64,000 nt of DNA, taken from assembly GCA_965246885.1 (NCBI GenBank), contig OZ251992.1, forward strand, positions 2,016,001 to 2,080,000, in the 5' to 3' direction. The notes below the pieces were generated by a model, which searched no databases, was not told the origin of the DNA, and worked only from the letters and a program-made list of their open reading frames with translations. Made by a program: the position numbers and the translations under genes. Positions 1 through 64,000 of this stretch are shown one piece after another (position 1 is the stretch's first letter; the number at the start of each line of letters is the position of its first letter). Source of the stretch: Abditibacterium sp. (lineage in GTDB: Bacteria > Armatimonadota > Abditibacteriia > Abditibacteriales > Abditibacteriaceae).

Positions 1-1793
<1,793 letters not shown>

Positions 1794-1802
1794 GGTCGTT
1801 GG

Positions 1803-2621
1803 TTATCTCCCGATGGGGGCGCGCGCGACTTGATTGGCGGCGGGCGCGGCGGCTTGCAGCGTGCGGGCGGGGTCTATAAGGTGGCTGAGAATGAGCGCGG
1901 GGATAAGCAGGAAGCCGCCCGCGATAATGAGGGTAAACGCGTTGCCGCCCCACATGATGAGCTTCTGGTAGCGGGGGTGGTTGGCGCCAACGGTGGTGAG
2001 GGCGCTCGAAATCGCGTGATACATGTGGAAGCCGAGCACAATCATCGAGATGATATAAATGGCGGCGACGAGGGGCGACTTGAACTCGTTGGTAACGAGC
2101 AGGGCGAGGTTGGCGACATCTTGCCCAGTTGCCCCATTCGCGGCGCCCACTCCGGCGCCGCCGACTCCCACGACGGTGGACGGCTCGTGGCTCGCCATCG
2201 CAGGGGAAGCGATGGGGTGGTGGTATTTGAAGTGCCAGATATGGAAGGGCACGAAGAACAGAATAAAGATGCCCGACCACATCATCAAGGTCGAGGCCCA
2301 TGTCTTTTTGGAGCGCTTGGACTTGGTGCGGCCCCACGTTTTGGAATGGTAGGCGACGGGACGGGCGGAGTAATTTTTGTTGAGCAGGATGATGGCATCC
2401 CCTGCGTGAATGAGAAAAATGGCGAGCAAACCCAGTTCAATGAGGATGACAACGGGTTGGGCGGTGAGGAAGCGGGCGTAGCCGTTGAACTGGGCGCCGC
2501 TCCACAAGAGTTGAAGGTTGCCCGCGAGGTGCCCGATGAGGAAGCCGACCATTGCCAAGCCGGTGATGGCCAACAGAATCTTCTTGCCGACGACAGTATT
2601 GAAGCGCAATTTGGAGAACAT
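1803..2621 (-). CDS. sdhC: Succinate dehydrogenase cytochrome b558 subunit
   Basis: KKILLAITG start, about 5 TM helices, heme-ligand His residues (HLAGN, IHA, FHIWH, FHMYH); upstream of sdhA. Confidence 0.92.
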   Translation of the reverse strand: MFSKLRFNTVVGKKILLAITGLAMVGFLIGHLAGNLQLLWSGAQFNGYARFLTAQPVVILIELGLLAIFLIHAGDAIILLNKNYSARPVAYHSKTWGRTKSKRSKKTWASTLMMWSGIFILFFVPFHIWHFKYHHPIASPAMASHEPSTVVGVGGAGVGAANGATGQDVANLALLVTNEFKSPLVAAIYIISMIVLGFHMYHAISSALTTVGANHPRYQKLIMWGGNAFTLIIAGGFLLIPALILSHLIDPARTLQAAAPAANQVARAPIGR

Positions 2622-2833
2622 AGGTGAAGCGAAAACGCCCGCCCCTTCGGACGAAAAGGGCGCGCGCGAAAACCGGGAAAGGGGTAGGAAGAAAGAGTAG
2701 CAAACGGAGCCTTTATCCAGACGGTTTCGGGCGCGCGCGCGCGGAGTTTTTGCTAATCGCTGTGCGGGGACAAGGGCGCGCGGCGCGCGGCCATTTCGTT
2801 GCTTGCATAAGGCGCGTTTGCTCTTTTGCCGCT

Positions 2834-4345
2834 ATGGTTGCTCGTCCGTTTTCTTGTTTCCGGCTGCTTGCGCCCCCTCGTGCGCGGCGGCGCGGCGTTT
2901 CGATGTGGCTGTTCGTCCTGTCGCTTCCGATCATCTTCGGCGTGTGCGGCCTCGTCATTGACATGGGCCAACTGCACGCCAAGCGCGCCCAAGTCCAGCG
3001 CGCTGGTGATGCGGCGGCTCTGGCGGGCGCGCAGCAATCGGGCATTGACAACACCCACGCCCAGCAGGACGGCCTTAAATACGCCGACATCAACGGCTTT
3101 AGCGCCAAGCGTGGCGACGAAGTGACCGTCACCGCCAACTACGAGTCCGCCGCCGCCGAAAACGCCGCCAACATCAACACGGTGCGCGTTCAAATCAAGC
3201 ACACCGAACCCGTCTACTTCGCGCCCGTCGCCGAAACTCTGCTCACCTTTTTGGGATGGGACAGTGGAGCGGCGCAGTTTTCGCGTGTCATTGGCACCAA
3301 GTCCGTCGCGCGCAAGTTCGTGTACTTGCCCATGAAAACCGGTGGCAACTACGGTATCGCTTCCGGCTCGCAGGCCATTGTCAACAACATCATCAACGGC
3401 CCTTATTCCGCCTACGACGACGCCGACCCCTATTCGGGCAAATATCTTCTCGACGGTAGCCCCAACCCGCGTTACTCCCAGTTCGGCGGCTACCAGAACT
3501 TCACTTTCCACGTGACCGAGGCCGCGAAAAAGGCCTCGTCCGACGGCAAGATTTATCTGCAAATCTACAGCCCCGGCCCCGGTGACAGTGGCTACGACTC
3601 AGGGATACGTCAAACGCCCGTCTTTCCCACTGGCACCACCCCGCCGCCTTGGGCGCTGACGACAACCAAATACGAAATCCTCAAAGATGGCAAAGTCATC
3701 GCTTCAGCGACGTATGACGCCAATAGTCCGTCCACCCTCAGTTGGATTACGCCCGATGGCTTTGCCCTCGACATCGGCACCTACGGAATAGGAGATTACC
3801 AAGTGCGCGTTTCCACGTCCGATGGCAACACAGGCAACGCTTACGCTCTGCGCGCGGGGCCAGCGCAAGGCGTCGGCATGGACGATGCGACATGGAACGA
3901 CCAATTCGGTGACAAGCTGGGAGCGGCTCCCGATAACGTGCTCGTGCCCATGAACGCGGATGGCCGCATGACCATCGGGTTCCAAACCAACGGCACTGCC
4001 ACGCTGACCTTGGGGCATCTCGGCCCGCAATGGGCTGGCAAGACGGTGCAAGTTGCGCACTACGATTTGGACATCGGCGCCACCAACCTTGTCTACACGG
4101 TAGACACTTTGCCCGACACCACCTTTCCCGGCACCTTGCCGCAGAACTCCATTCAAGGCAATGCCCCGCAACGGCCCGGCAACGGCATCTGGGCGACCGA
4201 TACCATCACCCTTCCCGCCGACTTTCAAGGCGGCAACCTATCCGCCAAATACACGGCGGGCGTGAGCGACCTCGGCAAAGATGGATCGGCGTGGGAACTG
4301 TTTGGCGCGGGCGACGGCGACGGCTTCGTGCGTTTGATTGAGTAA
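2834..4345 (+). CDS. TadG/Tad-domain pilus-associated protein with large extracellular C-terminal region
   Basis: RRRG followed by a hydrophobic helix and IDMG...QRAGDAAALAGA (Tad motif). Start placed at ATG 2834 within ORF 2624..4345. Confidence 0.75.
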   Translation: MVARPFSCFRLLAPPRARRRGVSMWLFVLSLPIIFGVCGLVIDMGQLHAKRAQVQRAGDAAALAGAQQSGIDNTHAQQDGLKYADINGFSAKRGDEVTVTANYESAAAENAANINTVRVQIKHTEPVYFAPVAETLLTFLGWDSGAAQFSRVIGTKSVARKFVYLPMKTGGNYGIASGSQAIVNNIINGPYSAYDDADPYSGKYLLDGSPNPRYSQFGGYQNFTFHVTEAAKKASSDGKIYLQIYSPGPGDSGYDSGIRQTPVFPTGTTPPPWALTTTKYEILKDGKVIASATYDANSPSTLSWITPDGFALDIGTYGIGDYQVRVSTSDGNTGNAYALRAGPAQGVGMDDATWNDQFGDKLGAAPDNVLVPMNADGRMTIGFQTNGTATLTLGHLGPQWAGKTVQVAHYDLDIGATNLVYTVDTLPDTTFPGTLPQNSIQGNAPQRPGNGIWATDTITLPADFQGGNLSAKYTAGVSDLGKDGSAWELFGAGDGDGFVRLIE

Positions 4346-4355
4346 GGCGCGCCGT

Positions 4356-4916
4356 TTAGCGAGCGCCGCCAAACAGTTCGTTCCATCCCGGCGCCGCCTC
4401 GTCTTTACGAGACAGAATCGGCGCGATGCCCAACGCTTCGAGGGGCCACTTCACCCCGACGTGCGGGTCGTCGTAGCGCAGTTCGCCTTGGTCGGAGGGG
4501 TAATAAAAGTCGTCGCACTTATACAGAAAGTCGGCCTCGTCGCTGAGAACGAGGAAGCCGTGCGCCATGCCGCGCGGCACGAGGAGCATCAGTCCGTTTT
4601 CGTCGCTCAGTTCGAGGCCGACGTGCTTTCCAAAGGTGGGGGAGCCGGGCCGAATGTCTACCGCGACATCCCACACGCGCCCGCGCGCCACGCGGCACAG
4701 CTTGGCTTGGGGATGATCACGCTGAAAATGCAAACCGCGCAGCGTCCCCTTTTGCGAGCGGGAGTGGTTGTCCTGCACCCAGTCGTTTTCGAGGCCCAAC
4801 TCGCGGAAGTCGCGCCGCGAAAACGATTCCACGAAGAACCCGCGCGCGTCGGCGAACACGCGCGGCTCCAAAATCACGACGCCTTCGATGTCCGTCAGGT
4901 GCAGTTGCAAATTCAT
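4356..4916 (-). CDS. rfbC: dTDP-4-dehydrorhamnose 3,5-epimerase
   Basis: DARGFF, QDNHSRS, LRGLHFQ, DVAVDIRPGSPTFG and AHGF motifs. Confidence 0.95.
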   Translation of the reverse strand: MNLQLHLTDIEGVVILEPRVFADARGFFVESFSRRDFRELGLENDWVQDNHSRSQKGTLRGLHFQRDHPQAKLCRVARGRVWDVAVDIRPGSPTFGKHVGLELSDENGLMLLVPRGMAHGFLVLSDEADFLYKCDDFYYPSDQGELRYDDPHVGVKWPLEALGIAPILSRKDEAAPGWNELFGGAR

Positions 4917-4953
4917 CGGGCGCAGTTTGGCGAATTTCCAAGAGCGAGCGACT

Positions 4954-5121
4954 CCTGTCAACGACTCACCCATGCCCCGGACGTGTCAACACGGGCCAGT
5001 GAACGGATGGCGGGCCTGTGTCATTCGTTCGCCCATGTTTGTGGCCGCTTCGCCCATGTCTGTGGCTCGTTGACCGGCCTGTGTTATTTGTCCGCCCATG
5101 CCGGTCATTCATCCGCCGACC
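4954..5121. repeat. 21-bp-period degenerate repeat array 1 (about 8 units)
   Basis: In-register units such as TGTGTCATTCGTTCGCCCATG, TTTGTGGCCGCTTCGCCCATG and TGTGTTATTTGTCCGCCCATG; resembles arrays 2-5. Confidence 0.7.
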
Positions 5122-6104
5122 TATAGCGGCGCTTCCCAGACGGGCTTTTCGCGGGAAAAGTCGAAGTAAATTCGGCGCGGCATGGCGGCGAAGACGCGGC
5201 CCACGAACCCCGCTTCTTTGGCGTTGTGGGCGATGCCTTCACGGATTTCTTGGTCGGAGTAACGGGTGGAGATGTGGTAGAGAATGACGTCCGTCACCCC
5301 CGCTTCGCGCGCGACGCGCAGGGCATCGAAGACGGTCGAGTGCATGTGTCCGACATCCTCGCCCGCCGCGTCCGCGTCGTAATCGTCGGGGGCTAAAAAC
5401 GTCGCTTCGTGCAATAAAATCTGTGTTCCCGCGACTTCTTCGGGATGGAGCGGTTTGCCGTCGCCGCCGACGGTAATCCATTTCTCGTCTACGGGCGAGG
5501 TGATGGCCGCGCGGCCCGCTTCGGCTTGCAGTTGCTCGACTTCGCGCTCCGACTTGCCCGCGACTTCCGAGGGGGACATGGCGCGCGCGCCCAACTCGCG
5601 GCGCACGTTGTCCAGTTCGCGTTGCGACAGCGCGGCGTATTCGGGGCGCACCTTTTGCTTGCGCCAGATAAGGTGGTAGCCCAAGGAGCGCGGCGCGGCG
5701 CGCGGGTCGTCGTCGAGGTAGTGCCGGGTGCGAAAAGCGCGCACCAGCCGTCCGGCCACGCCTGTATCGATCGAGTCGCCCTCTTCGAGCGCGCGCCAGA
5801 CGGCAGCGCGCGAGGAGCCGGGGTTGAAACGGAGGGAAAACTGCTCGACTTCGCGCCACGAGCGCCCATTGGCGGGGTGGGCGAGGGTGAACGGCCCCGC
5901 TTCGCCGCGCTGATTGATGACTTGCAGGAGGCCGCCGATGTGGTCGCGGTGCGAGTGGGTCAAAAGCACCGTGTCTATTTTGCGGATTTTGTAGCCCAGT
6001 TGCTGCGAGGCGCCATCGCCCGCGTCTATGAGCAGCTTCCAGTCGTTGAACCAGAGCCAAGTCGAGAAGCGGGGCGAAGAATGAAGGGCGAGTTGGAGTT
6101 GCAT
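5121..6104 (-). CDS. rnz: Ribonuclease Z, Thermotoga (TM)-type, MBL fold
   Basis: FSTW...IDAGDG, THSHRDH, SLGY, HEATF, HST and YHISTRY motifs. Confidence 0.8.
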   Translation of the reverse strand: MQLQLALHSSPRFSTWLWFNDWKLLIDAGDGASQQLGYKIRKIDTVLLTHSHRDHIGGLLQVINQRGEAGPFTLAHPANGRSWREVEQFSLRFNPGSSRAAVWRALEEGDSIDTGVAGRLVRAFRTRHYLDDDPRAAPRSLGYHLIWRKQKVRPEYAALSQRELDNVRRELGARAMSPSEVAGKSEREVEQLQAEAGRAAITSPVDEKWITVGGDGKPLHPEEVAGTQILLHEATFLAPDDYDADAAGEDVGHMHSTVFDALRVAREAGVTDVILYHISTRYSDQEIREGIAHNAKEAGFVGRVFAAMPRRIYFDFSREKPVWEAPL

Positions 6105-6128
6105 GGAAACGGGCGGGCAGTGTGGGGG

Positions 6129-9100
6129 TTATGGCTTGTGGAGCAATCCGGCAACCGTTTCGACCAATTCCAACGCGCCGACGGGCTTGGATAAGTGCCG
6201 CTCAAAGCCCGCTTCGAGGGCGCGGGTTTGGTCTTCGCCCGATGCATACGCGGTGAGGGCGACGGCGGGCAGGGTGAAGCCGCGCGCGAGCAGTTCGCGG
6301 CGCAGTTCCAAGCCGTCCATATCCGGCATCCCGATGTCGGAAACCAGCGCATCGGGCGCGAACTGCGCGACGATCTCAAGGGCGGCCTTCCCCGTTCCGG
6401 CCAAGCGGATGTTCGCTCCGGCTTCTTCCAACAGACGCGCGAGCATTTCGCGCGTGTCCGGTTCGTCGTCCACCACGAGCAATCGCACGCCCTTCAAGCG
6501 GCCTTCCAACGGGCGCAGTTGTTCCATGAGCGGCGGTGCATCGGGCGCTTCTCCCTCGGCCAACAGGGGGATTTCGACCCAGACGGTCGCGCCTTGGCCG
6601 CGTCCGGCGCTGTCGGCGCCCGCGTGCCCACCGTGCAGTTGAACAATGTGTTTGACAATGGATAGCCCCAATCCCAAGCCGCCGGTTTTGCGGGTCGAAC
6701 TGGAGTCGCCTTGACGGAACCGCTCGAACAAATGGGACAAAAGTTCGGCGTCTATGCCCGTTCCGGTATCGCGCACTTCGAGGCGCGCTTGGCCGTTCTC
6801 CTGCGCGAGCACGACGCGGATGTGCCCGCCCGCCGGAGTGAACTTAATGGCGTTTTGAAGCAGGTTCCACACGACCTGTCCCAAGCGGGCGGCGTCGCCA
6901 CGCACCCACGTTTCGGGTTGCGCTTCGACTTCGACGGCTAACCGCTTATCACTCCACACGGTGCGCAACGACTCGACTTGGCGGCGCACGAGTTCGTCGA
7001 AGGAGATGTTGGCCAGTTCGAGACGCAGTTTGCCCGTTGTGATGCGCGAGACGTCGAGGATGTCGTTGACGAGTTGGGCCTGCGCGAGGGCGTTGCGCTC
7101 GATGACGTCGTAGGCTTGGGTGCGCAGTTTTTCGTCGGCTTCGGCGGAGCGGAGCAGTTCGAGCCAGCCCAGAATGGGGGTTAGGGGCGTGCGCAGTTCG
7201 TGCGACACGACGGCGAGGAACTCGTCCTTGGCGCGGTTGGCGGCTTGCGCATCGTCGCGGGCGCGGCGCGCGAGGTCGCGGGCGTCTTCGGCTTCTTCCA
7301 AGGACTGTTGGGCTTGGTCGCGGGCGATTTGGGCTTCTTGCAAGAGGCGCGCGTTGTCGGCGGTGAGGGCAAGGCGGCGCCCAAGCTCTTCGGCGAGTTC
7401 GAGGGTGTCGCCGTCAAAGGGCAGTTTGGGGTTGCAGGCGAGCCAAAGCATGACGCCCACCACGCGTTCGCGCGCGGCAAGCGGGGCGACGATGGCACTT
7501 TGGACGTCCATTTCGGCGATCAGCGCGCGGTAAGCGGCGCTCACGGGCAGGGCGTCGGGGGCACCGAGGTAGCCGGATGGATAAAGCGTTGCCCGGCCCG
7601 CCGCGAGGGTGGCGGACACGTTCCAAGGCAGCTGGGGGTCGCTTTGGAGCAGTTCGCGCAAACGCGCGGCGAGGTCGGCTTGCGCGGTCTCTTGGGGATG
7701 GGCGATGGCGACATGCTGCAACAACCCGTCCGCGTCAGGAACGGCGATGATGCACCAATCGGCGAAGCGCGGCACACATTTTTGCGCGACGGCGTTGAAA
7801 ATCTCGTCCTCGTCGAGCGCGGCAACCAACACGGAGCCGACTTCGGCGAGCAAACGCTGCGCTTCGGCGGCCCGCGCGCGGCCCGTCACGTTGTCAAAGA
7901 CCGCGACGGCGGCGGTGATATGGCCATCGCTGTCCCGGATGGGCGCGGCGTTGATGCGAATGACGCCCAAATCGCCGCCGCCGCGTTCTATGACGAACTC
8001 TTCGCCGCGCACGACTTCGCCGCTTTGCACCGCGCGCGCGAGCGGCCACTCATGACCTTCCAAGGGGCGACCGTCGAGGTGGAAACCGCGATACGCGGGG
8101 GAGTACTCTTCGGTGCTTTGCACGCTGCGGTACGGGTGGCCCCAAACCTGCGCGACTTGATCGTTGCCAAGAATCAGGCGGCCCGACGGCGCTTCGGCGA
8201 TGACCACTCCCGACGGCATTTGTTGCAAGATGGCCTCGAAGCGGGCGCGCTCGGTTTCCAACTGGGCGAACAGCCGCTCGCGCTCGACTTGGCCGCGCAC
8301 GCGGTCGGTCTGCTCGATGAGTATGGCGCCCACCCCCATCATGTCGCCGCTATCCGTGCCGCCCACGCGGACTGGATACAGGCCCATCGTGCAGTGCCGA
8401 AAGGTAGCGGGATTGTCGGGCGTGCCTTCGGTGAAGTCCTGCAAGTGCGAGGGGACGCCGCTTTGCCAGACCTCTTCCAGCATCACTTCGACGGTTGGCC
8501 CCAGTGTGGGAAACAGGTCGGACGTGCTTCTGCCAAGGTGCGCTGTGACGGTCAAGGAGTTGATGCGCGCCATTTCCGCGTTGACGAGCACGTAGCGGTG
8601 CGCGCGGTCGAACAGCCCAAAACCAACGGGCGCCGAGTCGAGCAGGGTGTTGAGCAGGGCGAGCGATTCGCGTTGGCGCTGGGCTAATTCGCGGCTTGCT
8701 TCGTCCAAGCGCGTGCGCTCCAGCGCTTGGGCGCAACTCGCGGCGAGGGTTTCCAAAAAGGTGCGCTTGACGGGGTCGAAGTCGCGCGCTGCATCGAACG
8801 ATAAGCCCATGACGCCCAACACTCGTCCATCCAAGCGCAGCGGTAGTGCTACGAGCGCCTTCGATCCCGATGCCGCCGCGCCGCGCAAAACCGGGAAACG
8901 CGCGATGGCTTCCTCCTCGCTGACGTCGCCCACCCAGACCGGCTCCTCGGTGCGAAACGCCTGCGCAATGGGGGTTTTGTCTTCGACGTTCATGCGCTCC
9001 CACCCCTGCGACGATTCGGGGGGATAGCCGCGCGTTTGCGACAAATGCAGATAGGTCGCTCCGTCCTCGTCGCGCGGCACCACGAAGATACCCGCAAAAG

Positions 9101-9677
9101 CCCCCGACGATTCGAGGCAGCTTTCCAACCCCACAGCCGCCACGTCATCGGGGGTAGCCGCCGCAGACAGGGCGCGCGACAACTCTTGCAAGCGCAACGC
9201 GAAGCGGCTGGTGCGTTGCTCGCGCTCCAAGAGCGCGCCAATCTCGTCGCGGGCGCGGCGCTCTTGCGACAAATCGAAGGCAAACGAAATGACCGCGTCG
9301 CCATCGGGAAGCGCAATGGGCGCCACTTCGACCCGAATGGGCACGCGCTCGCCATCGGCGCGCAGTACCGCCGCTTCGTAGGTGGTGGGGCGCGAGTAGA
9401 ACCCTCCCGTTGCGCGGCCTTGCGCGTGGCGCGCGATCTCTTCGCGCGCGGCGGGCGCCAAGAAGTCGTTCGCCACTCGCCCAACAACGTCATTTACGCC
9501 CACAAGCGCAGTGAGAGCCGGGTTGCCATAAATGATCACGCCGCCGCGCGTGATGGCAACCGCAAGAGGCGCGGCATCGAACAGCGAGCGGAACCGCTTT
9601 TCCGAAGCCGCCAACACGCGCTTTTCGGCCTCGGTCGTTTCTACCGGGGATCGTTCGGGAGAATTGGAGGTAGGCAC
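6129..9677 (-). CDS. Hybrid sensor histidine kinase (PAS-GAF-PAS-PAS-GAF-HisKA-HATPase-REC)
   Basis: SHELRTPL H-box, NLLQNAIKF, DTGTG, GLGLGL, C-terminal receiver (VVDD, SDIGMP, SKP). Start at GTG 9677 is inferred. Confidence 0.93.
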   Translation of the reverse strand: MPTSNSPERSPVETTEAEKRVLAASEKRFRSLFDAAPLAVAITRGGVIIYGNPALTALVGVNDVVGRVANDFLAPAAREEIARHAQGRATGGFYSRPTTYEAAVLRADGERVPIRVEVAPIALPDGDAVISFAFDLSQERRARDEIGALLEREQRTSRFALRLQELSRALSAAATPDDVAAVGLESCLESSGAFAGIFVVPRDEDGATYLHLSQTRGYPPESSQGWERMNVEDKTPIAQAFRTEEPVWVGDVSEEEAIARFPVLRGAAASGSKALVALPLRLDGRVLGVMGLSFDAARDFDPVKRTFLETLAASCAQALERTRLDEASRELAQRQRESLALLNTLLDSAPVGFGLFDRAHRYVLVNAEMARINSLTVTAHLGRSTSDLFPTLGPTVEVMLEEVWQSGVPSHLQDFTEGTPDNPATFRHCTMGLYPVRVGGTDSGDMMGVGAILIEQTDRVRGQVERERLFAQLETERARFEAILQQMPSGVVIAEAPSGRLILGNDQVAQVWGHPYRSVQSTEEYSPAYRGFHLDGRPLEGHEWPLARAVQSGEVVRGEEFVIERGGGDLGVIRINAAPIRDSDGHITAAVAVFDNVTGRARAAEAQRLLAEVGSVLVAALDEDEIFNAVAQKCVPRFADWCIIAVPDADGLLQHVAIAHPQETAQADLAARLRELLQSDPQLPWNVSATLAAGRATLYPSGYLGAPDALPVSAAYRALIAEMDVQSAIVAPLAARERVVGVMLWLACNPKLPFDGDTLELAEELGRRLALTADNARLLQEAQIARDQAQQSLEEAEDARDLARRARDDAQAANRAKDEFLAVVSHELRTPLTPILGWLELLRSAEADEKLRTQAYDVIERNALAQAQLVNDILDVSRITTGKLRLELANISFDELVRRQVESLRTVWSDKRLAVEVEAQPETWVRGDAARLGQVVWNLLQNAIKFTPAGGHIRVVLAQENGQARLEVRDTGTGIDAELLSHLFERFRQGDSSSTRKTGGLGLGLSIVKHIVQLHGGHAGADSAGRGQGATVWVEIPLLAEGEAPDAPPLMEQLRPLEGRLKGVRLLVVDDEPDTREMLARLLEEAGANIRLAGTGKAALEIVAQFAPDALVSDIGMPDMDGLELRRELLARGFTLPAVALTAYASGEDQTRALEAGFERHLSKPVGALELVETVAGLLHKP

Positions 9678-9765
9678 GGGAGTTAAGTCTGCAGGGAACG
9701 GCAGTTTTTCGCCGACAAAGTTCTCGCGGGGCGCGCTTGGCGGGGCGCGCGGGCAAACTCCCGGC

Positions 9766-10686
9766 GTGCTTGCTATTTTGTGGGAGGTCATTGCGCCCAT
9801 CTTTGCCCTTGTCGGGTTGGGCTATGCGGTGCAAAAGCGGGTGGGACTCGATTTGCCCACGCTCACACGGCTGAACTTTTGGATGTTCGTCCCCGCTTTT
9901 CTGTGGGTGCACATCTTCGAGTCCACGCTCGACTGGCTCCAATTGCGCGCTATTTTGCTCCATTTTGCCATCTTCTTCCCACTATTGGGCGCCATCGGGT
10001 GGTGGGGGGCGCGCTTCGTCCAGCCGTCCGATCGCCTCCGCCGGGCCATCACCGCCTCGGTGCTATTTTACAATTCCGGCAACTACGGCATCCCCGTCGC
10101 TCAATTGGCCTTTCCCGGCCAACTGTTGCCGCTCCAAATCCAAGCGGCGATCGTAATGCTGCAAAACACCGCGAATTTTTCGGTTGGCTTAGTATTGCTG
10201 GCGGGCGGACGCGGTGGCAGACGGCGCGACACGCTTGGCGCCATCTTCAAACTGCCGATGGTGTACGTCTTGGTCGGGGCGTGGACGCTCCGCGCGCTCC
10301 ATTTGGCGCCGCCGCGTCCGGTCACTACGGCATTGCACTGGCTCGCGGACGCGCTTGTGCCGGTTGCGGTTTGCACTCTGGGCGCGCAAATGGCGGGGCT
10401 AAAGGTGCCCCGCCTGAACGCGCCTTTGTGTCTGTCCTTGGGGTTGCGTCTGCTCGTGGCGCCCCTGCTGGGCTTTGCGGTTGTGCGCGGCTTGGGCTTG
10501 CACGGGACACTGGCGCAATCGCTCACGCTTTCGACGGCGTTTCCGACGGCTGTCAACTCGGCCCTGCTCGCGTTGGAGTTCGATAACGAGCCGGAGTTTG
10601 CGGCGGCGGCGGTGTTTTATTCGACGCTGTTCTCGACGCTCAGCGTGTCGTTCGTGATTTGGGCGCTCCGGGCGGCGGCGATTTAA
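9766..10686 (+). CDS. AEC (auxin efflux carrier) family transporter
   Basis: About 10 TM helices, NSGNYGIP and FPTAVN motifs; start at GTG 9766. Confidence 0.88.
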   Translation: MLAILWEVIAPIFALVGLGYAVQKRVGLDLPTLTRLNFWMFVPAFLWVHIFESTLDWLQLRAILLHFAIFFPLLGAIGWWGARFVQPSDRLRRAITASVLFYNSGNYGIPVAQLAFPGQLLPLQIQAAIVMLQNTANFSVGLVLLAGGRGGRRRDTLGAIFKLPMVYVLVGAWTLRALHLAPPRPVTTALHWLADALVPVAVCTLGAQMAGLKVPRLNAPLCLSLGLRLLVAPLLGFAVVRGLGLHGTLAQSLTLSTAFPTAVNSALLALEFDNEPEFAAAAVFYSTLFSTLSVSFVIWALRAAAI

Positions 10687-11024
10687 AGGAGGTGTTTGAC
10701 GATGTAAACACCAAGGTAAAACGCCGCACCTATAGCAGACGCGCCGGCGCACTGCATTGCGGCCAACGGCGAATGGCTGCGCAGAAGGGCCGCATAAACG
10801 AACCCAAACGGCGGCGCGACGAGCGCGGCGACGCGAAGCGCGGAGGAAAGAGGACGATTCGCGGGACGGTTGCATTTCAGGCAGACGGCCTCGCGCGGCG
10901 CGGCGTAAAAGGTATTGCCGCAGAACGAGCACTTGACTCCCACCAAGCGCTCTGCAGCGCGAGAGCGAGATGCACGAGCGGAAGAACGGGAGGAGCGTTG
11001 AGACGTAGAAAAGGGTGAGTTCAT
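10683..11024 (-). CDS. Small zinc-ribbon membrane protein
   Basis: CSFC-x13-CLKC followed by two hydrophobic segments. Confidence 0.6.
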   Translation of the reverse strand: MNSPFSTSQRSSRSSARASRSRAAERLVGVKCSFCGNTFYAAPREAVCLKCNRPANRPLSSALRVAALVAPPFGFVYAALLRSHSPLAAMQCAGASAIGAAFYLGVYIVKHLL

Positions 11025-11186
11025 CGGGTGGGGCGAAAGCGGTAGGGGATGATGCGAAAAGGGTAGCTCTTCAACGACTGCTTGATAAACGAGTTGCGCG
11101 CTACCATTAATGGCATTATCCCACGATGGTAGTCCTTCTGACAAGGCAATTTATGAAGGGTTGCGCTATGACCGTTTGTTCCCTGC

Positions 11187-11930
11187 TCACAACGGGCCTT
11201 GTCCGTCCTGCCCTTGGAGTTTGTGCCACTCTTCCTCGTTGACGCCCAAGGAAGTCAGCAGGGCGTGGTTGTGTTCTTCGCGCGCCAGATTTCTCATCTC
11301 CCCCGTCTCCACATAATATACCTGCTCAGCGATGTTGGTGGCGTGATCGGCGACCCGTTCAAGCGCGCGCGCCACAAGCAGAAAGCGCGTAGCGGATTCG
11401 ACGCGACTCGAATCCGCGCGCATCAGGTTGATCATGTCGCGCTGTGTTACGTCGCAGAGGTCGTCAACGGCGTCGTCGTCGCGGGCAACTTGCACCGCCA
11501 TCTGCGTATCGTGCTGCACGAACGCTTGCAGGGAATCGCACACCATCTTGCGCGCCAATTCGGACAGTTCGCGCAAGGCGGCGGGGGGGCGGCGTTGCCC
11601 GGCCAAGGCACGCGTGACTTTGGCGATGTCGCTCGCATGGTCGCCGATGCGCTCCAAGTCAATGACGATCTTTAGGCACGAGGCGATAAAGCGTAGGTCG
11701 CGCGCCATTGGTTGCTGCAATGCCAAAAGCTGCGTCGCGCGCGCTTGGATGCCAAAGGTCATGTCGTCGGCGAAGTCGTCGTCGGCAATAACTTGCTTGG
11801 CGAGGGGCAGGTCGCCTCGCACGAGCGAGTCCATCGCTTTGCCGTGCGCTTCCTCGACGAAGCGGCCCAAGCGCAACAAATCCTCTTGGAGTTCAGAGAG
11901 TTGCTCTTCAAAGTTGCGGCGGATAATCAT
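11187..11930 (-). CDS. phoU: Phosphate signalling complex protein PhoU
   Basis: QQPMARDLR, DLERIGDH and LERVADHATNIAE motifs; follows pstB. Confidence 0.95.
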   Translation of the reverse strand: MIIRRNFEEQLSELQEDLLRLGRFVEEAHGKAMDSLVRGDLPLAKQVIADDDFADDMTFGIQARATQLLALQQPMARDLRFIASCLKIVIDLERIGDHASDIAKVTRALAGQRRPPAALRELSELARKMVCDSLQAFVQHDTQMAVQVARDDDAVDDLCDVTQRDMINLMRADSSRVESATRFLLVARALERVADHATNIAEQVYYVETGEMRNLAREEHNHALLTSLGVNEEEWHKLQGQDGQGPL

Positions 11931-11963
11931 GGAGGGGAGTCTGACACTGCAAGCCGAGAGCGT

Positions 11964-12884
11964 TTACCCAAAACGGCCCGTGATGTAATCCTCGGTGCGC
12001 TTATCCGAGGGATCGGTGAACATCTTGGAACTGGAATCCATCTCCACCAGTTCGCCGAGCAGGAAGAAGGCGGTCTTGTCGGAGCAACGCGCGGCCTGCT
12101 GCATGTTGTGCGTCACGATGACGATGGTGTACTGCGAGCGCAGTTCGCGCATTAGCTCCTCAATTTTCAGCGTGGAGATGGGGTCGAGCGCGGAGCACGG
12201 CTCGTCCATCAGCACGACTTCGGGCTTGGTAGCCAAGGCGCGCGCGATGCACAAGCGCTGCTGCTGGCCGCCCGACAAGCCGAGCGCGGATTTCTTCAGG
12301 TCGTCCTTGACTTCGCCCCACAGTGCCGCGCCCACGAGCGACTCTTCGATGATGTCCACGAGCGCCGAATGGTTGCGGATGCCGCGCAAGCGCGGGCCAT
12401 ACGCGATGTTGTCCCAGATGCTCATCGAGAACGGGTTGGGCTTTTGGAACACCATGCCGACGCGCTGGCGCAGTTGCACCACGTCCACACCGCGCGCGTA
12501 GATGTCCTCGTTCTCAAGCCGGATGTCGCCGGTAATTTTGCAATTCTCGATGAGGTCGTTCATCCGGTTGAGGCACCGCAAAAACGTGGACTTGCCACAC
12601 CCGGAGGGGCCAATCAGCGCGGTGATGGTCTTTTCGGGAAACACGGCGCTGACGTTTTTGAGCGCCTGCTTGGGGCCATAGTGCAGGTTGACGGTGGTCG
12701 CCGTCATTTTTGTAGCGGCATTGGTGGGCGCTTGTCCGGCGTTTTCGCGGGCGCTCACGGCGACCGATTGGTTCATGGCGCGGTCGGCGGCAGTTCCATT
12801 TTGCACGCCCGCCGCGATGTTGGGTTTAGGTTCGGCCACAGGTTGTTCCCCTTGGGTTTTGTTGGATTTTGTCGAAGCCAGCAT
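11964..12884 (-). CDS. pstB: Phosphate ABC transporter ATP-binding protein
   Basis: [33 protein letters not shown] and YITGRFG motifs. Confidence 0.97.
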
Positions 12885-12947
12885 CGGGTTCCTCCCAAGC
12901 GCCTTCCCGCGCCCGGTTGTTCCTTGAGTTAACCGCTTTTTGGCAAC

Positions 12948-13865
12948 TCACGGGTTTCGTGCGCGCGTGGCATAGCGGGCCAGAACGGACAACACGAAGA
13001 TCATCGCCACGAGGACGAACGCGCCGCCCCACGCCAACGCCTGCCAGCGCGTGTCCGGCGAGGCGTATGAGATGTAAATCCGATACGGCAGCGAGTCCGT
13101 CTGCTTGTTTGGGTTGAGATTAAAATACAGCGAGCTGCCCGCCGTAAAGAGGAGCGGCGCCGTTTCGCCGGAAATGCGCGCAATGGCCAGCAACACGCCC
13201 GTCACCACGCCGCCTTTGGCCGTGCCCAGCACGATTTTAAGCGTCGAATGCCAGCGCGTGTCGCCCAGCGCCAGCGCCCCTTCGCGCAGCGACTGCGGCA
13301 CCAAGCGCACGATCTCCTCGGTGGTGCGCATCACCGTAGGAATCATCATGATCCCCAACGCGAGGCCCCCCGCCCACGCCGAAAAGCGAATTGGCTCCGG
13401 CCAGTTTTCCGTCGCTTTGGCGACGGGCAGAACCGCGATGGTGTACACGAACACGCCGATAATGATGGACGGCACCCCATTGAGCACGTCGGTCGCAAAA
13501 CGCACCCAAAAGCCAAAACGGTTCTGCCCGAACTCCGACAGGTAAATGCCGCCCAAAATCCCGACCGGAAGCCCGATGCACGACGCGAGGGCCACGATCA
13601 TCATCGTCCCGACGATGGACTGCTTCAGTCCGCCGCCCGGATCGCCCGCCGGACGCTGAACTTGCGTGAAGAACTCCAGATTCATCACCTGTAAGCCCCG
13701 TACCGTCACGTAGTACAACACCAAAAACAGCGGAATGACCGCCATCAGCGTCGCCAAACCGCACATCACGCGCATGGTCAGGTCTTTCGACTTGCGCCAC
13801 GCTTTGAACCCGCTCGACATCGCTGGCAAAGGGCGCACGTGGCTTTGGGGAAAAGTAGGGTTCAT
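12948..13865 (-). CDS. pstA: Phosphate ABC transporter permease PstA
   Basis: NGVPSIIIG, EGALALG and ARISGETAP motifs; operon position. Confidence 0.95.
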   Translation of the reverse strand: MNPTFPQSHVRPLPAMSSGFKAWRKSKDLTMRVMCGLATLMAVIPLFLVLYYVTVRGLQVMNLEFFTQVQRPAGDPGGGLKQSIVGTMMIVALASCIGLPVGILGGIYLSEFGQNRFGFWVRFATDVLNGVPSIIIGVFVYTIAVLPVAKATENWPEPIRFSAWAGGLALGIMMIPTVMRTTEEIVRLVPQSLREGALALGDTRWHSTLKIVLGTAKGGVVTGVLLAIARISGETAPLLFTAGSSLYFNLNPNKQTDSLPYRIYISYASPDTRWQALAWGGAFVLVAMIFVLSVLARYATRARNP

Positions 13866-13874
13866 GGGTGGGGC

Positions 13875-14873
13875 CTAAGCGCGCACGCTCCCTTGCACTT
13901 GACGGCTCATGTTCCAAATCAACAAGCGCGCGACCGCGTTCACGACGATGGTGATGCCGAACAGCACAAGCGCCAGATACATCAGCGCCGATTGCTGCCC
14001 GCCCGACGCTTCGGCGAACTCGTTGGCCAGCTTGGAGCTAAGCGTCGCGCCCGCTTCCAGAAGCGACATGTTGGCGACGTTGGAGTTGCCAATCACCATC
14101 GTGATCGCCATCGTTTCGCCCAGCGCGCGCGCCAAGCCCAAAATGACCGCGCCGATGATGCCCGACCGCGCGGTGCGAAAGATGGGGCCGCGAATCGCTT
14201 CCCAGTGCGTCGAACCCAAGCCAAAGGCCGCTTCGCGCTGCGTGGCCGGGACGGCCCGAATGACTTCGCGCGACACCGCCGAAATGAACGGCAATATCAT
14301 GATCGCCAACACTAAGCCCCCCGCCATCATCGAGTAACCGTGCGGCGTTCCGGTAAAAAAACCACCCACGACGGGCAACTTCGACCAATGGGCGCCCATC
14401 CACTCCTGCGCCGGTTGCAACGCCGGGATCAAGACGAAACGCCCCCACAAACCGTAGACAACCGACGGCACCGCCGCCAGCAAATCCACCATGAAGCCGA
14501 GCGGCGTGCGAATCCACTTGGGCGCCAACTCCGCCAAAAACACGGCGGTGCCTACGCCAATGGGAACAGCCAACAAAAGCGCCAGAAACGACGACATCAG
14601 CGTGCCATAAATGTAAGGCCACGCGCCGTAGGTGTTGGGATTGATGGCCGCATCCTCGCTGTTCCACAGCGAAGACGTGAGGAAGTTGGCGCCGAACTGC
14701 GCGATGGAAGGCCGGGCCTGCGCGTAAAGTTGCACGCCCAGCCACAGCACCAGCCCCAGCACCAGCGCGGAAAAAGCAAGCGTTGACCAGTAGAAAATCC
14801 CGTCAGCCACGCGCGAATCAAAGGCGCGTTCGCGCTTAAACAACGAGCGGTGGGGCGGCAGTGGAGCAGTCAT
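13875..14873 (-). CDS. pstC: Phosphate ABC transporter permease PstC
   Basis: AAVPSVVYGLWG and RALGETMA motifs; start placed at ATG 14873. Confidence 0.95.
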   Translation of the reverse strand: MTAPLPPHRSLFKRERAFDSRVADGIFYWSTLAFSALVLGLVLWLGVQLYAQARPSIAQFGANFLTSSLWNSEDAAINPNTYGAWPYIYGTLMSSFLALLLAVPIGVGTAVFLAELAPKWIRTPLGFMVDLLAAVPSVVYGLWGRFVLIPALQPAQEWMGAHWSKLPVVGGFFTGTPHGYSMMAGGLVLAIMILPFISAVSREVIRAVPATQREAAFGLGSTHWEAIRGPIFRTARSGIIGAVILGLARALGETMAITMVIGNSNVANMSLLEAGATLSSKLANEFAEASGGQQSALMYLALVLFGITIVVNAVARLLIWNMSRQVQGSVRA

Positions 14874-14900
14874 GGCAAAAGACAAAGATGGAAAGGAGTG

Positions 14901-14927
14901 GTGGGGCGGACACCGTGTCCGCCCTAC
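14901..14927 (-). repeat. GTAG-type REP-like palindrome between pstS and pstC
   Basis: Minus strand reads GTAGGGCGGACACGGTGTCCGCCCCAC, a near-perfect hairpin starting with GTAG. Confidence 0.65.
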
Positions 14928-14940
14928 CAGTTGGCGGCGC

Positions 14941-16077
14941 TTATTTCAAGCCGTCAATGACTTTCAAGTTGGCGTCGGCGACGGCTTTGGGAAGCGGGGC
15001 GTAGTTGAGCGCGGTCGCGTCCTTTTGGCCGTCGGTCATGGCCCACTTCAAGAACTCCTTGAGCGCGGCGCCTTTGGTCGGGTTCTTGGCGTTTTGATAC
15101 GCCAGAACGTAAGTGAAGCCCGACACGGGATAGGATTTGGCCCCTGCCGCGTTGACAATCAGCGCGGTCGGGCTTTTCAACAGGGCATCGCTGGAGCCTT
15201 CGGCAGCAGCAGCAGCACCGTCCACGCTTGGCCCGACGAATTGCCCGTCCTTGTTTTTGACGGCAAGGGTCGAGAGCTTGGCTTTGGTGGCATATGCGAG
15301 TTCGATATAGCCGATGCAGCCGGGGGTGCTGCTGATGGTGGTGGTCACGGCGTCCGAACCTTTGCCCGCCAAGCCTTGAACGGGCCAAGTGACGGACTTA
15401 CCGGCGCCGACCTTGGTCTTCCATTCCGGAGACACTGCCGCGAGGAAGTTGGTGAAAATGTAGCTCGTGCCCGAACCGTCGGAGCGGTGCGCGATGGTGA
15501 TAGGCGTGGCGGGAAGGGTGGCGCCGGGGTTAGCGGCAGCGATCTTGGGGTCGTTCCACTTGGTGACTTTGCCCAAGAAGACGTCGGCGAGGGTGTCGCC
15601 ACTCATCTTCAGGTCTTTGGGCGCGCCGGGCACATTGTAAGCGAGGGCGACGGGGCCGCCGACGGTGGGGATGACCACGATGGGGCCGGGCATCTTCGCG
15701 GTTTCGTCGGGCTTGGGAGGAGCGTCGGAAGCGCCGAAGTCAACGGTTTGGGCCGTCAACGCTTTGATGCCCGCGCCGGAACCAACGGCTTGATAGTCAA
15801 TCTGGGTGCCTTTGGCCGTCTTGTATTCGTCGAACCAGCGCGTATAAAGGAGCGCCGGGAACGTCGCGCCGCTTCCGGTGAGGGCTGCGCCCGAACCCGC
15901 CGAAGTGGTGGTTGAAGCCGTGTTGCCGGTCGTAGCGGAGGTGTTTCCGGTCGCGGGTTTGGGCGCTGCTGTATTGGAATCGGTGGCTGTGTTGGTGTCG
16001 CCGCCGTTGCCGCAACCAGCCAAAGCCGCCGCGAAGCACAAGGTGGTGCCGGTGAAAAGGAGTCGTTGGAATTTCAT
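14941..16077 (-). CDS. pstS: Phosphate-binding lipoprotein PstS
   Basis: LAGC lipobox, GSGATFP, GSGAG, DFGASD and HRSDGSGT motifs. Confidence 0.95.
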   Translation of the reverse strand: MKFQRLLFTGTTLCFAAALAGCGNGGDTNTATDSNTAAPKPATGNTSATTGNTASTTTSAGSGAALTGSGATFPALLYTRWFDEYKTAKGTQIDYQAVGSGAGIKALTAQTVDFGASDAPPKPDETAKMPGPIVVIPTVGGPVALAYNVPGAPKDLKMSGDTLADVFLGKVTKWNDPKIAAANPGATLPATPITIAHRSDGSGTSYIFTNFLAAVSPEWKTKVGAGKSVTWPVQGLAGKGSDAVTTTISSTPGCIGYIELAYATKAKLSTLAVKNKDGQFVGPSVDGAAAAAEGSSDALLKSPTALIVNAAGAKSYPVSGFTYVLAYQNAKNPTKGAALKEFLKWAMTDGQKDATALNYAPLPKAVADANLKVIDGLK

Positions 16078-16124
16078 AATCGGGTCGTGTGGTGCCGAAC
16101 TCGCGTCCAGTGTCGGCGCTTCAA

Positions 16125-16141
16125 TGTTAAGAGGGTGTTAA
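16125..16141 (-). promoter_or_regulatory. Pho box-like direct repeat upstream of pstS
   Basis: Minus strand TTAACA-N5-TTAACA (11-bp period), similar to Bacillus PhoP and cyanobacterial SphR boxes. Confidence 0.7.
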
Positions 16142-16148
16142 CAGCCAC

Positions 16149-16245
16149 AAAAAAAGCCAGAAGAGCAGGCGAAAAGAAGCCAAAAGGAGAAGGGCACTGC
16201 GAGCCAGTTTCCTCTTCCTCACCTCTTTTCGCCGCGTCTTCTGGC
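16149..16245 (-). terminator. Long hairpin plus T-tract after the second pstS
   Basis: GCCAGAAGA..GGCGAAAAGA (from 16156) pairs with TCTTTTCGCC..TCTTCTGGC (to 16245); T7 follows on the minus strand. Confidence 0.65.
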
Positions 16246-16259
16246 CTATTAAACTCCGG

Positions 16260-17270
16260 TTACCGGAGTTTGAGCTTGTTGTTGGTAATCACAGCACGGG
16301 GAAGCGGCGCATAATAAAGCGGCGCGGCCAATTTCTGACCCGGCCCCATCGCCCAGTTGAGGAACTTCACAAGCGCCTTGCCTTTGGGCGTGTTCTTGGC
16401 GTTGGCGTAATACATGATGAACGTGTAGCCCACGATGGGATACGCGTTGCCGCCCTGATTCACCAGCGGCGAGCGCACATCGCGCGCCGTCGCCATCGAA
16501 GCGCCCTGCGCCGCCGCCATTGCCCCCGCGACCGAAGGCAACACGAACTTGCCCGAACGGTTCTTCAGCGCCGCGTAGTGCATGTGGTTGTTGATGGCAT
16601 ACGCCAACTCCACGTAACCGATGGAGCCGGGGGTTTGCTTGACCAAGTCCGCCACGCCGTCGTTGCCCTTGCCGCCCAAGCCGACGGGCCACGACACCGA
16701 CTTGCCCGCGCCATAGGTGGACTTCCACGACGGCGACACGCTCGACAAATACGTGGTGAAGATGTTGGTGGTGCCCGAACCGTCGGAGCGGTGCGCGACC
16801 GTAATAGCTTTGCCCGGCAAGCGCGCGCCGGGGTTGAGGCCCGCGATTTCCGGCGCGTTCCAACGGGTGATGCGGCCCGCGAAAATTTCGGCCAACACTG
16901 GCCCGGACAACTTCACGCCTTGCGGCGCACCATTGACGACAACGGCAACGGCACCCGCAACGGTCGGGACTTGAATGACTTTGCCCGGCATCGTCGTCAG
17001 GTCGGCGTTAGAAAGCGGAGCGTCGGACGCGCCAAAGTCCACCGTTTTGTTGCGCAGTTGCGAAATGCCGCCGCCCGAACCGATGGCCTGATAGTTGATT
17101 TGCACACCAGCCGCGCGGCCATAGGTGCTGAACCACTTCGTATAAAGCGGGTAGGGAAACGTCGCGCCCGCGCCCGACAGCGACTGCGCCGAAGCGAGCG
17201 AGGGAACCAGCGATGTGGCCGTCAACAAACCAAGCGCCAACGCGCGGCGCGAAAGAGATTTCGTGATCAT
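16260..17270 (-). CDS. pstS: Second phosphate-binding protein PstS (non-lipoprotein signal peptide)
   Basis: GAGATFP, DFGASD and HRSDGSGT motifs; signal peptide ending ASA-Q; start placed at ATG 17270. Confidence 0.93.
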   Translation of the reverse strand: MITKSLSRRALALGLLTATSLVPSLASAQSLSGAGATFPYPLYTKWFSTYGRAAGVQINYQAIGSGGGISQLRNKTVDFGASDAPLSNADLTTMPGKVIQVPTVAGAVAVVVNGAPQGVKLSGPVLAEIFAGRITRWNAPEIAGLNPGARLPGKAITVAHRSDGSGTTNIFTTYLSSVSPSWKSTYGAGKSVSWPVGLGGKGNDGVADLVKQTPGSIGYVELAYAINNHMHYAALKNRSGKFVLPSVAGAMAAAQGASMATARDVRSPLVNQGGNAYPIVGYTFIMYYANAKNTPKGKALVKFLNWAMGPGQKLAAPLYYAPLPRAVITNNKLKLR

Positions 17271-17340
17271 AGGTGTAGGTGTCCGGCCCAAGAGCCGAAG
17301 GAGTTGCGCCAGACACTTTGGCGGCGCCCCTTTATCATTG

Positions 17341-17368
17341 TATTAAAAGGAGGTTAACAAAGGATTAA
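17341..17368 (-). promoter_or_regulatory. Pho box-like triple repeat upstream of the second pstS
   Basis: Minus strand TTAATC-N5-TTAACC-N5-TTAATA, 11-bp period, in an AT-rich patch. Confidence 0.65.
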
Positions 17369-17445
17369 GAATCTCGTCCGCCGCCGTCTGGAACGCGCCA
17401 AGGTTGTTGGCTAATCCGATGCTAAAGGGAAGCCGTTCTACCCTT

Positions 17446-18210
17446 ATGTCGTCTGCGCAAGCCCTTATTCGTCATCTCGAAGACAACTCGCTTCCTTTGC
17501 TGCAAGATGTGCTATGCGATGTTCGCGCCACCGGCGGGGCGTCGCTAAGCGGCGTTTCCGATGGCGATTTGCAAGTCGCCCTTTACACCGTTCTCCTCAA
17601 AGTCGTGGACGTTTTGCGCGACAAGGCCGGAAAAAACGACGCTATCCGCCCTGACCTGCGCGCCATCTACTTGCGCTCCGTCCGCGACATGATGAACCTG
17701 ATTGACAATCAAAGCGCTTATACCACCGGTCACACCGAGGCCGTCGTGTCGCACGTGGGCAGTATCGGTGGCATGATGGGGTTGCCCGACGCCGAAATCG
17801 AAGAGTTGGAAGTCGCGGCGTGGATACACGACCTCGGTCTTATCAACCAAAGTCCCCGGTTGGCCTCCCTTCCGCGCACCCTCACCCAGAACGAACTCAA
17901 TGGCGCCCGCCGACACACAACAGTTGGCGCCGAAATGATTCGCCCCGTCGAGTTCTTAGCCCATCTCGTGCCCGTCGTGCGCTACCACCACACCCGCTAC
18001 GACGGCCAGAACACCCCCGGCGAACCCAAAGGCGACGAACTGCCGCTTGGCGCCCGCCTCATCAACCTCGCCGACGCCTACCAAGCGATGCTGGAGCCGC
18101 GCGCTTATCGCCGCGCCCTCACTCGTACTGAAGCCCTTTCCGAACTCGAAAAAGGCGCGGGCGCCCAGTTCGACCCCAACCTCGTCCCCTTCGCCCACAA
18201 CTTAAGCTAA
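17446..18210 (+). CDS. HD-GYP domain protein with degenerate motifs
   Basis: YTTGH, HDLG, HHTRYDG, LPLGAR, ADAY and QFDP motifs. Confidence 0.85.
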   Translation: MSSAQALIRHLEDNSLPLLQDVLCDVRATGGASLSGVSDGDLQVALYTVLLKVVDVLRDKAGKNDAIRPDLRAIYLRSVRDMMNLIDNQSAYTTGHTEAVVSHVGSIGGMMGLPDAEIEELEVAAWIHDLGLINQSPRLASLPRTLTQNELNGARRHTTVGAEMIRPVEFLAHLVPVVRYHHTRYDGQNTPGEPKGDELPLGARLINLADAYQAMLEPRAYRRALTRTEALSELEKGAGAQFDPNLVPFAHNLS

Positions 18211-18218
18211 CGGGCGCC

Positions 18219-18407
18219 GACGGACGTCTGGGAATCGGTGACAGAGTTCTGGCGCTCGAAGACGGACGTCTGAGAACCGGTGACGGACATGCGGGAATAG
18301 CTGACAGAGACGCGGGAATGGATGACAGAGGCGCGGGAATCGCTGACAGACATGCGAGAATCGGTGACAGAGGCGTGGGAATGGGTGACAGACGTCCCGC
18401 ACCGCAA
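18219..18407. repeat. 21-bp-period degenerate repeat array 2 (9 units)
   Basis: GAC(A/G)GA recurs exactly every 21 bp at 18219, 18240, ... 18387; consensus about GACAGACRYGCGGGAATCGGT. Confidence 0.9.
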
Positions 18408-18444
18408 GAATCTCCTCTGCCGTTGCCCGTCACACTTGTCCGGC

Positions 18445-19731
18445 ATGAAAACAGTTGGCATCGGGATTTTAGGATTGGGCACTGTGGGCGGCGGCACCTT
18501 TCAGGTGCTCCATCGCAACCGCGCTTTGATAGAAAAACGCTTGGGCGCACACTTGGAACTGCGCGCCGTCGCCACGCGCACCCCCGCGCGCGCCGATAGT
18601 TGGGGTTGCCCCCCGGAACTTGTCTCGAACGACCCGGACAAGGTGTTGAACGACCCAAACATTGAGATCGTTTGTGAACTCATCGGCGGCATCGAACCGG
18701 CGCGCGAGTATGTTTTGCGCGCGCTCAAAGCGGGCAAGTCGGTCGTTACGGCCAACAAGGAACTCCTCGCCAAACACGGCCCCGAACTGCGCGCCGCCGC
18801 CGACCAAGCCGGGGTAGATCTCCTTTTTGAAGGCGCCGTTGGAGGCGGCATCCCCTTAATTAAACCACTGCGCGAGTCCTTGGCGGGCAACCAAATTGAG
18901 GAAGTCATGGCCATACTCAACGGCACGACGAATTTCATCCTCTCGAAAATGACGCGCGAGAGTGCCGACTATGGCGCCGTCCTCGCCGAAGCGCAGAGCT
19001 TGGGCTACGCCGAAGCCGAGCCGTCCAGCGACGTGGACGGCTACGACACGCAATACAAATTAGCCATCGTTGCTGGCATTGCCTTCGACTCGCCCATTGA
19101 ATTAGACGACATTTACCGCGAGGGCATCACAAAGGTAAGCGCGCGCGACATCGAATACGCGGCGGAGTTGGGCTACGCCATCAAACTCTTGGCCTTGGCG
19201 CGGCGAAACGAGGCGGGCGCGCTCGAACTGCGCGTGCATCCCGCGCTTTTGCCCCACTCGCACCCCCTCGCCAGCGTGAATGAAGCGTTCAACGCCGTTT
19301 GGGTGCGCGGCGACGCGGTCGGCGAAACGATGTTCTACGGGCGCGGCGCGGGTGCCCATCCCACCGGCTCCGCCGTTGTGGGCGACTTAATCGAAGCCGC
19401 CAAAAACCGCTTGCGCGGCGTGCGAAATCTCGACCACGCCCCCATAAATAAAGCCCCGATGCTGCCCTTTGCCCAAGCCGTTACCCGCTTTTGCGTGCGG
19501 ATGCAAGTCAAGGACAAACCCGGCGCCATCGCCCAAATCGCGGGCGTCTTGGGCGACTGCGGCGTTTCCATCGAGTCCATCGTGCAGCGCAAAACCGAAG
19601 GCGGCGAAGCCGAAATTTTCTGGATGACCCACCACACGAATCAACGCGCCATGACCGAATCGCTGTCGGGTTTTGCGGGCTTGGAAGTCGTGCGCGAGGT
19701 CAGTTCGGTGTTGCGGGTGGAGGGGGAATGA
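18445..19731 (+). CDS. hom: Homoserine dehydrogenase with C-terminal ACT domain
   Basis: GLGTVG, VTANK, EGAVGGGIP, NGTTN, GRGAG and DKPG motifs. Confidence 0.96.
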   Translation: MKTVGIGILGLGTVGGGTFQVLHRNRALIEKRLGAHLELRAVATRTPARADSWGCPPELVSNDPDKVLNDPNIEIVCELIGGIEPAREYVLRALKAGKSVVTANKELLAKHGPELRAAADQAGVDLLFEGAVGGGIPLIKPLRESLAGNQIEEVMAILNGTTNFILSKMTRESADYGAVLAEAQSLGYAEAEPSSDVDGYDTQYKLAIVAGIAFDSPIELDDIYREGITKVSARDIEYAAELGYAIKLLALARRNEAGALELRVHPALLPHSHPLASVNEAFNAVWVRGDAVGETMFYGRGAGAHPTGSAVVGDLIEAAKNRLRGVRNLDHAPINKAPMLPFAQAVTRFCVRMQVKDKPGAIAQIAGVLGDCGVSIESIVQRKTEGGEAEIFWMTHHTNQRAMTESLSGFAGLEVVREVSSVLRVEGE

Positions 19732-19734
19732 TCT

Positions 19735-20157
19735 ATGGGCTTTGAGTTTCGCGGCGCCTTCTCTCTCGATGCTCCTGACCTACTTGAACGGGCGGTGCAG
19801 AAGTGGCCCGACGCGTGCGTTAAGCGCATCCGCGCGCCGTTCTACGGTGTGGCGATTCGGTTTGGCGACTACGAGTCCGACAATGAATGCGTCTACGAGT
19901 CCGATCTTGAACGCGTCGCCGCGTTCGAGGAGGAACTGCCGAAATGGACGGCGCAGTTCCCCGACGTGCCATTTGTGTTTGTGAAGACATCATGCTTCGG
20001 TGGCACCTGCACCAATCGCGGTTTCGTTGCTTGCAACGGTGTAGTTGTGTGCCGAGAGGAGGGGCGTAAAGCACTAACGCGCTTGGTCAGGGCTTTGGGC
20101 GCGAGGCTCAACTACCGCGAGCGTTTCGCGCCGCTTGAACGCGGATGGTGGACATGA
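19735..20157 (+). CDS. Hypothetical protein
   Basis: 140-aa ORF starting 3 nt after hom on the same strand. Confidence 0.6.
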   Translation: MGFEFRGAFSLDAPDLLERAVQKWPDACVKRIRAPFYGVAIRFGDYESDNECVYESDLERVAAFEEELPKWTAQFPDVPFVFVKTSCFGGTCTNRGFVACNGVVVCREEGRKALTRLVRALGARLNYRERFAPLERGWWT

Positions 20158-20550
20158 TCAGGTGTCCAAACCCGCGAGCGCGTTCAACACGCGGTTGGCG
20201 CGAAGCAGATTGCGGCGCGTAAGTTTTCCGAGTTCATCCACCCGTGTTCGATAATCCACTTGATTGCGTGTGGCGCGCATCGTGGTGAGTTGCTCGCCGA
20301 TTTCGCGCTATTGCTCTTCCCGGTGGAACACGAAAAAGTCGGCGACGGCTTGATGGGCTTCGCCATGTGGAGGGATTTGATGGGATGGGTGACGTTGGCG
20401 GAGCCACTGTGCAGCAACGTTAAAAGTGGCGTAGTAGGAGCGGCTTGCGGCTGAGCGCAACAGTGCCTCGCGTTTTTGGCCGCGCTCCCCCGACGCTTGC
20501 TCCTGAAGTTCGTTGGCCAAGTCGAGCAGTTCCTCCCAGTTGAAGTTCAT
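20158..20550 (-). pseudogene. HEPN-domain protein interrupted by an in-frame TAG at 20308-20310
   Basis: MNFNWEELL..RSAASRSYYATF..H..V [TAG] REIGEQLTTMRATRNQVDY..TGA; the frame stays open for 49 codons after the stop. Confidence 0.8.
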
Positions 20551-20903
20551 TGCTCTGCCCCCAGAAACTCGAAATCTACTGCGAGGTGGCGGCGCACTGG
20601 AAGACTGTGAGCGAACCACCAGTCGTGGCGAAAGCGGTCAAGAGCCTCGACGGGTTGCATCCAATCTTCATCCGCGCCGCGCCAACCCGCCAGCGCCCAC
20701 AACTCCATTTCGCGTCCCGTTTCGGGGTCGCGCTCCAACCGCAACCGAAGCGGCGCGTCGGGAAAGTAGTGGTGTAGCACGGGCGCCATGTCGTGCAAAA
20801 TCGGAATCAATCCGAGACGCTCGGCCAAAAATGACAGCGCGCCGACCTCGATCTCATACTCCGCGCCCAGCGCCTCGATTTCCTTTAGAATGGTGATGCC
20901 CAT
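20547..20903 (-). CDS. Putative antitoxin partner of the HEPN protein
   Basis: Acidic 118-aa protein (YFP..L.L..DPE...LDRF..DWW); its stop overlaps the HEPN start (ATGA). Confidence 0.6.
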   Translation of the reverse strand: MGITILKEIEALGAEYEIEVGALSFLAERLGLIPILHDMAPVLHHYFPDAPLRLRLERDPETGREMELWALAGWRGADEDWMQPVEALDRFRHDWWFAHSLPVRRHLAVDFEFLGAEQ

Positions 20904-20928
20904 AAACAGAGTTTATGGGCATCAGGCG

Positions 20929-22533
20929 CTACTTGCCGCGCGGATTGGCGGTGTTCCAATCGAGGGTGGCGTGGTATTTCGGGGTGTCGTCGTCGTTGGT
21001 TTCCATCAGGCCCCAGCTACCCCATTTGCTCCACTTGCCCACCGAGGCGAAGTTGCAAAATAGGTCGCCGCCATTGGCTTTCCATGAGTCGAAGTAGCGC
21101 GTGTAAAGGGCGCCCATGCGCGCGTCGCGGTTGATGCCGGTGAAGAGGGCTGTGATTTTGTCGTTGTTTTCGGCGCCCATCGCGCCGACGGCATGCTGTC
21201 CGCCCTCGTAGGCGACAAGTTTTAGGCCGTATTTGTCGGCGACGGCTTTCTGGCCTTTGACCCAGCCCGCTTGTTCGGGGAGCGCCGTGTTTTCCAGATA
21301 AGCGAAGGCTTGGTCGGGCGTCCAGCTTTGCACGTCTTCGGCGGCGAGTTTGGTGTTCGGGTCGTTCGCTTTGGGCACGCTAATCATGGTGAGATAGGGC
21401 GCGATGGCGAGGGCATCGGCGGATTTGCCCACGTCCTCGAAGCCCAAAATCTGCTCGGACACGTAGGGGACGGCGCTCTGCGAGCCAATGACGCGCACGA
21501 TCCGCTTGGCCGCCGCGTCGCGCCCGCCGTAAACCTCGTCGAAGATGGCGAAGATTTGCTTGGAGCGGCGCCCTGTGTAGTGCCAGCCCGCGTCCCAAGG
21601 CTTGTCGCCAATCTTGAGTGCCAAACCCTGCGTGCCCGCGTAGTGGTTCTGCTCGAATTGGCTGTTCCACACTTCGTTTGAGTACTCGATATACGCTTTA
21701 AGTCCCGGCTTGAGGCCATCGCGCAGTTGCTGCGCGAAGTGGCGCACGTAGTCGTCGTCGGCGTGCGCGGGAATGTTGAACCAGCCGTTCTGGTCTTGGG
21801 CGTTGCACAGCGCGATCATCATTTCAAGCGGCACGCCCTTGGTTGTCCACACGGCGTCGGTGAGTTTGGGGCGGTCGTCCCAGTGAGCGACGAGGGAGCC
21901 GTTGGTCATCATCCAGTCCATGAAGCGCATGGTGTTGAAGCCCCTCCAGCGCGCCAAGAAGACGGGGTTGAACGGTTGTCCCTTGTAGGTTTTCTCGCTT
22001 CCCGGCAAGAGGACGCGGATGTTGTGAATGGGGTTTTTGGGGTCAACGACTTTGAGGCGCAGGAACAGGCCGTAAGCGCCCGGCTCGAACACGATGCGGT
22101 GCGGCTCGCTGGACACGATCTTCGAGGTGCCCTGTATTTCGATTTGACCATCGCCCTCCCACAGCGCGACATAATCGCCTTGGGGTACGTGCGCGCCCAT
22201 GTCGGTGAGCATGGGCGTTTCGGCGGTGCAACCGGGTTCGAGCGCCTTCACGTTGCCGTCGGCGTCCAGCGACAGGGCCGGGCCTTGACCCCATCCGGCG
22301 CCCTCTTTTTGCGAAATCCACGCGCGGGCGAAGTGGAAGATGTCGTTGAACGGTAGTTCGGAGTTCCAATCGGCGGGGCCGTTCAGGTTCATGCCCATCA
22401 TAGAACGGGCGGGCAACGGGTTGGTCGGGGATGCGGGGACAGGCGCCGCGACGGGGCGCGGCTGCGCTTGGGCGCACGAAGCCAGAGACGCGCCAAGCGC
22501 GAGCAGGGCCAAGGAGTGACGGAGTTTCAGCAT
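20929..22533 (-). CDS. Secreted glycoside-hydrolase-like/cellulose-binding family protein
   Basis: Signal peptide (LASC/AQA), RFMDW, EYSNEVWN and YEGGQH motifs consistent with a clan GH-A-like Glu pair. Confidence 0.7.
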   Translation of the reverse strand: MLKLRHSLALLALGASLASCAQAQPRPVAAPVPASPTNPLPARSMMGMNLNGPADWNSELPFNDIFHFARAWISQKEGAGWGQGPALSLDADGNVKALEPGCTAETPMLTDMGAHVPQGDYVALWEGDGQIEIQGTSKIVSSEPHRIVFEPGAYGLFLRLKVVDPKNPIHNIRVLLPGSEKTYKGQPFNPVFLARWRGFNTMRFMDWMMTNGSLVAHWDDRPKLTDAVWTTKGVPLEMMIALCNAQDQNGWFNIPAHADDDYVRHFAQQLRDGLKPGLKAYIEYSNEVWNSQFEQNHYAGTQGLALKIGDKPWDAGWHYTGRRSKQIFAIFDEVYGGRDAAAKRIVRVIGSQSAVPYVSEQILGFEDVGKSADALAIAPYLTMISVPKANDPNTKLAAEDVQSWTPDQAFAYLENTALPEQAGWVKGQKAVADKYGLKLVAYEGGQHAVGAMGAENNDKITALFTGINRDARMGALYTRYFDSWKANGGDLFCNFASVGKWSKWGSWGLMETNDDDTPKYHATLDWNTANPRGK

Positions 22534-22617
22534 GGTTGGGAGAGAGTTGGACACGCCTTGGCGCCCTGAGTTCCAGAACTGACGGAAGAACAGGACGGGG
22601 TAAAATAGGTGTTCGCT

Positions 22618-23085
22618 ATGGTTTCTTGTAATCGCGCGGCGGCAGTGGGAATAGGCGGCTTGTCGCTCTTTTTCGCGTGGTCGGCGGCGCGTCTCTTCTA
22701 TGGCATCGCTACTGGCCACCTGAGCGAGAATGGACTGTTTGGAGTGGCGACGTGTTGCGACATCCCCCAGTCCGAGATAGTGTCCAACGCGACTTCAACC
22801 GCGATCCCTCTGGCAATTGCGGCCTACTTGGGGCGCTGGCTGGCGGTGGGAGTATGGCGGGAAAGACCTTATATGGCGCGAGGCACTTTTGTGTGGCTGG
22901 CCCTCGTCCTCGGAAGTCAAATAGGCATGGCTTCTGGTATGGTGCCGGAAGTGCAGGGCCAGCATTACGCATTGGCGTTTCTGTCTGCGATGGTGGGCGC
23001 TCTGACGTTGCCGCTCGCGTTGTCCAAACCCGTCAAGGTGCCCCCTTCCCCAGATGACGCGCCGATTGCTTCGCCGCACGGGTGA
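22618..23085 (+). CDS. Hypothetical membrane protein (about 4 TM)
   Basis: Hydrophobic ORF with TAAAAT 11 nt upstream of the ATG. Confidence 0.55.
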   Translation: MVSCNRAAAVGIGGLSLFFAWSAARLFYGIATGHLSENGLFGVATCCDIPQSEIVSNATSTAIPLAIAAYLGRWLAVGVWRERPYMARGTFVWLALVLGSQIGMASGMVPEVQGQHYALAFLSAMVGALTLPLALSKPVKVPPSPDDAPIASPHG

Positions 23086-23140
23086 GCGGGGCGGGCGGGT
23101 TCAACCGCTTCGGCGGCAAACGCGCTAAACCTTAAGGACA

Positions 23141-24238
23141 ATGACTTCCGTTCAAAGCGGCATGATGTGGCGCGGCCTCATCGAGAGCTACCGCGCCCAC
23201 TTGCCCGTTTCCGACGCCACGCCCATCGTTACGCTGTGCGAAGGCAACACGCCGCTCATCCACGCGCCGCGTTTGGCGAGGGCCATTGCGCCCGATTGCG
23301 AGCTATATCTCAAGTTCGAGGGCGCCAACCCGACTGGCAGCTTCAAAGACCGGGGCATGACGATGGCCGTTTCCAAAGCCGCCGAGGACGGCGCCAAGGT
23401 CGCCATTTGCGCTTCGACCGGCAACACCTCAGCCGCCGCCGCCGCGTATTGCGCCGTCGCGGGCATCAAGTGCGTCGTGCTTATCCCGAACAACAACATC
23501 GCGCTGGGCAAGTTAGCACAAGCAATGGTGTCGGGCGCGACCGTGTTGGCCATTGAGGGCAACTTCGACGACGGGCTGCGCATCGTCAAAGACCTGACGC
23601 GCGATTATCCCATCGCCATGCTCAACAGCCTCAACCCCTACCGTTTGGAAGGGCAGAAGACCGGCGCCTTCGAGATATGCGATTTTCTGGGATACGCGCC
23701 CGATTACCACTGCGTGCCCGTCGGCAACGCGGGCAACATCACCGCCTATTGGAAGGGCTACCGCGAGTATCACGAACAGGGCCGCATCGAATCGCTTCCG
23801 AAAATGTGCGGCTTTCAAGCGGCTGGTGCCGCTCCGCTTGTGTTGGGGCACGGCGTGGACAACCCCGAAACCGTCGCTACTGCGATTCGCATCGGCCACC
23901 CCGCGCGCGCCGTCGAAGCCATCGCCGCGCGCGACGATTCGGGCGGGCTGATTCACTCCGTCACCGACGACGAAATCCTCGCCGCCCAGCGCCAAACCGC
24001 CGCCTTGAGCGGCGTCTTTGGCGAACCCGCGTGCGCCGCGCCCCTCGCCGGGATTAAAAACCTGTCCGCGTCCGGCTACTTCCAACAGGCCCGCGAGGAA
24101 TTGGGTCGCAAGCCCGTCGTCGTCGCCGTCGTCACCGGGCACGGCCTCAAAGACCCCAACACCGCCATCCGCATTTCCGGCTCCCCCCAAGTCGTCCCCG
24201 CCAAAAACGACGCCGTGTTGCGCGCGATTGGGTTTTGA
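23141..24238 (+). CDS. thrC: Threonine synthase
   Basis: NPTGSFKDRG (PLP lysine), ASTGNTS, PVGNAGN and TGHGLKDP motifs. Confidence 0.96.
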   Translation: MTSVQSGMMWRGLIESYRAHLPVSDATPIVTLCEGNTPLIHAPRLARAIAPDCELYLKFEGANPTGSFKDRGMTMAVSKAAEDGAKVAICASTGNTSAAAAAYCAVAGIKCVVLIPNNNIALGKLAQAMVSGATVLAIEGNFDDGLRIVKDLTRDYPIAMLNSLNPYRLEGQKTGAFEICDFLGYAPDYHCVPVGNAGNITAYWKGYREYHEQGRIESLPKMCGFQAAGAAPLVLGHGVDNPETVATAIRIGHPARAVEAIAARDDSGGLIHSVTDDEILAAQRQTAALSGVFGEPACAAPLAGIKNLSASGYFQQAREELGRKPVVVAVVTGHGLKDPNTAIRISGSPQVVPAKNDAVLRAIGF

Positions 24239-24248
24239 TTGGACTCCG

Positions 24249-25091
24249 ATGCTCTCCTTCCTCTTTGTCATTCTGGTCGTGCTCCTGACGCCAATCGCGT
24301 GGCTGGCGTGGACGGGCATCTATCTCTTGACGTTGCGCTCCGCCATCGCGGGGCAACGCGACCGCTACCATGAGGTCGTGCCGTGTTCGCCGCAAGACGT
24401 GCCGGGGTTGAACCCGGTGTTGCTCGACACGGCGACGCGCGAGTTACAGGGGTTGGGATTCGAGTGGCTGGAAGACCACACATTGCGCCGCGTGGGTGAG
24501 TCGGCCAACGCGACGCCTTGGGTCGCGCCCATCGCCGCGCCTTCTACCCCACCGCCGTCGGAGAAGTTCGTGCCCCGTAGCATGGCGCGGGTGATGGTGC
24601 ATCGCGGGCACGGCTGCTTAGCGAAGATAATGAACGTCACGGTTATCAAAACGGCGGACTCCACCATCGCCAACAACTCCTTTTCGGTCGCGTTTGTTTC
24701 GTCGTGCGAGGCGGGGGACAAAGTGTGGCAATATAGCACCTCGAACCGCGCCGCCGACGCCACCAACGACGCCCTAATGATGCTCACGCGGCGCCCGCAT
24801 TACCTGTCCACGCGACTCCCCTACGCCTCGGTGCCCGAAACGCTGCGGGTGCATCTATCGCGGCGGGCGGACATCGCTCGCGCCTTGGGGCTGACATGGA
24901 AGCGCGAGCCAACGGCTGCCGACGACGCGGCATCCGAAATGCGGTCTGGCGAGAACATTCGCCGCGTCTATAGCGGGTTGACGCCGCTCTCGATGGCGTG
25001 GAAGATTTTCCGCAACAAGCAGGCGCCGCTTTCCAACCGCTTGGAGTGGCTCGGCGAGTTGGCGGGCAAACTTCCGCCGCTTGCGCCATGA
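24249..25091 (+). CDS. Hypothetical protein with N-terminal membrane anchor
   Basis: ATG 10 nt after thrC; N-terminal hydrophobic helix. Confidence 0.65.
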   Translation: MLSFLFVILVVLLTPIAWLAWTGIYLLTLRSAIAGQRDRYHEVVPCSPQDVPGLNPVLLDTATRELQGLGFEWLEDHTLRRVGESANATPWVAPIAAPSTPPPSEKFVPRSMARVMVHRGHGCLAKIMNVTVIKTADSTIANNSFSVAFVSSCEAGDKVWQYSTSNRAADATNDALMMLTRRPHYLSTRLPYASVPETLRVHLSRRADIARALGLTWKREPTAADDAASEMRSGENIRRVYSGLTPLSMAWKIFRNKQAPLSNRLEWLGELAGKLPPLAP

Positions 25092-25558
25092 CTTTCCGCT
25101 TTCTCCCTCCTTCGGCCCAAGACGAACGGGCCGCGCGGTTTTTGCTCGTTGGGACGGTGTTGGCGCTGATGGTCATTGGCGCGCTGTTGCCGCTACCGCT
25201 TGCGCGCGGGCCGTTTGGGGCGGTATTGGGCGGCGCGGGCGCGGCGCTCGCGTGGGGGTTGTGGCGGGCGCAGCACGGACTCGACGGGCAGCGCAGACGG
25301 GCGGCGCGCGGCGGGATTCGCTTGGCGCGCACGGGCGTCTTCATCGCCGACTTGCAGCCGCAAGAGCGCGACATTCCCTTCGAGACCATTGACCGCCTCG
25401 CCGTTGGCCCCGGCAAATTGGAGATATTCCACGCGGGCGGCGTCGAAACCCTCGCCACGCGCGAAATCGAGAATGCCGAACTGCTGGTCGCCGAACTCAA
25501 GCGCCGCGTCCGCTTGGGCGCGGGCGCCTCAGACTTCATCCCGCTCTCGCCGATGTAA
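25088..25558 (+). CDS. Hypothetical membrane protein (2 TM plus soluble C-terminus)
   Basis: ATGA overlap with the upstream gene. Confidence 0.6.
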   Translation: MTFRFLPPSAQDERAARFLLVGTVLALMVIGALLPLPLARGPFGAVLGGAGAALAWGLWRAQHGLDGQRRRAARGGIRLARTGVFIADLQPQERDIPFETIDRLAVGPGKLEIFHAGGVETLATREIENAELLVAELKRRVRLGAGASDFIPLSPM

Positions 25559-25884
25559 GCCGCCCTTGATATGACCACGCCGACACCGCCACCTTTGGCG
25601 ACCCAACGGCAAACTCGCTTTCTTGGAGGCGATGGTCTTGCAAGGCCAAACTTCGGTCACGACCCCCATCAAGCAACCAAGCGTCTTCCAAAAGAGCGGC
25701 TACTATCCGACGCAATACAGCATTCGCTACGACCCCATCGCCAAGGAATACACGGTCGCGCTGGAGAACCGGGAGAAGCACTGAGGGACTTTTCTAAGGA
25801 GGTTTCGCCGACATCATGAACACGTATTGAGAGTGTTTCTCTTGCCACTTCGCGCATAGGGGACAGGAGGTCAAACTTCTTGCT

Positions 25885-26823
25885 ATGAACTCCGACCTTG
25901 CGCACGCCCTGCGAGTCATGCTGCTCATTCGCCGCTTCGAGGAGAAGTTGGACGACCTGTTCTCTTCGGGTGTTATCAAAGGCACCTCGCACCTTTACGC
26001 CGGACAGGAAGCGGTCGCGGTCGGGGTGTGCGCGGCGCTACGCCCCACTGACTTGATGACTTCGACGCATCGGGGGCACGGGCACTTTCTGGCCAAGGGT
26101 GGAAGCGCGAACGCGCTCATGGCCGAACTGTGGGGGCGGGCGGACGGCCCCAGCAAAGGGCGCGGCGGCTCGCAACACGTCGCGGACTACTCCATTGGCT
26201 TCTTAGGCTCGAACGGCATCACGGCCGGGGGCCTTCCCATTGCAACCGGTGCCGCGCTCGCCGCCAAGATGAAAGGAACGGGCCAAGTCGTCGTCGCGTT
26301 CTTCGGCGAGGGAGGCGCCAATCAGGGCACCTTTCACGAGTCGCTCAACATGGCCGCCGTGTGGAAGTTGCCCGTCCTGTTCGTTTGCGAGAATAATCAG
26401 TACGCCATGTCCACGCGCTACGACGAGATTTTCGCCACCCCCACCATCGCCGCGCGCGGGGCGGGCTATGGCATCCCCGGCGAAGTCGTGGATGGGACGG
26501 ACTTCTTCGCTGTTTGTAACACCGTCGAACAACTGGCCGCCCGCGCCCGCAAGGGCGATGGCCCCGCGCTCATCGAGGCCAAGGTTTACCGCTACTATGG
26601 CCACTCCAAAAGCGACAAGTGCGACTACCGCACCCGCGAAGAAGAAGCGCAGTGGCGTGCCCAAGACCCCATCGGCAAGCTGCAAGCGCGCATGGGCCTG
26701 CCCAATGACGCTTACCGGACGGTCTTGGAAGAGGTAGACCGCGAAGTCGAGGCCGCCGTCGCGTTCGCGCGCGCTTCGCCCGAACCGGTCATCGAGGACT
26801 TGGAAAGCGCGCTGTATGCGTGA
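25885..26823 (+). CDS. TPP-dependent 2-oxoacid/acetoin dehydrogenase E1 alpha subunit
   Basis: GQEA, STHRGHGH, GEG..NQG.FHESLN, ENNQY and YRYYGHS motifs. Confidence 0.93.
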   Translation: MNSDLAHALRVMLLIRRFEEKLDDLFSSGVIKGTSHLYAGQEAVAVGVCAALRPTDLMTSTHRGHGHFLAKGGSANALMAELWGRADGPSKGRGGSQHVADYSIGFLGSNGITAGGLPIATGAALAAKMKGTGQVVVAFFGEGGANQGTFHESLNMAAVWKLPVLFVCENNQYAMSTRYDEIFATPTIAARGAGYGIPGEVVDGTDFFAVCNTVEQLAARARKGDGPALIEAKVYRYYGHSKSDKCDYRTREEEAQWRAQDPIGKLQARMGLPNDAYRTVLEEVDREVEAAVAFARASPEPVIEDLESALYA

Positions 26824-26851
26824 GAGGGCCGTCGCGCTACAATTTCCCTTC

Positions 26852-27841
26852 ATGCCGACCCGCTTTTTGCTGCCCGCGTTGTTCCTGTTGTGCCTTGGCG
26901 CGGCGCTGTTTTCGCTTGTGTGGGGGGCGCCGGTTTCTCCTTGGGAACTGCGGGCGGGGGCGCCGGAGCACGACGTGGCGCGGGCGATATTTTTGTCGCT
27001 GCGCCCGACGCGCACCCTTGCGGCGCTGTTAGTGGGCGCGAGTTTGAGCGTCGCGGGCGCGGGGTTGCAAACCCTGTTTCGCAACCCGCTCGCCGAGCCG
27101 TATCTATTGGGGATTTCGGCGGGCGGAGCGCTGGGAGCGACGCTTGCGCTTGCGCTCCATTTGCCACTTGCATTGGGCTTCGATGCGACGCTCCCGCTTG
27201 CGTGGGGCGGGGCGATTGCGGCGGGGTTTGCCGTGTTCGCGTTGGGGCGGGGCAAGGAAGCGGGCTTTGATTCGGGGGCGCGGCGGGCGCGTTTGTTGTT
27301 GGTGGGCGTGGCGCTGTCGGCGTTGTTGTCGGCGCTGATGTCGCTTGTGGTGGCGCTGTCGGGAAGCGCGGAGTTGGCGCAACAGAGCGCATTTTGGCTG
27401 TTGGGCGGTTTGTCACGGGCGAGCGCGGCGCAGAACTGGATGCTGGCGCTGTCGCTGGCGGGCGGCTTTGCGCTGCTGCGGGGCGGGGCGCGCGATTTGG
27501 ACGCGCTTCATGCGGGCGACGAGGACGCGCTCGCGCTGGGCGTGCATTACGGCGCGTTGCAAAAGCGGGTGCTGCTGGCGGCGGGTCTGCTCGCAGCCTC
27601 AAGCGTGGCCGTCGCGGGGTTGATTGGCTTTGTGGGCTTGCTGGCGCCGCATCTCGTGCGCTTACTGGGCGGGCGCCAAAACCGGACGCTGCTTCCCGGT
27701 GCAGCCTTGTGCGGGGCGGCGCTCTTGTGCGGTTGCGATGCGCTCGCGCGCGGGGCGTTTGCGCCGGTTGAAGTGCCTGTCGGCATCTTCACCGCCATCT
27801 TGGGCGTGCCGCTATTCTTAATGCTGGCGCGGCGGATGTGA
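26852..27841 (+). CDS. FecCD/BtuC family iron-siderophore or cobalamin ABC permease
   Basis: FRNPLAEPYLLG, GLIGFVGL.APH and EVPVG motifs. Confidence 0.9.
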   Translation: MPTRFLLPALFLLCLGAALFSLVWGAPVSPWELRAGAPEHDVARAIFLSLRPTRTLAALLVGASLSVAGAGLQTLFRNPLAEPYLLGISAGGALGATLALALHLPLALGFDATLPLAWGGAIAAGFAVFALGRGKEAGFDSGARRARLLLVGVALSALLSALMSLVVALSGSAELAQQSAFWLLGGLSRASAAQNWMLALSLAGGFALLRGGARDLDALHAGDEDALALGVHYGALQKRVLLAAGLLAASSVAVAGLIGFVGLLAPHLVRLLGGRQNRTLLPGAALCGAALLCGCDALARGAFAPVEVPVGIFTAILGVPLFLMLARRM

Positions 27842-27884
27842 GAGGGCGGCGCATGCTCATACTGCGCCTTCCTGCGCCATCGCT

Positions 27885-29219
27885 ATGGAACCCTTTCTTC
27901 ACCGCTCCTACTTGGGCTGGGTGCGCGACCTCGCCACGCATCCCAAGCCAACACACCCCTCGCCTGCCGACAAGTGGCCCAACGTCGCTATTGATGACGA
28001 CCTGCTGGCCGACTACGAGCAGACCTTTGCGGTGTTGCAAAAGGCGGGCTTCAACGAGATCGTGTTGTGGGGCCTGTTCACCAGCCGCAACTGGCTGCCC
28101 GATGTCGAGCACACCATTGACGAGGCGCGCGCTGGTCAGGTGCGTCACCTCATCGCGCAAGGGCACGCGCACGGACTCAAGGTGCTCTACGGTGGCGGAC
28201 TGTATTCGTGGGGCTTCGAGAACATCATCGCCGCGCACCGGGAAGTCGCGGGCGGCACCAGCGAGACGGTCATGCGCCCATTGCACCCGCTCGCGTGGGA
28301 GTTCCAACGCCGCATCTTCGACTTTGTCCTTTCCTTTCCATTCGACGGCATCTCCATGCAAAGCGGCGATCTGGGGCGCAACGACTCGCCCGAAACCGCC
28401 GTTTGGAGCGACATCCAATACCATGCCTTCCTGACCGACAAAGCCGCGCGCTACCTCAAAGCGAACTACCCCGACAAGATGCTCGCCGTGTCAGGTTGGG
28501 GTCTCAACTTCGGCGACCCCGCCGACTTGCCCTTCATCCTGCAAATGACGCGCGACCTGACATACCTCGTGGACGTGCAGGACAGCGCGGCCCCTTGGCG
28601 CCCGCAAATGATCGAAGCCATCCGCCCATGCTGTTACGGCTCGACCGGTAGCCCAAACGTCGAGCCGCCGCTTCACTGGGCGCGCGACCGGTGGTTTTTG
28701 CCAATTCTCAAGCGCATGGTCATCCAGATGCAAACCATCCACGCGCAGGGCGCGCGGGCTGTCGAAACTTACATGCGCGTCTTGGCCAACCCCGGCGAAG
28801 AAGCGGCCTTGCGCGTGGCGGGTGCCGTCGAACTCCAGCCCGACCGCGCGTGGGACGACATCACCCGCGAAGTGCTGAACGACATCTACCGTCCCAAGAC
28901 CCCACCTGCCCACGCCCGTTTGCTCGGTTTATTCGAGCGCGCCGAGGACTCTTATTACGACAACTCGGACGTGGCCCCGGCGGACATCGTGCGCGTCGAG
29001 CCGCTCGTGGGCGACCGCATCGGCCACGCCACCTACCTCGTTGACCACATGGCCGCCGCGCAACTGGCCGCCTATGGAAACGAACTGCGCGCCCTACGCG
29101 CCGAGGCCGCCGCCCTCGAACCCCTCGTCGAAAACGCCGCCCAAATGCAACTCATCGGGCGTTGCATCGAGAATTCCCTCTTGGATGTGGGGCGCGCTCA
29201 ACGCGGTTCTTCGTTCTGA
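27885..29219 (+). CDS. Hypothetical protein, possibly glycoside-hydrolase-like TIM barrel
   Basis: 444-aa ORF with native codon use; GFNEIVLWG and FDGISMQSGD resemble GH-like barrels. Confidence 0.6.
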   Translation: MEPFLHRSYLGWVRDLATHPKPTHPSPADKWPNVAIDDDLLADYEQTFAVLQKAGFNEIVLWGLFTSRNWLPDVEHTIDEARAGQVRHLIAQGHAHGLKVLYGGGLYSWGFENIIAAHREVAGGTSETVMRPLHPLAWEFQRRIFDFVLSFPFDGISMQSGDLGRNDSPETAVWSDIQYHAFLTDKAARYLKANYPDKMLAVSGWGLNFGDPADLPFILQMTRDLTYLVDVQDSAAPWRPQMIEAIRPCCYGSTGSPNVEPPLHWARDRWFLPILKRMVIQMQTIHAQGARAVETYMRVLANPGEEAALRVAGAVELQPDRAWDDITREVLNDIYRPKTPPAHARLLGLFERAEDSYYDNSDVAPADIVRVEPLVGDRIGHATYLVDHMAAAQLAAYGNELRALRAEAAALEPLVENAAQMQLIGRCIENSLLDVGRAQRGSSF

Positions 29220-29304
29220 CGCGGCGGTTGTGAAGCCAAATCCCGTCTCCCTCCCTTGCGCGGCAGGGGAAAGGGCCTTATACCCTTAGCTTGCTCTTTC
29301 GAGG

Positions 29305-29387
29305 GCCGATGTGGCGAAATGGCAGACGCACCGGACTTAAAATCCGTTGCCCGCAAGGGCGTGCCGGTTCGAGTCCGGCCATCGGTA
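29305..29387 (+). tRNA. tRNA-Leu (anticodon TAA), no encoded CCA
   Basis: Acceptor stem GCCGATG/CATCGGT, anticodon loop CTTAAAA, long variable arm, T-loop TTCGAGT. Confidence 0.96.
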
Positions 29388-29450
29388 GTGACTAATTGGG
29401 GCGCGGATACCCTCGCGGTGTTCGCGCTTCCGTGTGTTTGGGCCGCCTTT

Positions 29451-30047
29451 ATGCTTCCCCTTGTTTTGGCGTCGGCGTCGCCGCGCCGCTCGCAACTCTT
29501 GCGCGAGCTTGGCCTCGCGTTTTCGCTCGCGCCCACCCACGCTCCTGAACCCGCGCCCTCGCTTATCGACGCTGCCACCCCCGGTGCTTATGTCGAGCGG
29601 TTGGCCCGCTTGAAGGCCGAAGCGTGCGCGGAGCCGGGCCTCGTCATCGCCGCCGATACCGTCGTGGTCTTCGAGGGCGCCATCCTCAACAAGCCGCGCG
29701 ACGCCGAGGACGCCTTCGCCATGCTGTCCCGCCTACGCGGGCAAACGCACCGCGTTCTGACGGGCGTGTGCTTGCGGCAGGGCGACGACTACTGGGCCGA
29801 ACACGAGGAAACGCGCGTGACGTTTGGCGCCGTCTCGGACGAGTGGTTGCGAGCGTACATAGCGATGGGCGAGCCGCTCGACAAGGCGGGCGCCTATGGC
29901 GCGCAGGGGCGCGGCGCGCTGCTCGTGGAGCGCATCGAGGGAGACTACTTCAACGTCGTGGGGCTGCCACTTTTTCGCTTGGCGCGGATGTTGAACGAGC
30001 GCGGTTATGCCATCGAGCGGGCGTGGGAGACTGCGGGGCAATCGTGA
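29451..30047 (+). CDS. maf: Maf family nucleoside triphosphate pyrophosphatase
   Basis: LASASPRR, AADT, DKAGAYG and NVVGLP motifs. Confidence 0.93.
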   Translation: MLPLVLASASPRRSQLLRELGLAFSLAPTHAPEPAPSLIDAATPGAYVERLARLKAEACAEPGLVIAADTVVVFEGAILNKPRDAEDAFAMLSRLRGQTHRVLTGVCLRQGDDYWAEHEETRVTFGAVSDEWLRAYIAMGEPLDKAGAYGAQGRGALLVERIEGDYFNVVGLPLFRLARMLNERGYAIERAWETAGQS

Positions 30048-31045
30048 GCAAATTCTGGCAACGGTCGGGGGATGTCGGCATTGACTTGGGGACGGCGAAC
30101 ACGCTCATCGCCATGCAGGGGCGTGGCATCGTGCTCGAAGAGCCGTCCGTCGTGGCGGTAGACCGCGTGCGCGGCGCCATCTGCGCCGTCGGAACCGACG
30201 CCAAAGCGATGATGGGCCGCACCCCCGCGCACCTCACGGTCGTGCGGCCCATGCAAGACGGCGTGGTCGCCGACCTCAACGTCACGCGGCAAATGCTGGA
30301 ACACTTCGTTGGGCGCGTTTATCGGGGGCGCGGGCTGATTTCCCCGCGCGTGATGGTGGGCGTTCCGACCGGCATCACCGACGTCGAGCGCCGCGCCGTC
30401 GAAAGCGCCGCCGAAACCGCGACCGGCGCGCGCCAAGCCCACACCGTCGAAGAGCCGATGGCCGCCGCTTTGGGCGCCGGATTGCCCGTTGATGACGCCG
30501 CCGCTTCGATGATCGTGGACATCGGCGGCGGCACGACCGAGGTCGCCGTTATCTCGCTTGGCGGCATCGTGACCGCGCGCTCCATCCGCGTCGCTGGCGA
30601 CGAAATCAGCGAGGCGCTGCGCTCCTACATCCGGCACGAGCACAATATCCTCGTGGGCGACCTCACCGTCGAAAAGCTCAAAACCGACGCGGCGTCGGCG
30701 TACTCCGTTGTGCCCGATTCCAAGGTCTGGATACGCGGGCGCTCGCTCATTACTGGTCTGCCCGGTGCCATCGAAATATCGAGCGCCGAACTGCGCGCCG
30801 CCATCCGCGAACCCGTCACCGCCATCATCGAAGTGGTGCGCGCGACGCTCGAAGTCGCGCCGCCCGAACTGTGCGCCGACATTATGGAGCGCGGCCTCAC
30901 TCTCGCGGGCGGCGGCGCCCTGTTGCGCGGCTTGGCTTTGGCCATCGAGCGCTCCGTCGGCTCGCCCGTCCACGTCTGCGATTCCCCCTTGGCTGCCGTC
31001 GCGCTGGGAACTGTCCTCGCCTTGGAGCGGCAGGGAAAGGAGTAG
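30044..31045 (+). CDS. mreB: Rod shape-determining protein MreB
   Basis: GIDLGTANT, EEPMAAALG, DIGGGTT and GGGALL motifs; GTG start overlaps the maf stop. Confidence 0.95.
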   Translation: MSKFWQRSGDVGIDLGTANTLIAMQGRGIVLEEPSVVAVDRVRGAICAVGTDAKAMMGRTPAHLTVVRPMQDGVVADLNVTRQMLEHFVGRVYRGRGLISPRVMVGVPTGITDVERRAVESAAETATGARQAHTVEEPMAAALGAGLPVDDAAASMIVDIGGGTTEVAVISLGGIVTARSIRVAGDEISEALRSYIRHEHNILVGDLTVEKLKTDAASAYSVVPDSKVWIRGRSLITGLPGAIEISSAELRAAIREPVTAIIEVVRATLEVAPPELCADIMERGLTLAGGGALLRGLALAIERSVGSPVHVCDSPLAAVALGTVLALERQGKE

Positions 31046-31069
31046 GGCGCCAAACTCATTCCCGCTTCC

Positions 31070-31897
31070 ATGCCTCGTTTCTCTCGTTTATGGCCGCTCG
31101 CGTTGGGCGGCGCCGTCTGTTTATCGCTTGTGCTATTACAAAACGCCGCGAGTGGGCGCGGGCGCCTCGACCCCGTCGCGGGCGCGGGCACGGCGCTGCT
31201 TAGCCCGTTACAAAGCGGCCTGAACGGGCTGGGCAGTTACCTGTCCGATGTCGGGCGCGTCATGGCGCGGCGCGACGACTTGGCGAGCGAGAACAACCGG
31301 CTGCGCGCGCGCGTCGCCGACTTGGAAGGCCAAACCGCGCGCTTGTCGCGCTTCCAACGCGAAAACGTCGAACTGCGCGCCCTCCTCAAAATGCCCGCTC
31401 CGCTACCGGGGCGTAACCTCGCCGCCAACGTGGTCGCTGCGACGCGCGGCGACACCGCGCGCCGCCTCACGCTGGGCGCCGGAACGGACGCGGGCGTTTC
31501 GGCCAAAGATGTCGTTTACGCGGCGCAGGGATTGGTCGGGCAGGTCTCGCAAGTCGGGCGCTGGACGTGCGTGGTGACGCCGCTCGTTGACCGCGAAGGC
31601 GGCGCGGGCGCGTTCGACTCGCGCTCCGGCGCGCAGGGGTTGGTCGTCGGCACCGGCACCGACGTTTCCAAAATGCTTTACCTGCCCTTTGACGCGGACG
31701 TGCGTACCGGTGACTTGTTGCTCACGAGCGGCGCCGGAAGCACCGAGGGCGCCATCTACCCGCGCGGTATCGTCGTCGGGCGCGTGTTGAAGATCGAAAA
31801 AGACCGCGCTTACTCCCGCCAAACCGCCTTTGTCGCCCCCGCCATCATCCCCGACAACCTCGGCGCCGTCTGGATTCACACCACCGACGCGCGTTAA
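31070..31897 (+). CDS. mreC: Rod shape-determining protein MreC
   Basis: TM helix, coiled coil (EN..LR..L), GLVG and TSG...YPRGI.VG motifs. Confidence 0.9.
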   Translation: MPRFSRLWPLALGGAVCLSLVLLQNAASGRGRLDPVAGAGTALLSPLQSGLNGLGSYLSDVGRVMARRDDLASENNRLRARVADLEGQTARLSRFQRENVELRALLKMPAPLPGRNLAANVVAATRGDTARRLTLGAGTDAGVSAKDVVYAAQGLVGQVSQVGRWTCVVTPLVDREGGAGAFDSRSGAQGLVVGTGTDVSKMLYLPFDADVRTGDLLLTSGAGSTEGAIYPRGIVVGRVLKIEKDRAYSRQTAFVAPAIIPDNLGAVWIHTTDAR

Positions 31898-32328
31898 ACT
31901 GCGCTCGACAAGTCGAGCGCAGCGCGCAGCGCCAGTTCATAGCTCGTTACCCCAAAGCCCGCAATAGAACCGACGCAGGCGTCAGCGATGACCGAATGGT
32001 GCCGCCACGCTTCGGCGCGCGCGTGGATGTTGGACAGGTGCACCTCAATGACCGGCTTCTTGATCGCAGCAATGGCGTCGCGCAGGGCGTAGGAATAGTG
32101 TGTCAGCGCCCCCGCGTTGAGAACGACGACGTTGGCGTCCGTGCTGTGCAAGGCATCTATGAGCGCGCCCTCGTGATTGGACTGAAGCGTTTCCACTTCG
32201 ACGGCCAAGTCGTCGCCGAGGGTTTGCAAGCGCTCGTTAATAGTGTCGAGCGTCGTCGTGCCGTAGACGGACGGCTCGCGCGTGCCCAGCAAGTTCAGGT
32301 TCGGGCCGTGTAAGATGAGGATTTTCAT
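31894..32328 (-). CDS. aroQ: Type II 3-dehydroquinate dehydratase
   Basis: HGPNLNLLGTREP, QSNHEG and EVHLSN motifs. Confidence 0.96.
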   Translation of the reverse strand: MKILILHGPNLNLLGTREPSVYGTTTLDTINERLQTLGDDLAVEVETLQSNHEGALIDALHSTDANVVVLNAGALTHYSYALRDAIAAIKKPVIEVHLSNIHARAEAWRHHSVIADACVGSIAGFGVTSYELALRAALDLSSAV

Positions 32329-32361
32329 GGGTGTGAGTGTCGTTTGGGCGGCGGTTACACT

Positions 32362-34389
32362 TTACGGGTTGGCGTTCGCCAACCTCCGCAGGCCGCTTTC
32401 CAAGTCGTCCAAGTCGTCGAAGTGGTTGATCGAGCTTTCGCCTTGCCCCGCTTGGATGAGCGCCTGATTCTGCCGTTGCAGTGACCGCGCAAGCGCGCAG
32501 TCGGCGAGGGCACGTTGGACGAGCGGCGCCAAACGCCCGTGCGCCCGCAGTTTCGGCGCAAGCGCGAGCACCGCGCGGGCGAAGTCGAGGTTGACGTCCA
32601 AGTCGCGCCCCAACGCCGGGTATTTGCCATATGGCGCATCCCACTCGCCCAGCACCTGCGCGAAGTCGTCGAAGGCCCGCCGGTCTTTGTGGTCGTATCT
32701 CCAGCGTCCGCGCTCCATGCGCAGCGAGGTGTTGAGCGGGTCGAGCGCGACGGCGCGGTCATACAGTTCGTCCACGCGCTTCACATCCGCGCCAGTCGCA
32801 GCCGTCACCTTTGCCAGCTTCGACGCATAAGCGCGCGGATGCGAGGCGCTGTCCGGCTGGAGAGACATCGCGCGATTAAAGCGCGTTTCCCACGTCGCGC
32901 GGTCATCCATCGGTGTCGCGCGCGCCGCGAAATTCCATACCCGCGCCGAGCCGGGGTCGGTCGTAAGCGCCGCCTCGACTTGCGGAGCGGGCAAGCCCAG
33001 CCTCAGGTTGTGATCGGCGAGGGCGCGCAAATCCTCCCCACCCGCGACCTGCTGCGTGCCATAACCCGCGAGCAGTAGCACTAACGTCGCGCCCAAAAAC
33101 GGCCAGTTCAAGCCGCGCCTCTGAGGTTCGGGCGCCGTCTCCTCGGCTTCGCCGCACAGTGCAAGGGACAGCGACACCACCCCCACTACCGCCAGCACCG
33201 ACCAAGGCGCGTCGAAGAAGCCGTGAACTATGACAGCAGTTAGCGCCGCCAAGCCGCAGGCTCCCATCGCAAACTCCGGTGTTTTGAGCTTGCGCCACCC
33301 CGCCCGCACCGCCAACACGAACGCTCCCACTAAAAGCGCCAGCGAGGGCCAACCGCTTTCCGCCGCTATCTGAAGCCACGACTCGTGCGCCGTGCGCGTG
33401 TAACCGGCCAAGGCATAGCGCGGATAGACCGTCGGAAACGCTCCCGGCCCAAAGCCCGTTAAGGGCCGCGCGTTCGCCATGTGGAGCGTGCTGCGCCACA
33501 GCACGGCGCGGAACTGCGTCGAGTTGTCGTCCGCCCCATGCGCGATGGCCAGCCTCCGCCCCACTGTTTTGACCGCCACCGCCCCGAACACCAGCGCCAC
33601 CACCAGCAAAAGCGGCCACGCCTTGCGCGCCATGCGGCCAAGCGCCTCGCCCCGCGCCCGAAGTAGCGCCGCCAATAGTACCAACCCCCCGACAAGCGCC
33701 GCCGCAAAACCGCCCTTGCTGGACGTCAGCGCGAGGGCTAAGGCCAGCAACGCTCCCGGCCCGCACGCCACAATGACCAAGGCCGCTTTGCCAGTTCGCC
33801 GCCACGCTTCCATCGGCAGAAGCGCGGACAGTAAAAGTGAGGGCGCCAGCATCGCCGCGAACAGGTTCGAGTTCAAAAACGCGACCGTATAGGGAAAGCC
33901 GCCACCCATTTGCCGCGTGTTGTGGCTCGTCACAAAGTCGATCAACGCCCCCGCCGCCGGAACGCACGCGCCCAATACTGCCACGACCGTGATGGCCCGC
34001 AAGTGCCCCCGTAGCGCCCGTAGCGCGAAAAAGAGGAACAGCCCACCCGTCACACGGCCCAATTCCAGCCACGCGTCGTGCGCATACACGCCCGCAAGCA
34101 CCGCCACCAAGTTCCAGCCCAGAAACGCCAACAGAAGCGCGCTGATGCCATCCCAATGCGGCGCCGGCAACGATGAAGCGAGCGCCAAGCACAGCGCCAG
34201 ACCACATAAAAAAAGCAGGGCGAGGGTTTGCGGCCAGTAATTAAAATCGGTGGGTGGGTGGTTGCAAAACTGCGAGGGCGCCAAAAATAAGAACGCCCCG
34301 ACTCCCCACAATGCCAAACGCGCCGGAAACGCGCCCTCCCTTTTGACCGCGACCGCCTGCGCTCTTTGTTCGACCGATGCCCGCAACAT
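32362..34389 (-). CDS. O-antigen ligase (Wzy_C) family protein with C-terminal TPR-like region
   Basis: Many TM helices, LTSSKGG, GFGPGAF and AHESWLQ..AESG motifs. Confidence 0.85.
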   Translation of the reverse strand: MLRASVEQRAQAVAVKREGAFPARLALWGVGAFLFLAPSQFCNHPPTDFNYWPQTLALLFLCGLALCLALASSLPAPHWDGISALLLAFLGWNLVAVLAGVYAHDAWLELGRVTGGLFLFFALRALRGHLRAITVVAVLGACVPAAGALIDFVTSHNTRQMGGGFPYTVAFLNSNLFAAMLAPSLLLSALLPMEAWRRTGKAALVIVACGPGALLALALALTSSKGGFAAALVGGLVLLAALLRARGEALGRMARKAWPLLLVVALVFGAVAVKTVGRRLAIAHGADDNSTQFRAVLWRSTLHMANARPLTGFGPGAFPTVYPRYALAGYTRTAHESWLQIAAESGWPSLALLVGAFVLAVRAGWRKLKTPEFAMGACGLAALTAVIVHGFFDAPWSVLAVVGVVSLSLALCGEAEETAPEPQRRGLNWPFLGATLVLLLAGYGTQQVAGGEDLRALADHNLRLGLPAPQVEAALTTDPGSARVWNFAARATPMDDRATWETRFNRAMSLQPDSASHPRAYASKLAKVTAATGADVKRVDELYDRAVALDPLNTSLRMERGRWRYDHKDRRAFDDFAQVLGEWDAPYGKYPALGRDLDVNLDFARAVLALAPKLRAHGRLAPLVQRALADCALARSLQRQNQALIQAGQGESSINHFDDLDDLESGLRRLANANP

Positions 34390-34413
34390 AGAACACGCAG
34401 TTTATGGCGCCGC

Positions 34414-34539
34414 GACAGACACCCCGCACCGACTCACCGCCATCAGCGACTCGCCGACAGACGTCTGGGATTCTTCGACAGACGTCTGGGATTCTTCGAC
34501 AGACGTCTGGGATTCTTCGACAGACGTCTGTCATCGGCT
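34414..34539. repeat. 21-bp-period repeat array 3
   Basis: Three exact copies of GACAGACGTCTGGGATTCTTC (34456-34518), then the palindrome GACAGACGTCTGTC; another in-register GACAGAC at 34414. Confidence 0.9.
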
Positions 34540-34550
34540 CCCGGAACGAC

Positions 34551-34580
34551 GAAACCGCCCCCCGTGTGGGAGGCGGTTTC
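34551..34580 (-). terminator. Intrinsic terminator of tRNA-Gly
   Basis: GAAACCGCCCCCC-GTGT-GGGAGGCGGTTTC hairpin just 3' of the tRNA. Confidence 0.75.
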
Positions 34581-34592
34581 GCGCCTATGCAA

Positions 34593-34664
34593 AGCGGAAG
34601 ACGGGATTTGAACCCGCGACCCTCAACGTGGGAGGTTGATGCTCTACCCCTGAGCTACTTCCGC
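34593..34664 (-). tRNA. tRNA-Gly (anticodon CCC), no encoded CCA
   Basis: Acceptor stem GCGGAAG/CTTCCGC, D-stem GCTC/GAGC, anticodon arm TCAAC-CTCCCAC-GTTGA, T-loop TTCAAAT. Confidence 0.96.
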
Positions 34665-34674
34665 AAGGCATTAG

Positions 34675-34703
34675 AATTTACTCCTTTGGAGCCATTGCTG
34701 CAA
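34675..34703 (-). promoter_or_regulatory. Sigma70-like promoter of tRNA-Gly
   Basis: TTGCAG-N17-TAAATT ending 10 nt before the tRNA 5' end. Confidence 0.65.
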
Positions 34704-34704
34704 C

Positions 34705-34745
34705 GGGGTAGAGCATCAACCTCCCACGTTGAGGGTCGCGGGTTC
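34705..34745 (+). repeat. Inverted 41-bp exact copy of the tRNA-Gly core (pseudo-tRNA fragment)
   Basis: GGGGTAGAGCATCAACCTCCCACGTTGAGGGTCGCGGGTTC is the exact reverse complement of 34610-34650. Confidence 0.93.
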
Positions 34746-34775
34746 GGGTTCTTTCCGTTGGGCAAACTATCTTCT

Positions 34776-35450
34776 GTGTTTTTCGACCTCTCGCAAATTG
34801 CCGTGCGCGACGCTTATAAGTTGCTTACAGGCGTCGTGGTGCCGCGCCCCATTGCGCTTGTGACTTCGGTTTCGCAAGCGGGCATCGTCAACGCGGCGCC
34901 GTATTCGTTCTTCAACTTACTGGGTTCTGACCCGCCCATAATAGCCATTGGCGTGGGCGACCGCGCGCCGGGGGTGGGCAAAGACACCGCGCGCAACCTC
35001 GAAGCGAGCGGCGAGTTCGTGGTGAACATCGTGGACGAGGCGTTGGCGCAAGCGATGAACGACTGCGCGACCGATTTTCCGCCCGATTGGAGCGAGGTCG
35101 AAGCGCTGGGGCTGGCGGTTTCGGGCGGAAAGACGGGGCAGATCGTGCGCGTTCCGCGCCTGTTGGACGCGCCCGCGAGCTTGGAGTGCCGCCATCATTC
35201 CAGCCTGCAAATCGGGCGCAACCGCATTGTGTTGGGCGAGGTGGTGGGTCTGTGGGTGCGCGACGAGTTCGTGAACCCGGAAAAGTTCCACGTGGCAACA
35301 AAGGAGATGCGCGTCATCGGGCGTGGCGGCGGCGGGAACGAGGGCGGATACTTTCGCTTGCACGACACCTTTACCCTGCCGCGCCAAACCTTCGGGGAAT
35401 GGCAAGCGGAGCATGGCGGCGGAACTTCTGAGGAGCGCGTGTCAAACTAA
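34776..35450 (+). CDS. Flavin reductase-like (DIM6/NTAB) family protein
   Basis: VVPRPIALVTS, NAAPYSFF and KDTARNL..GEFVVN motifs; GTG start at 34776. Confidence 0.9.
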   Translation: MFFDLSQIAVRDAYKLLTGVVVPRPIALVTSVSQAGIVNAAPYSFFNLLGSDPPIIAIGVGDRAPGVGKDTARNLEASGEFVVNIVDEALAQAMNDCATDFPPDWSEVEALGLAVSGGKTGQIVRVPRLLDAPASLECRHHSSLQIGRNRIVLGEVVGLWVRDEFVNPEKFHVATKEMRVIGRGGGGNEGGYFRLHDTFTLPRQTFGEWQAEHGGGTSEERVSN

Positions 35451-35455
35451 GACTT

Positions 35456-36115
35456 ATGCGACGCATCTACACCCTGCCGTTAGCGGCTCTGGTTTTGGCA
35501 CTGGGCATCCAATCGTTTCGCGCCACGCAGAGCGGGCATGGCGGCGCAACCGTGACGGCAGCCCCCGAAACTGCGCCCAAAACGAAAAGCAAGGCGCCGG
35601 ACAAAGAGAAACCCATGTCATTCCTCGACTTTCAAACGCAATCGCTCGATGGTAAACCCGTTGACCTGTCCCAATATAAGGGGCGGGTTCTCCTCGTGGT
35701 GAACACCGCTTCGCAGTGCGGCTTCACCCCGCAATACGCGGGGTTGGAAAAGCTCTACGCGGACAACAAGGACAAGGGGCTGACGATCATCGGCTTTCCG
35801 GCGAACAACTTCGGAGGCCAAGAGCCGGGCAGCAACGAGGAAATTGGCGCGTTTTGCAAGAAGAACTACGGCGTCACCTTTCCAATGATGGCGAAGAGTT
35901 CAGTCAAGGGCGACGACCAGTCACCGATTTTCCACTTCCTGACGCAAGAGGCCAACCCCGACCTGACCGGGGACATCGCGTGGAACTTCGAGAAGTTCCT
36001 CATTTCGCGCGACGGCAAGCTCGTGGCGCGCTGGAAGTCGGGCGTCACCCCCGATGCCGATGAACTGCAAAAAGCCCTAAAAACGGAGCTTGACCGCAAG
36101 CCGGGCGCGAAATGA
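35456..36115 (+). CDS. Glutathione peroxidase family protein (Cys type) with signal peptide
   Basis: VNTASQCGFT, GFPANNFGGQEPG and WNFEKFL motifs. Confidence 0.92.
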   Translation: MRRIYTLPLAALVLALGIQSFRATQSGHGGATVTAAPETAPKTKSKAPDKEKPMSFLDFQTQSLDGKPVDLSQYKGRVLLVVNTASQCGFTPQYAGLEKLYADNKDKGLTIIGFPANNFGGQEPGSNEEIGAFCKKNYGVTFPMMAKSSVKGDDQSPIFHFLTQEANPDLTGDIAWNFEKFLISRDGKLVARWKSGVTPDADELQKALKTELDRKPGAK

Positions 36116-36381
36116 CCATCCACATTCACTACAAGGACATCCAAGAGACCTTCGAGGCGCGCAACGCGGACGAGGCGCTGTCCACCTTCAAAAAGGAAGC
36201 CGCCAAACGCGCTAACTTCGCCATGCGCGTTGCCATCAACACCATGAGCGACCTCAAGTTCGCCGGAGAAGTTGTGTCGCGCGCCAACAAAGCCCGCGAG
36301 AAGAACGACCCCCTGCCCAAGAACGCGCAGGACTTTCTCAAGTGGGCGCAGGAGAACGGCTTTTTAACTCTGGGCGAGTAG
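36112..36381 (+). CDS. Hypothetical protein
   Basis: 89-aa ORF with ATGA overlap and strongly biased codons. Confidence 0.7.
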   Translation: MTIHIHYKDIQETFEARNADEALSTFKKEAAKRANFAMRVAINTMSDLKFAGEVVSRANKAREKNDPLPKNAQDFLKWAQENGFLTLGE

Positions 36382-36411
36382 GAGCGCCCGCATTGGGAAC
36401 GCCGCACCGCC

Positions 36412-37773
36412 ATGTCGGTCGAGAAGCGGCCCATGAACGACGCCCTTTTACCCCCCGAATTTCCCACGCGAACCGATGTGGCCGTGATTGGCGCGGGCGC
36501 GGCGGGACTAATGGCCGCCATTTTCGCGGCGCGGGCGGGCGCGACGGTGCACCTGTTCGACGGCGCCAAGAAAGTCGGGGCGAAAATCCTCGTGTCGGGC
36601 GGCTCGCGTTGCAACGTCACTAACGAGGCGGTTGTGCCAGCGCGCTTTCATGGCGAGGGCGCGCCCGCGTTCGTGTCGCGGGTGTTGCGGGCGTATTCGC
36701 CCGATCAGACGCGGCGCTTCTTCGAGGAGATCGGTGTGCCGCTCAAGTTGGAGCCGACCGGGAAGTTTTTTCCGGTGTCCGATTCATCAAGACAAGTGTT
36801 GGGGGCGCTGTTGCACGCGGCACACCGCGCGGGTGCGGTCTTGCACGCGCAGACGGACGTGTGCGCGCTCACGCGCGCGGAGGAGGGGGACGGTTGGCAA
36901 CTCGAAACTACGCGGGGCGTAGTTTACGCGCGCGCGGTGATTCTGGCGACGGGAGGTTTGGCGCTTCCAAAGAGCGGCTCGAACGGGCGCGGTTATAGTT
37001 TCGCGCGCGCGTTGGGCCACTCGATTATCCAAACGACGCCCGCGCTGTCGCCGCTTCTGGGGCGGGACGCGCATTTCCCGCTCGCGGCGGGCACAACGCT
37101 TCCCGTGCGTTTGCGCTTGCACGCGGGCGCTGACCCGCGCTCCGCGAAGCGGCTGGCCTCGTATGAAGGCTCGTTTCTATTTACCCATCACGGCTTTTCC
37201 GGGCCAGTGGCGCTCAATATCAGCCGCCACTTCGCGCATCACCAGCCGCTTCAGGCGGGCGCGAGCGTGTTCGCCTCGCTTTTGCCGGACGTGGCCGAGG
37301 GCGGAGAAGCGAAGTGGTGGCACGAGTTCGTCGGGAAGTCAAGCAAAAAGGCGCTGGGCAACGCGCTTGAAACGCTGTTTTCGGCGAAGTTAGCGGCGGT
37401 ATTGGCGGCGCGGGCAAACGTGTCTCCGTCGCTTCCGGTTGGGCGCCTCAGCCCTGCGCAGAACGAGGCGCTCCGGCGCGAACTGTTCTGGGCGCCGCTC
37501 GGTGTCTTCGATGTCGCGCCCTATGAGAAGGCCGAAACGACGGCGGGGGGAATTGCGCTTGCGGAGATAGAGCCGTCCACGATGGGAAGCCGGTTGCATC
37601 CGGGCCTTTATTTCGCGGGCGAAGTATGCGATGTGGACGGGGAGTTGGGCGGCTTCAACTTCCAGTGGGCGTGGAGTTCGGGCGTCGTCGCGGGGCGGGC
37701 GGCGGCGCAAGCGCGAACGAGCGCTCACCACTTGGCTTTAAATATGACCCATTCGACGAACTTGGACATATAA
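36412..37773 (+). CDS. HI0933/YhiN family FAD-dependent oxidoreductase
   Basis: GAGAAG, SGGSRCNVTN, LFTH.GFSGP and GGFNFQWAWSSG motifs. Confidence 0.92.
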   Translation: MSVEKRPMNDALLPPEFPTRTDVAVIGAGAAGLMAAIFAARAGATVHLFDGAKKVGAKILVSGGSRCNVTNEAVVPARFHGEGAPAFVSRVLRAYSPDQTRRFFEEIGVPLKLEPTGKFFPVSDSSRQVLGALLHAAHRAGAVLHAQTDVCALTRAEEGDGWQLETTRGVVYARAVILATGGLALPKSGSNGRGYSFARALGHSIIQTTPALSPLLGRDAHFPLAAGTTLPVRLRLHAGADPRSAKRLASYEGSFLFTHHGFSGPVALNISRHFAHHQPLQAGASVFASLLPDVAEGGEAKWWHEFVGKSSKKALGNALETLFSAKLAAVLAARANVSPSLPVGRLSPAQNEALRRELFWAPLGVFDVAPYEKAETTAGGIALAEIEPSTMGSRLHPGLYFAGEVCDVDGELGGFNFQWAWSSGVVAGRAAAQARTSAHHLALNMTHSTNLDI

Positions 37774-39365
37774 ATGAGCAGCACGAAGCCGAGCAAACCG
37801 CCGATCATGTACGAGGAGACCTGCGCGATTTGGTCGGGGGACATCTGGGTGGCCGCCAGTTGGTTTTGCGCGTCCGCCGAGGCTTTGATGGCGTCGGGCG
37901 TGACGCCGTTGGTCGAGAAAGAAAACGCCGCGAAGAGCTTGGTGTAGCCGCTCGTGAACTGAAGGAACAAGCGGTTGTAAAGGGGCCAGATGGCCAGCAT
38001 CGCCACGACGGTGCCGGGTAGCACAAGGGGCGAGATCATGCGGAACTTGTGCGTCTGGTGTTCGAGGTAGATGTAGCACCGCCCGCAAGGGGGCTTTTGC
38101 TGGGACTGCGTGGTGTCCTTGGCTTTGATGACTTCGAGCGGCTCGTTGCGAACGATGCGGCCCACCATCTCGGTATCGCAGTAGCAGCCGCGCCCGAACT
38201 TCCAGCACGTTTGCTTGGCGAGGAACGCGGGGCACAAGACACGGATTGGCTCGCGGCAAAAGGGCAGCTTCCAGCAGGGCGACATCATGTTCGCTTGGCG
38301 GGCGACCTTTTGCTGCTTGGACTCGACCGGGTTACCAAAACCGACGGCGCCGCCCAAGGTTTGTTTGGCCTTGATCTGAGCGGGCAGGTTCCACAGCCAC
38401 TGCGCGACATCCACTAACGCTTTCAGGCCGCCGATAATCAGAAGCCACTTGCCCACGTTGAAGAATTGGCCCGACATCGGCAGAAAGAGTGGGTTGGCGT
38501 CGCCGAGCAGGGCGCGAACGCCGAGCGGCACGGCGAAGTGGAACAAGAGGCCGATGCCCGCAACGGTTGCGCCCAAGCGGTTGTCCTCGTAGGAAAGAAG
38601 CAGCATCGAAGCGGCGAGGGCGAAGGTGCCAAGGGTGAACGCTTTGGTCGCCAGAATGAGGAAGTGAATGAGGTCGGCGCCCTTGGGGTTTTGGGCGATG
38701 TCGGCGGCGTGTCCGAAAAAGACGCCCGCCAAGAGAGTGGCGGCACTGGCGCCCACAACTAAAACGGCGATGCGCGCGACCCATGTGAAAAAGTCGCTTC
38801 CAGCGTCGAGGGCGCGCGAGACGTACGCGCCGTATTCTTGGATGGAGGAGGAAAAATCGTCGGACGGTGTGGCACTTTGGGCGATGGACGCGGCGTCCGG
38901 CTCGGTTAGAACAGGCGTGACCGCTTGGGCGGCGGGGGCGTTCAAGCCTGCGGGTTGCGACGGGTCAGCGCGCGGCGTGGTGGGGCGACCTTGTGCCGGA
39001 CGCATCAGGTTGGGCGGCGCTTTGGGCGCGTTGGCGGGAGCCGGTGCTCCAGTCGCGGGAGTCTGCGGGCGCGTCGCCGGAGTCGCCCCCGCTCCGGCGG
39101 ACGTTTGGCGCGGACGCGCCGACGACGGCGCTTCCGGCGCGGGCGTCGGCGCTCCGGTGGCGGGCGCGGGTGCCGGGGCAGATTTGGCAGGCGCCGCTTG
39201 CGGGGCGGCTGGCTTGGCGGCGCCTTCGTCTTCGAGGAACCACGAGAACTCCTCGGCGGCGGGGGCGCCGGACGGCGCGGGAGCACCCGCCGGAGCTTGG
39301 CCCGACGCGGGCTTTGGTGCGGGCGCGGGCGCTTCGTCGTCGCCTTCGAGCTTGAAAGAGGACAT
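37725..39365 (-). CDS. Membrane protein with Pro/Ala-rich N-terminus and Cys-rich (two-CW-like) domain
   Basis: About 6 TM helices; CWKLPFC..CPAF..CWKFGRGCYC..CGRCYIY. Confidence 0.7.
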   Translation of the reverse strand: MSSFKLEGDDEAPAPAPKPASGQAPAGAPAPSGAPAAEEFSWFLEDEGAAKPAAPQAAPAKSAPAPAPATGAPTPAPEAPSSARPRQTSAGAGATPATRPQTPATGAPAPANAPKAPPNLMRPAQGRPTTPRADPSQPAGLNAPAAQAVTPVLTEPDAASIAQSATPSDDFSSSIQEYGAYVSRALDAGSDFFTWVARIAVLVVGASAATLLAGVFFGHAADIAQNPKGADLIHFLILATKAFTLGTFALAASMLLLSYEDNRLGATVAGIGLLFHFAVPLGVRALLGDANPLFLPMSGQFFNVGKWLLIIGGLKALVDVAQWLWNLPAQIKAKQTLGGAVGFGNPVESKQQKVARQANMMSPCWKLPFCREPIRVLCPAFLAKQTCWKFGRGCYCDTEMVGRIVRNEPLEVIKAKDTTQSQQKPPCGRCYIYLEHQTHKFRMISPLVLPGTVVAMLAIWPLYNRLFLQFTSGYTKLFAAFSFSTNGVTPDAIKASADAQNQLAATQMSPDQIAQVSSYMIGGLLGFVLLIYMSKFVEWVIFKAKW

Positions 39366-39404
39366 AGTTACAACTCCAGTTTGAGAAAACGCCGCGCCTC
39401 ACGC

Positions 39405-40925
39405 TTACTTAGTGCCCGCTTCGGAGGGGTCGTAATCAATATCGTTGGCGCGGTAGGAATCGAGCAACCCCATTTTGTCAACGGCTTTGACGTAACCCTC
39501 GTGCGGGTCAACGCGGCCCGACTTGACGTGCTCCATGATGGAATCGTTCATGGTGAGCATGCCCATCGCTTTGCCGACCTGCATCTGCGAGGGCAACTGG
39601 AACGTCTTGCCTTCGCGGATGAGGTTGGCAACGGCGGAGGGGACGAGCAGAATTTCGTGTGCCGCCACCCGCTTGCCGTCCACCGTTCGGAGCAGCGTTT
39701 GCGCGATAACGCCCTTGAGAGACTCGGACAACATCACGCGGATTTGCGCCTGCTGGTCGGAAGGGAACTGGTCAATGATGCGGTCAACCGTCGAGGGCGC
39801 CGTCGTGGTGTGCAGCGTGCCGAAGACCAAGTGGCCGGTTTCCGCCGTTTCGATGGCGATGGCGATGGTTTCCAAGTCGCGCATTTCGCCGACGAGCACG
39901 ATGTCCGGGTCTTCGCGCAACGCCGCGCGCAGGGCGCGCTTAAAGCCTTCGGTGTGGACGTGCACCTCGCGCTGGTTGATGAGGCACTTGATGTTTTTGT
40001 GGACGAACTCGACGGGGTCTTCGATGGTGATGATGTGGTCGTCGCGGTTCTTGTTGATGTAATCTATCATCGCGGCAAGAGTGGTGGACTTACCGGAACC
40101 GGTCGGGCCGGTCACGACGACAAGGCCCTTGGACAGGTAGCACAAGTCGAGGATGGCGCGCTCCAAGCCGAGCTTTTCGGCGGTGAGCACATCGGACGGG
40201 ATGAGACGGAACACGCCGCCCATGCCCTTTCTGTCCATGAAGAAGTTGCAGCGATAGCGCGCGACGCCGGGGATTTCATACGCGAAGTCGGTGTCGCCCT
40301 CGGCCTCGAACTGCTCACGGTTGCGTTCGGGCGCGATCGGGAACAGGACGCGCTTGAGCATGTCGTGGTCGTGAACGGCGTAGTCGGCGAGGCGGTCTAT
40401 CTTGCCGTGTATGCGCATGATGGGCGCCTCGTCGCTGGACAAGTGCAAGTCGGAGGCTTCGACCGTCTTCATCATGCGGAACAGTTCGTCCATGTTCTCG
40501 ATGACCTTAGTGCCGGGGGTTTTCGATGTGGCAAAGGGGCTACCCGACGAGGGCGGCGGGGGCGGCACGTTCGAGGGCGGGGGCGGCATCTGGCTCGTGG
40601 GCGGCGGGGGTGGGGCTTGGGTGGCGCCGTTGGTATGCGGGAGGATGGCGACTTGAGTGGTCGGGCCTTGGCGCCCGACTTTGATGTCGAAGGCGCCGTG
40701 CGGGGATTGGTAGGGAAACGAAAAGCCGCCGTCTTGCGAGAGGTTGGCGCGCAGGTTCGGCGGCGTGATTTCGGCGAGCAGGTTTTGCAAGGCGGTGGCG
40801 GGCACCACGCTTCCGGCGCTTTGCACGCCGCCGACGAACATTTGCATCGGCTGGTCGTTGACCAGTAGCACGCGCTCGGCGCTACGCTGCGACATCATTC
40901 CGATGAGTTGATCTATTTGAGCCAT
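39405..40925 (-). CDS. pilT: Type IV pilus retraction ATPase PilT with N-terminal extension
   Basis: SDLHL, GPTGSGKST, ALREDPD, GEMRD, HLVFGTLHT and NLIRE motifs. Confidence 0.92.
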   Translation of the reverse strand: MAQIDQLIGMMSQRSAERVLLVNDQPMQMFVGGVQSAGSVVPATALQNLLAEITPPNLRANLSQDGGFSFPYQSPHGAFDIKVGRQGPTTQVAILPHTNGATQAPPPPPTSQMPPPPSNVPPPPPSSGSPFATSKTPGTKVIENMDELFRMMKTVEASDLHLSSDEAPIMRIHGKIDRLADYAVHDHDMLKRVLFPIAPERNREQFEAEGDTDFAYEIPGVARYRCNFFMDRKGMGGVFRLIPSDVLTAEKLGLERAILDLCYLSKGLVVVTGPTGSGKSTTLAAMIDYINKNRDDHIITIEDPVEFVHKNIKCLINQREVHVHTEGFKRALRAALREDPDIVLVGEMRDLETIAIAIETAETGHLVFGTLHTTTAPSTVDRIIDQFPSDQQAQIRVMLSESLKGVIAQTLLRTVDGKRVAAHEILLVPSAVANLIREGKTFQLPSQMQVGKAMGMLTMNDSIMEHVKSGRVDPHEGYVKAVDKMGLLDSYRANDIDYDPSEAGTK

Positions 40926-41017
40926 GAGACTGGAGTCGCGCGCCCAAGACGCCGCGCGGAAAACACCCTCAGTTTAGGCGTCCCCGCCATGCCCCAACAC
41001 CCGCGACTTCCCCTTCC

Positions 41018-41728
41018 TCACGGCGCCGCCGGTTTACGCCCGAACACCAACCCCACCCGCGCCGCATACGCCCGCCACGCCTCGCCCCCCTTGGCCGCTA
41101 AGCGCTTCTCCGATTGCAAGACGCCCAGCACCATATAGACCGTCGAAGCCGCGAAGAAGCCCACCCAGTTCGTTTGCAGTATCGGCGCGGCCCACATGAT
41201 AACCAAGATAAGCCACTCGATGGCATGGCGGCTCCACCGGAACGGGCCGCGCTCATACGGCAGACCGTCGCCCCCGTCGGGCGATTGCGTTTCGGGTTCG
41301 GCGATGTCGGGCGCGTCCGCGAGGGCGTCGCGCGCCCCGTCCAATCCCGCAAAGCGGCGAAAGCGGAGTTCTTTGACGCCCCACCCCGCGATGAGCAAGG
41401 CGCCCAGTTGCACCGCCAAGTGAAGCGGTAGCGTCTTTTGGTTGGCACGGTAAACCGTCCGTTGCGGGCGCGACAACACGAACGCCACAAGCGCGCCCGT
41501 CGAAAGTAGCGACTGCACCATGAAGAACAGCCGGTAAAACCCGCGCCCATAGCGCTCGCCCAACGACCTGCGCGCCGCGCTCTTGGCCCCCGGCAAGCAC
41601 AGCGCGGAATGAAGCACACCAAACGCGAGAGTGGCGAGGAACGCCTCGAAGAACCCGCGCCGCGCGGCCTGTTTGGATGTCAAAGGCGCTGCCAATGGCA
41701 GGGCGCGCAGGAAGGAGGAGAATCTCAC
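41018..41728 (-). CDS. Nurim/MddA/ICMT-like integral membrane methyltransferase family protein
   Basis: HS..YRL.F, GPFRWSRH and E..L..G..W.AY..RV motifs. Confidence 0.6.
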   Translation of the reverse strand: MRFSSFLRALPLAAPLTSKQAARRGFFEAFLATLAFGVLHSALCLPGAKSAARRSLGERYGRGFYRLFFMVQSLLSTGALVAFVLSRPQRTVYRANQKTLPLHLAVQLGALLIAGWGVKELRFRRFAGLDGARDALADAPDIAEPETQSPDGGDGLPYERGPFRWSRHAIEWLILVIMWAAPILQTNWVGFFAASTVYMVLGVLQSEKRLAAKGGEAWRAYAARVGLVFGRKPAAP

Positions 41729-41767
41729 GGCGCCCCACGCGGCAAAGGCCGCGCCGCGCTTGGCTCC

Positions 41768-43300
41768 TTACGGCGTTCGCCAAAAGTTCAAGCTCGTGCG
41801 CGCCCCGATCCACACGCCCGACGCGTCGGGGAGCAGCGCCTGATCTTCGGCGTCGAGCCACGCCACTTGCACCTTCGTCGCGTGGTCGCCTTGAATTTGG
41901 AACAGACCATGCCGCGTCGCGGCCAACACGCTTTTCCCGTCGGGCGACGCGCACAGCGACGTCACGTTCTCGCCCCGAAGTTCGGGGAAGACGAACCACG
42001 CAACGCCATCCAAACGCGCCAAACCGCCCACAAAGGTGCCTGCGTAGATGTGACCGCCGAACTTGCCCAGTGTCGTTACCCAGTCGTCGGGCAGACCGCT
42101 TCTCTCATCGAGCCATCGAAACGCCCCCGTCGCGCGGTTCCACACTCCCAATCCCCGACTCTGCGTGGCGAGGTAAACCGCATCGCCGTCCGCCAAAACG
42201 CCTACTATCGGTATGCCTTTCAGCGCGGGAATGTCGGTATGCGGCGTCCAAGTCGCGCCGTCCCACTCGCAAAAACCGCCCCAACCCGTCGCAACCAAGC
42301 GCGTCTCGTCGCCGCCGAGCGCGTAAATGCCCCGGCGCGGAATGGTGGCAAGAGCGTTCTTCGTCCACTTCGTGCCGTCGAAGGAGTCCACCACGCCTGT
42401 GCCAAACCGCACATACAACGTGTCGCGCCATATGAACCCTCCGCGCGGCGCGCTCGAACTCAGGTCGGGCGTCGTCACGTGCCGCCACGTCGCGCCGTCG
42501 CGGTAAACAAGCCCATCATCGAGCGTTGAAGCCCACAACACGCCCCGAAAGCGCGTCAGGAATTGGACGTTGTGCGACCACACTTCCCCTTCTTGCATCC
42601 ACTGCGTCCATTTCTCGTTCGCGCGGTGCCAGATGCCCGCCCTTCGCGTGCCGACCCATAGCATCCGCTCGTCGCCCGCAAGCGCCGTGATTTCGCGCGC
42701 TGCGTCGGGCACATTGTTCGCTTCGCGCACCCACTGCGCGCCATCGAAACAATACAGCCCGTCGCCGGAAATGGCCGCTTCGAGAGACGTCGGCCACGCC
42801 AAAACAGCCGCTAAGTGCGTGCCGGCAGACGTCGGCGGAAGAGGGAACGCCTTCCCGCCCACCTCCACCGACTCCGGCGACACCTTCACCGCCTTCCCGC
42901 GCCATGTCATTTTCATCGGCGCTTTGCCGAACGGCAGTGCACTTTCGCCCGCCCACGTCCCGTTTTCCAAGCGCGCCGTCGCTACCGGAAAACGCGCCGT
43001 CCCATTTTCGTCCACCGCAAACGTTTCGTTGGCGGGCAACCCCTGCGCCCGCGTCCATTTCGTCCCTTGGTCGCCCTCGTAGCGCAACACCCCGCCCGCA
43101 GTCGCCGCCCACAGCGTTTGCGTTTTGGCGTTCCAACTCAACCCCCGAACTTCGCGTGTCGCGGTGAAGACTGTATCCTGCGCGGGCACCTCGGACGGCG
43201 CGAGCGGTGCCGCGCAACTGCCAAGGGGCAACAGTAGCGACAGGGACAGCGCGAGCAGTCCCCATCGCCAAGGGGTTGGACGGCAGTTAAAAAGAGGCAT
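41768..43300 (-). CDS. Beta-propeller lipoprotein (Reg_prop-like repeats)
   Basis: LGSC lipobox; repeated LW.GT..G and GLP..W motifs. Confidence 0.7.
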   Translation of the reverse strand: MPLFNCRPTPWRWGLLALSLSLLLPLGSCAAPLAPSEVPAQDTVFTATREVRGLSWNAKTQTLWAATAGGVLRYEGDQGTKWTRAQGLPANETFAVDENGTARFPVATARLENGTWAGESALPFGKAPMKMTWRGKAVKVSPESVEVGGKAFPLPPTSAGTHLAAVLAWPTSLEAAISGDGLYCFDGAQWVREANNVPDAAREITALAGDERMLWVGTRRAGIWHRANEKWTQWMQEGEVWSHNVQFLTRFRGVLWASTLDDGLVYRDGATWRHVTTPDLSSSAPRGGFIWRDTLYVRFGTGVVDSFDGTKWTKNALATIPRRGIYALGGDETRLVATGWGGFCEWDGATWTPHTDIPALKGIPIVGVLADGDAVYLATQSRGLGVWNRATGAFRWLDERSGLPDDWVTTLGKFGGHIYAGTFVGGLARLDGVAWFVFPELRGENVTSLCASPDGKSVLAATRHGLFQIQGDHATKVQVAWLDAEDQALLPDASGVWIGARTSLNFWRTP

Positions 43301-43322
43301 AAGGGAAAGCGGCGCCGTCAAG

Positions 43323-45944
43323 TCAATTGATGGCGCCGCGCGGTTCAGTCCAATCGAGCGCGATCTCGGTGCGGTTGTGCGCGTGGTCGGTCAGAATCAG
43401 TGTCACGACCGCGCGTTTGCCCGCAAAAGCCGCCGGAGTTCGCACGGGAGAGGAGAAGATGTGGCCGCTCTTGTCCAAGTTAAGCCGCTCGCCCCAAGGC
43501 ATCAGCGCCACGACGCGCTCGACATCCTCGCCCGCTTCGAGCGTAACCGACGCGCCGCCCGCACCCACAGAAGCCTTACCGGTGGGCGCGTGGGTGTTCA
43601 CGCGATAAACAAGCGACAACCTTTGCCGCGTGCCACCCCGCCGCGCGATAACGACTTGCACGGCATAGGGGCCATCGGGCGCATAGGTGGGAATGTCGAA
43701 GCGCGCTTCCCATTTTCCCGTCAGTGCGCTACGTTGGAGCGGAAGCGGCGTGCCATCGGGCAGAATTGCCAAGACGGACAGCGTGTCGGCGGGCGCCTTG
43801 ATGGAGATGAGCGGGTCGCCCGGTTGCGCCGAGAAGGTGCCATTCCCCGGCGCGTTCGAGACGCCATAACGCGGCGTTTGGCTCGCGCCCGCCATCGGGC
43901 CGTCCACGCCTTCGGGCACCTCGGACGGCACATCGTTGGTCGCTTGCTTCCCGCCGGGATTGACGACTTTGTCCTCGACGGCGACGAAACTGGTGTATTT
44001 GGACATCAAGCGGTGCGCGAGGCAAAGCTGCGTGATGTCCTCCTTCTTTGATTCGTCCACGTTTTGGCGTTCGAGGGCGTCCACCTGCGCGCGCGCCCAC
44101 AGACTTTCGAGCGCCGGATTATCTTGTCGCGCCGCGCCCAAGTCAACGGGGATAGCGCGCTTCCACGCCCGCCCACCCGAAAACCCGGACAGCGTGATGG
44201 CGCCCCGCGCGGCCTTGGTATAGCGGCCCACGATGATGATGGGCTGCGTTTGGAACACGTCGCCGATGGGGTCGGGCGAAACGGCTTCAATGGGCAAAGC
44301 GCCGAACGACACGCGCGGGGAAATCAGAACGGGCGTTTCGATGTGGCTGTTAAAGCGTTGGATGGCTTCGACGGCGCTCTTCTGCTCTTTGAGGTTCTGC
44401 TTGAGTTGGGCGCGGTCGGCATCGGACGCGACGGGTTGGTCTAAGGTGCGCTCGAACTCGGCGCGCGACAGGCCCATCGTGATAGTCTCGAAACTGCCGT
44501 TGCCCTCGCGCGCCATGCCTTCGAGCAGGGCGCGGTTAACGCTGTTGCCCATGCCAAACGGGAAAACGCGGGTGGTGCCCCGGTTTTTGCGCTCGAAATC
44601 GAGGATCTGTTCGTCGTTGCCGACAAAGCCGTCCGTCAGATACACCACGACGCGCAACCGCTTTGGATCGGCGGGCGCTTTCAGCGCGACGGCGAGCGCT
44701 TTCAGGATATCCGTCCCGCCCCCGGCGTTGAGCGCGTTTATGAACTTCGTCGCTTTGGACAAGTTCGCGCTCGTGGGCCGGACGGAGCCGGAAAAGCAGG
44801 GGAACACGTCGGTATTGAACGCTAACACTTGAAAGGTGTCGTTGAGGCGTAGGTGTTTGAGCGCCTCGTGCATAGCTTCCTTGGATTTTTCAATGGGGAA
44901 ACCCTGCTGCGAGCCGGTTTGGTCTACAACGAACACTAACTCGCGCGGGGAAATATCGGCCCGCTTGGGCACGGCGGGCGGTTGCATCACAAGGGCGAAA
45001 TAACCACCGCCGTGCCCGTCGCTTTGTGTTAGGAGGCCCGACGCGAGGTGTTCGCCCGCCACTTGATAGCGCAAGATGAAGTCGCGGTTGGGCAGGGTGG
45101 CTTGATCCATGAGTTCGATTTGTGCGCCGTTGGCGCTCTCGCGGTTGATGGAAATCGGGTGCAAGAGCGAGCGGATGTTACCGACGGGCACGCCCGCATC
45201 GAGCGTGACATGAAGCGAGAGGTCGTGTCCCGACCGCGTGCCGGGAAGCGCGTAAGGCGGCTTGATTTTGTCGGCGTCGGACACTTCGCCCGTGTTTCCC
45301 CGTGACGCGGCGGCGTCCAATAGGCCCGATGCGCCCGTGTATCGCGGGCCGACGACGGTGGGAAAGGCCCACTCGTAGGCGCCGTTCTTGTAGTCAAGGG
45401 TTTGCACGAAGGAAATCCGCACCGTGATTTTGTCGCCGGGCATAATGTTGGCGACGCTTTGCGTGAAGATATTAGCGCGCTCTTGGTCAAGCAACGCCGA
45501 GCGTTTGCCCGCCGCTTTCGCCGCTTGGTAAATCTTTCGCGCCGCTTCGCGCTCCTTAATTTGGCCCAACACGCGGCGCGCTCCGATGCGGAACTCCATG
45601 CCATCTACTGCCGCGTGTTCGGGCAGGGGGAAGGTGTAGATCGCTTCGACGGGCACTTTGGAGGGGTTGGAGAACTGCTGCTCGACCTCGACGCGCGCGA
45701 CGGAGCCGGAAATATGCGCCGATACGTCGGTATGCGTAAGCGCCGAAAACCCGGTAGCCCCAGAAGTGGAAACCAATTGCAGTTGCCCGCCCACGCGCGG
45801 CTCGTCGGGCGCATCGAGCAACTGCCGGTTGGACAGCGCGCGCACACCGGGTTGCGGATCGTGCGCGTCTTGCGCGGGCGCTATGCCCACAAGGGCGCCC
45901 ACGAAAAGCGGCGCCAACAGAAAGGGAAAAACGGAGTTGTTCAT
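43323..45944 (-). CDS. Secreted VIT-vWA domain protein
   Basis: Signal peptide, VIT domain (EAIYTFPLP), vWA domain (DQTGSQ, GGTDI, LTDG) and LMSKYTSFVAV. Confidence 0.88.
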   Translation of the reverse strand: MNNSVFPFLLAPLFVGALVGIAPAQDAHDPQPGVRALSNRQLLDAPDEPRVGGQLQLVSTSGATGFSALTHTDVSAHISGSVARVEVEQQFSNPSKVPVEAIYTFPLPEHAAVDGMEFRIGARRVLGQIKEREAARKIYQAAKAAGKRSALLDQERANIFTQSVANIMPGDKITVRISFVQTLDYKNGAYEWAFPTVVGPRYTGASGLLDAAASRGNTGEVSDADKIKPPYALPGTRSGHDLSLHVTLDAGVPVGNIRSLLHPISINRESANGAQIELMDQATLPNRDFILRYQVAGEHLASGLLTQSDGHGGGYFALVMQPPAVPKRADISPRELVFVVDQTGSQQGFPIEKSKEAMHEALKHLRLNDTFQVLAFNTDVFPCFSGSVRPTSANLSKATKFINALNAGGGTDILKALAVALKAPADPKRLRVVVYLTDGFVGNDEQILDFERKNRGTTRVFPFGMGNSVNRALLEGMAREGNGSFETITMGLSRAEFERTLDQPVASDADRAQLKQNLKEQKSAVEAIQRFNSHIETPVLISPRVSFGALPIEAVSPDPIGDVFQTQPIIIVGRYTKAARGAITLSGFSGGRAWKRAIPVDLGAARQDNPALESLWARAQVDALERQNVDESKKEDITQLCLAHRLMSKYTSFVAVEDKVVNPGGKQATNDVPSEVPEGVDGPMAGASQTPRYGVSNAPGNGTFSAQPGDPLISIKAPADTLSVLAILPDGTPLPLQRSALTGKWEARFDIPTYAPDGPYAVQVVIARRGGTRQRLSLVYRVNTHAPTGKASVGAGGASVTLEAGEDVERVVALMPWGERLNLDKSGHIFSSPVRTPAAFAGKRAVVTLILTDHAHNRTEIALDWTEPRGAIN

Positions 45945-45982
45945 CGGATGAAACGCCGCGTCTCGACACGGTGTTAATATGA

Positions 45983-46011
45983 ATTGTAAGGGCGTCGGGG
46001 GAAAAAGTCAA
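45983..46011 (-). promoter_or_regulatory. Near-consensus sigma70 promoter of the VIT-vWA operon
   Basis: TTGACT-N17-TACAAT. Confidence 0.75.
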
Positions 46012-46130
46012 GGGGGAATTGGAAATATGACGCGGATTTATTTTTCCAGTCGTGGCAAGGGTGAATCGTCCTCTTTGGAACGCCGGGGGCGCCGCGCCCT
46101 TCTGACTTGGGGCGCGCGGGCGCGAACTTT

Positions 46131-47279
46131 ATGACGTGGGTCTCTTGGCTGGAACTGTTGCTGGGTGTGGCGGTGATCGTGCTCGTGCTACACGATGTCT
46201 TTCAGGGCGTGGTGGTGCCGCGCTGGAGTTCGCGCTCTTTCCGCGTCGCGCCGCACTTGATCGAGAACTTTTGGCGCTTGTGGCGGCGCTTGGGCGAAGG
46301 GCGCGAAGTGGGCGATGCGCGCGAGGACTTTCTGGGCACCTTCGCGCCGCTCGCGCTTATGACGAACCTCATCTCGTGGGTGCTGCTACTCATCGCGGGT
46401 TATGCGCTGTGCTTCTGGGCGCTACGTGAGCAAACGCGCCCGCATTTGCACTCGTTCGGCGAGGCGTTCTACATGGCGGGCGCGACGCTTCTCACCATCG
46501 GCTATGGCGACTTCTCCTCGTCGGGCGGCATGGCGCGCGCGGTTTCGCTCGCAGCGGGCGCGTCGGGGCTGGCGATTTTCGCGCTCGTGATTTCGTTTTT
46601 GTTCACGCTATACGGCGCCGTCGAAACGCGCGAAACGAAAGTGCTCATGCTCGACGCGCGCGCCGGAAGCCCGCCGTCGGGCGTGTCGTTGCTGCTTTCG
46701 TACGCCGAACTCGACCTCTTGTCCACCCTGCCGAAGTTCTTCGAGGAGTGGGAGGAATGGTCGGCGCGCTTGCTCCAGTCGCACATCGCCTACCCCGTCC
46801 TGCCGTTCTTCCGCTCGTCCCACGAAAACGAAAGCTGGATCGGCGCGCTTGGCGCCGTTCTCGATGCCGCCACCCTGTTGCTTTCGACCATCGAACACGG
46901 CCCTCGGACTAACTGCGGCGATCAACCGCTCGGCGCGGCGCGTTTGATGCTGCGCTTGGGCACGCACACCTTAGTTGATTTGGGCCATTATTTCGGCTAC
47001 CGCTTCGAGGAAGCGACCAAGCACAACCCCATCGTCGGCGTTGAGCGCAACGAGTGGGATGCGGCGCGGCGGCAACTGTCCCACGCCGGGTTTACGCTCA
47101 AGCCCGCCGACGAAGCGTGGCCCGAATTCGCCAAGTTGCGCGCGCCCTACGCGCCCTATCTGAACGAGTTGGCCAAGCACGTCGCCGCGCCGCCGATGCA
47201 GTGGATCGGCGACCGCTCCACCATTTCCCTCTACCACCGCGCGCCGGGGAAGTCGGGCGTGGCGCCCAAGGAGGCTTGA
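46131..47279 (+). CDS. Potassium channel family (2-TM pore) protein
   Basis: TLLTIGYGD selectivity filter; RAGSPPSG and HIAYPVL.FFRS motifs. Confidence 0.85.
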   Translation: MTWVSWLELLLGVAVIVLVLHDVFQGVVVPRWSSRSFRVAPHLIENFWRLWRRLGEGREVGDAREDFLGTFAPLALMTNLISWVLLLIAGYALCFWALREQTRPHLHSFGEAFYMAGATLLTIGYGDFSSSGGMARAVSLAAGASGLAIFALVISFLFTLYGAVETRETKVLMLDARAGSPPSGVSLLLSYAELDLLSTLPKFFEEWEEWSARLLQSHIAYPVLPFFRSSHENESWIGALGAVLDAATLLLSTIEHGPRTNCGDQPLGAARLMLRLGTHTLVDLGHYFGYRFEEATKHNPIVGVERNEWDAARRQLSHAGFTLKPADEAWPEFAKLRAPYAPYLNELAKHVAAPPMQWIGDRSTISLYHRAPGKSGVAPKEA

Positions 47280-47301
47280 CACTCGCCAAACTCCCTCACT
47301 C

Positions 47302-47916
47302 GTGAATCTCCGCCCGTTCCATCTGCCCAAATCGCCGCTTCCCACGCCCGTCGTGTCGCCTTGGAAGCCGTATCGCGCGCTCGTCTTGGTCTTAGCGTTT
47401 CACCTGCTCGGCACGACGTGGGGGCGCGGGTGGGGATGGGGCGCGGCGCATTTCGACTTGCCGTTGTGCTACGCGGTATGTGTGGCGCTTTTAGGCGGAT
47501 GGGAAGTCGGCGCGTGGGCGGGGGCGCTGGCGGGCATCTTGTGGATGTGGACGGCGTGGCAATTTCCCGGCTCGGTTCTGGTATCGCACCTGCTGCCGTC
47601 AATATTGGTGGGCGCCTTGGCGAAGCGATTACCGCCGCTCCATCCGCTCGTGCCGCCCTTGATGGGCGCGCTCGCGGCGGTGACTTCCGATTGCGCGTTT
47701 GCGTTGCTGAGTCCGCGTGCCCTGCCACTTTCCGCTTGGCTGGAGCACGCGCCGCGCTTTGCCTTTGTGCAAGCGTTGGCGATGTGGCCGGTGATGGCGT
47801 GCGTCGTATGGGTGGCCAAGGTGCGGCAACGGCCCTTGTTCTCGCAACGCTCCGCAACGCGGGCGGGGGAGCGGCGGTCAAAAGCGCGCTTCCCCGTGAA
47901 GCCCTCGCCTCGATGA
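47302..47916 (+). CDS. mreD: MreD-like membrane protein
   Basis: About 5 TM helices with a D.PL...LLGG..GA..G..AG.L pattern and MreD-like size. Confidence 0.5.
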   Translation: MNLRPFHLPKSPLPTPVVSPWKPYRALVLVLAFHLLGTTWGRGWGWGAAHFDLPLCYAVCVALLGGWEVGAWAGALAGILWMWTAWQFPGSVLVSHLLPSILVGALAKRLPPLHPLVPPLMGALAAVTSDCAFALLSPRALPLSAWLEHAPRFAFVQALAMWPVMACVVWVAKVRQRPLFSQRSATRAGERRSKARFPVKPSPR

Positions 47917-50606
47917 AAACCACCTTTCGCCTCGCGCTCGCCTTGGGCCTCGCCGTTCCCTTTGCCGCTCCGGTCGCGGCGCAAACCCGCTCGGTCGCGT
48001 CGGCCCGTGTTCTGCGCCGCGCGCGCTTGGCCAGCGCCTTTCCGATGCTGTCCTTGCGCGCGAACCTGATTCCCGCCCACATCGGCGCCCCGCGCGGGGG
48101 TGTGTCGGTCGCCGCCGCCCAAACGCGCGCGACGGGGACTTTGGGCTATAACTTCGTCGGCTACACCGACGCACAAAAAGCGGAACTGTCCGGCTTCTTG
48201 CAAACCAACGCCGCGCTCATCACGCAGGTCTGGGGCAACCCCGCGCCCGAACAAGCGGGCAAAACCGTCACCATCACTTCTGTTGCGGGCGCCGCGACCT
48301 ACTTTCCACCCGCCACCGACGCCAGCGCGGGGCAAATCGAGTTCGGCTACGTCAACACCGGCATCCTCAACGATAACCCCTTCCGCCTTCTCAAGCTGGT
48401 CTTGCTCGCTTATCAAGGCCCGCGCGTCCCGTCGTTTAACTACGGGGCGGGTAGCACCATTGAGCCGTACTCCCTCGGCGCGTCCGAAGCGGCGGCGCTG
48501 CAAATCCTGTATCTCGCCCAAGGCTCCCCCGCTTCTTTCGACCCGCGCTCCTACGTGGATTACGTGTTGCCGTTCTACGACGCTTTCAACGCCCCCGCCC
48601 TGGGCAATGCGTTCATCTACTCGCCCGATGGCCGCGATGTCGCCGTCTCGGACTTCCGCTTGGCGATGGCGCAGGCCGCCTTCCTCAAGCTCTTTGCCGA
48701 ACGTGCCACCTTCTTCAGCGATTTCAACGCTGCCTTATATGCGCGCGGGAGCGCCCGGAGCGCCGTCTCCGCCGACGACTTGGAAACCCTCGTCGCGGGC
48801 GTCGTGCCGACCGTTGAGGGGCTTCCCGCCCGCGCGTGGCTACGCGAGCAAAACGCCCTCAACGCCCGCGTGCGGAGCGGCAACAAGTTGCTCCTCATCG
48901 CGCTGCCTTCGCGCGCGAGCACAACGGGCGACACCCGTCCGCCCGTCGCCGTTTACGCCGAAGCGTTCGCCACCGACGCGAGCGGCAACGATTCCCCCCT
49001 GTTCGCGGGCGCGCCCACCGATGGCACCGGCGCCGCGCTTCCGGCTTATGGCACCCTTGATGCCCTCGACGAGACGGGCCGCAACGTCAACGCTTTCTCC
49101 TCCGAACTCGTGGGGTCGAGCGTGCTCAGCTTCAACTCCACCACCTCGCCCGGCGAAGCCACCAAAGCCGTTTCGTTTACGCCCTTCGGCACGCCCACCC
49201 CCGCCCGCGTGACCTTGCGCGCCCGCCTCAATGCCGTCGAGGGCACCACCATCTACCCCTTCGGCGCGGCGGGCACCACGACGGCGCCCGCCACCTTCTT
49301 CGGCGCCACCCTCGGCGGCACCAGTGGCAGCGTCACCGTCGCCAGCAACGGCCAAAGCCAAACCGTCCCCGTCGTGCGCGGCACCTTCTCCGCCACCCTT
49401 GCACCCGCGAGCGGCCCGCGCGTCCAGACCACCCTTGCCGTTGGCGGGCAAACCTTTGTGCGCAACTCGGCATGGTTGGCACCGGGAACGACGGTGCGCT
49501 CGTTGGAGTTCCTGCTTCCCGGCGCGGGCGCGGCGGTCGTCACCTCAACCTTGGCGCCCAATACCGCCAACGGTCAGTTGAAGATGATTGCCTTCCCGCT
49601 TCGCCCCGTTTTGCGCGACGAAGCGAGCGCCCTTGGCATCCCCGCCGCTTCGCTCGCTCTGGCGCGCTACCGGCCCGACCTGTCGCCCGCCGTGAGCGGA
49701 AGTGGCGGCTTGTCGTTTGGCATCGGCGGCTCCAAGTACGAGATATACCCCAACATCTCCCAAGGCCCGGAAGCCGGGCGCGGCTACTGGCTGAAAGTTC
49801 CGACGACTGGCTACTCCGCGCCCGTCGCTGGCACCTTCCCGCCCGCCAACCAAAATGCCGAAGTCGAACTCAAAGGCGGCTGGAACCAAATTGGCGCCCC
49901 GCGCGCGACGGCGGTGGACATCGGGAGCGTTCAAGTCCGCTTCGGCGGCTACTCGCCCGTTTCCCTCCAAGAAGCGCAGAATCGCGGCTGGGTCGCGCCC
50001 GGCGTGTGGCGCTATGACGGGAACCAAGGTTATGTGCGCGCCGATGTCGTGGGCGGCTCGCTTGTCCCTTGGGAGGGCTACTGGGTCTTCGCGTCGCCGG
50101 GAAGCGGCGTCCATTTGGTCTTCCCCGCCACCTCTTCGGCGCCCGCCAGTCGCGCTCTCACGGCGGCATCGGGCTGGAGTGTCGGGCTGGTCGCCGCCAG
50201 TTCCCGCTCGCGTGACACCAGCGCCTCCTTCGGCGTCTCGACCGCGACCCCCGCCGCCAAACCCCCCGTCGCCGCGCGCCAACTGAGCCTTTATTTCCCC
50301 CCGACCGGCGCCGCGTCCGCCAGTGGCGGCGGGACGGCGCAAGGCTTCTTGAAGACCTTGATCGGGCGCGGCGAGTGGCATTTCACCCTTGACGGCGCCA
50401 CCCAAGGCGAGCGCGTGACGCTCTCGTGGCCCCGCTTCGGCGCCCCCGCGAATGTGCGGTTGTTCCTGCGCGACGACGCGACTGACACCGCGACATGGAT
50501 AAGAGCGGGCGGTAGCGTCTCGCTTATTTCCAACGGCGCGCCGCGCCGCTTTACGGTGATTGGGGTTGTCGTCGGTGGGGGCAAGACGTCGGCAGGGGGG
50601 AGCTAA
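47913..50606 (+). CDS. Large secreted hypothetical protein
   Basis: Signal peptide (MKTT..VAAQ), Thr/Gly/Ala-rich beta regions, GRGYWL, GWNQIG and WEGYWV motifs. Confidence 0.75.
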   Translation: MKTTFRLALALGLAVPFAAPVAAQTRSVASARVLRRARLASAFPMLSLRANLIPAHIGAPRGGVSVAAAQTRATGTLGYNFVGYTDAQKAELSGFLQTNAALITQVWGNPAPEQAGKTVTITSVAGAATYFPPATDASAGQIEFGYVNTGILNDNPFRLLKLVLLAYQGPRVPSFNYGAGSTIEPYSLGASEAAALQILYLAQGSPASFDPRSYVDYVLPFYDAFNAPALGNAFIYSPDGRDVAVSDFRLAMAQAAFLKLFAERATFFSDFNAALYARGSARSAVSADDLETLVAGVVPTVEGLPARAWLREQNALNARVRSGNKLLLIALPSRASTTGDTRPPVAVYAEAFATDASGNDSPLFAGAPTDGTGAALPAYGTLDALDETGRNVNAFSSELVGSSVLSFNSTTSPGEATKAVSFTPFGTPTPARVTLRARLNAVEGTTIYPFGAAGTTTAPATFFGATLGGTSGSVTVASNGQSQTVPVVRGTFSATLAPASGPRVQTTLAVGGQTFVRNSAWLAPGTTVRSLEFLLPGAGAAVVTSTLAPNTANGQLKMIAFPLRPVLRDEASALGIPAASLALARYRPDLSPAVSGSGGLSFGIGGSKYEIYPNISQGPEAGRGYWLKVPTTGYSAPVAGTFPPANQNAEVELKGGWNQIGAPRATAVDIGSVQVRFGGYSPVSLQEAQNRGWVAPGVWRYDGNQGYVRADVVGGSLVPWEGYWVFASPGSGVHLVFPATSSAPASRALTAASGWSVGLVAASSRSRDTSASFGVSTATPAAKPPVAARQLSLYFPPTGAASASGGGTAQGFLKTLIGRGEWHFTLDGATQGERVTLSWPRFGAPANVRLFLRDDATDTATWIRAGGSVSLISNGAPRRFTVIGVVVGGGKTSAGGS

Positions 50607-50608
50607 CC

Positions 50609-51217
50609 TTACTCCGCTTTCCCGTCTAACGCCCGCCACAGGAAGCGGCACGCGAGCGTTCGGTGGGGGCGCCAAGGTGCGGCGATTGCTTCCATCTCTC
50701 GCGCGTCGGGGCGGGCGGGCAGGGCATACAAGCGGCGCATCGCTTCTTGGATGCCCAAGTCACCGACCGGGAGCACATCCTCGCGGTGCAAGTGGAACAT
50801 CAGAAACATGTCGGCGCTCCAAGGCCCCAGCCCCTTGACGGCGGTAATTTCGGCGCGAATCGCCTCGTCGGGCAGGGCGTCCAGACGCGCAAGTTCCAAG
50901 CGCCCATCCGCGACGTGCTCCGACAAATTACGCAGGTAGCGGCCTTTAGCTCCAGATAAGCCAAGCGTCTTCGCCAGTTCGTCAGACAGCGCCAGCACCT
51001 TGGCGGGGTCGGGTGTGGCACCGAAGTGCGCGTCGAAGCGGGCGCGAATGGCACGCGCCGATGCAACCGATAGCTGCTGGCCGATGATGATGCCGCACAG
51101 CGCCGCAAAATGGTCGCCGCTTTCGCTGCGCGCTTCCAACTCGCCCACGCGCGCCATTGCATCGGCTAAAACCGCGTCGCTCGCGCGCAAGTGCTGCGTC
51201 GCCTTGTGTTGGTTCAT
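50609..51217 (-). CDS. alkA: DNA-3-methyladenine glycosylase II (HhH-GPD family)
   Basis: IIGQQLS, VKGLGPWSA, LPVGDLG and WRPHRT motifs. Confidence 0.88.
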   Translation of the reverse strand: MNQHKATQHLRASDAVLADAMARVGELEARSESGDHFAALCGIIIGQQLSVASARAIRARFDAHFGATPDPAKVLALSDELAKTLGLSGAKGRYLRNLSEHVADGRLELARLDALPDEAIRAEITAVKGLGPWSADMFLMFHLHREDVLPVGDLGIQEAMRRLYALPARPDAREMEAIAAPWRPHRTLACRFLWRALDGKAE

Positions 51218-51280
51218 GTCCTCAGTGTGTCGCAAGGGCATTTGTTTCCGGTTGGCCAAAGCGTTAAAATGAGGGTGGCT

Positions 51281-51841
51281 ATGAGTTCTACCGCCATCGT
51301 CTTCCTCGTCGTTCTTCTGCTCGTCGTATGCATCCCGGTTGGCCTCTATAACGGCCTCGTGTCGCGGCGCAACGCCGTTGACAACGCCTTCGCTTCGCTC
51401 GACGCCAACTTGCAAAAGCGCTTCGACCTTGTGCCGAACCTCGTCGCCACCGTCCAAGGCTACGCCAGTCACGAGCGCCAACTTTTTGAAGATGTCACGC
51501 GCCTGCGTGGGGAAGTGCAAAATGCCCCCACGCCCGGCGCGCGCATTGAGGCCGACGCACAAATGGCACCGCTTTTAGGCCACATCCTGATGGTCGCCGA
51601 AGGCTACCCGCAGCTAAAAGCCAGCGCGAGCTTCGAGCAACTTCAGCGCACCCTGACAGAACTCGAAGAGCAAATTTCCGCCTCACGCCGCGCCTTTAAC
51701 GCCGCCATCACCGACTACAATACCGCCGTGCAAAGTTTCCCGTCCTCCGTCTTTGCGAGCGCCTTTGGCTTCGCGCAGCGCAACTTCTTCGCGGCGCAAC
51801 CCGACGCACGCGTGGCCCCCAACTTATCGGGCCAGTTTTGA
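51281..51841 (+). CDS. lemA: LemA family protein
   Basis: YNGLV, KRFDLVPNLV, EGYPQLKA and YN..VQSFP motifs. Confidence 0.93.
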   Translation: MSSTAIVFLVVLLLVVCIPVGLYNGLVSRRNAVDNAFASLDANLQKRFDLVPNLVATVQGYASHERQLFEDVTRLRGEVQNAPTPGARIEADAQMAPLLGHILMVAEGYPQLKASASFEQLQRTLTELEEQISASRRAFNAAITDYNTAVQSFPSSVFASAFGFAQRNFFAAQPDARVAPNLSGQF

Positions 51842-51959
51842 CCCGCGCGAGAAGGTATAAACAAGGTGGAAACATCATCATCCTTCGCAAGCTCAGCATG
51901 AGGCGGGCGACACTTTTGTTTGCCCGTTTTAAACCTTGGCTGTTTCCTCTGGAATTATC

Positions 51960-52934
51960 ATGCAACCCACTCCCGTTCCCGCGCCCGACTTGGCCACGCA
52001 ACTTGGCCCCACGCTCCAATCGCTCAACGAGCAGCGCTTGGGCTACGTCAAACAAGCCAACACCGGCCTCTATATCGGGGCGGGCGTGTTCGTCGTGGGC
52101 GCGGTGCTACTCATGATTGCGCGCCTTGGCCCCGTTTGGCTCCTCGCGCCCCTCGTCGTGGGCGGGGCGATTTGGGGAGGGATGGCATATGCAGCGCGCG
52201 GCTCTTACACGAACGATTTCAAAGCGTTCGTCATGCCCTCTCTGGTCGCGCAGTTCGGCGACTTGCGTTACCAATCCTCTCCCGGCCTAAGCGAAAGCGA
52301 CTTTAATACCGCGCACCTGTTCCCCCGCCCCGACCGTTTCAAGTCCGAAGATTTAATCGAAGGCGCCATTGGCGCCACAAGGCTGCGCATGTCGGAAGTG
52401 CACGCCGAAGAGGAGCACGAGACCACCGACTCTGACGGTGACCGGCGCACTGAATACCGCGACATCTTCCGAGGGATGATGTTCATCTTCGACTTTAACA
52501 AGAGCTTCGTGGGCCAAACTTACATCATGCCCCAAGACATCACCGGCAAAATGGGCGGTTTGGGCAAGATGTTCCAAAAGATGGGCGCCAAAGTGTCGGG
52601 GCGCGGACAGTTGGTGCTTCTCGAAGACCCGGAGTTCGCTGCTCTGTTCAAGGTGGATGCTACCGACCAAACCGAGGCGCGCTACATCCTGTCGAGTTCC
52701 CTCATGCGCCGCCTCATTGACCTGCGCCGCCGCCAAGGAAAAGATGTCGCGGCGGCCTTCGTTGGCGGGCAGATGTTTTTGATGCTCGAAAAAAACGACA
52801 ACTGGTTCGAGGCGCCGCCGCTTTCCACGCCGCTTGATATGAACGCCCTCGGCCCGACGCTCACTCAATTGGGCTTGGCGACGGGCATCGTGTCTGACCT
52901 TGACCTCAACACCCGCATCTGGAGCAAAGAGTAA
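51960..52934 (+). CDS. DUF3137-like membrane protein
   Basis: 2 TM helices, IFRG, LEDPEF and DQTEARYIL motifs; common lemA neighbour. Confidence 0.75.
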   Translation: MQPTPVPAPDLATQLGPTLQSLNEQRLGYVKQANTGLYIGAGVFVVGAVLLMIARLGPVWLLAPLVVGGAIWGGMAYAARGSYTNDFKAFVMPSLVAQFGDLRYQSSPGLSESDFNTAHLFPRPDRFKSEDLIEGAIGATRLRMSEVHAEEEHETTDSDGDRRTEYRDIFRGMMFIFDFNKSFVGQTYIMPQDITGKMGGLGKMFQKMGAKVSGRGQLVLLEDPEFAALFKVDATDQTEARYILSSSLMRRLIDLRRRQGKDVAAAFVGGQMFLMLEKNDNWFEAPPLSTPLDMNALGPTLTQLGLATGIVSDLDLNTRIWSKE

Positions 52935-53100
52935 CGTCAGTCGGCGGCGTGCATGTGTCACCCAATGGCGCACGTCTGGGAACCACCGGCAGACGTGTGT
53001 CATCGCTCGGCGCATGTCTGTCACCGAATGGCGCGCGTCTGTCACCGAATGGCGCGCGTCTGTCACCGAATGGCGCGCGTCTGTCGTTGCTCGGCGCGCG
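52933..53100. repeat. 21-bp-period repeat array 4 (about 8 units)
   Basis: Three exact copies of TCTGTCACCGAATGGCGCGCG (53017-53079) flanked by in-register degenerate units. Confidence 0.9.
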
Positions 53101-53140
53101 CGTCATCGCGCCCCATACGGCGCTTTCTACACTGCCGACT

Positions 53141-53590
53141 ATGCCAACTCTTCAAGAGACCATTACCGCCGCGTGGAAAGACGCCCTGCGCGCGGGTGAG
53201 AACAACCGCCGCGACACGATTTCGGGTCTGCGCGCCGCCATTAAAAACGCTGAAATCGAAGCGCGCGCGCCGCTTAGCGACGAAGCCGTGCAAACCGTCG
53301 TCAACAAGGAAGCCAAGAAACGCCGCGAAGCCATCGAGGAGTACACCAAAGCCGGACGCCCCGACTTAGCCGCCATCGAAAGCGGCGAATTAGACATCTT
53401 GGGTGCCTACTTGCCCGCGCAGATGGGCGACGACGAACTGCGCGCCCTCATCGCCGCTACCGTTGCCCAAACCGGCGCCGCTTCGCCCAAAGACATGGGA
53501 ATGGTGATGAAAGCCCTACAACCGCAAATCGCCGGGAAAGCGGACGGCAAACTCGCGTCCAACATGGTGAAGGAGGCGCTGGCCGCATGA
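53141..53590 (+). CDS. GatB/YqeY domain protein
   Basis: KE.KKRRE, YLP, KDMG.VMK and GKADG motifs. Confidence 0.92.
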   Translation: MPTLQETITAAWKDALRAGENNRRDTISGLRAAIKNAEIEARAPLSDEAVQTVVNKEAKKRREAIEEYTKAGRPDLAAIESGELDILGAYLPAQMGDDELRALIAATVAQTGAASPKDMGMVMKALQPQIAGKADGKLASNMVKEALAA

Positions 53591-54342
53591 AGCGCCCGCT
53601 TTTAATTCTGGGATTGTTGGGCGCGGCGCCGCTTTGCCGCGCGCAAACGGGCATTTCGGGTGCGGGGGCGATGTCAATGAGCGAGACGCCGCGCATCAAA
53701 ACGGCTTTGGGGAGCAACAAAGGGATAAGAGGCTCTGATGTCAACGTGGATTCGGACTACCGGACGCGCACGATAACCCTAACCGGAAAGACAACTTCCG
53801 CCGCACAGAGGGCTTTGGCGGAATCCATCACGCGGCAGCAAGCTCCCGGCTTTCTCATCTCCAATCGTTTAGTCGTGCGTCGCATTGTCACGAACCTAAC
53901 GACGGAGGCGCCAAGGGAATATCGGCGCATCGGGCGGTTCTTGCGGTTGTTGGCGAAGAGCCAACAGAAGCCGGGAAGCGAACCTTCGAGGCAACGGAAA
54001 CTCCCTTTCTCCGCCGTCAATGCCTTGCGCCTCGCCCGCTTTGTGTCCGCGCGCGGGGTAACTCTGATTAACTCGGACGAGTACCGGGGCAAGCCGTTGG
54101 TGCTGAGCCGCGCGCAGTTGGGGCGCGACTTGCGCCGGACGGGAAGTAGCGCGTTTGACACGTTCGCCTTTGCAGGGTTTCGCCTTCTGCGCTTGCAAGC
54201 GAGCCACAGGGGTTTAGGCGTCACCGCAACACGGTCGGGTATTGTGGTGGATGGGGAAGGCGGCTTGCGCTTGATTTGGATGCGCGAGGGAAGGCGGTTG
54301 CAGCTACGCCGCGTCGAAATCGCGGGTGACGTGGGCGAGTAG
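53587..54342 (+). CDS. BON domain-containing secreted protein
   Basis: Signal peptide, then IKTAL..VNVD..ITLTG..AE.I..N.L.V. Confidence 0.65.
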   Translation: MKRPLLILGLLGAAPLCRAQTGISGAGAMSMSETPRIKTALGSNKGIRGSDVNVDSDYRTRTITLTGKTTSAAQRALAESITRQQAPGFLISNRLVVRRIVTNLTTEAPREYRRIGRFLRLLAKSQQKPGSEPSRQRKLPFSAVNALRLARFVSARGVTLINSDEYRGKPLVLSRAQLGRDLRRTGSSAFDTFAFAGFRLLRLQASHRGLGVTATRSGIVVDGEGGLRLIWMREGRRLQLRRVEIAGDVGE

Positions 54343-54410
54343 GGACACCCGCGAAACGCTTCAGGCAACGCCGCGCGGCGCCCGCCGTCCCTTGGAACTC
54401 TTCTTTTATC

Positions 54411-55397
54411 GTGGAAAAAACAGAAATTCTTATTCCCGCGCCGCGCGTTGAAGCGGCGCAAACGTTGTTCGGAGTGGGCGATGATTCGCGCCGCTTTATT
54501 GAGCGCGAATTGGGGGTGGCGCTCAACTGGAACGAGGGGCACATCGTGGTCGTCTCCGCTTCGTCCGAAGCGGCGCAGGTCGCCGCGACGCTCCTGACGG
54601 AACTGCTCAACATTGTTGAGGGCGCGAATCGCGGCGGGCGGGCGCTCGTGCCGTCCGATGTGCGGTATTTGGTGCGCCGCGCCAAAGGCGGCAATTCCGT
54701 CGAGGGCGCGCGCAAGATGCTCGGCACGACCATCGTGACGAGCGAGCGCGGCAAGCCGATTGGCCCGCGCACGATGGGCCAAGTCGAGTATGCCGAAGCG
54801 CTAATGCGCGACGATATGGTGTTCGCCGTCGGCCCCGCCGGAACCGGCAAGACGTATATGGCCGTCGCCGCCGCCGTTGCTGCGCTCAAAGAAAAGCGCG
54901 TCAACAAGCTCATCCTCACGCGCCCCGCCGTCGAAGCGGGCGAGCGGTTGGGCTTTTTGCCGGGCGACTTGGAAGCTAAGATTGATCCCTACCTGCGCCC
55001 GCTTCATGACGCCTTGTATGACCTGCTGGACTTCGAGAAAGCGCAGAAGCTGTTCGAGCGCAAAGTGATCGAAATCGCGCCGCTCGCGTATATGCGCGGT
55101 CGCACGCTCAGCGAGGCGTTCATCATTTTGGACGAGGCGCAAAACGCGACGGGGCCGCAGATGAAGATGTTTCTGACGCGCCTTGGCTTTGGCTCGAAAA
55201 TGGTCATTACCGGGGACATCACGCAGACCGATCTGCCGCGCGGCGAGGAATCGGGCCTGCGCGCCGCCAGCCGGATTCTGCCGGGGGTCAAGGGCGTTTC
55301 GTTCGTCTATCTGACGCAGGACGACGTGGTGCGGCACAATCTGGTGCAGCGCATTATCGAGGCCTACGAAAAGAACGACTATCCTGAGCGGGGGTAA
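54411..55397 (+). CDS. phoH: PhoH family ATPase
   Basis: [27 protein letters not shown] and DEAQN motifs. Confidence 0.95.
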
Positions 55398-55400
55398 GCA

Positions 55401-55484
55401 ATGCTCAATGCGGATGGCCGCGCGCTGGTGGTTTCGGCGCGCGATATGACCGGTGCAGAAAGGAGACTCTATGGGAAACGCTAA
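55401..55484 (+). pseudogene. C-terminal remnant of a BrnT-family toxin
   Basis: MLNADGRALVVSARDMTGAERRLYGKR matches the BrnT C-terminal pattern (V.SAR.M...ER..Y); overlaps the antitoxin start. Confidence 0.7.
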
Positions 55485-55731
55485 AACGGGGTTATCGCAA
55501 GCGACCACTTACGAGGAGTCGGGCGAGTTTTGGGACTCGCACGGCTTGGACGGTGTGTGGAACCAAACGCGCGAGGTAGCGGTGGCGGTCGAGAGTGTGC
55601 CGGAAGCCGCGCTAACGCTCTCGCCGCCGATGCAACCTCGGTTGCACGTGGTCGCCGCGCGACAGGGCATGGCGGCGCAGGAGTTGTTAGAGTCGTGGCT
55701 TCAAGAACGCTTGGAGAGGGAGGCGGCGTGA
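55471..55731 (+). CDS. CopG/BrnA-like antitoxin
   Basis: EE..EFWDSH motif and a ribbon-helix-helix-like C-terminus; AGGAG upstream. Confidence 0.75.
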   Translation: MGNAKTGLSQATTYEESGEFWDSHGLDGVWNQTREVAVAVESVPEAALTLSPPMQPRLHVVAARQGMAAQELLESWLQERLEREAA

Positions 55732-55786
55732 TTATCAGCAGTACTGCGGCGAGAGCGCCACGTCCGTCGCGTCCCCGTAACAGCCC

Positions 55787-58354
55787 ATGAATCCTTCCGA
55801 GAAACCGCTGAATTTGGACGCGCTTCCCGGTGGGGCGCGCGAGGCGGTGCGCGAACTGCTGGCGGGCGAAACGGGCGAGGGGAACGGCGAACTGTCCTCG
55901 GACGTGCTGGACGCGCTCGCCGTTGACTCGCCGCTTTTGCCGCCGCGCGAGCCGGTCGGGGTGCGCCTCGCGTCCTACTTCGGGCGGCATCAGTTGCTGC
56001 TGCTACTCGGTTGCTTTCTGGCGCTGTGGGCGATTGTGTCGGCGCCGCTTCATTTGGGTGATGCCGATTTACGGGTCGGCATGAAGGTGTCGCATGACAT
56101 CGTGGCGCCGCAAAAGGACTTCGCTTTCGACGCCGACGAAACGCAAAAGCGCCGCGCGCGCGCGGCGGCCTTGGTCACTCCGGCTTATAATCCTGATCCA
56201 TCGGCGTTGGGGCAGGCGCTCGCGGAATTGCCGGAACTGTCGCGGACGGCGCGCCAAGTGGCGCGCGCCCTTGCGGCGCAAGCGGTGGCGACTCCTGCCC
56301 CGACTGCGTCGGTGTCGCTGGCCCCCGAAGAGCGCGGCGCGCTTCCCAAAGCGCCTTTGGTGTTGGCTCCGCCAGCGCTGCCCAAGCCCGTCTCCTTGGA
56401 AGCACTCTTTGCGGCGCGTGCGGGGTGGAAAGCGCCGCGCGCGGCAATTGTGGCGCTCGCGGGAGCGTCGGATGAGCGCTTTGAGGGCATCGTGCGGGCG
56501 GTGGGGGATGCGGTGTCGCAGACTTATGTGCGCGGGCGGATTCGCTCGGATGTGCCCGATGACGCGCTCGCGGTGCGCCCGATTTTAGCGGCGCAGCTTC
56601 AGTCGCTCGTGCAAAAGGGTGAGTTGACGGCATCTGAGCGCGAAGCGGCCTTGGCGCTGGGCGCGCGCCTCGCGCGCGTTCCTAACGTGGTGGTCAACGA
56701 GGAGGAGACGGAGCGCGCGCGCCGTCAAGCGCGCGAGTCGGTCGCGCCGGTGTTTCAACGGATAGAAGCCAACTCGCTTCTGGTGCACGAGGGGGAGCGC
56801 ATCTCGCCGGGGCAGTTCGTGCTGTTGCAGGAGTTGGGCTTGGCGGCGCCCAAGATTCGGCCACTGGAAATTCTGGCCAACGGCGCGCTGTGTCTGTTGC
56901 TGGTGGCGTCGGCGGCGTTCTTCTTGGGGCGGGGACATCGGGGGATATTGGCGCGACCCGCCGCGCTGTGGCTGGTCGCGTTCGTGCCGGTCGTGTTTCT
57001 GGCGCTGTTTCGGGTTATTTTGCGCGTGCCGCACGCGGACTTCTTGATGGTACCGCTCGCCGCGACCGCCGCGATGCTGATTACCGTTCTGTTGGATGCG
57101 CGCGTGGGCTTGGCGGCGGGGTTCGTGGTGGCGGCGCTGTGCGCGCTGATGGCGCACGCCGACGCGGGGTTGTTTCTGGGCGCAACGCTGTCGGCGTGGA
57201 TCGGCTCGTTGTCGGTGGCGAACCTGTCCTCGCGCCTTGCCCTCGCGCGTGCGGCGTGCGTGCTGGCGGGCACCAACACGCTGCTCGCGCTGGCCTTGGG
57301 CACGTTGCGATATGCGCCCCTTGAAGAAACGATCTCAACGGCGGCGTGGAGTGCCCTCGCGGGCTTGGCTTCGGTCGCGGCGATGGCGGCAAGCGCCATC
57401 TTCTTGGAGCGCCCATTTGGGATTACCTCGCACCTGCGTTTGTTGGAGTTGCTGGCGCCCGACGAGACCGTCATCCGGCGCATGCAGGTCGAGGCGCCGG
57501 GCACGTACACGCACTCCCTGATGGTGGCGACGCTTGGCGAAGCTGCCGCCAAAGCCATCGGAGCCGACTCGCTCTTGTGCCGAGTCGCGGGGCTGTATCA
57601 CGACATTGGGAAGCTGCGCCGCCCGCACTGCTTCATCGAGAACCAAAGCGGCGACAACATCCACGACCGCATCTCGCCCGCCCTCAGCGCCCTGCTGATT
57701 AAGGCGCACGTGAAGGATGGACTCGAACTGGGCCGCGCGCTCCGCTTGCCGCAACCGGTCTTGGAAGCCGTCGCTTCGCATCACGGCAAGGGCACCATCG
57801 CCTTTTTCCTCGCGCGTGCCAAAGCCACCTCCGACGGGGCGGTGGACGAGAAGCTGTTCTCCTATCCCGGCCCCCGGCCTCAGGGCAAGGAGGCCGCGAT
57901 TCTGATGCTCGCCGACTCGGTCGAGGCGTCCGCCCGCTCGCTCCAGAACCCCACGCCCGAAGCTCTGGCGGCGCACATCGAAGCCATCGTCGCTGCCAAA
58001 TTGCGCGAGGGAGAACTGGACGAATGTGAGTTATCGCTGCGCGAAATGGCGCTCGTGCGCGAAGCGTTCGCCACCACCTTGCGCGGAGCCATGCACGGGC
58101 GCGTCGCGTATCCCGATGCGGCGGGCTTGCAAGGCGAACTCGCCGCCCCATCGGGCGAGTGGGTGCGCCAAACTCTGGGCGACGACGCGCGCCGCGCGCC
58201 CGATGCGCCCCGGCCTAAAGCCAATTCCGCCAACGATAGCGCCCCAAACGGCACATCAAACGGCTCCGGCAAATCGCGCGGGCAACTCCGCCGCCGCTTG
58301 CGCGAAGAACGCGCCGCCCAAAAAGCCGCCGCCCAGTCCACCGATGCCTCGTAA
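55787..58354 (+). CDS. 7TM-HDIG phosphohydrolase (PgpH-like cyclic-di-AMP phosphodiesterase family)
   Basis: APGTYTHS, YHDIGK, FIENQ, HHG and ADSVEASARS motifs; located between phoH and ybeY. Confidence 0.88.
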   Translation: MNPSEKPLNLDALPGGAREAVRELLAGETGEGNGELSSDVLDALAVDSPLLPPREPVGVRLASYFGRHQLLLLLGCFLALWAIVSAPLHLGDADLRVGMKVSHDIVAPQKDFAFDADETQKRRARAAALVTPAYNPDPSALGQALAELPELSRTARQVARALAAQAVATPAPTASVSLAPEERGALPKAPLVLAPPALPKPVSLEALFAARAGWKAPRAAIVALAGASDERFEGIVRAVGDAVSQTYVRGRIRSDVPDDALAVRPILAAQLQSLVQKGELTASEREAALALGARLARVPNVVVNEEETERARRQARESVAPVFQRIEANSLLVHEGERISPGQFVLLQELGLAAPKIRPLEILANGALCLLLVASAAFFLGRGHRGILARPAALWLVAFVPVVFLALFRVILRVPHADFLMVPLAATAAMLITVLLDARVGLAAGFVVAALCALMAHADAGLFLGATLSAWIGSLSVANLSSRLALARAACVLAGTNTLLALALGTLRYAPLEETISTAAWSALAGLASVAAMAASAIFLERPFGITSHLRLLELLAPDETVIRRMQVEAPGTYTHSLMVATLGEAAAKAIGADSLLCRVAGLYHDIGKLRRPHCFIENQSGDNIHDRISPALSALLIKAHVKDGLELGRALRLPQPVLEAVASHHGKGTIAFFLARAKATSDGAVDEKLFSYPGPRPQGKEAAILMLADSVEASARSLQNPTPEALAAHIEAIVAAKLREGELDECELSLREMALVREAFATTLRGAMHGRVAYPDAAGLQGELAAPSGEWVRQTLGDDARRAPDAPRPKANSANDSAPNGTSNGSGKSRGQLRRRLREERAAQKAAAQSTDAS

Positions 58355-58874
58355 CGCCCTCACCCTTCGCACCTCCCAAGGCTGGCACCGCGACGCGCGC
58401 GCCTTTTTGCCGCCCGCGACAGGCTTCCGCGTCTTGAACGCCCTCGTCAAGCGCGCCTCGCTGTTATCAGTGCGCCAAACAATCGAGCGCAAGCCCCAAG
58501 CCGTCTTCCCGGCACTGCGCGAACGCGCCCACTCCCACATCTTCTGGCTCAATGTCACATGGGTGGACGACGCTCAAATGCGCGAATACAACCGCGTCTA
58601 TCGAAAAATAGACAAGCCGACGGACGTGCTCTCCTTTCCCTTTTGGGAAGGCGAAACGCTTTTCGAGGGCGAAGAGATTCCCTTGGGCGACCTCGTGTTG
58701 TCTCTCGAAACCGCCCTCCGGCAGGCGGCGGAACTCAAGCACTCCCTCGAAGACGAGTTAGCGTTTCTGGCCATTCACGGCACGTTGCACCTGCTCGGTT
58801 TCGACCACGACACGCCTGCCAAACGGCGGGCGATGTTCGGGTGGCAGGATGAATTATTCGCCGCGATGCGCTAA
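58344..58874 (+). CDS. ybeY: rRNA maturation RNase YbeY
   Basis: N..YR.IDKPTDVLSF, LGDLV.S and HGTLHLLGFDH motifs. Confidence 0.93.
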   Translation: MPRNALTLRTSQGWHRDARAFLPPATGFRVLNALVKRASLLSVRQTIERKPQAVFPALRERAHSHIFWLNVTWVDDAQMREYNRVYRKIDKPTDVLSFPFWEGETLFEGEEIPLGDLVLSLETALRQAAELKHSLEDELAFLAIHGTLHLLGFDHDTPAKRRAMFGWQDELFAAMR

Positions 58875-58880
58875 CGCAGG

Positions 58881-60251
58881 TTAGCGCATCAGGAACTTGA
58901 TCTCGTCGGACGAGAACTCACCGTTGTCCGTCAAAACCGTCACGCTCGCGGTGTGCGGGCCTTCGATGAAGCGGGCGCGGGGAATGGTGCGGCGCATGTC
59001 GCGGGTGTTGGACAGGGCAACCGTCGCGCCGTCCACTTTCCAAAACACGCCGCGCGCTTCCATGCCTTGCGGCAGTTGCACGCGCAGTTGCAGGTCGTCG
59101 GACACAATGTCGCCGTTTTTGATGCCGCGCAGGAACGGGCGGTCAATGGTGTTGGCGACGGCTGCCGAATCGAGCAGCATATCGTCCGAAGAGTCGCCAT
59201 AAGAGAGGGCGTTTGGGTCAACCGTCGTGCCCGCTTTGATGGGGCGCTGCCAACTGTTGGGGTCGAAATAAACTTGGCTGAGGAAGTGGTCGTCGGCGAT
59301 GAGGCCGCGATACGCCAGCAGCAGTTGGCCGTTAGACAGCAGCGAGTAGTCGTTATTGGCCAAACCCGCGTTGATGGTGTTGAGGCAGAACCAGTTCACG
59401 GATTTAACGCGGGGGAAGTTGTCGCGCAGGGCGCCGTAAAAGCGCTTAGTTTTGTTGATGGCGAACTGCACGGTTTGCTCGCCGGTGCCCTTACATTCCA
59501 CCGTTGCGGCGAACTCCGATATATGAACGGGCTTGCGCGCGGCGTAGCCCTCGTAAATAAAGCGCAAAAAGTCAACCGGGTCTTCCCCAGCCGACGGGCG
59601 GTTGCGGTCGCCGTCGTGGACGAACACCGAGTAGATATTGACGCCCACCCAGTCCGTCCACTCGTCGCCGGGGTAGTAGGATTCAATGGTGTCGGTCGGG
59701 CGGGCGAAGGGCGTCCACACCATCGCCACGTTGGGCGCTTCTTGCTTCATTATCTTCGACACAAGCGCGAACTTCTCTCGGTAGAGGCGCGGCGTGCCGC
59801 CGTAGCGCCGGATGCTCCAAGGCCCGTTCATTTCGCTCGCCCAGCGCAGGAAAATAGGGACTTTGGTGCGCGCCGCGTCGCGCGCCCAGTGGCGCAGATA
59901 CGCCGAATCCGTCACGCGGTCGAGTCCATCGTTGGGTTCATACGCGATGTGAGGCGCCGCGCCCGCGCGCGCCAGTTTGTGCACCCATCCCAGCGGAAAC
60001 GGTTGCCCGTAGCCCACGTAAGTGAAATACGAGGCGTGCTTTTTGGCGGTCAACTCTTCAAAAGCCGGAATGGAGCCTCTAACGTGCGAATCGCGCTCAA
60101 TGAAGGCGCCGATGTAGCAGCCTTTGGGCGGCTCGAACAGGGCGAGACGTGCCGGGGGGACGGTTGCGGGGGCGAGTGAGGCGGCGCGCGAGAAGCGGGC
60201 GGCGCCCAAAAGGGTGGCACTCGAAGCTAAAAATTGACGGCGAGTGGGCAT
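58881..60251 (-). CDS. Tat-exported glycoside hydrolase family 26-like protein
   Basis: TRRQFL Tat motif; RWASEMNGPW, YYPGD..DWVG and KPVHISEF motifs. Confidence 0.8.
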   Translation of the reverse strand: MPTRRQFLASSATLLGAARFSRAASLAPATVPPARLALFEPPKGCYIGAFIERDSHVRGSIPAFEELTAKKHASYFTYVGYGQPFPLGWVHKLARAGAAPHIAYEPNDGLDRVTDSAYLRHWARDAARTKVPIFLRWASEMNGPWSIRRYGGTPRLYREKFALVSKIMKQEAPNVAMVWTPFARPTDTIESYYPGDEWTDWVGVNIYSVFVHDGDRNRPSAGEDPVDFLRFIYEGYAARKPVHISEFAATVECKGTGEQTVQFAINKTKRFYGALRDNFPRVKSVNWFCLNTINAGLANNDYSLLSNGQLLLAYRGLIADDHFLSQVYFDPNSWQRPIKAGTTVDPNALSYGDSSDDMLLDSAAVANTIDRPFLRGIKNGDIVSDDLQLRVQLPQGMEARGVFWKVDGATVALSNTRDMRRTIPRARFIEGPHTASVTVLTDNGEFSSDEIKFLMR

Positions 60252-60429
60252 TGCGGTGAAGCGATTCGGCGGCGGGTGTGTCGAATGAAGGCGGTAAGTA
60301 GAAAACGCTGCGCCCGGAAAGTTCCCTTTGGGCGCCGTATTATCCGCTTGGTCTCTTGGGGCCGCGTGATAAAATAAAACGCCTTCCTTAATTATGCCTC
60401 GCCCGCGTCGTGCGGCGAGTCCGTTTCGT

Positions 60430-62667
60430 ATGACCGCTCCGATATCCTCTTCTGCCACCCAGCCCTCCTCGCTCGCGCCCTCTTCAGTTGAACAAGACGC
60501 GCCGGGGGTGGGCGGCGTCACCTTTCGCGCCGTTTTATTGTCGCTTGCGCTCGCGGCCTTCTTCGGCTACATCATTCCCGTCGTGGATATGAAGATGCGC
60601 AACACCTTTTTGGGCGCCACTCACTTGCCACCCGGTGCGGTTGCGGTGCTGCTGGTACTTTTGCTGTGCATTAACCCGCTCCTCAAAATCATGGCGCGCG
60701 ACCGGAGCCGGGTGGCGCTCGTGGTGGGCGTGATGCTTGGTTGTATAGCGATAGCGGGGGCCAACTTCCTGCGGGCGGGGTTTGACTCCATCCTGTTTTG
60801 GCTTTGTGGCGGTGCGGCCATCCTCATTCTGCTCACGCTCGCGCTGGGGCGGCGCCCGATGACGCGCAACGAGACGCTGACCATCTACATCTCCTGCCTG
60901 TTCTCGACGCTTGCGCCGGGACACGGCGCCGAAAACGTGTTCGTGGTCAACCTCCTCGGCCCGTTTTACTACGCGACGCGTGAGAACAAGTGGCTTGAGT
61001 TCTTGCAGCCCTACATCAAGCCTTGGATGACCCCCGCCCTGTCGCAAGGCGGCCCCATTTACGCCAACAACGCAACCGCGCAGGCCGTTGTGCACGGCTG
61101 GTTCGATAACACCAGAGACGGTCAAGTGCCTTGGGGGGCGTGGCTGGTGCCGCTTGCGGTGTGGGGGAGCGTCGTGCTCCTGATGTATGTGATGATGGCC
61201 TGCGTGTGCGTCATCATTCGCAAGCAGTGGGCCGAGCGCGAAGCACTCGCCTTTCCGCTTTTGCGCTTGCCGCTCGAATTGACCGAAGGCATGGATAAGC
61301 CCGACGCGGGCCTTGTCACCGGCTTTTTCCGCAACCCGACAATGTGGATTGGTTTCGGCATCGCGGTCTTCATTCAACTGATGCGCGGCCTTCATACGTA
61401 CTACCCAGATATGCCCGACTTCCCCCTCGTGTTGGAAGGCAACTACTTTTCCGAGGCGCCTTGGAATCAAATCGGCTGGACGCCTTTCAGCATTTATCCG
61501 GTCTTCGTGGGCATCTCGTTCCTGCTTACGACGGAGATCTCCTTCTCGTTCTGGTTCTTTTACCTGTTCATCAAAATGCAGTTTGTCCTCGCGTACTTGC
61601 TTGGCTTTAGTCCTAACACGCTTCCGCACCCAAAAGACAGTCTTGCTTCTGGCACGCCCGTATTCACCTACTACCAGCAAATCGGCTGTTACTTCGCGTA
61701 TGTGGGCATCATGGCGTGGACGGGGCGCGAGCATTTGCGTCATATCGTCCTGCGCGCCTTTGGTTTGCGGCGCCGCGACCGGGAGGAAAGCGAAGAGGCT
61801 TTGTCATACCCTGCCGCGTTTTGGGGGTTCGCGCTGTCGTTCGGCGCGCTGGTGGCGTGGACAATTGCGATGGGCGTCAATCCACTGCTCGCGTTTTTGC
61901 AGTGGGGGATGTACTTGGTCATTATCGTTGCCCTCACGCGCATCATCGCCGAAGCGGGCATTTTGTTCGTGCAGCAAGGCTGGGGGCCACTTGGCTCCAT
62001 CGGGCAAATCACGAACGCGGGGCCGACGCACTGGTTGCTGGGCGCCAAGTCCTTGCCTTCCGCCGCCATGATTCAAGGCAGTTTGATGACCGACCTGCGC
62101 GGCTTCATCATGCCCTCGTTTATCCAAGGCTTCAAATTGGCCCATGACCGCAAAATCCCGCTTAAGCCTCTGTTGGCACTGATGTTGGCGTGTTCGGTGA
62201 TCACCTTTGCGATGGGCACGTATTTCAATATCAAGTTCGGCTACAAGCAAGGCGGCACCTCGCTGGATGCGTGGTATGCGGGCGGCGCGGCGCAGGTTCC
62301 AGCCAACACCGCATCGGGCTTGGTGCAGGGTGTGCAGGACGCTTCGTATTGGAACTTGGTGTGGTTGGGGCTGGGAATGGCGATGACGTATGGGATGATG
62401 CTGGCACGCTCGCGCTTTGCGTGGTTCCCGCTCCACCCCATCGGTTTGTTGCTCTCACAAACCTATCCCATCGCCACGATCTGGTTCTCCGTTTTTCTCG
62501 GCTGGATGTTCAAAGTGCTCATCACCCGATTTGGCGGCACCGATTCCTACCGCAAAGCGACCCCCGCCTTTTTGGGGTTGGCGCTGGGGGATGTGTCCAT
62601 GATGCTGTTCTGGCTGGTCATAGACGGCTGGCAAGGGCACGTCGGACACAAACTGATGCCCGGCTGA
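60430..62667 (+). CDS. Large polytopic membrane protein (DUF6785/OPT-like transporter)
   Basis: About 16 TM helices; RKQW..RE.L.FPL, E.G and WFPLHPIG motifs. Confidence 0.7.
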   Translation: MTAPISSSATQPSSLAPSSVEQDAPGVGGVTFRAVLLSLALAAFFGYIIPVVDMKMRNTFLGATHLPPGAVAVLLVLLLCINPLLKIMARDRSRVALVVGVMLGCIAIAGANFLRAGFDSILFWLCGGAAILILLTLALGRRPMTRNETLTIYISCLFSTLAPGHGAENVFVVNLLGPFYYATRENKWLEFLQPYIKPWMTPALSQGGPIYANNATAQAVVHGWFDNTRDGQVPWGAWLVPLAVWGSVVLLMYVMMACVCVIIRKQWAEREALAFPLLRLPLELTEGMDKPDAGLVTGFFRNPTMWIGFGIAVFIQLMRGLHTYYPDMPDFPLVLEGNYFSEAPWNQIGWTPFSIYPVFVGISFLLTTEISFSFWFFYLFIKMQFVLAYLLGFSPNTLPHPKDSLASGTPVFTYYQQIGCYFAYVGIMAWTGREHLRHIVLRAFGLRRRDREESEEALSYPAAFWGFALSFGALVAWTIAMGVNPLLAFLQWGMYLVIIVALTRIIAEAGILFVQQGWGPLGSIGQITNAGPTHWLLGAKSLPSAAMIQGSLMTDLRGFIMPSFIQGFKLAHDRKIPLKPLLALMLACSVITFAMGTYFNIKFGYKQGGTSLDAWYAGGAAQVPANTASGLVQGVQDASYWNLVWLGLGMAMTYGMMLARSRFAWFPLHPIGLLLSQTYPIATIWFSVFLGWMFKVLITRFGGTDSYRKATPAFLGLALGDVSMMLFWLVIDGWQGHVGHKLMPG

Positions 62668-62687
62668 AAATCTTTCATTCGCCGCCT

Positions 62688-62822
62688 TCTGTCATCCATT
62701 CCCGCACGTCTGGCACTGGTTCCCACACCTTTGTCACCCATTCCCGCACGTCTGTCACCGGTTCCCGCGCCTCTGTCACTCGGCGGCAGACGTGCGGGAA
62801 CCAGTAACACACGTCTGTCTCC
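62688..62822. repeat. 21-bp-period repeat array 5 (about 7 units)
   Basis: TCTGTCA-like starts at 62688, 62709, 62730, 62751, 62772 and 62814; consensus TCTGTCACCSRTTCCCGCACG. Confidence 0.88.
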
Positions 62823-62944
62823 GAAAGAATGCTCCCCGTCGGCGGAAGAATTGTCTCCGTTGGCGAGTGAAGTCAACAAACCTTGTCTTGGTTTAAAGAA
62901 CCGGATAGTGCGCCGCATCGTCTGGCGCCGCGCTTCCTTCCGCT

Positions 62945-63940
62945 ATGAAACGAATTTTCTTGATGCTCACCCTCGTGGGCGCTTCTGTTGCGGGCACGTG
63001 GACACCCGCGCCTGCCGTTGCTGCCACTGCTCCAGTCCCCGCCGGGGGTGTTGCGGCGGATGTCAACGGCGACCACATTCCCTTGGGCGACTTGAACCGC
63101 ATCGTTGCGAGTATTAAAGCGAGCGACCCCGGTTTGCAAACCGACTCTCCCACCGCCCAAAAAGCGCTCTCCGATATCAAAGGGCAGATGCTGGATCAAC
63201 TGATTACCACCCGCCTGTTGGCCCAAGAAGCGCACCGTCAGAAGATCGCTCCTTCCCCCAAAGCGGTGGACGACGCCCTCACGCAACTGCGGGGCAACTT
63301 CAAGACAGAAGCCGAGTTCAACCAGTGGCTCCAAAGCGACGGCAAAACGGTCGCCGACGTCAAGCGCAGCATCGCCGACGAACTGGCCATCCGCGAGCTT
63401 TCCGCGCAGTTGACCGGCGACATCACGGTTTCGCCCGACGACATCGGCACGTTCTACCGCGATCACCTCAAGCAGTTCGCCGTCCCCGAAACCATCCAAG
63501 CGCGCCACATTATGTTGGCGCTCAACCCCAACGCGTCCGCCGCCGACAAAGCCGCCGTTTCCAAGCGCGCCCAAAACCTCATCGCCCAACTCCGCAACCA
63601 CGCCGATTTCGCGGCTTTGGCCAAGGCCAACTCCGACGACCCGGAAGGCCGAGACAACGGCGGCGACATGGGCACCTTTGTGCTCGACGAGATGATCCAG
63701 CCCATCGCCGATGCTTGCGCTAAGGCCAAAGCGGGCGACATCGTCGGCCCCGTCACCACCGAGTTTGGCCTGCACATCATCCGCATAGACGCCCGCAACG
63801 CGGCCACAACCGTGCCTCTATCAACCGTGCAAAGCAGTCCGCAAATCAAGGCAATCGTGCTCAAACAGAAAGTCCAAGCGCGGTTGGATGAGCGCATCGC
63901 CAAGCTACGCGCGGCGGCAACCATCAAAAAATATGTGTAA
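62945..63940 (+). CDS. PpiC-type peptidyl-prolyl isomerase (PrsA/SurA-like foldase)
   Basis: Signal peptide, SurA-N-like helices, ARHIM, FAALAK..SDD, GGDMG and FGLHII motifs. Confidence 0.9.
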   Translation: MKRIFLMLTLVGASVAGTWTPAPAVAATAPVPAGGVAADVNGDHIPLGDLNRIVASIKASDPGLQTDSPTAQKALSDIKGQMLDQLITTRLLAQEAHRQKIAPSPKAVDDALTQLRGNFKTEAEFNQWLQSDGKTVADVKRSIADELAIRELSAQLTGDITVSPDDIGTFYRDHLKQFAVPETIQARHIMLALNPNASAADKAAVSKRAQNLIAQLRNHADFAALAKANSDDPEGRDNGGDMGTFVLDEMIQPIADACAKAKAGDIVGPVTTEFGLHIIRIDARNAATTVPLSTVQSSPQIKAIVLKQKVQARLDERIAKLRAAATIKKYV

Positions 63941-64000
63941 GTGGCAAGGGTGGAACGGCGGGCGAAACGCGAATCTCGTTCGCCGCCGCGTTGACAGATG

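Follow-up and report, generated by a model that had tools for sequence, protein, structure and literature searches.

Intergenic arrays of 21 bp dyad units and a weak 21 bp motif lattice in the chromosome of an Abditibacterium sp., consistent with a putative polymerising DNA-binding protein

The window, i.e. the whole 64 kb stretch that was analysed (G000:C1:2016001-2080000), belongs to the genome G000 of Abditibacterium sp. (3.56 Mb, 62.5 % GC, 92.7 % complete), in which genes were predicted with a home-made caller. An earlier note on this DNA had described nine repeat units in 21 bp register between an HD-GYP gene and hom, together with four related arrays elsewhere in the window; all five arrays were recovered here, and weaker units around the second of them reach the wider limits that had been claimed. 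The features, in window positions, were as follows.

17497-18210, plus strand: HD-GYP-type gene, C-terminus and stop position conserved in four of four relatives
18218-18401, no strand: focal array of nine 16 bp dyad units with 5 bp spacers, period 21, PWM units in register
18445-19731, plus strand: hom (homoserine dehydrogenase), 3' of the focal array
5008-5086, no strand: array core of four strong units, extended by weaker ones, in the gap between an MBL-fold gene and rmlC
34413-34533, no strand: six-unit array that separates a tRNA gene from an O-antigen ligase gene
52945-53086, no strand: seven-unit array, 10 bp past the DUF3137 stop and ahead of yqeY
62679-62820, no strand: seven-unit array, 11 bp past the DUF6785 stop and ahead of a SurA-like PPIase gene
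1-64000, no strand: weak 21 bp lattice with repeats masked (comb z 10.0, with z from -0.7 up to 2.2 for combs of period 18-20 or 22-24)

The focal array begins 7 bp past the stop codon of the HD-GYP-type gene, which it did not alter, since the C-terminus and stop position of that gene are conserved in the relatives. It was spanned by one short-read contig with no differences (the sequencing run may be from the source sample), and no strain variant was seen in the short-read contigs of one sequencing study. The array at 34413-34533 includes 3.6 identical, recent copies. Comparison with orthologous loci, as the earlier note had proposed, revealed array-free junctions in relatives: no such 21 bp array lies upstream of hom in their loci, the MBL-fold gene/rmlC junction measures 24-30 bp without an array in G010 and G012, and the DUF6785/SurA-like PPIase junction of G003 is array-free at about 70 bp. 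At the relatives' loci L019, L023, L017, L020 and L022, the gap preceding hom holds other inverted repeat elements of short period (7-10 bp). The window has a sixth period-21 region (7230-7360), which lies within the gene for a hybrid histidine kinase and may represent either a coding heptad or a member of a different array family.

The symmetrised unit reads YSVCRSAC|GTSYGBSR and then NYSRN, and its two dyad axes are separated by 10.5 bp; 21 bp amounts to two helical turns of DNA. A PWM trained on G000 itself identified 470 units of at least 14 bits, compared with 36 in a shuffled genome. Among 798 PWM hits, spacings of 21, 42, 63, 84, 105 and 126 bp were seen 379, 310, 227, 161, 106 and 59 times, respectively, and the next best spacing three times, with no paired hits in the shuffled genome. 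In this way, 113 arrays of the dominant motif were found, most frequently of seven units; arrays scored at least 25 (n=106) were used for spacing, and profiles were drawn from the 99 of these that had four or more units. The claim that the arrays lack indels held in large part, although some indels exist: of 391 successive distances no longer than 130 bp, 387 were multiples of 21. A scan that used no motif picked out 219 period-21 regions, and periods 19, 20, 22 and 23 yielded none. The two sets combined comprise approximately 247 period-21 arrays, one per 14 kb, which formed one cluster of 147, further clusters of 11, 5, 5, 4, 4 and 4, and 47 singletons; about 141 fell outside the dominant PWM set, many of them solitary or in small families. 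No pair of arrays exceeded 82 % in-register identity (median best 73 %), and the edge profile showed decayed units only, with no conserved array ends seen. Units were more alike within arrays (0.64) than between arrays (0.51), which points to local duplication. Among the other over-represented repeats of G000 are a CRISPR-like one, present about 217 times, and REP-like palindromes of at least two families (40-60 copies each); one of these families flanks both FN3-type genes described below.

Ninety-nine of the 113 dominant-motif arrays were intergenic, in 58 co-directional, 25 divergent and 16 convergent gaps, and the other 14 overlapped called genes. The earlier generalization that arrays lie between co-directional genes therefore describes the window, where 34413-34533 conforms only if the tRNA gene at 34593-34664 is counted, but not the genome. 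Likewise, many arrays adjoin stop codons, as had been noted, but a terminator-like hairpin preceded or followed only 10 of 56 co-directional arrays (crude script). The possibility that arrays were carved from C-terminal tails was rejected, the stops being conserved in all three genes compared. One seven-unit array forms the Ser/Thr-rich linker of a 1698-aa glycoside hydrolase (L297, G000:C1 340308-345404), and two orthologues have unrelated linkers of that same length; other arrays occur within a CheA-type protein and two Ig-domain-containing proteins.

Arrays avoided one another. The coefficient of variation of inter-array gaps was 0.67 against a null value of 0.97, matched in none of 5000 nulls, and the wider set of about 247 arrays was also evenly spread (0.66 compared with 0.96). 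Neighbours closer than 4 kb numbered 0 within the family (21 expected) and six across families (27.5 expected), and depletion around arrays reached about 9 kb both within and across families. An exception is a group of six period-21 arrays within 13 kb (L290, G000:C1 1495920-1509018), where no partner gene (see below) was found among the three neighbours scanned. Arrays were evenly distributed with respect to distance from parS, with neither origin clustering nor terminus avoidance. A 72 kb contig, C2, also bears arrays and a lattice (z 12.8), so its evolution has been subject to the regime that acted on the main contig.

With arrays masked, the motif could still be followed weakly, in exact 21 bp register, over some 3 kb of coding and non-coding sequence. 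The in-register PWM excess was +1.34 bits at 11-15 periods from an array, +0.85 at 31-50, +0.75 at 51-80, +0.42±0.08 at 81-120 and +0.31±0.08 at 121-160 periods, then about 0; shifted phases gave values of about 0 or negative and random positions about 0. Model-free autocorrelation, also with arrays masked, gave z of 25 at lag 21, 8.0 at 1050, 3.2 at 2100 and 0.0 at 3150, and the excess persisted for pairs of bases in different genes (z 25.1) and for coding paired with non-coding bases (z 19.6). Blocks of 20 kb with z>2 numbered 163 of 174 at period 21 and two of 174 at period 24, and combs at periods 10 and 11 did not exceed a z of about 1, whether in G000 or in relatives (the comb was not designed for AT-tracts). 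Within the window, the in-register score was positive in nine of the 10 array flanks, with z above 2 in only one; genome-wide, 47 of 198 flanks had their best phase in common with the array, where chance predicts 1 in 21. Flanks matched the motif of the family and not that of the array they adjoin (own minus others, -0.06 to 0.09 bits more than three periods away), and the dinucleotides enriched in them coincided with those of the unit (GA at positions 1 and 5, TC at 9 and 13). The signal was weak per site and even along the chromosome, fading in low-GC islands (the two weakest blocks lie at 2.52-2.56 Mb, GC 0.55-0.58). Lattice strength did not fall with distance from arrays, being equal more than 20 kb from any family array, and neighbouring arrays were out of mutual register (one of 98 at 0 mod 21); the chromosome is therefore a patchwork of domains of a few kilobases.

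The lattice excess was present at third codon positions (+0.31 bits) as well as at first and second positions (+0.42 bits) and carried on into the second gene. In 94 orthologue pairs, the third-position maximum z was 3.06 in G000 and 2.05 in the relative (p 6e-11), compared with 2.00 and 1.98 in a period-24 control. The third-position bias was mostly a choice of C versus G, with GC content hardly changed, and third-position identity did not decay from lag 21 to lag 63. Gap lengths were also affected: the classes 0, 1 and 2 mod 3 were skewed in G000 (246/96/139 for co-directional and 86/73/33 for divergent gaps) and flat in relatives (35/41/28 and 10/7/11, in a sample of 158 gaps). Lattice frame usage predicted the divergent (p 0.61) and convergent (p 0.18) gap classes, with an imperfect fit for co-directional gaps (p 0.005).

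The lattice was thus described from one genome, relatives being sampled in part. It was not found in the 52-587 kb sampled from each of G012, G009, G004, G010, G003, G019, G299 and G160, although lag 21 alone was raised in some relatives. An exact 13-mer of the motif was absent from all 40 relatives searched; a two-unit pattern with 77 occurrences in G000 was seen in three of 400 other genomes, one of these being a chance coding hit, and a three-unit ACGT pattern occurred 80 times in G000, against a maximum of 12 across 400 further genomes from the phylum (up to 23 for reversed patterns used as controls). On these counts, and with orthologous junctions empty, the arrays are lineage-specific. 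Isolated arrays of the same build were detected in G233 and G299, and dispersed arrays away from partner genes in G019 and G299, with hardly any in the samples of G012, G009 and G004. Viral contigs gave no matches to the array pattern, and a pattern scan of a genome collection gave a dyad array in none of the 121 loci among the matches listed, 7 bp repeats being dominant. A metagenome scan (run without a control pattern) returned 83 loci with 21 bp ACGT-core arrays in unrelated organisms; their neighbours were diverse (120 proteins scanned), and five or six arrays adjoined unannotated helical-looking proteins. The comb gave no clear lattice in 17 metagenome sets; the metagenome contig L212 reached a z of 8.7, mostly from its first 2 kb (remainder, z 2-3.7), which, read antisense, suggests a chemoreceptor-like coiled-coil gene. 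In the organism represented by L212 and L221, an array of 16-19 units with CACGTG dyads lies directly 5' of lexA, and its unit number differs between these two contigs, which are 97.7 % identical.

Arrays were also associated with a superfamily of unannotated helical-rod proteins, with or without an FN3 domain. Two such G000 genes, C1 525622-526317 and C1 1335829-1336473, have an array directly upstream, and the product of the former is predicted to fold into a long helix plus an FN3 domain (pLDDT 85.7). At 12 family-level loci, an array lay upstream at 21 bp period in eight (C1 525622-526317 included) and at 22 bp in two, and was lacking in two truncated loci; among 22 phylum-level loci, three of which repeat family-level ones, 13 had an upstream array and none a downstream 20-22 bp array. 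Each partner gene has its own array sequence, one in G299 having CACGTG dyads, and the dominant motif was absent upstream of the G000 partner genes, including both FN3-type genes. Promoter-like sites lay between array and partner gene at both loci scanned.

An all-helical family is weakly related to the FN3-type proteins (profile E 2e-5, small set). Its core gene was present in all 13 genus genomes, in none with an upstream array; 20-21 bp arrays accompanied eight of 11 assessable extra copies in relatives. Two extra helical copies in G000 have no adjacent array; further upstream, at 2.2 and 2.8 kb and past other genes, are arrays that belong to one family of five members. The helical core protein matched generic bundles only (top Z 9.7). 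Arrays before divergent FN3-type genes have a period of 22 in G003 (L312/L324) and G008 (L313/L325), and three partner arrays of G019 (L377, L378 and L412) have a period of 20 or 20/21; these period-20 and -22 arrays are natural variants of the ruler. Upstream periodicity was weak (0.45-0.48) at FN3-type partner genes with an internal stop (L328 and L337 of G278, L333/L340 of G009), which suggests that arrays decay on gene loss. HU was encoded by a single copy in G000 and likewise in several relatives, and the histone fold PF00808 was found in none of the 13 genus genomes.

A shared motif held in integer register across genes and strands means that something must repeatedly measure 21 bp along double-stranded DNA, and a dimeric protein polymerising in two-turn steps would be the simplest such ruler. 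On balance, we favour the view that a selected 21 bp motif lattice runs through the chromosome and that the arrays are strong anchor or nucleation sites of a putative polymerising protein. The proposal in the earlier note of a binding platform for a polymerising protein thus proved the best-supported reading, the register extending kilobases into flanking genes. A putative dimeric protein that reads the motif would load on high-affinity arrays and polymerise in two-turn steps for a few kilobases. The lattice would have been written by selection, not by phased mutation alone, because gap lengths have shifted towards phases that keep neighbouring genes in lattice-compatible frames. Arrays would lengthen locally by 21 bp duplication at sites already in register, and a second array near the first would add little, hence the spacing. 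Since lattice strength is flat with distance from arrays, the arrays may not be needed for nucleation. The lead candidate for the protein is, by association and tentatively, a member of the helical-rod (±FN3) superfamily, in which case the lattice would be a gene-autoregulating array system spread over the chromosome; against this candidate stand the core gene without arrays in all 13 genus genomes and the relatives without a lattice, among them G019 and G299, in which partner genes are numerous and some arrays dispersed while the comb gave z of only 1.5 and 0.6, respectively. In its widest form, which is conceivable though we would not bet on it, the proposal amounts to sequence-encoded chromatin: a protein domesticated from a helical-rod/FN3 array cassette would coat most of the chromosome in registered filaments of kilobase length, nucleated every ~14 kb, selection for the lattice would have altered which codons are used, some amino acids and the lengths of intergenic gaps, and newly acquired DNA would be unmarked.

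The most serious alternative, though an improbable one, is a neutral footprint, in which mutation or repair is biased at 21 bp intervals by some positioned enzyme or other protein, leaving the lattice passive and the arrays as by-products or selfish satellites; it still implies a phased protein lattice. The largely C-versus-G nature of the third-position bias with little change in GC fits such a footprint, as does a signal that is weak per site, even along the chromosome and lowest in low-GC islands. Point mutation alone, however, does not yield a mod-3 skew of gap lengths that is present in G000 and flat in relatives; the mutual avoidance of arrays, which a footprint does not readily explain, and the array that fills a coding linker at the length found in two orthologues also speak against it. 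We give rather less credence to a 21 nt ruler, i.e. slippage or templated conversion, set by replication, repair or a partner protein, that copies sequence one period away from any seed and spreads outward. The arrays outside the dominant PWM set, the individual array sequences of the partner genes and the greater likeness of units within arrays are all as such copying would leave them. For the lattice it is disfavoured, because flanks fit the family motif and resemble their own array no more than others; in addition, third-position identity is undiminished from lag 21 to 63 and the motif signal is equally strong more than 20 kb from family arrays. Local 21 nt copying is nevertheless the likely route by which single arrays lengthened.

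The remaining explanations fared worse. That the arrays are a REP- or MITE-like mobile element, or an RNA hairpin element of 3' untranslated regions, would suit the many arrays that abut stop codons, the empty orthologous junctions of relatives and the somewhat better folding of convergent arrays (mean z -1.17, with near-perfect inverted arms in two of 15). Outside convergent gaps, however, arrays folded no better than random units (z -0.17 for the focal array), the 25 arrays between divergent genes have a DNA-level context, near-identical copies and conserved ends were absent, no array matched Rfam, and the lattice would be left unexplained. We therefore regard this as very improbable and, as the main role of the arrays, largely refuted; the suggestion of a mobile interspersed repeat in the earlier note is likewise not supported. 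Least credible of all is that arrays are relics or live copies of heptad-repeat (seven-codon) coding sequence and the lattice a periodicity of proteins. One frame does predominate after upstream stops (57/24/7, n=88), eight arrays lie inside called genes, lag 21 alone is raised in some relatives, and the L212 signal comes mostly from the putative coiled-coil gene. Motif hits arising by chance within genes, however, show the same frame ratio (108/48/17), stops occur on both strands in the favoured frame of 14 of 106 arrays (about 11 expected by hand estimate), and the C-termini of upstream genes are unchanged in three of three genes compared. For the lattice, a heptad origin is ruled out by two tests: the signal joins bases of different genes and of non-coding DNA, and orthologues lack it.

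No report of a kilobase-scale 21 bp lattice, or of arrays before FN3 genes, was found in the main texts of the open-access literature searched. Whether a sequence code exists for packing bacterial chromosomes is an old open question, the known signals being weak, of about 11 bp period and about 100 bp long. If the favoured reading is true, the unexplained 20-21 nt satellites would gain a function and a link to a protein superfamily that has gone unstudied, and a second code would be seen to have the strength to mould both synonymous sites and the distances between genes. The lattice is directly testable by footprinting and pull-down, because it has a defined motif, an exact period, kilobase reach, anchor arrays and clean negative congeners.

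Several known systems load a spreading protein at strong sites or arrays, namely the high-affinity sites of H-NS, ParB/parS, Noc, ParR/parC and TubR/tubC; we know of none in which nucleation and spreading have left a fixed-register imprint over kilobases. The parC and tubC arrays lie 5' of the gene for their own binding protein, and the partner-gene arrays resemble them in lying upstream of a gene, but the partners are unrelated helical-rod/FN3 proteins. G000 has one ParB_N gene and five parS-like sites at 477-482 kb, so the arrays are not parS, and the partition role suggested earlier is unlikely. CRISPR arrays have identical repeats and unique spacers of 20-40 bp; here the spacers are 5 bp long and common to the units of one array. 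In type III toxin-antitoxin systems, the array is transcribed with the downstream gene and a terminator lies between them, a position in which promoter-like sites were found at both loci scanned. REP/BIME sequences are species-specific, dispersed and mostly intergenic short repeats. The BrickBuilt MITE of Porphyromonas gingivalis has a 23 nt tandem core, according to the accessible part of its description (PMC4596501). The G000 arrays share with REP/BIME and BrickBuilt a species-specific, dispersed and mostly intergenic distribution, but have no shared leader, tail, terminal inverted repeat, near-identical copies or hairpin excess, and some lie in coding linkers.

As set out in the accessible part of the article, the 'structural code' is a genome-wide helical-phase periodicity of about 10-11 bp, found mainly in coding DNA at first and third codon positions and read as a packaging code (PMC4132750; Lehmann et al., 2014); its signal is based on AT-tracts, non-integer and about 100 bp long. 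The G000 lattice is likewise carried by third codon positions, but it is an integer 21 bp, consists of a GC-rich dyad, is coherent for about 3 kb across genes (excess to lag 2100) and is locked to arrays. The closest precedent, and one that partly makes the arrays an already catalogued repeat family, is the class of constant-size 20-21 nt satellites, which in the accessible part of its description comprises many short, mostly non-coding arrays of one period, in several species-specific families per genome with a short shared motif (PMC8161180; Subirana & Messeguer, 2021). The same part of that paper remarks on two helical turns and puts forward a protein whose polymerisation depends on the period, the hypothesis reached here as well, and its tables may include arrays like these; the class also appears in the accessible part of PMC6749651. 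The G000 arrays share its constant period, several families, species specificity and mostly non-coding location. They differ from the satellites, as far as the accessible part of PMC8161180 describes them, in being strictly of 21 bp, with one dominant dyad family, mutual avoidance and a register that runs into flanking genes. The arrays alone are thus a new member of a described satellite class, and the lattice is what is new.
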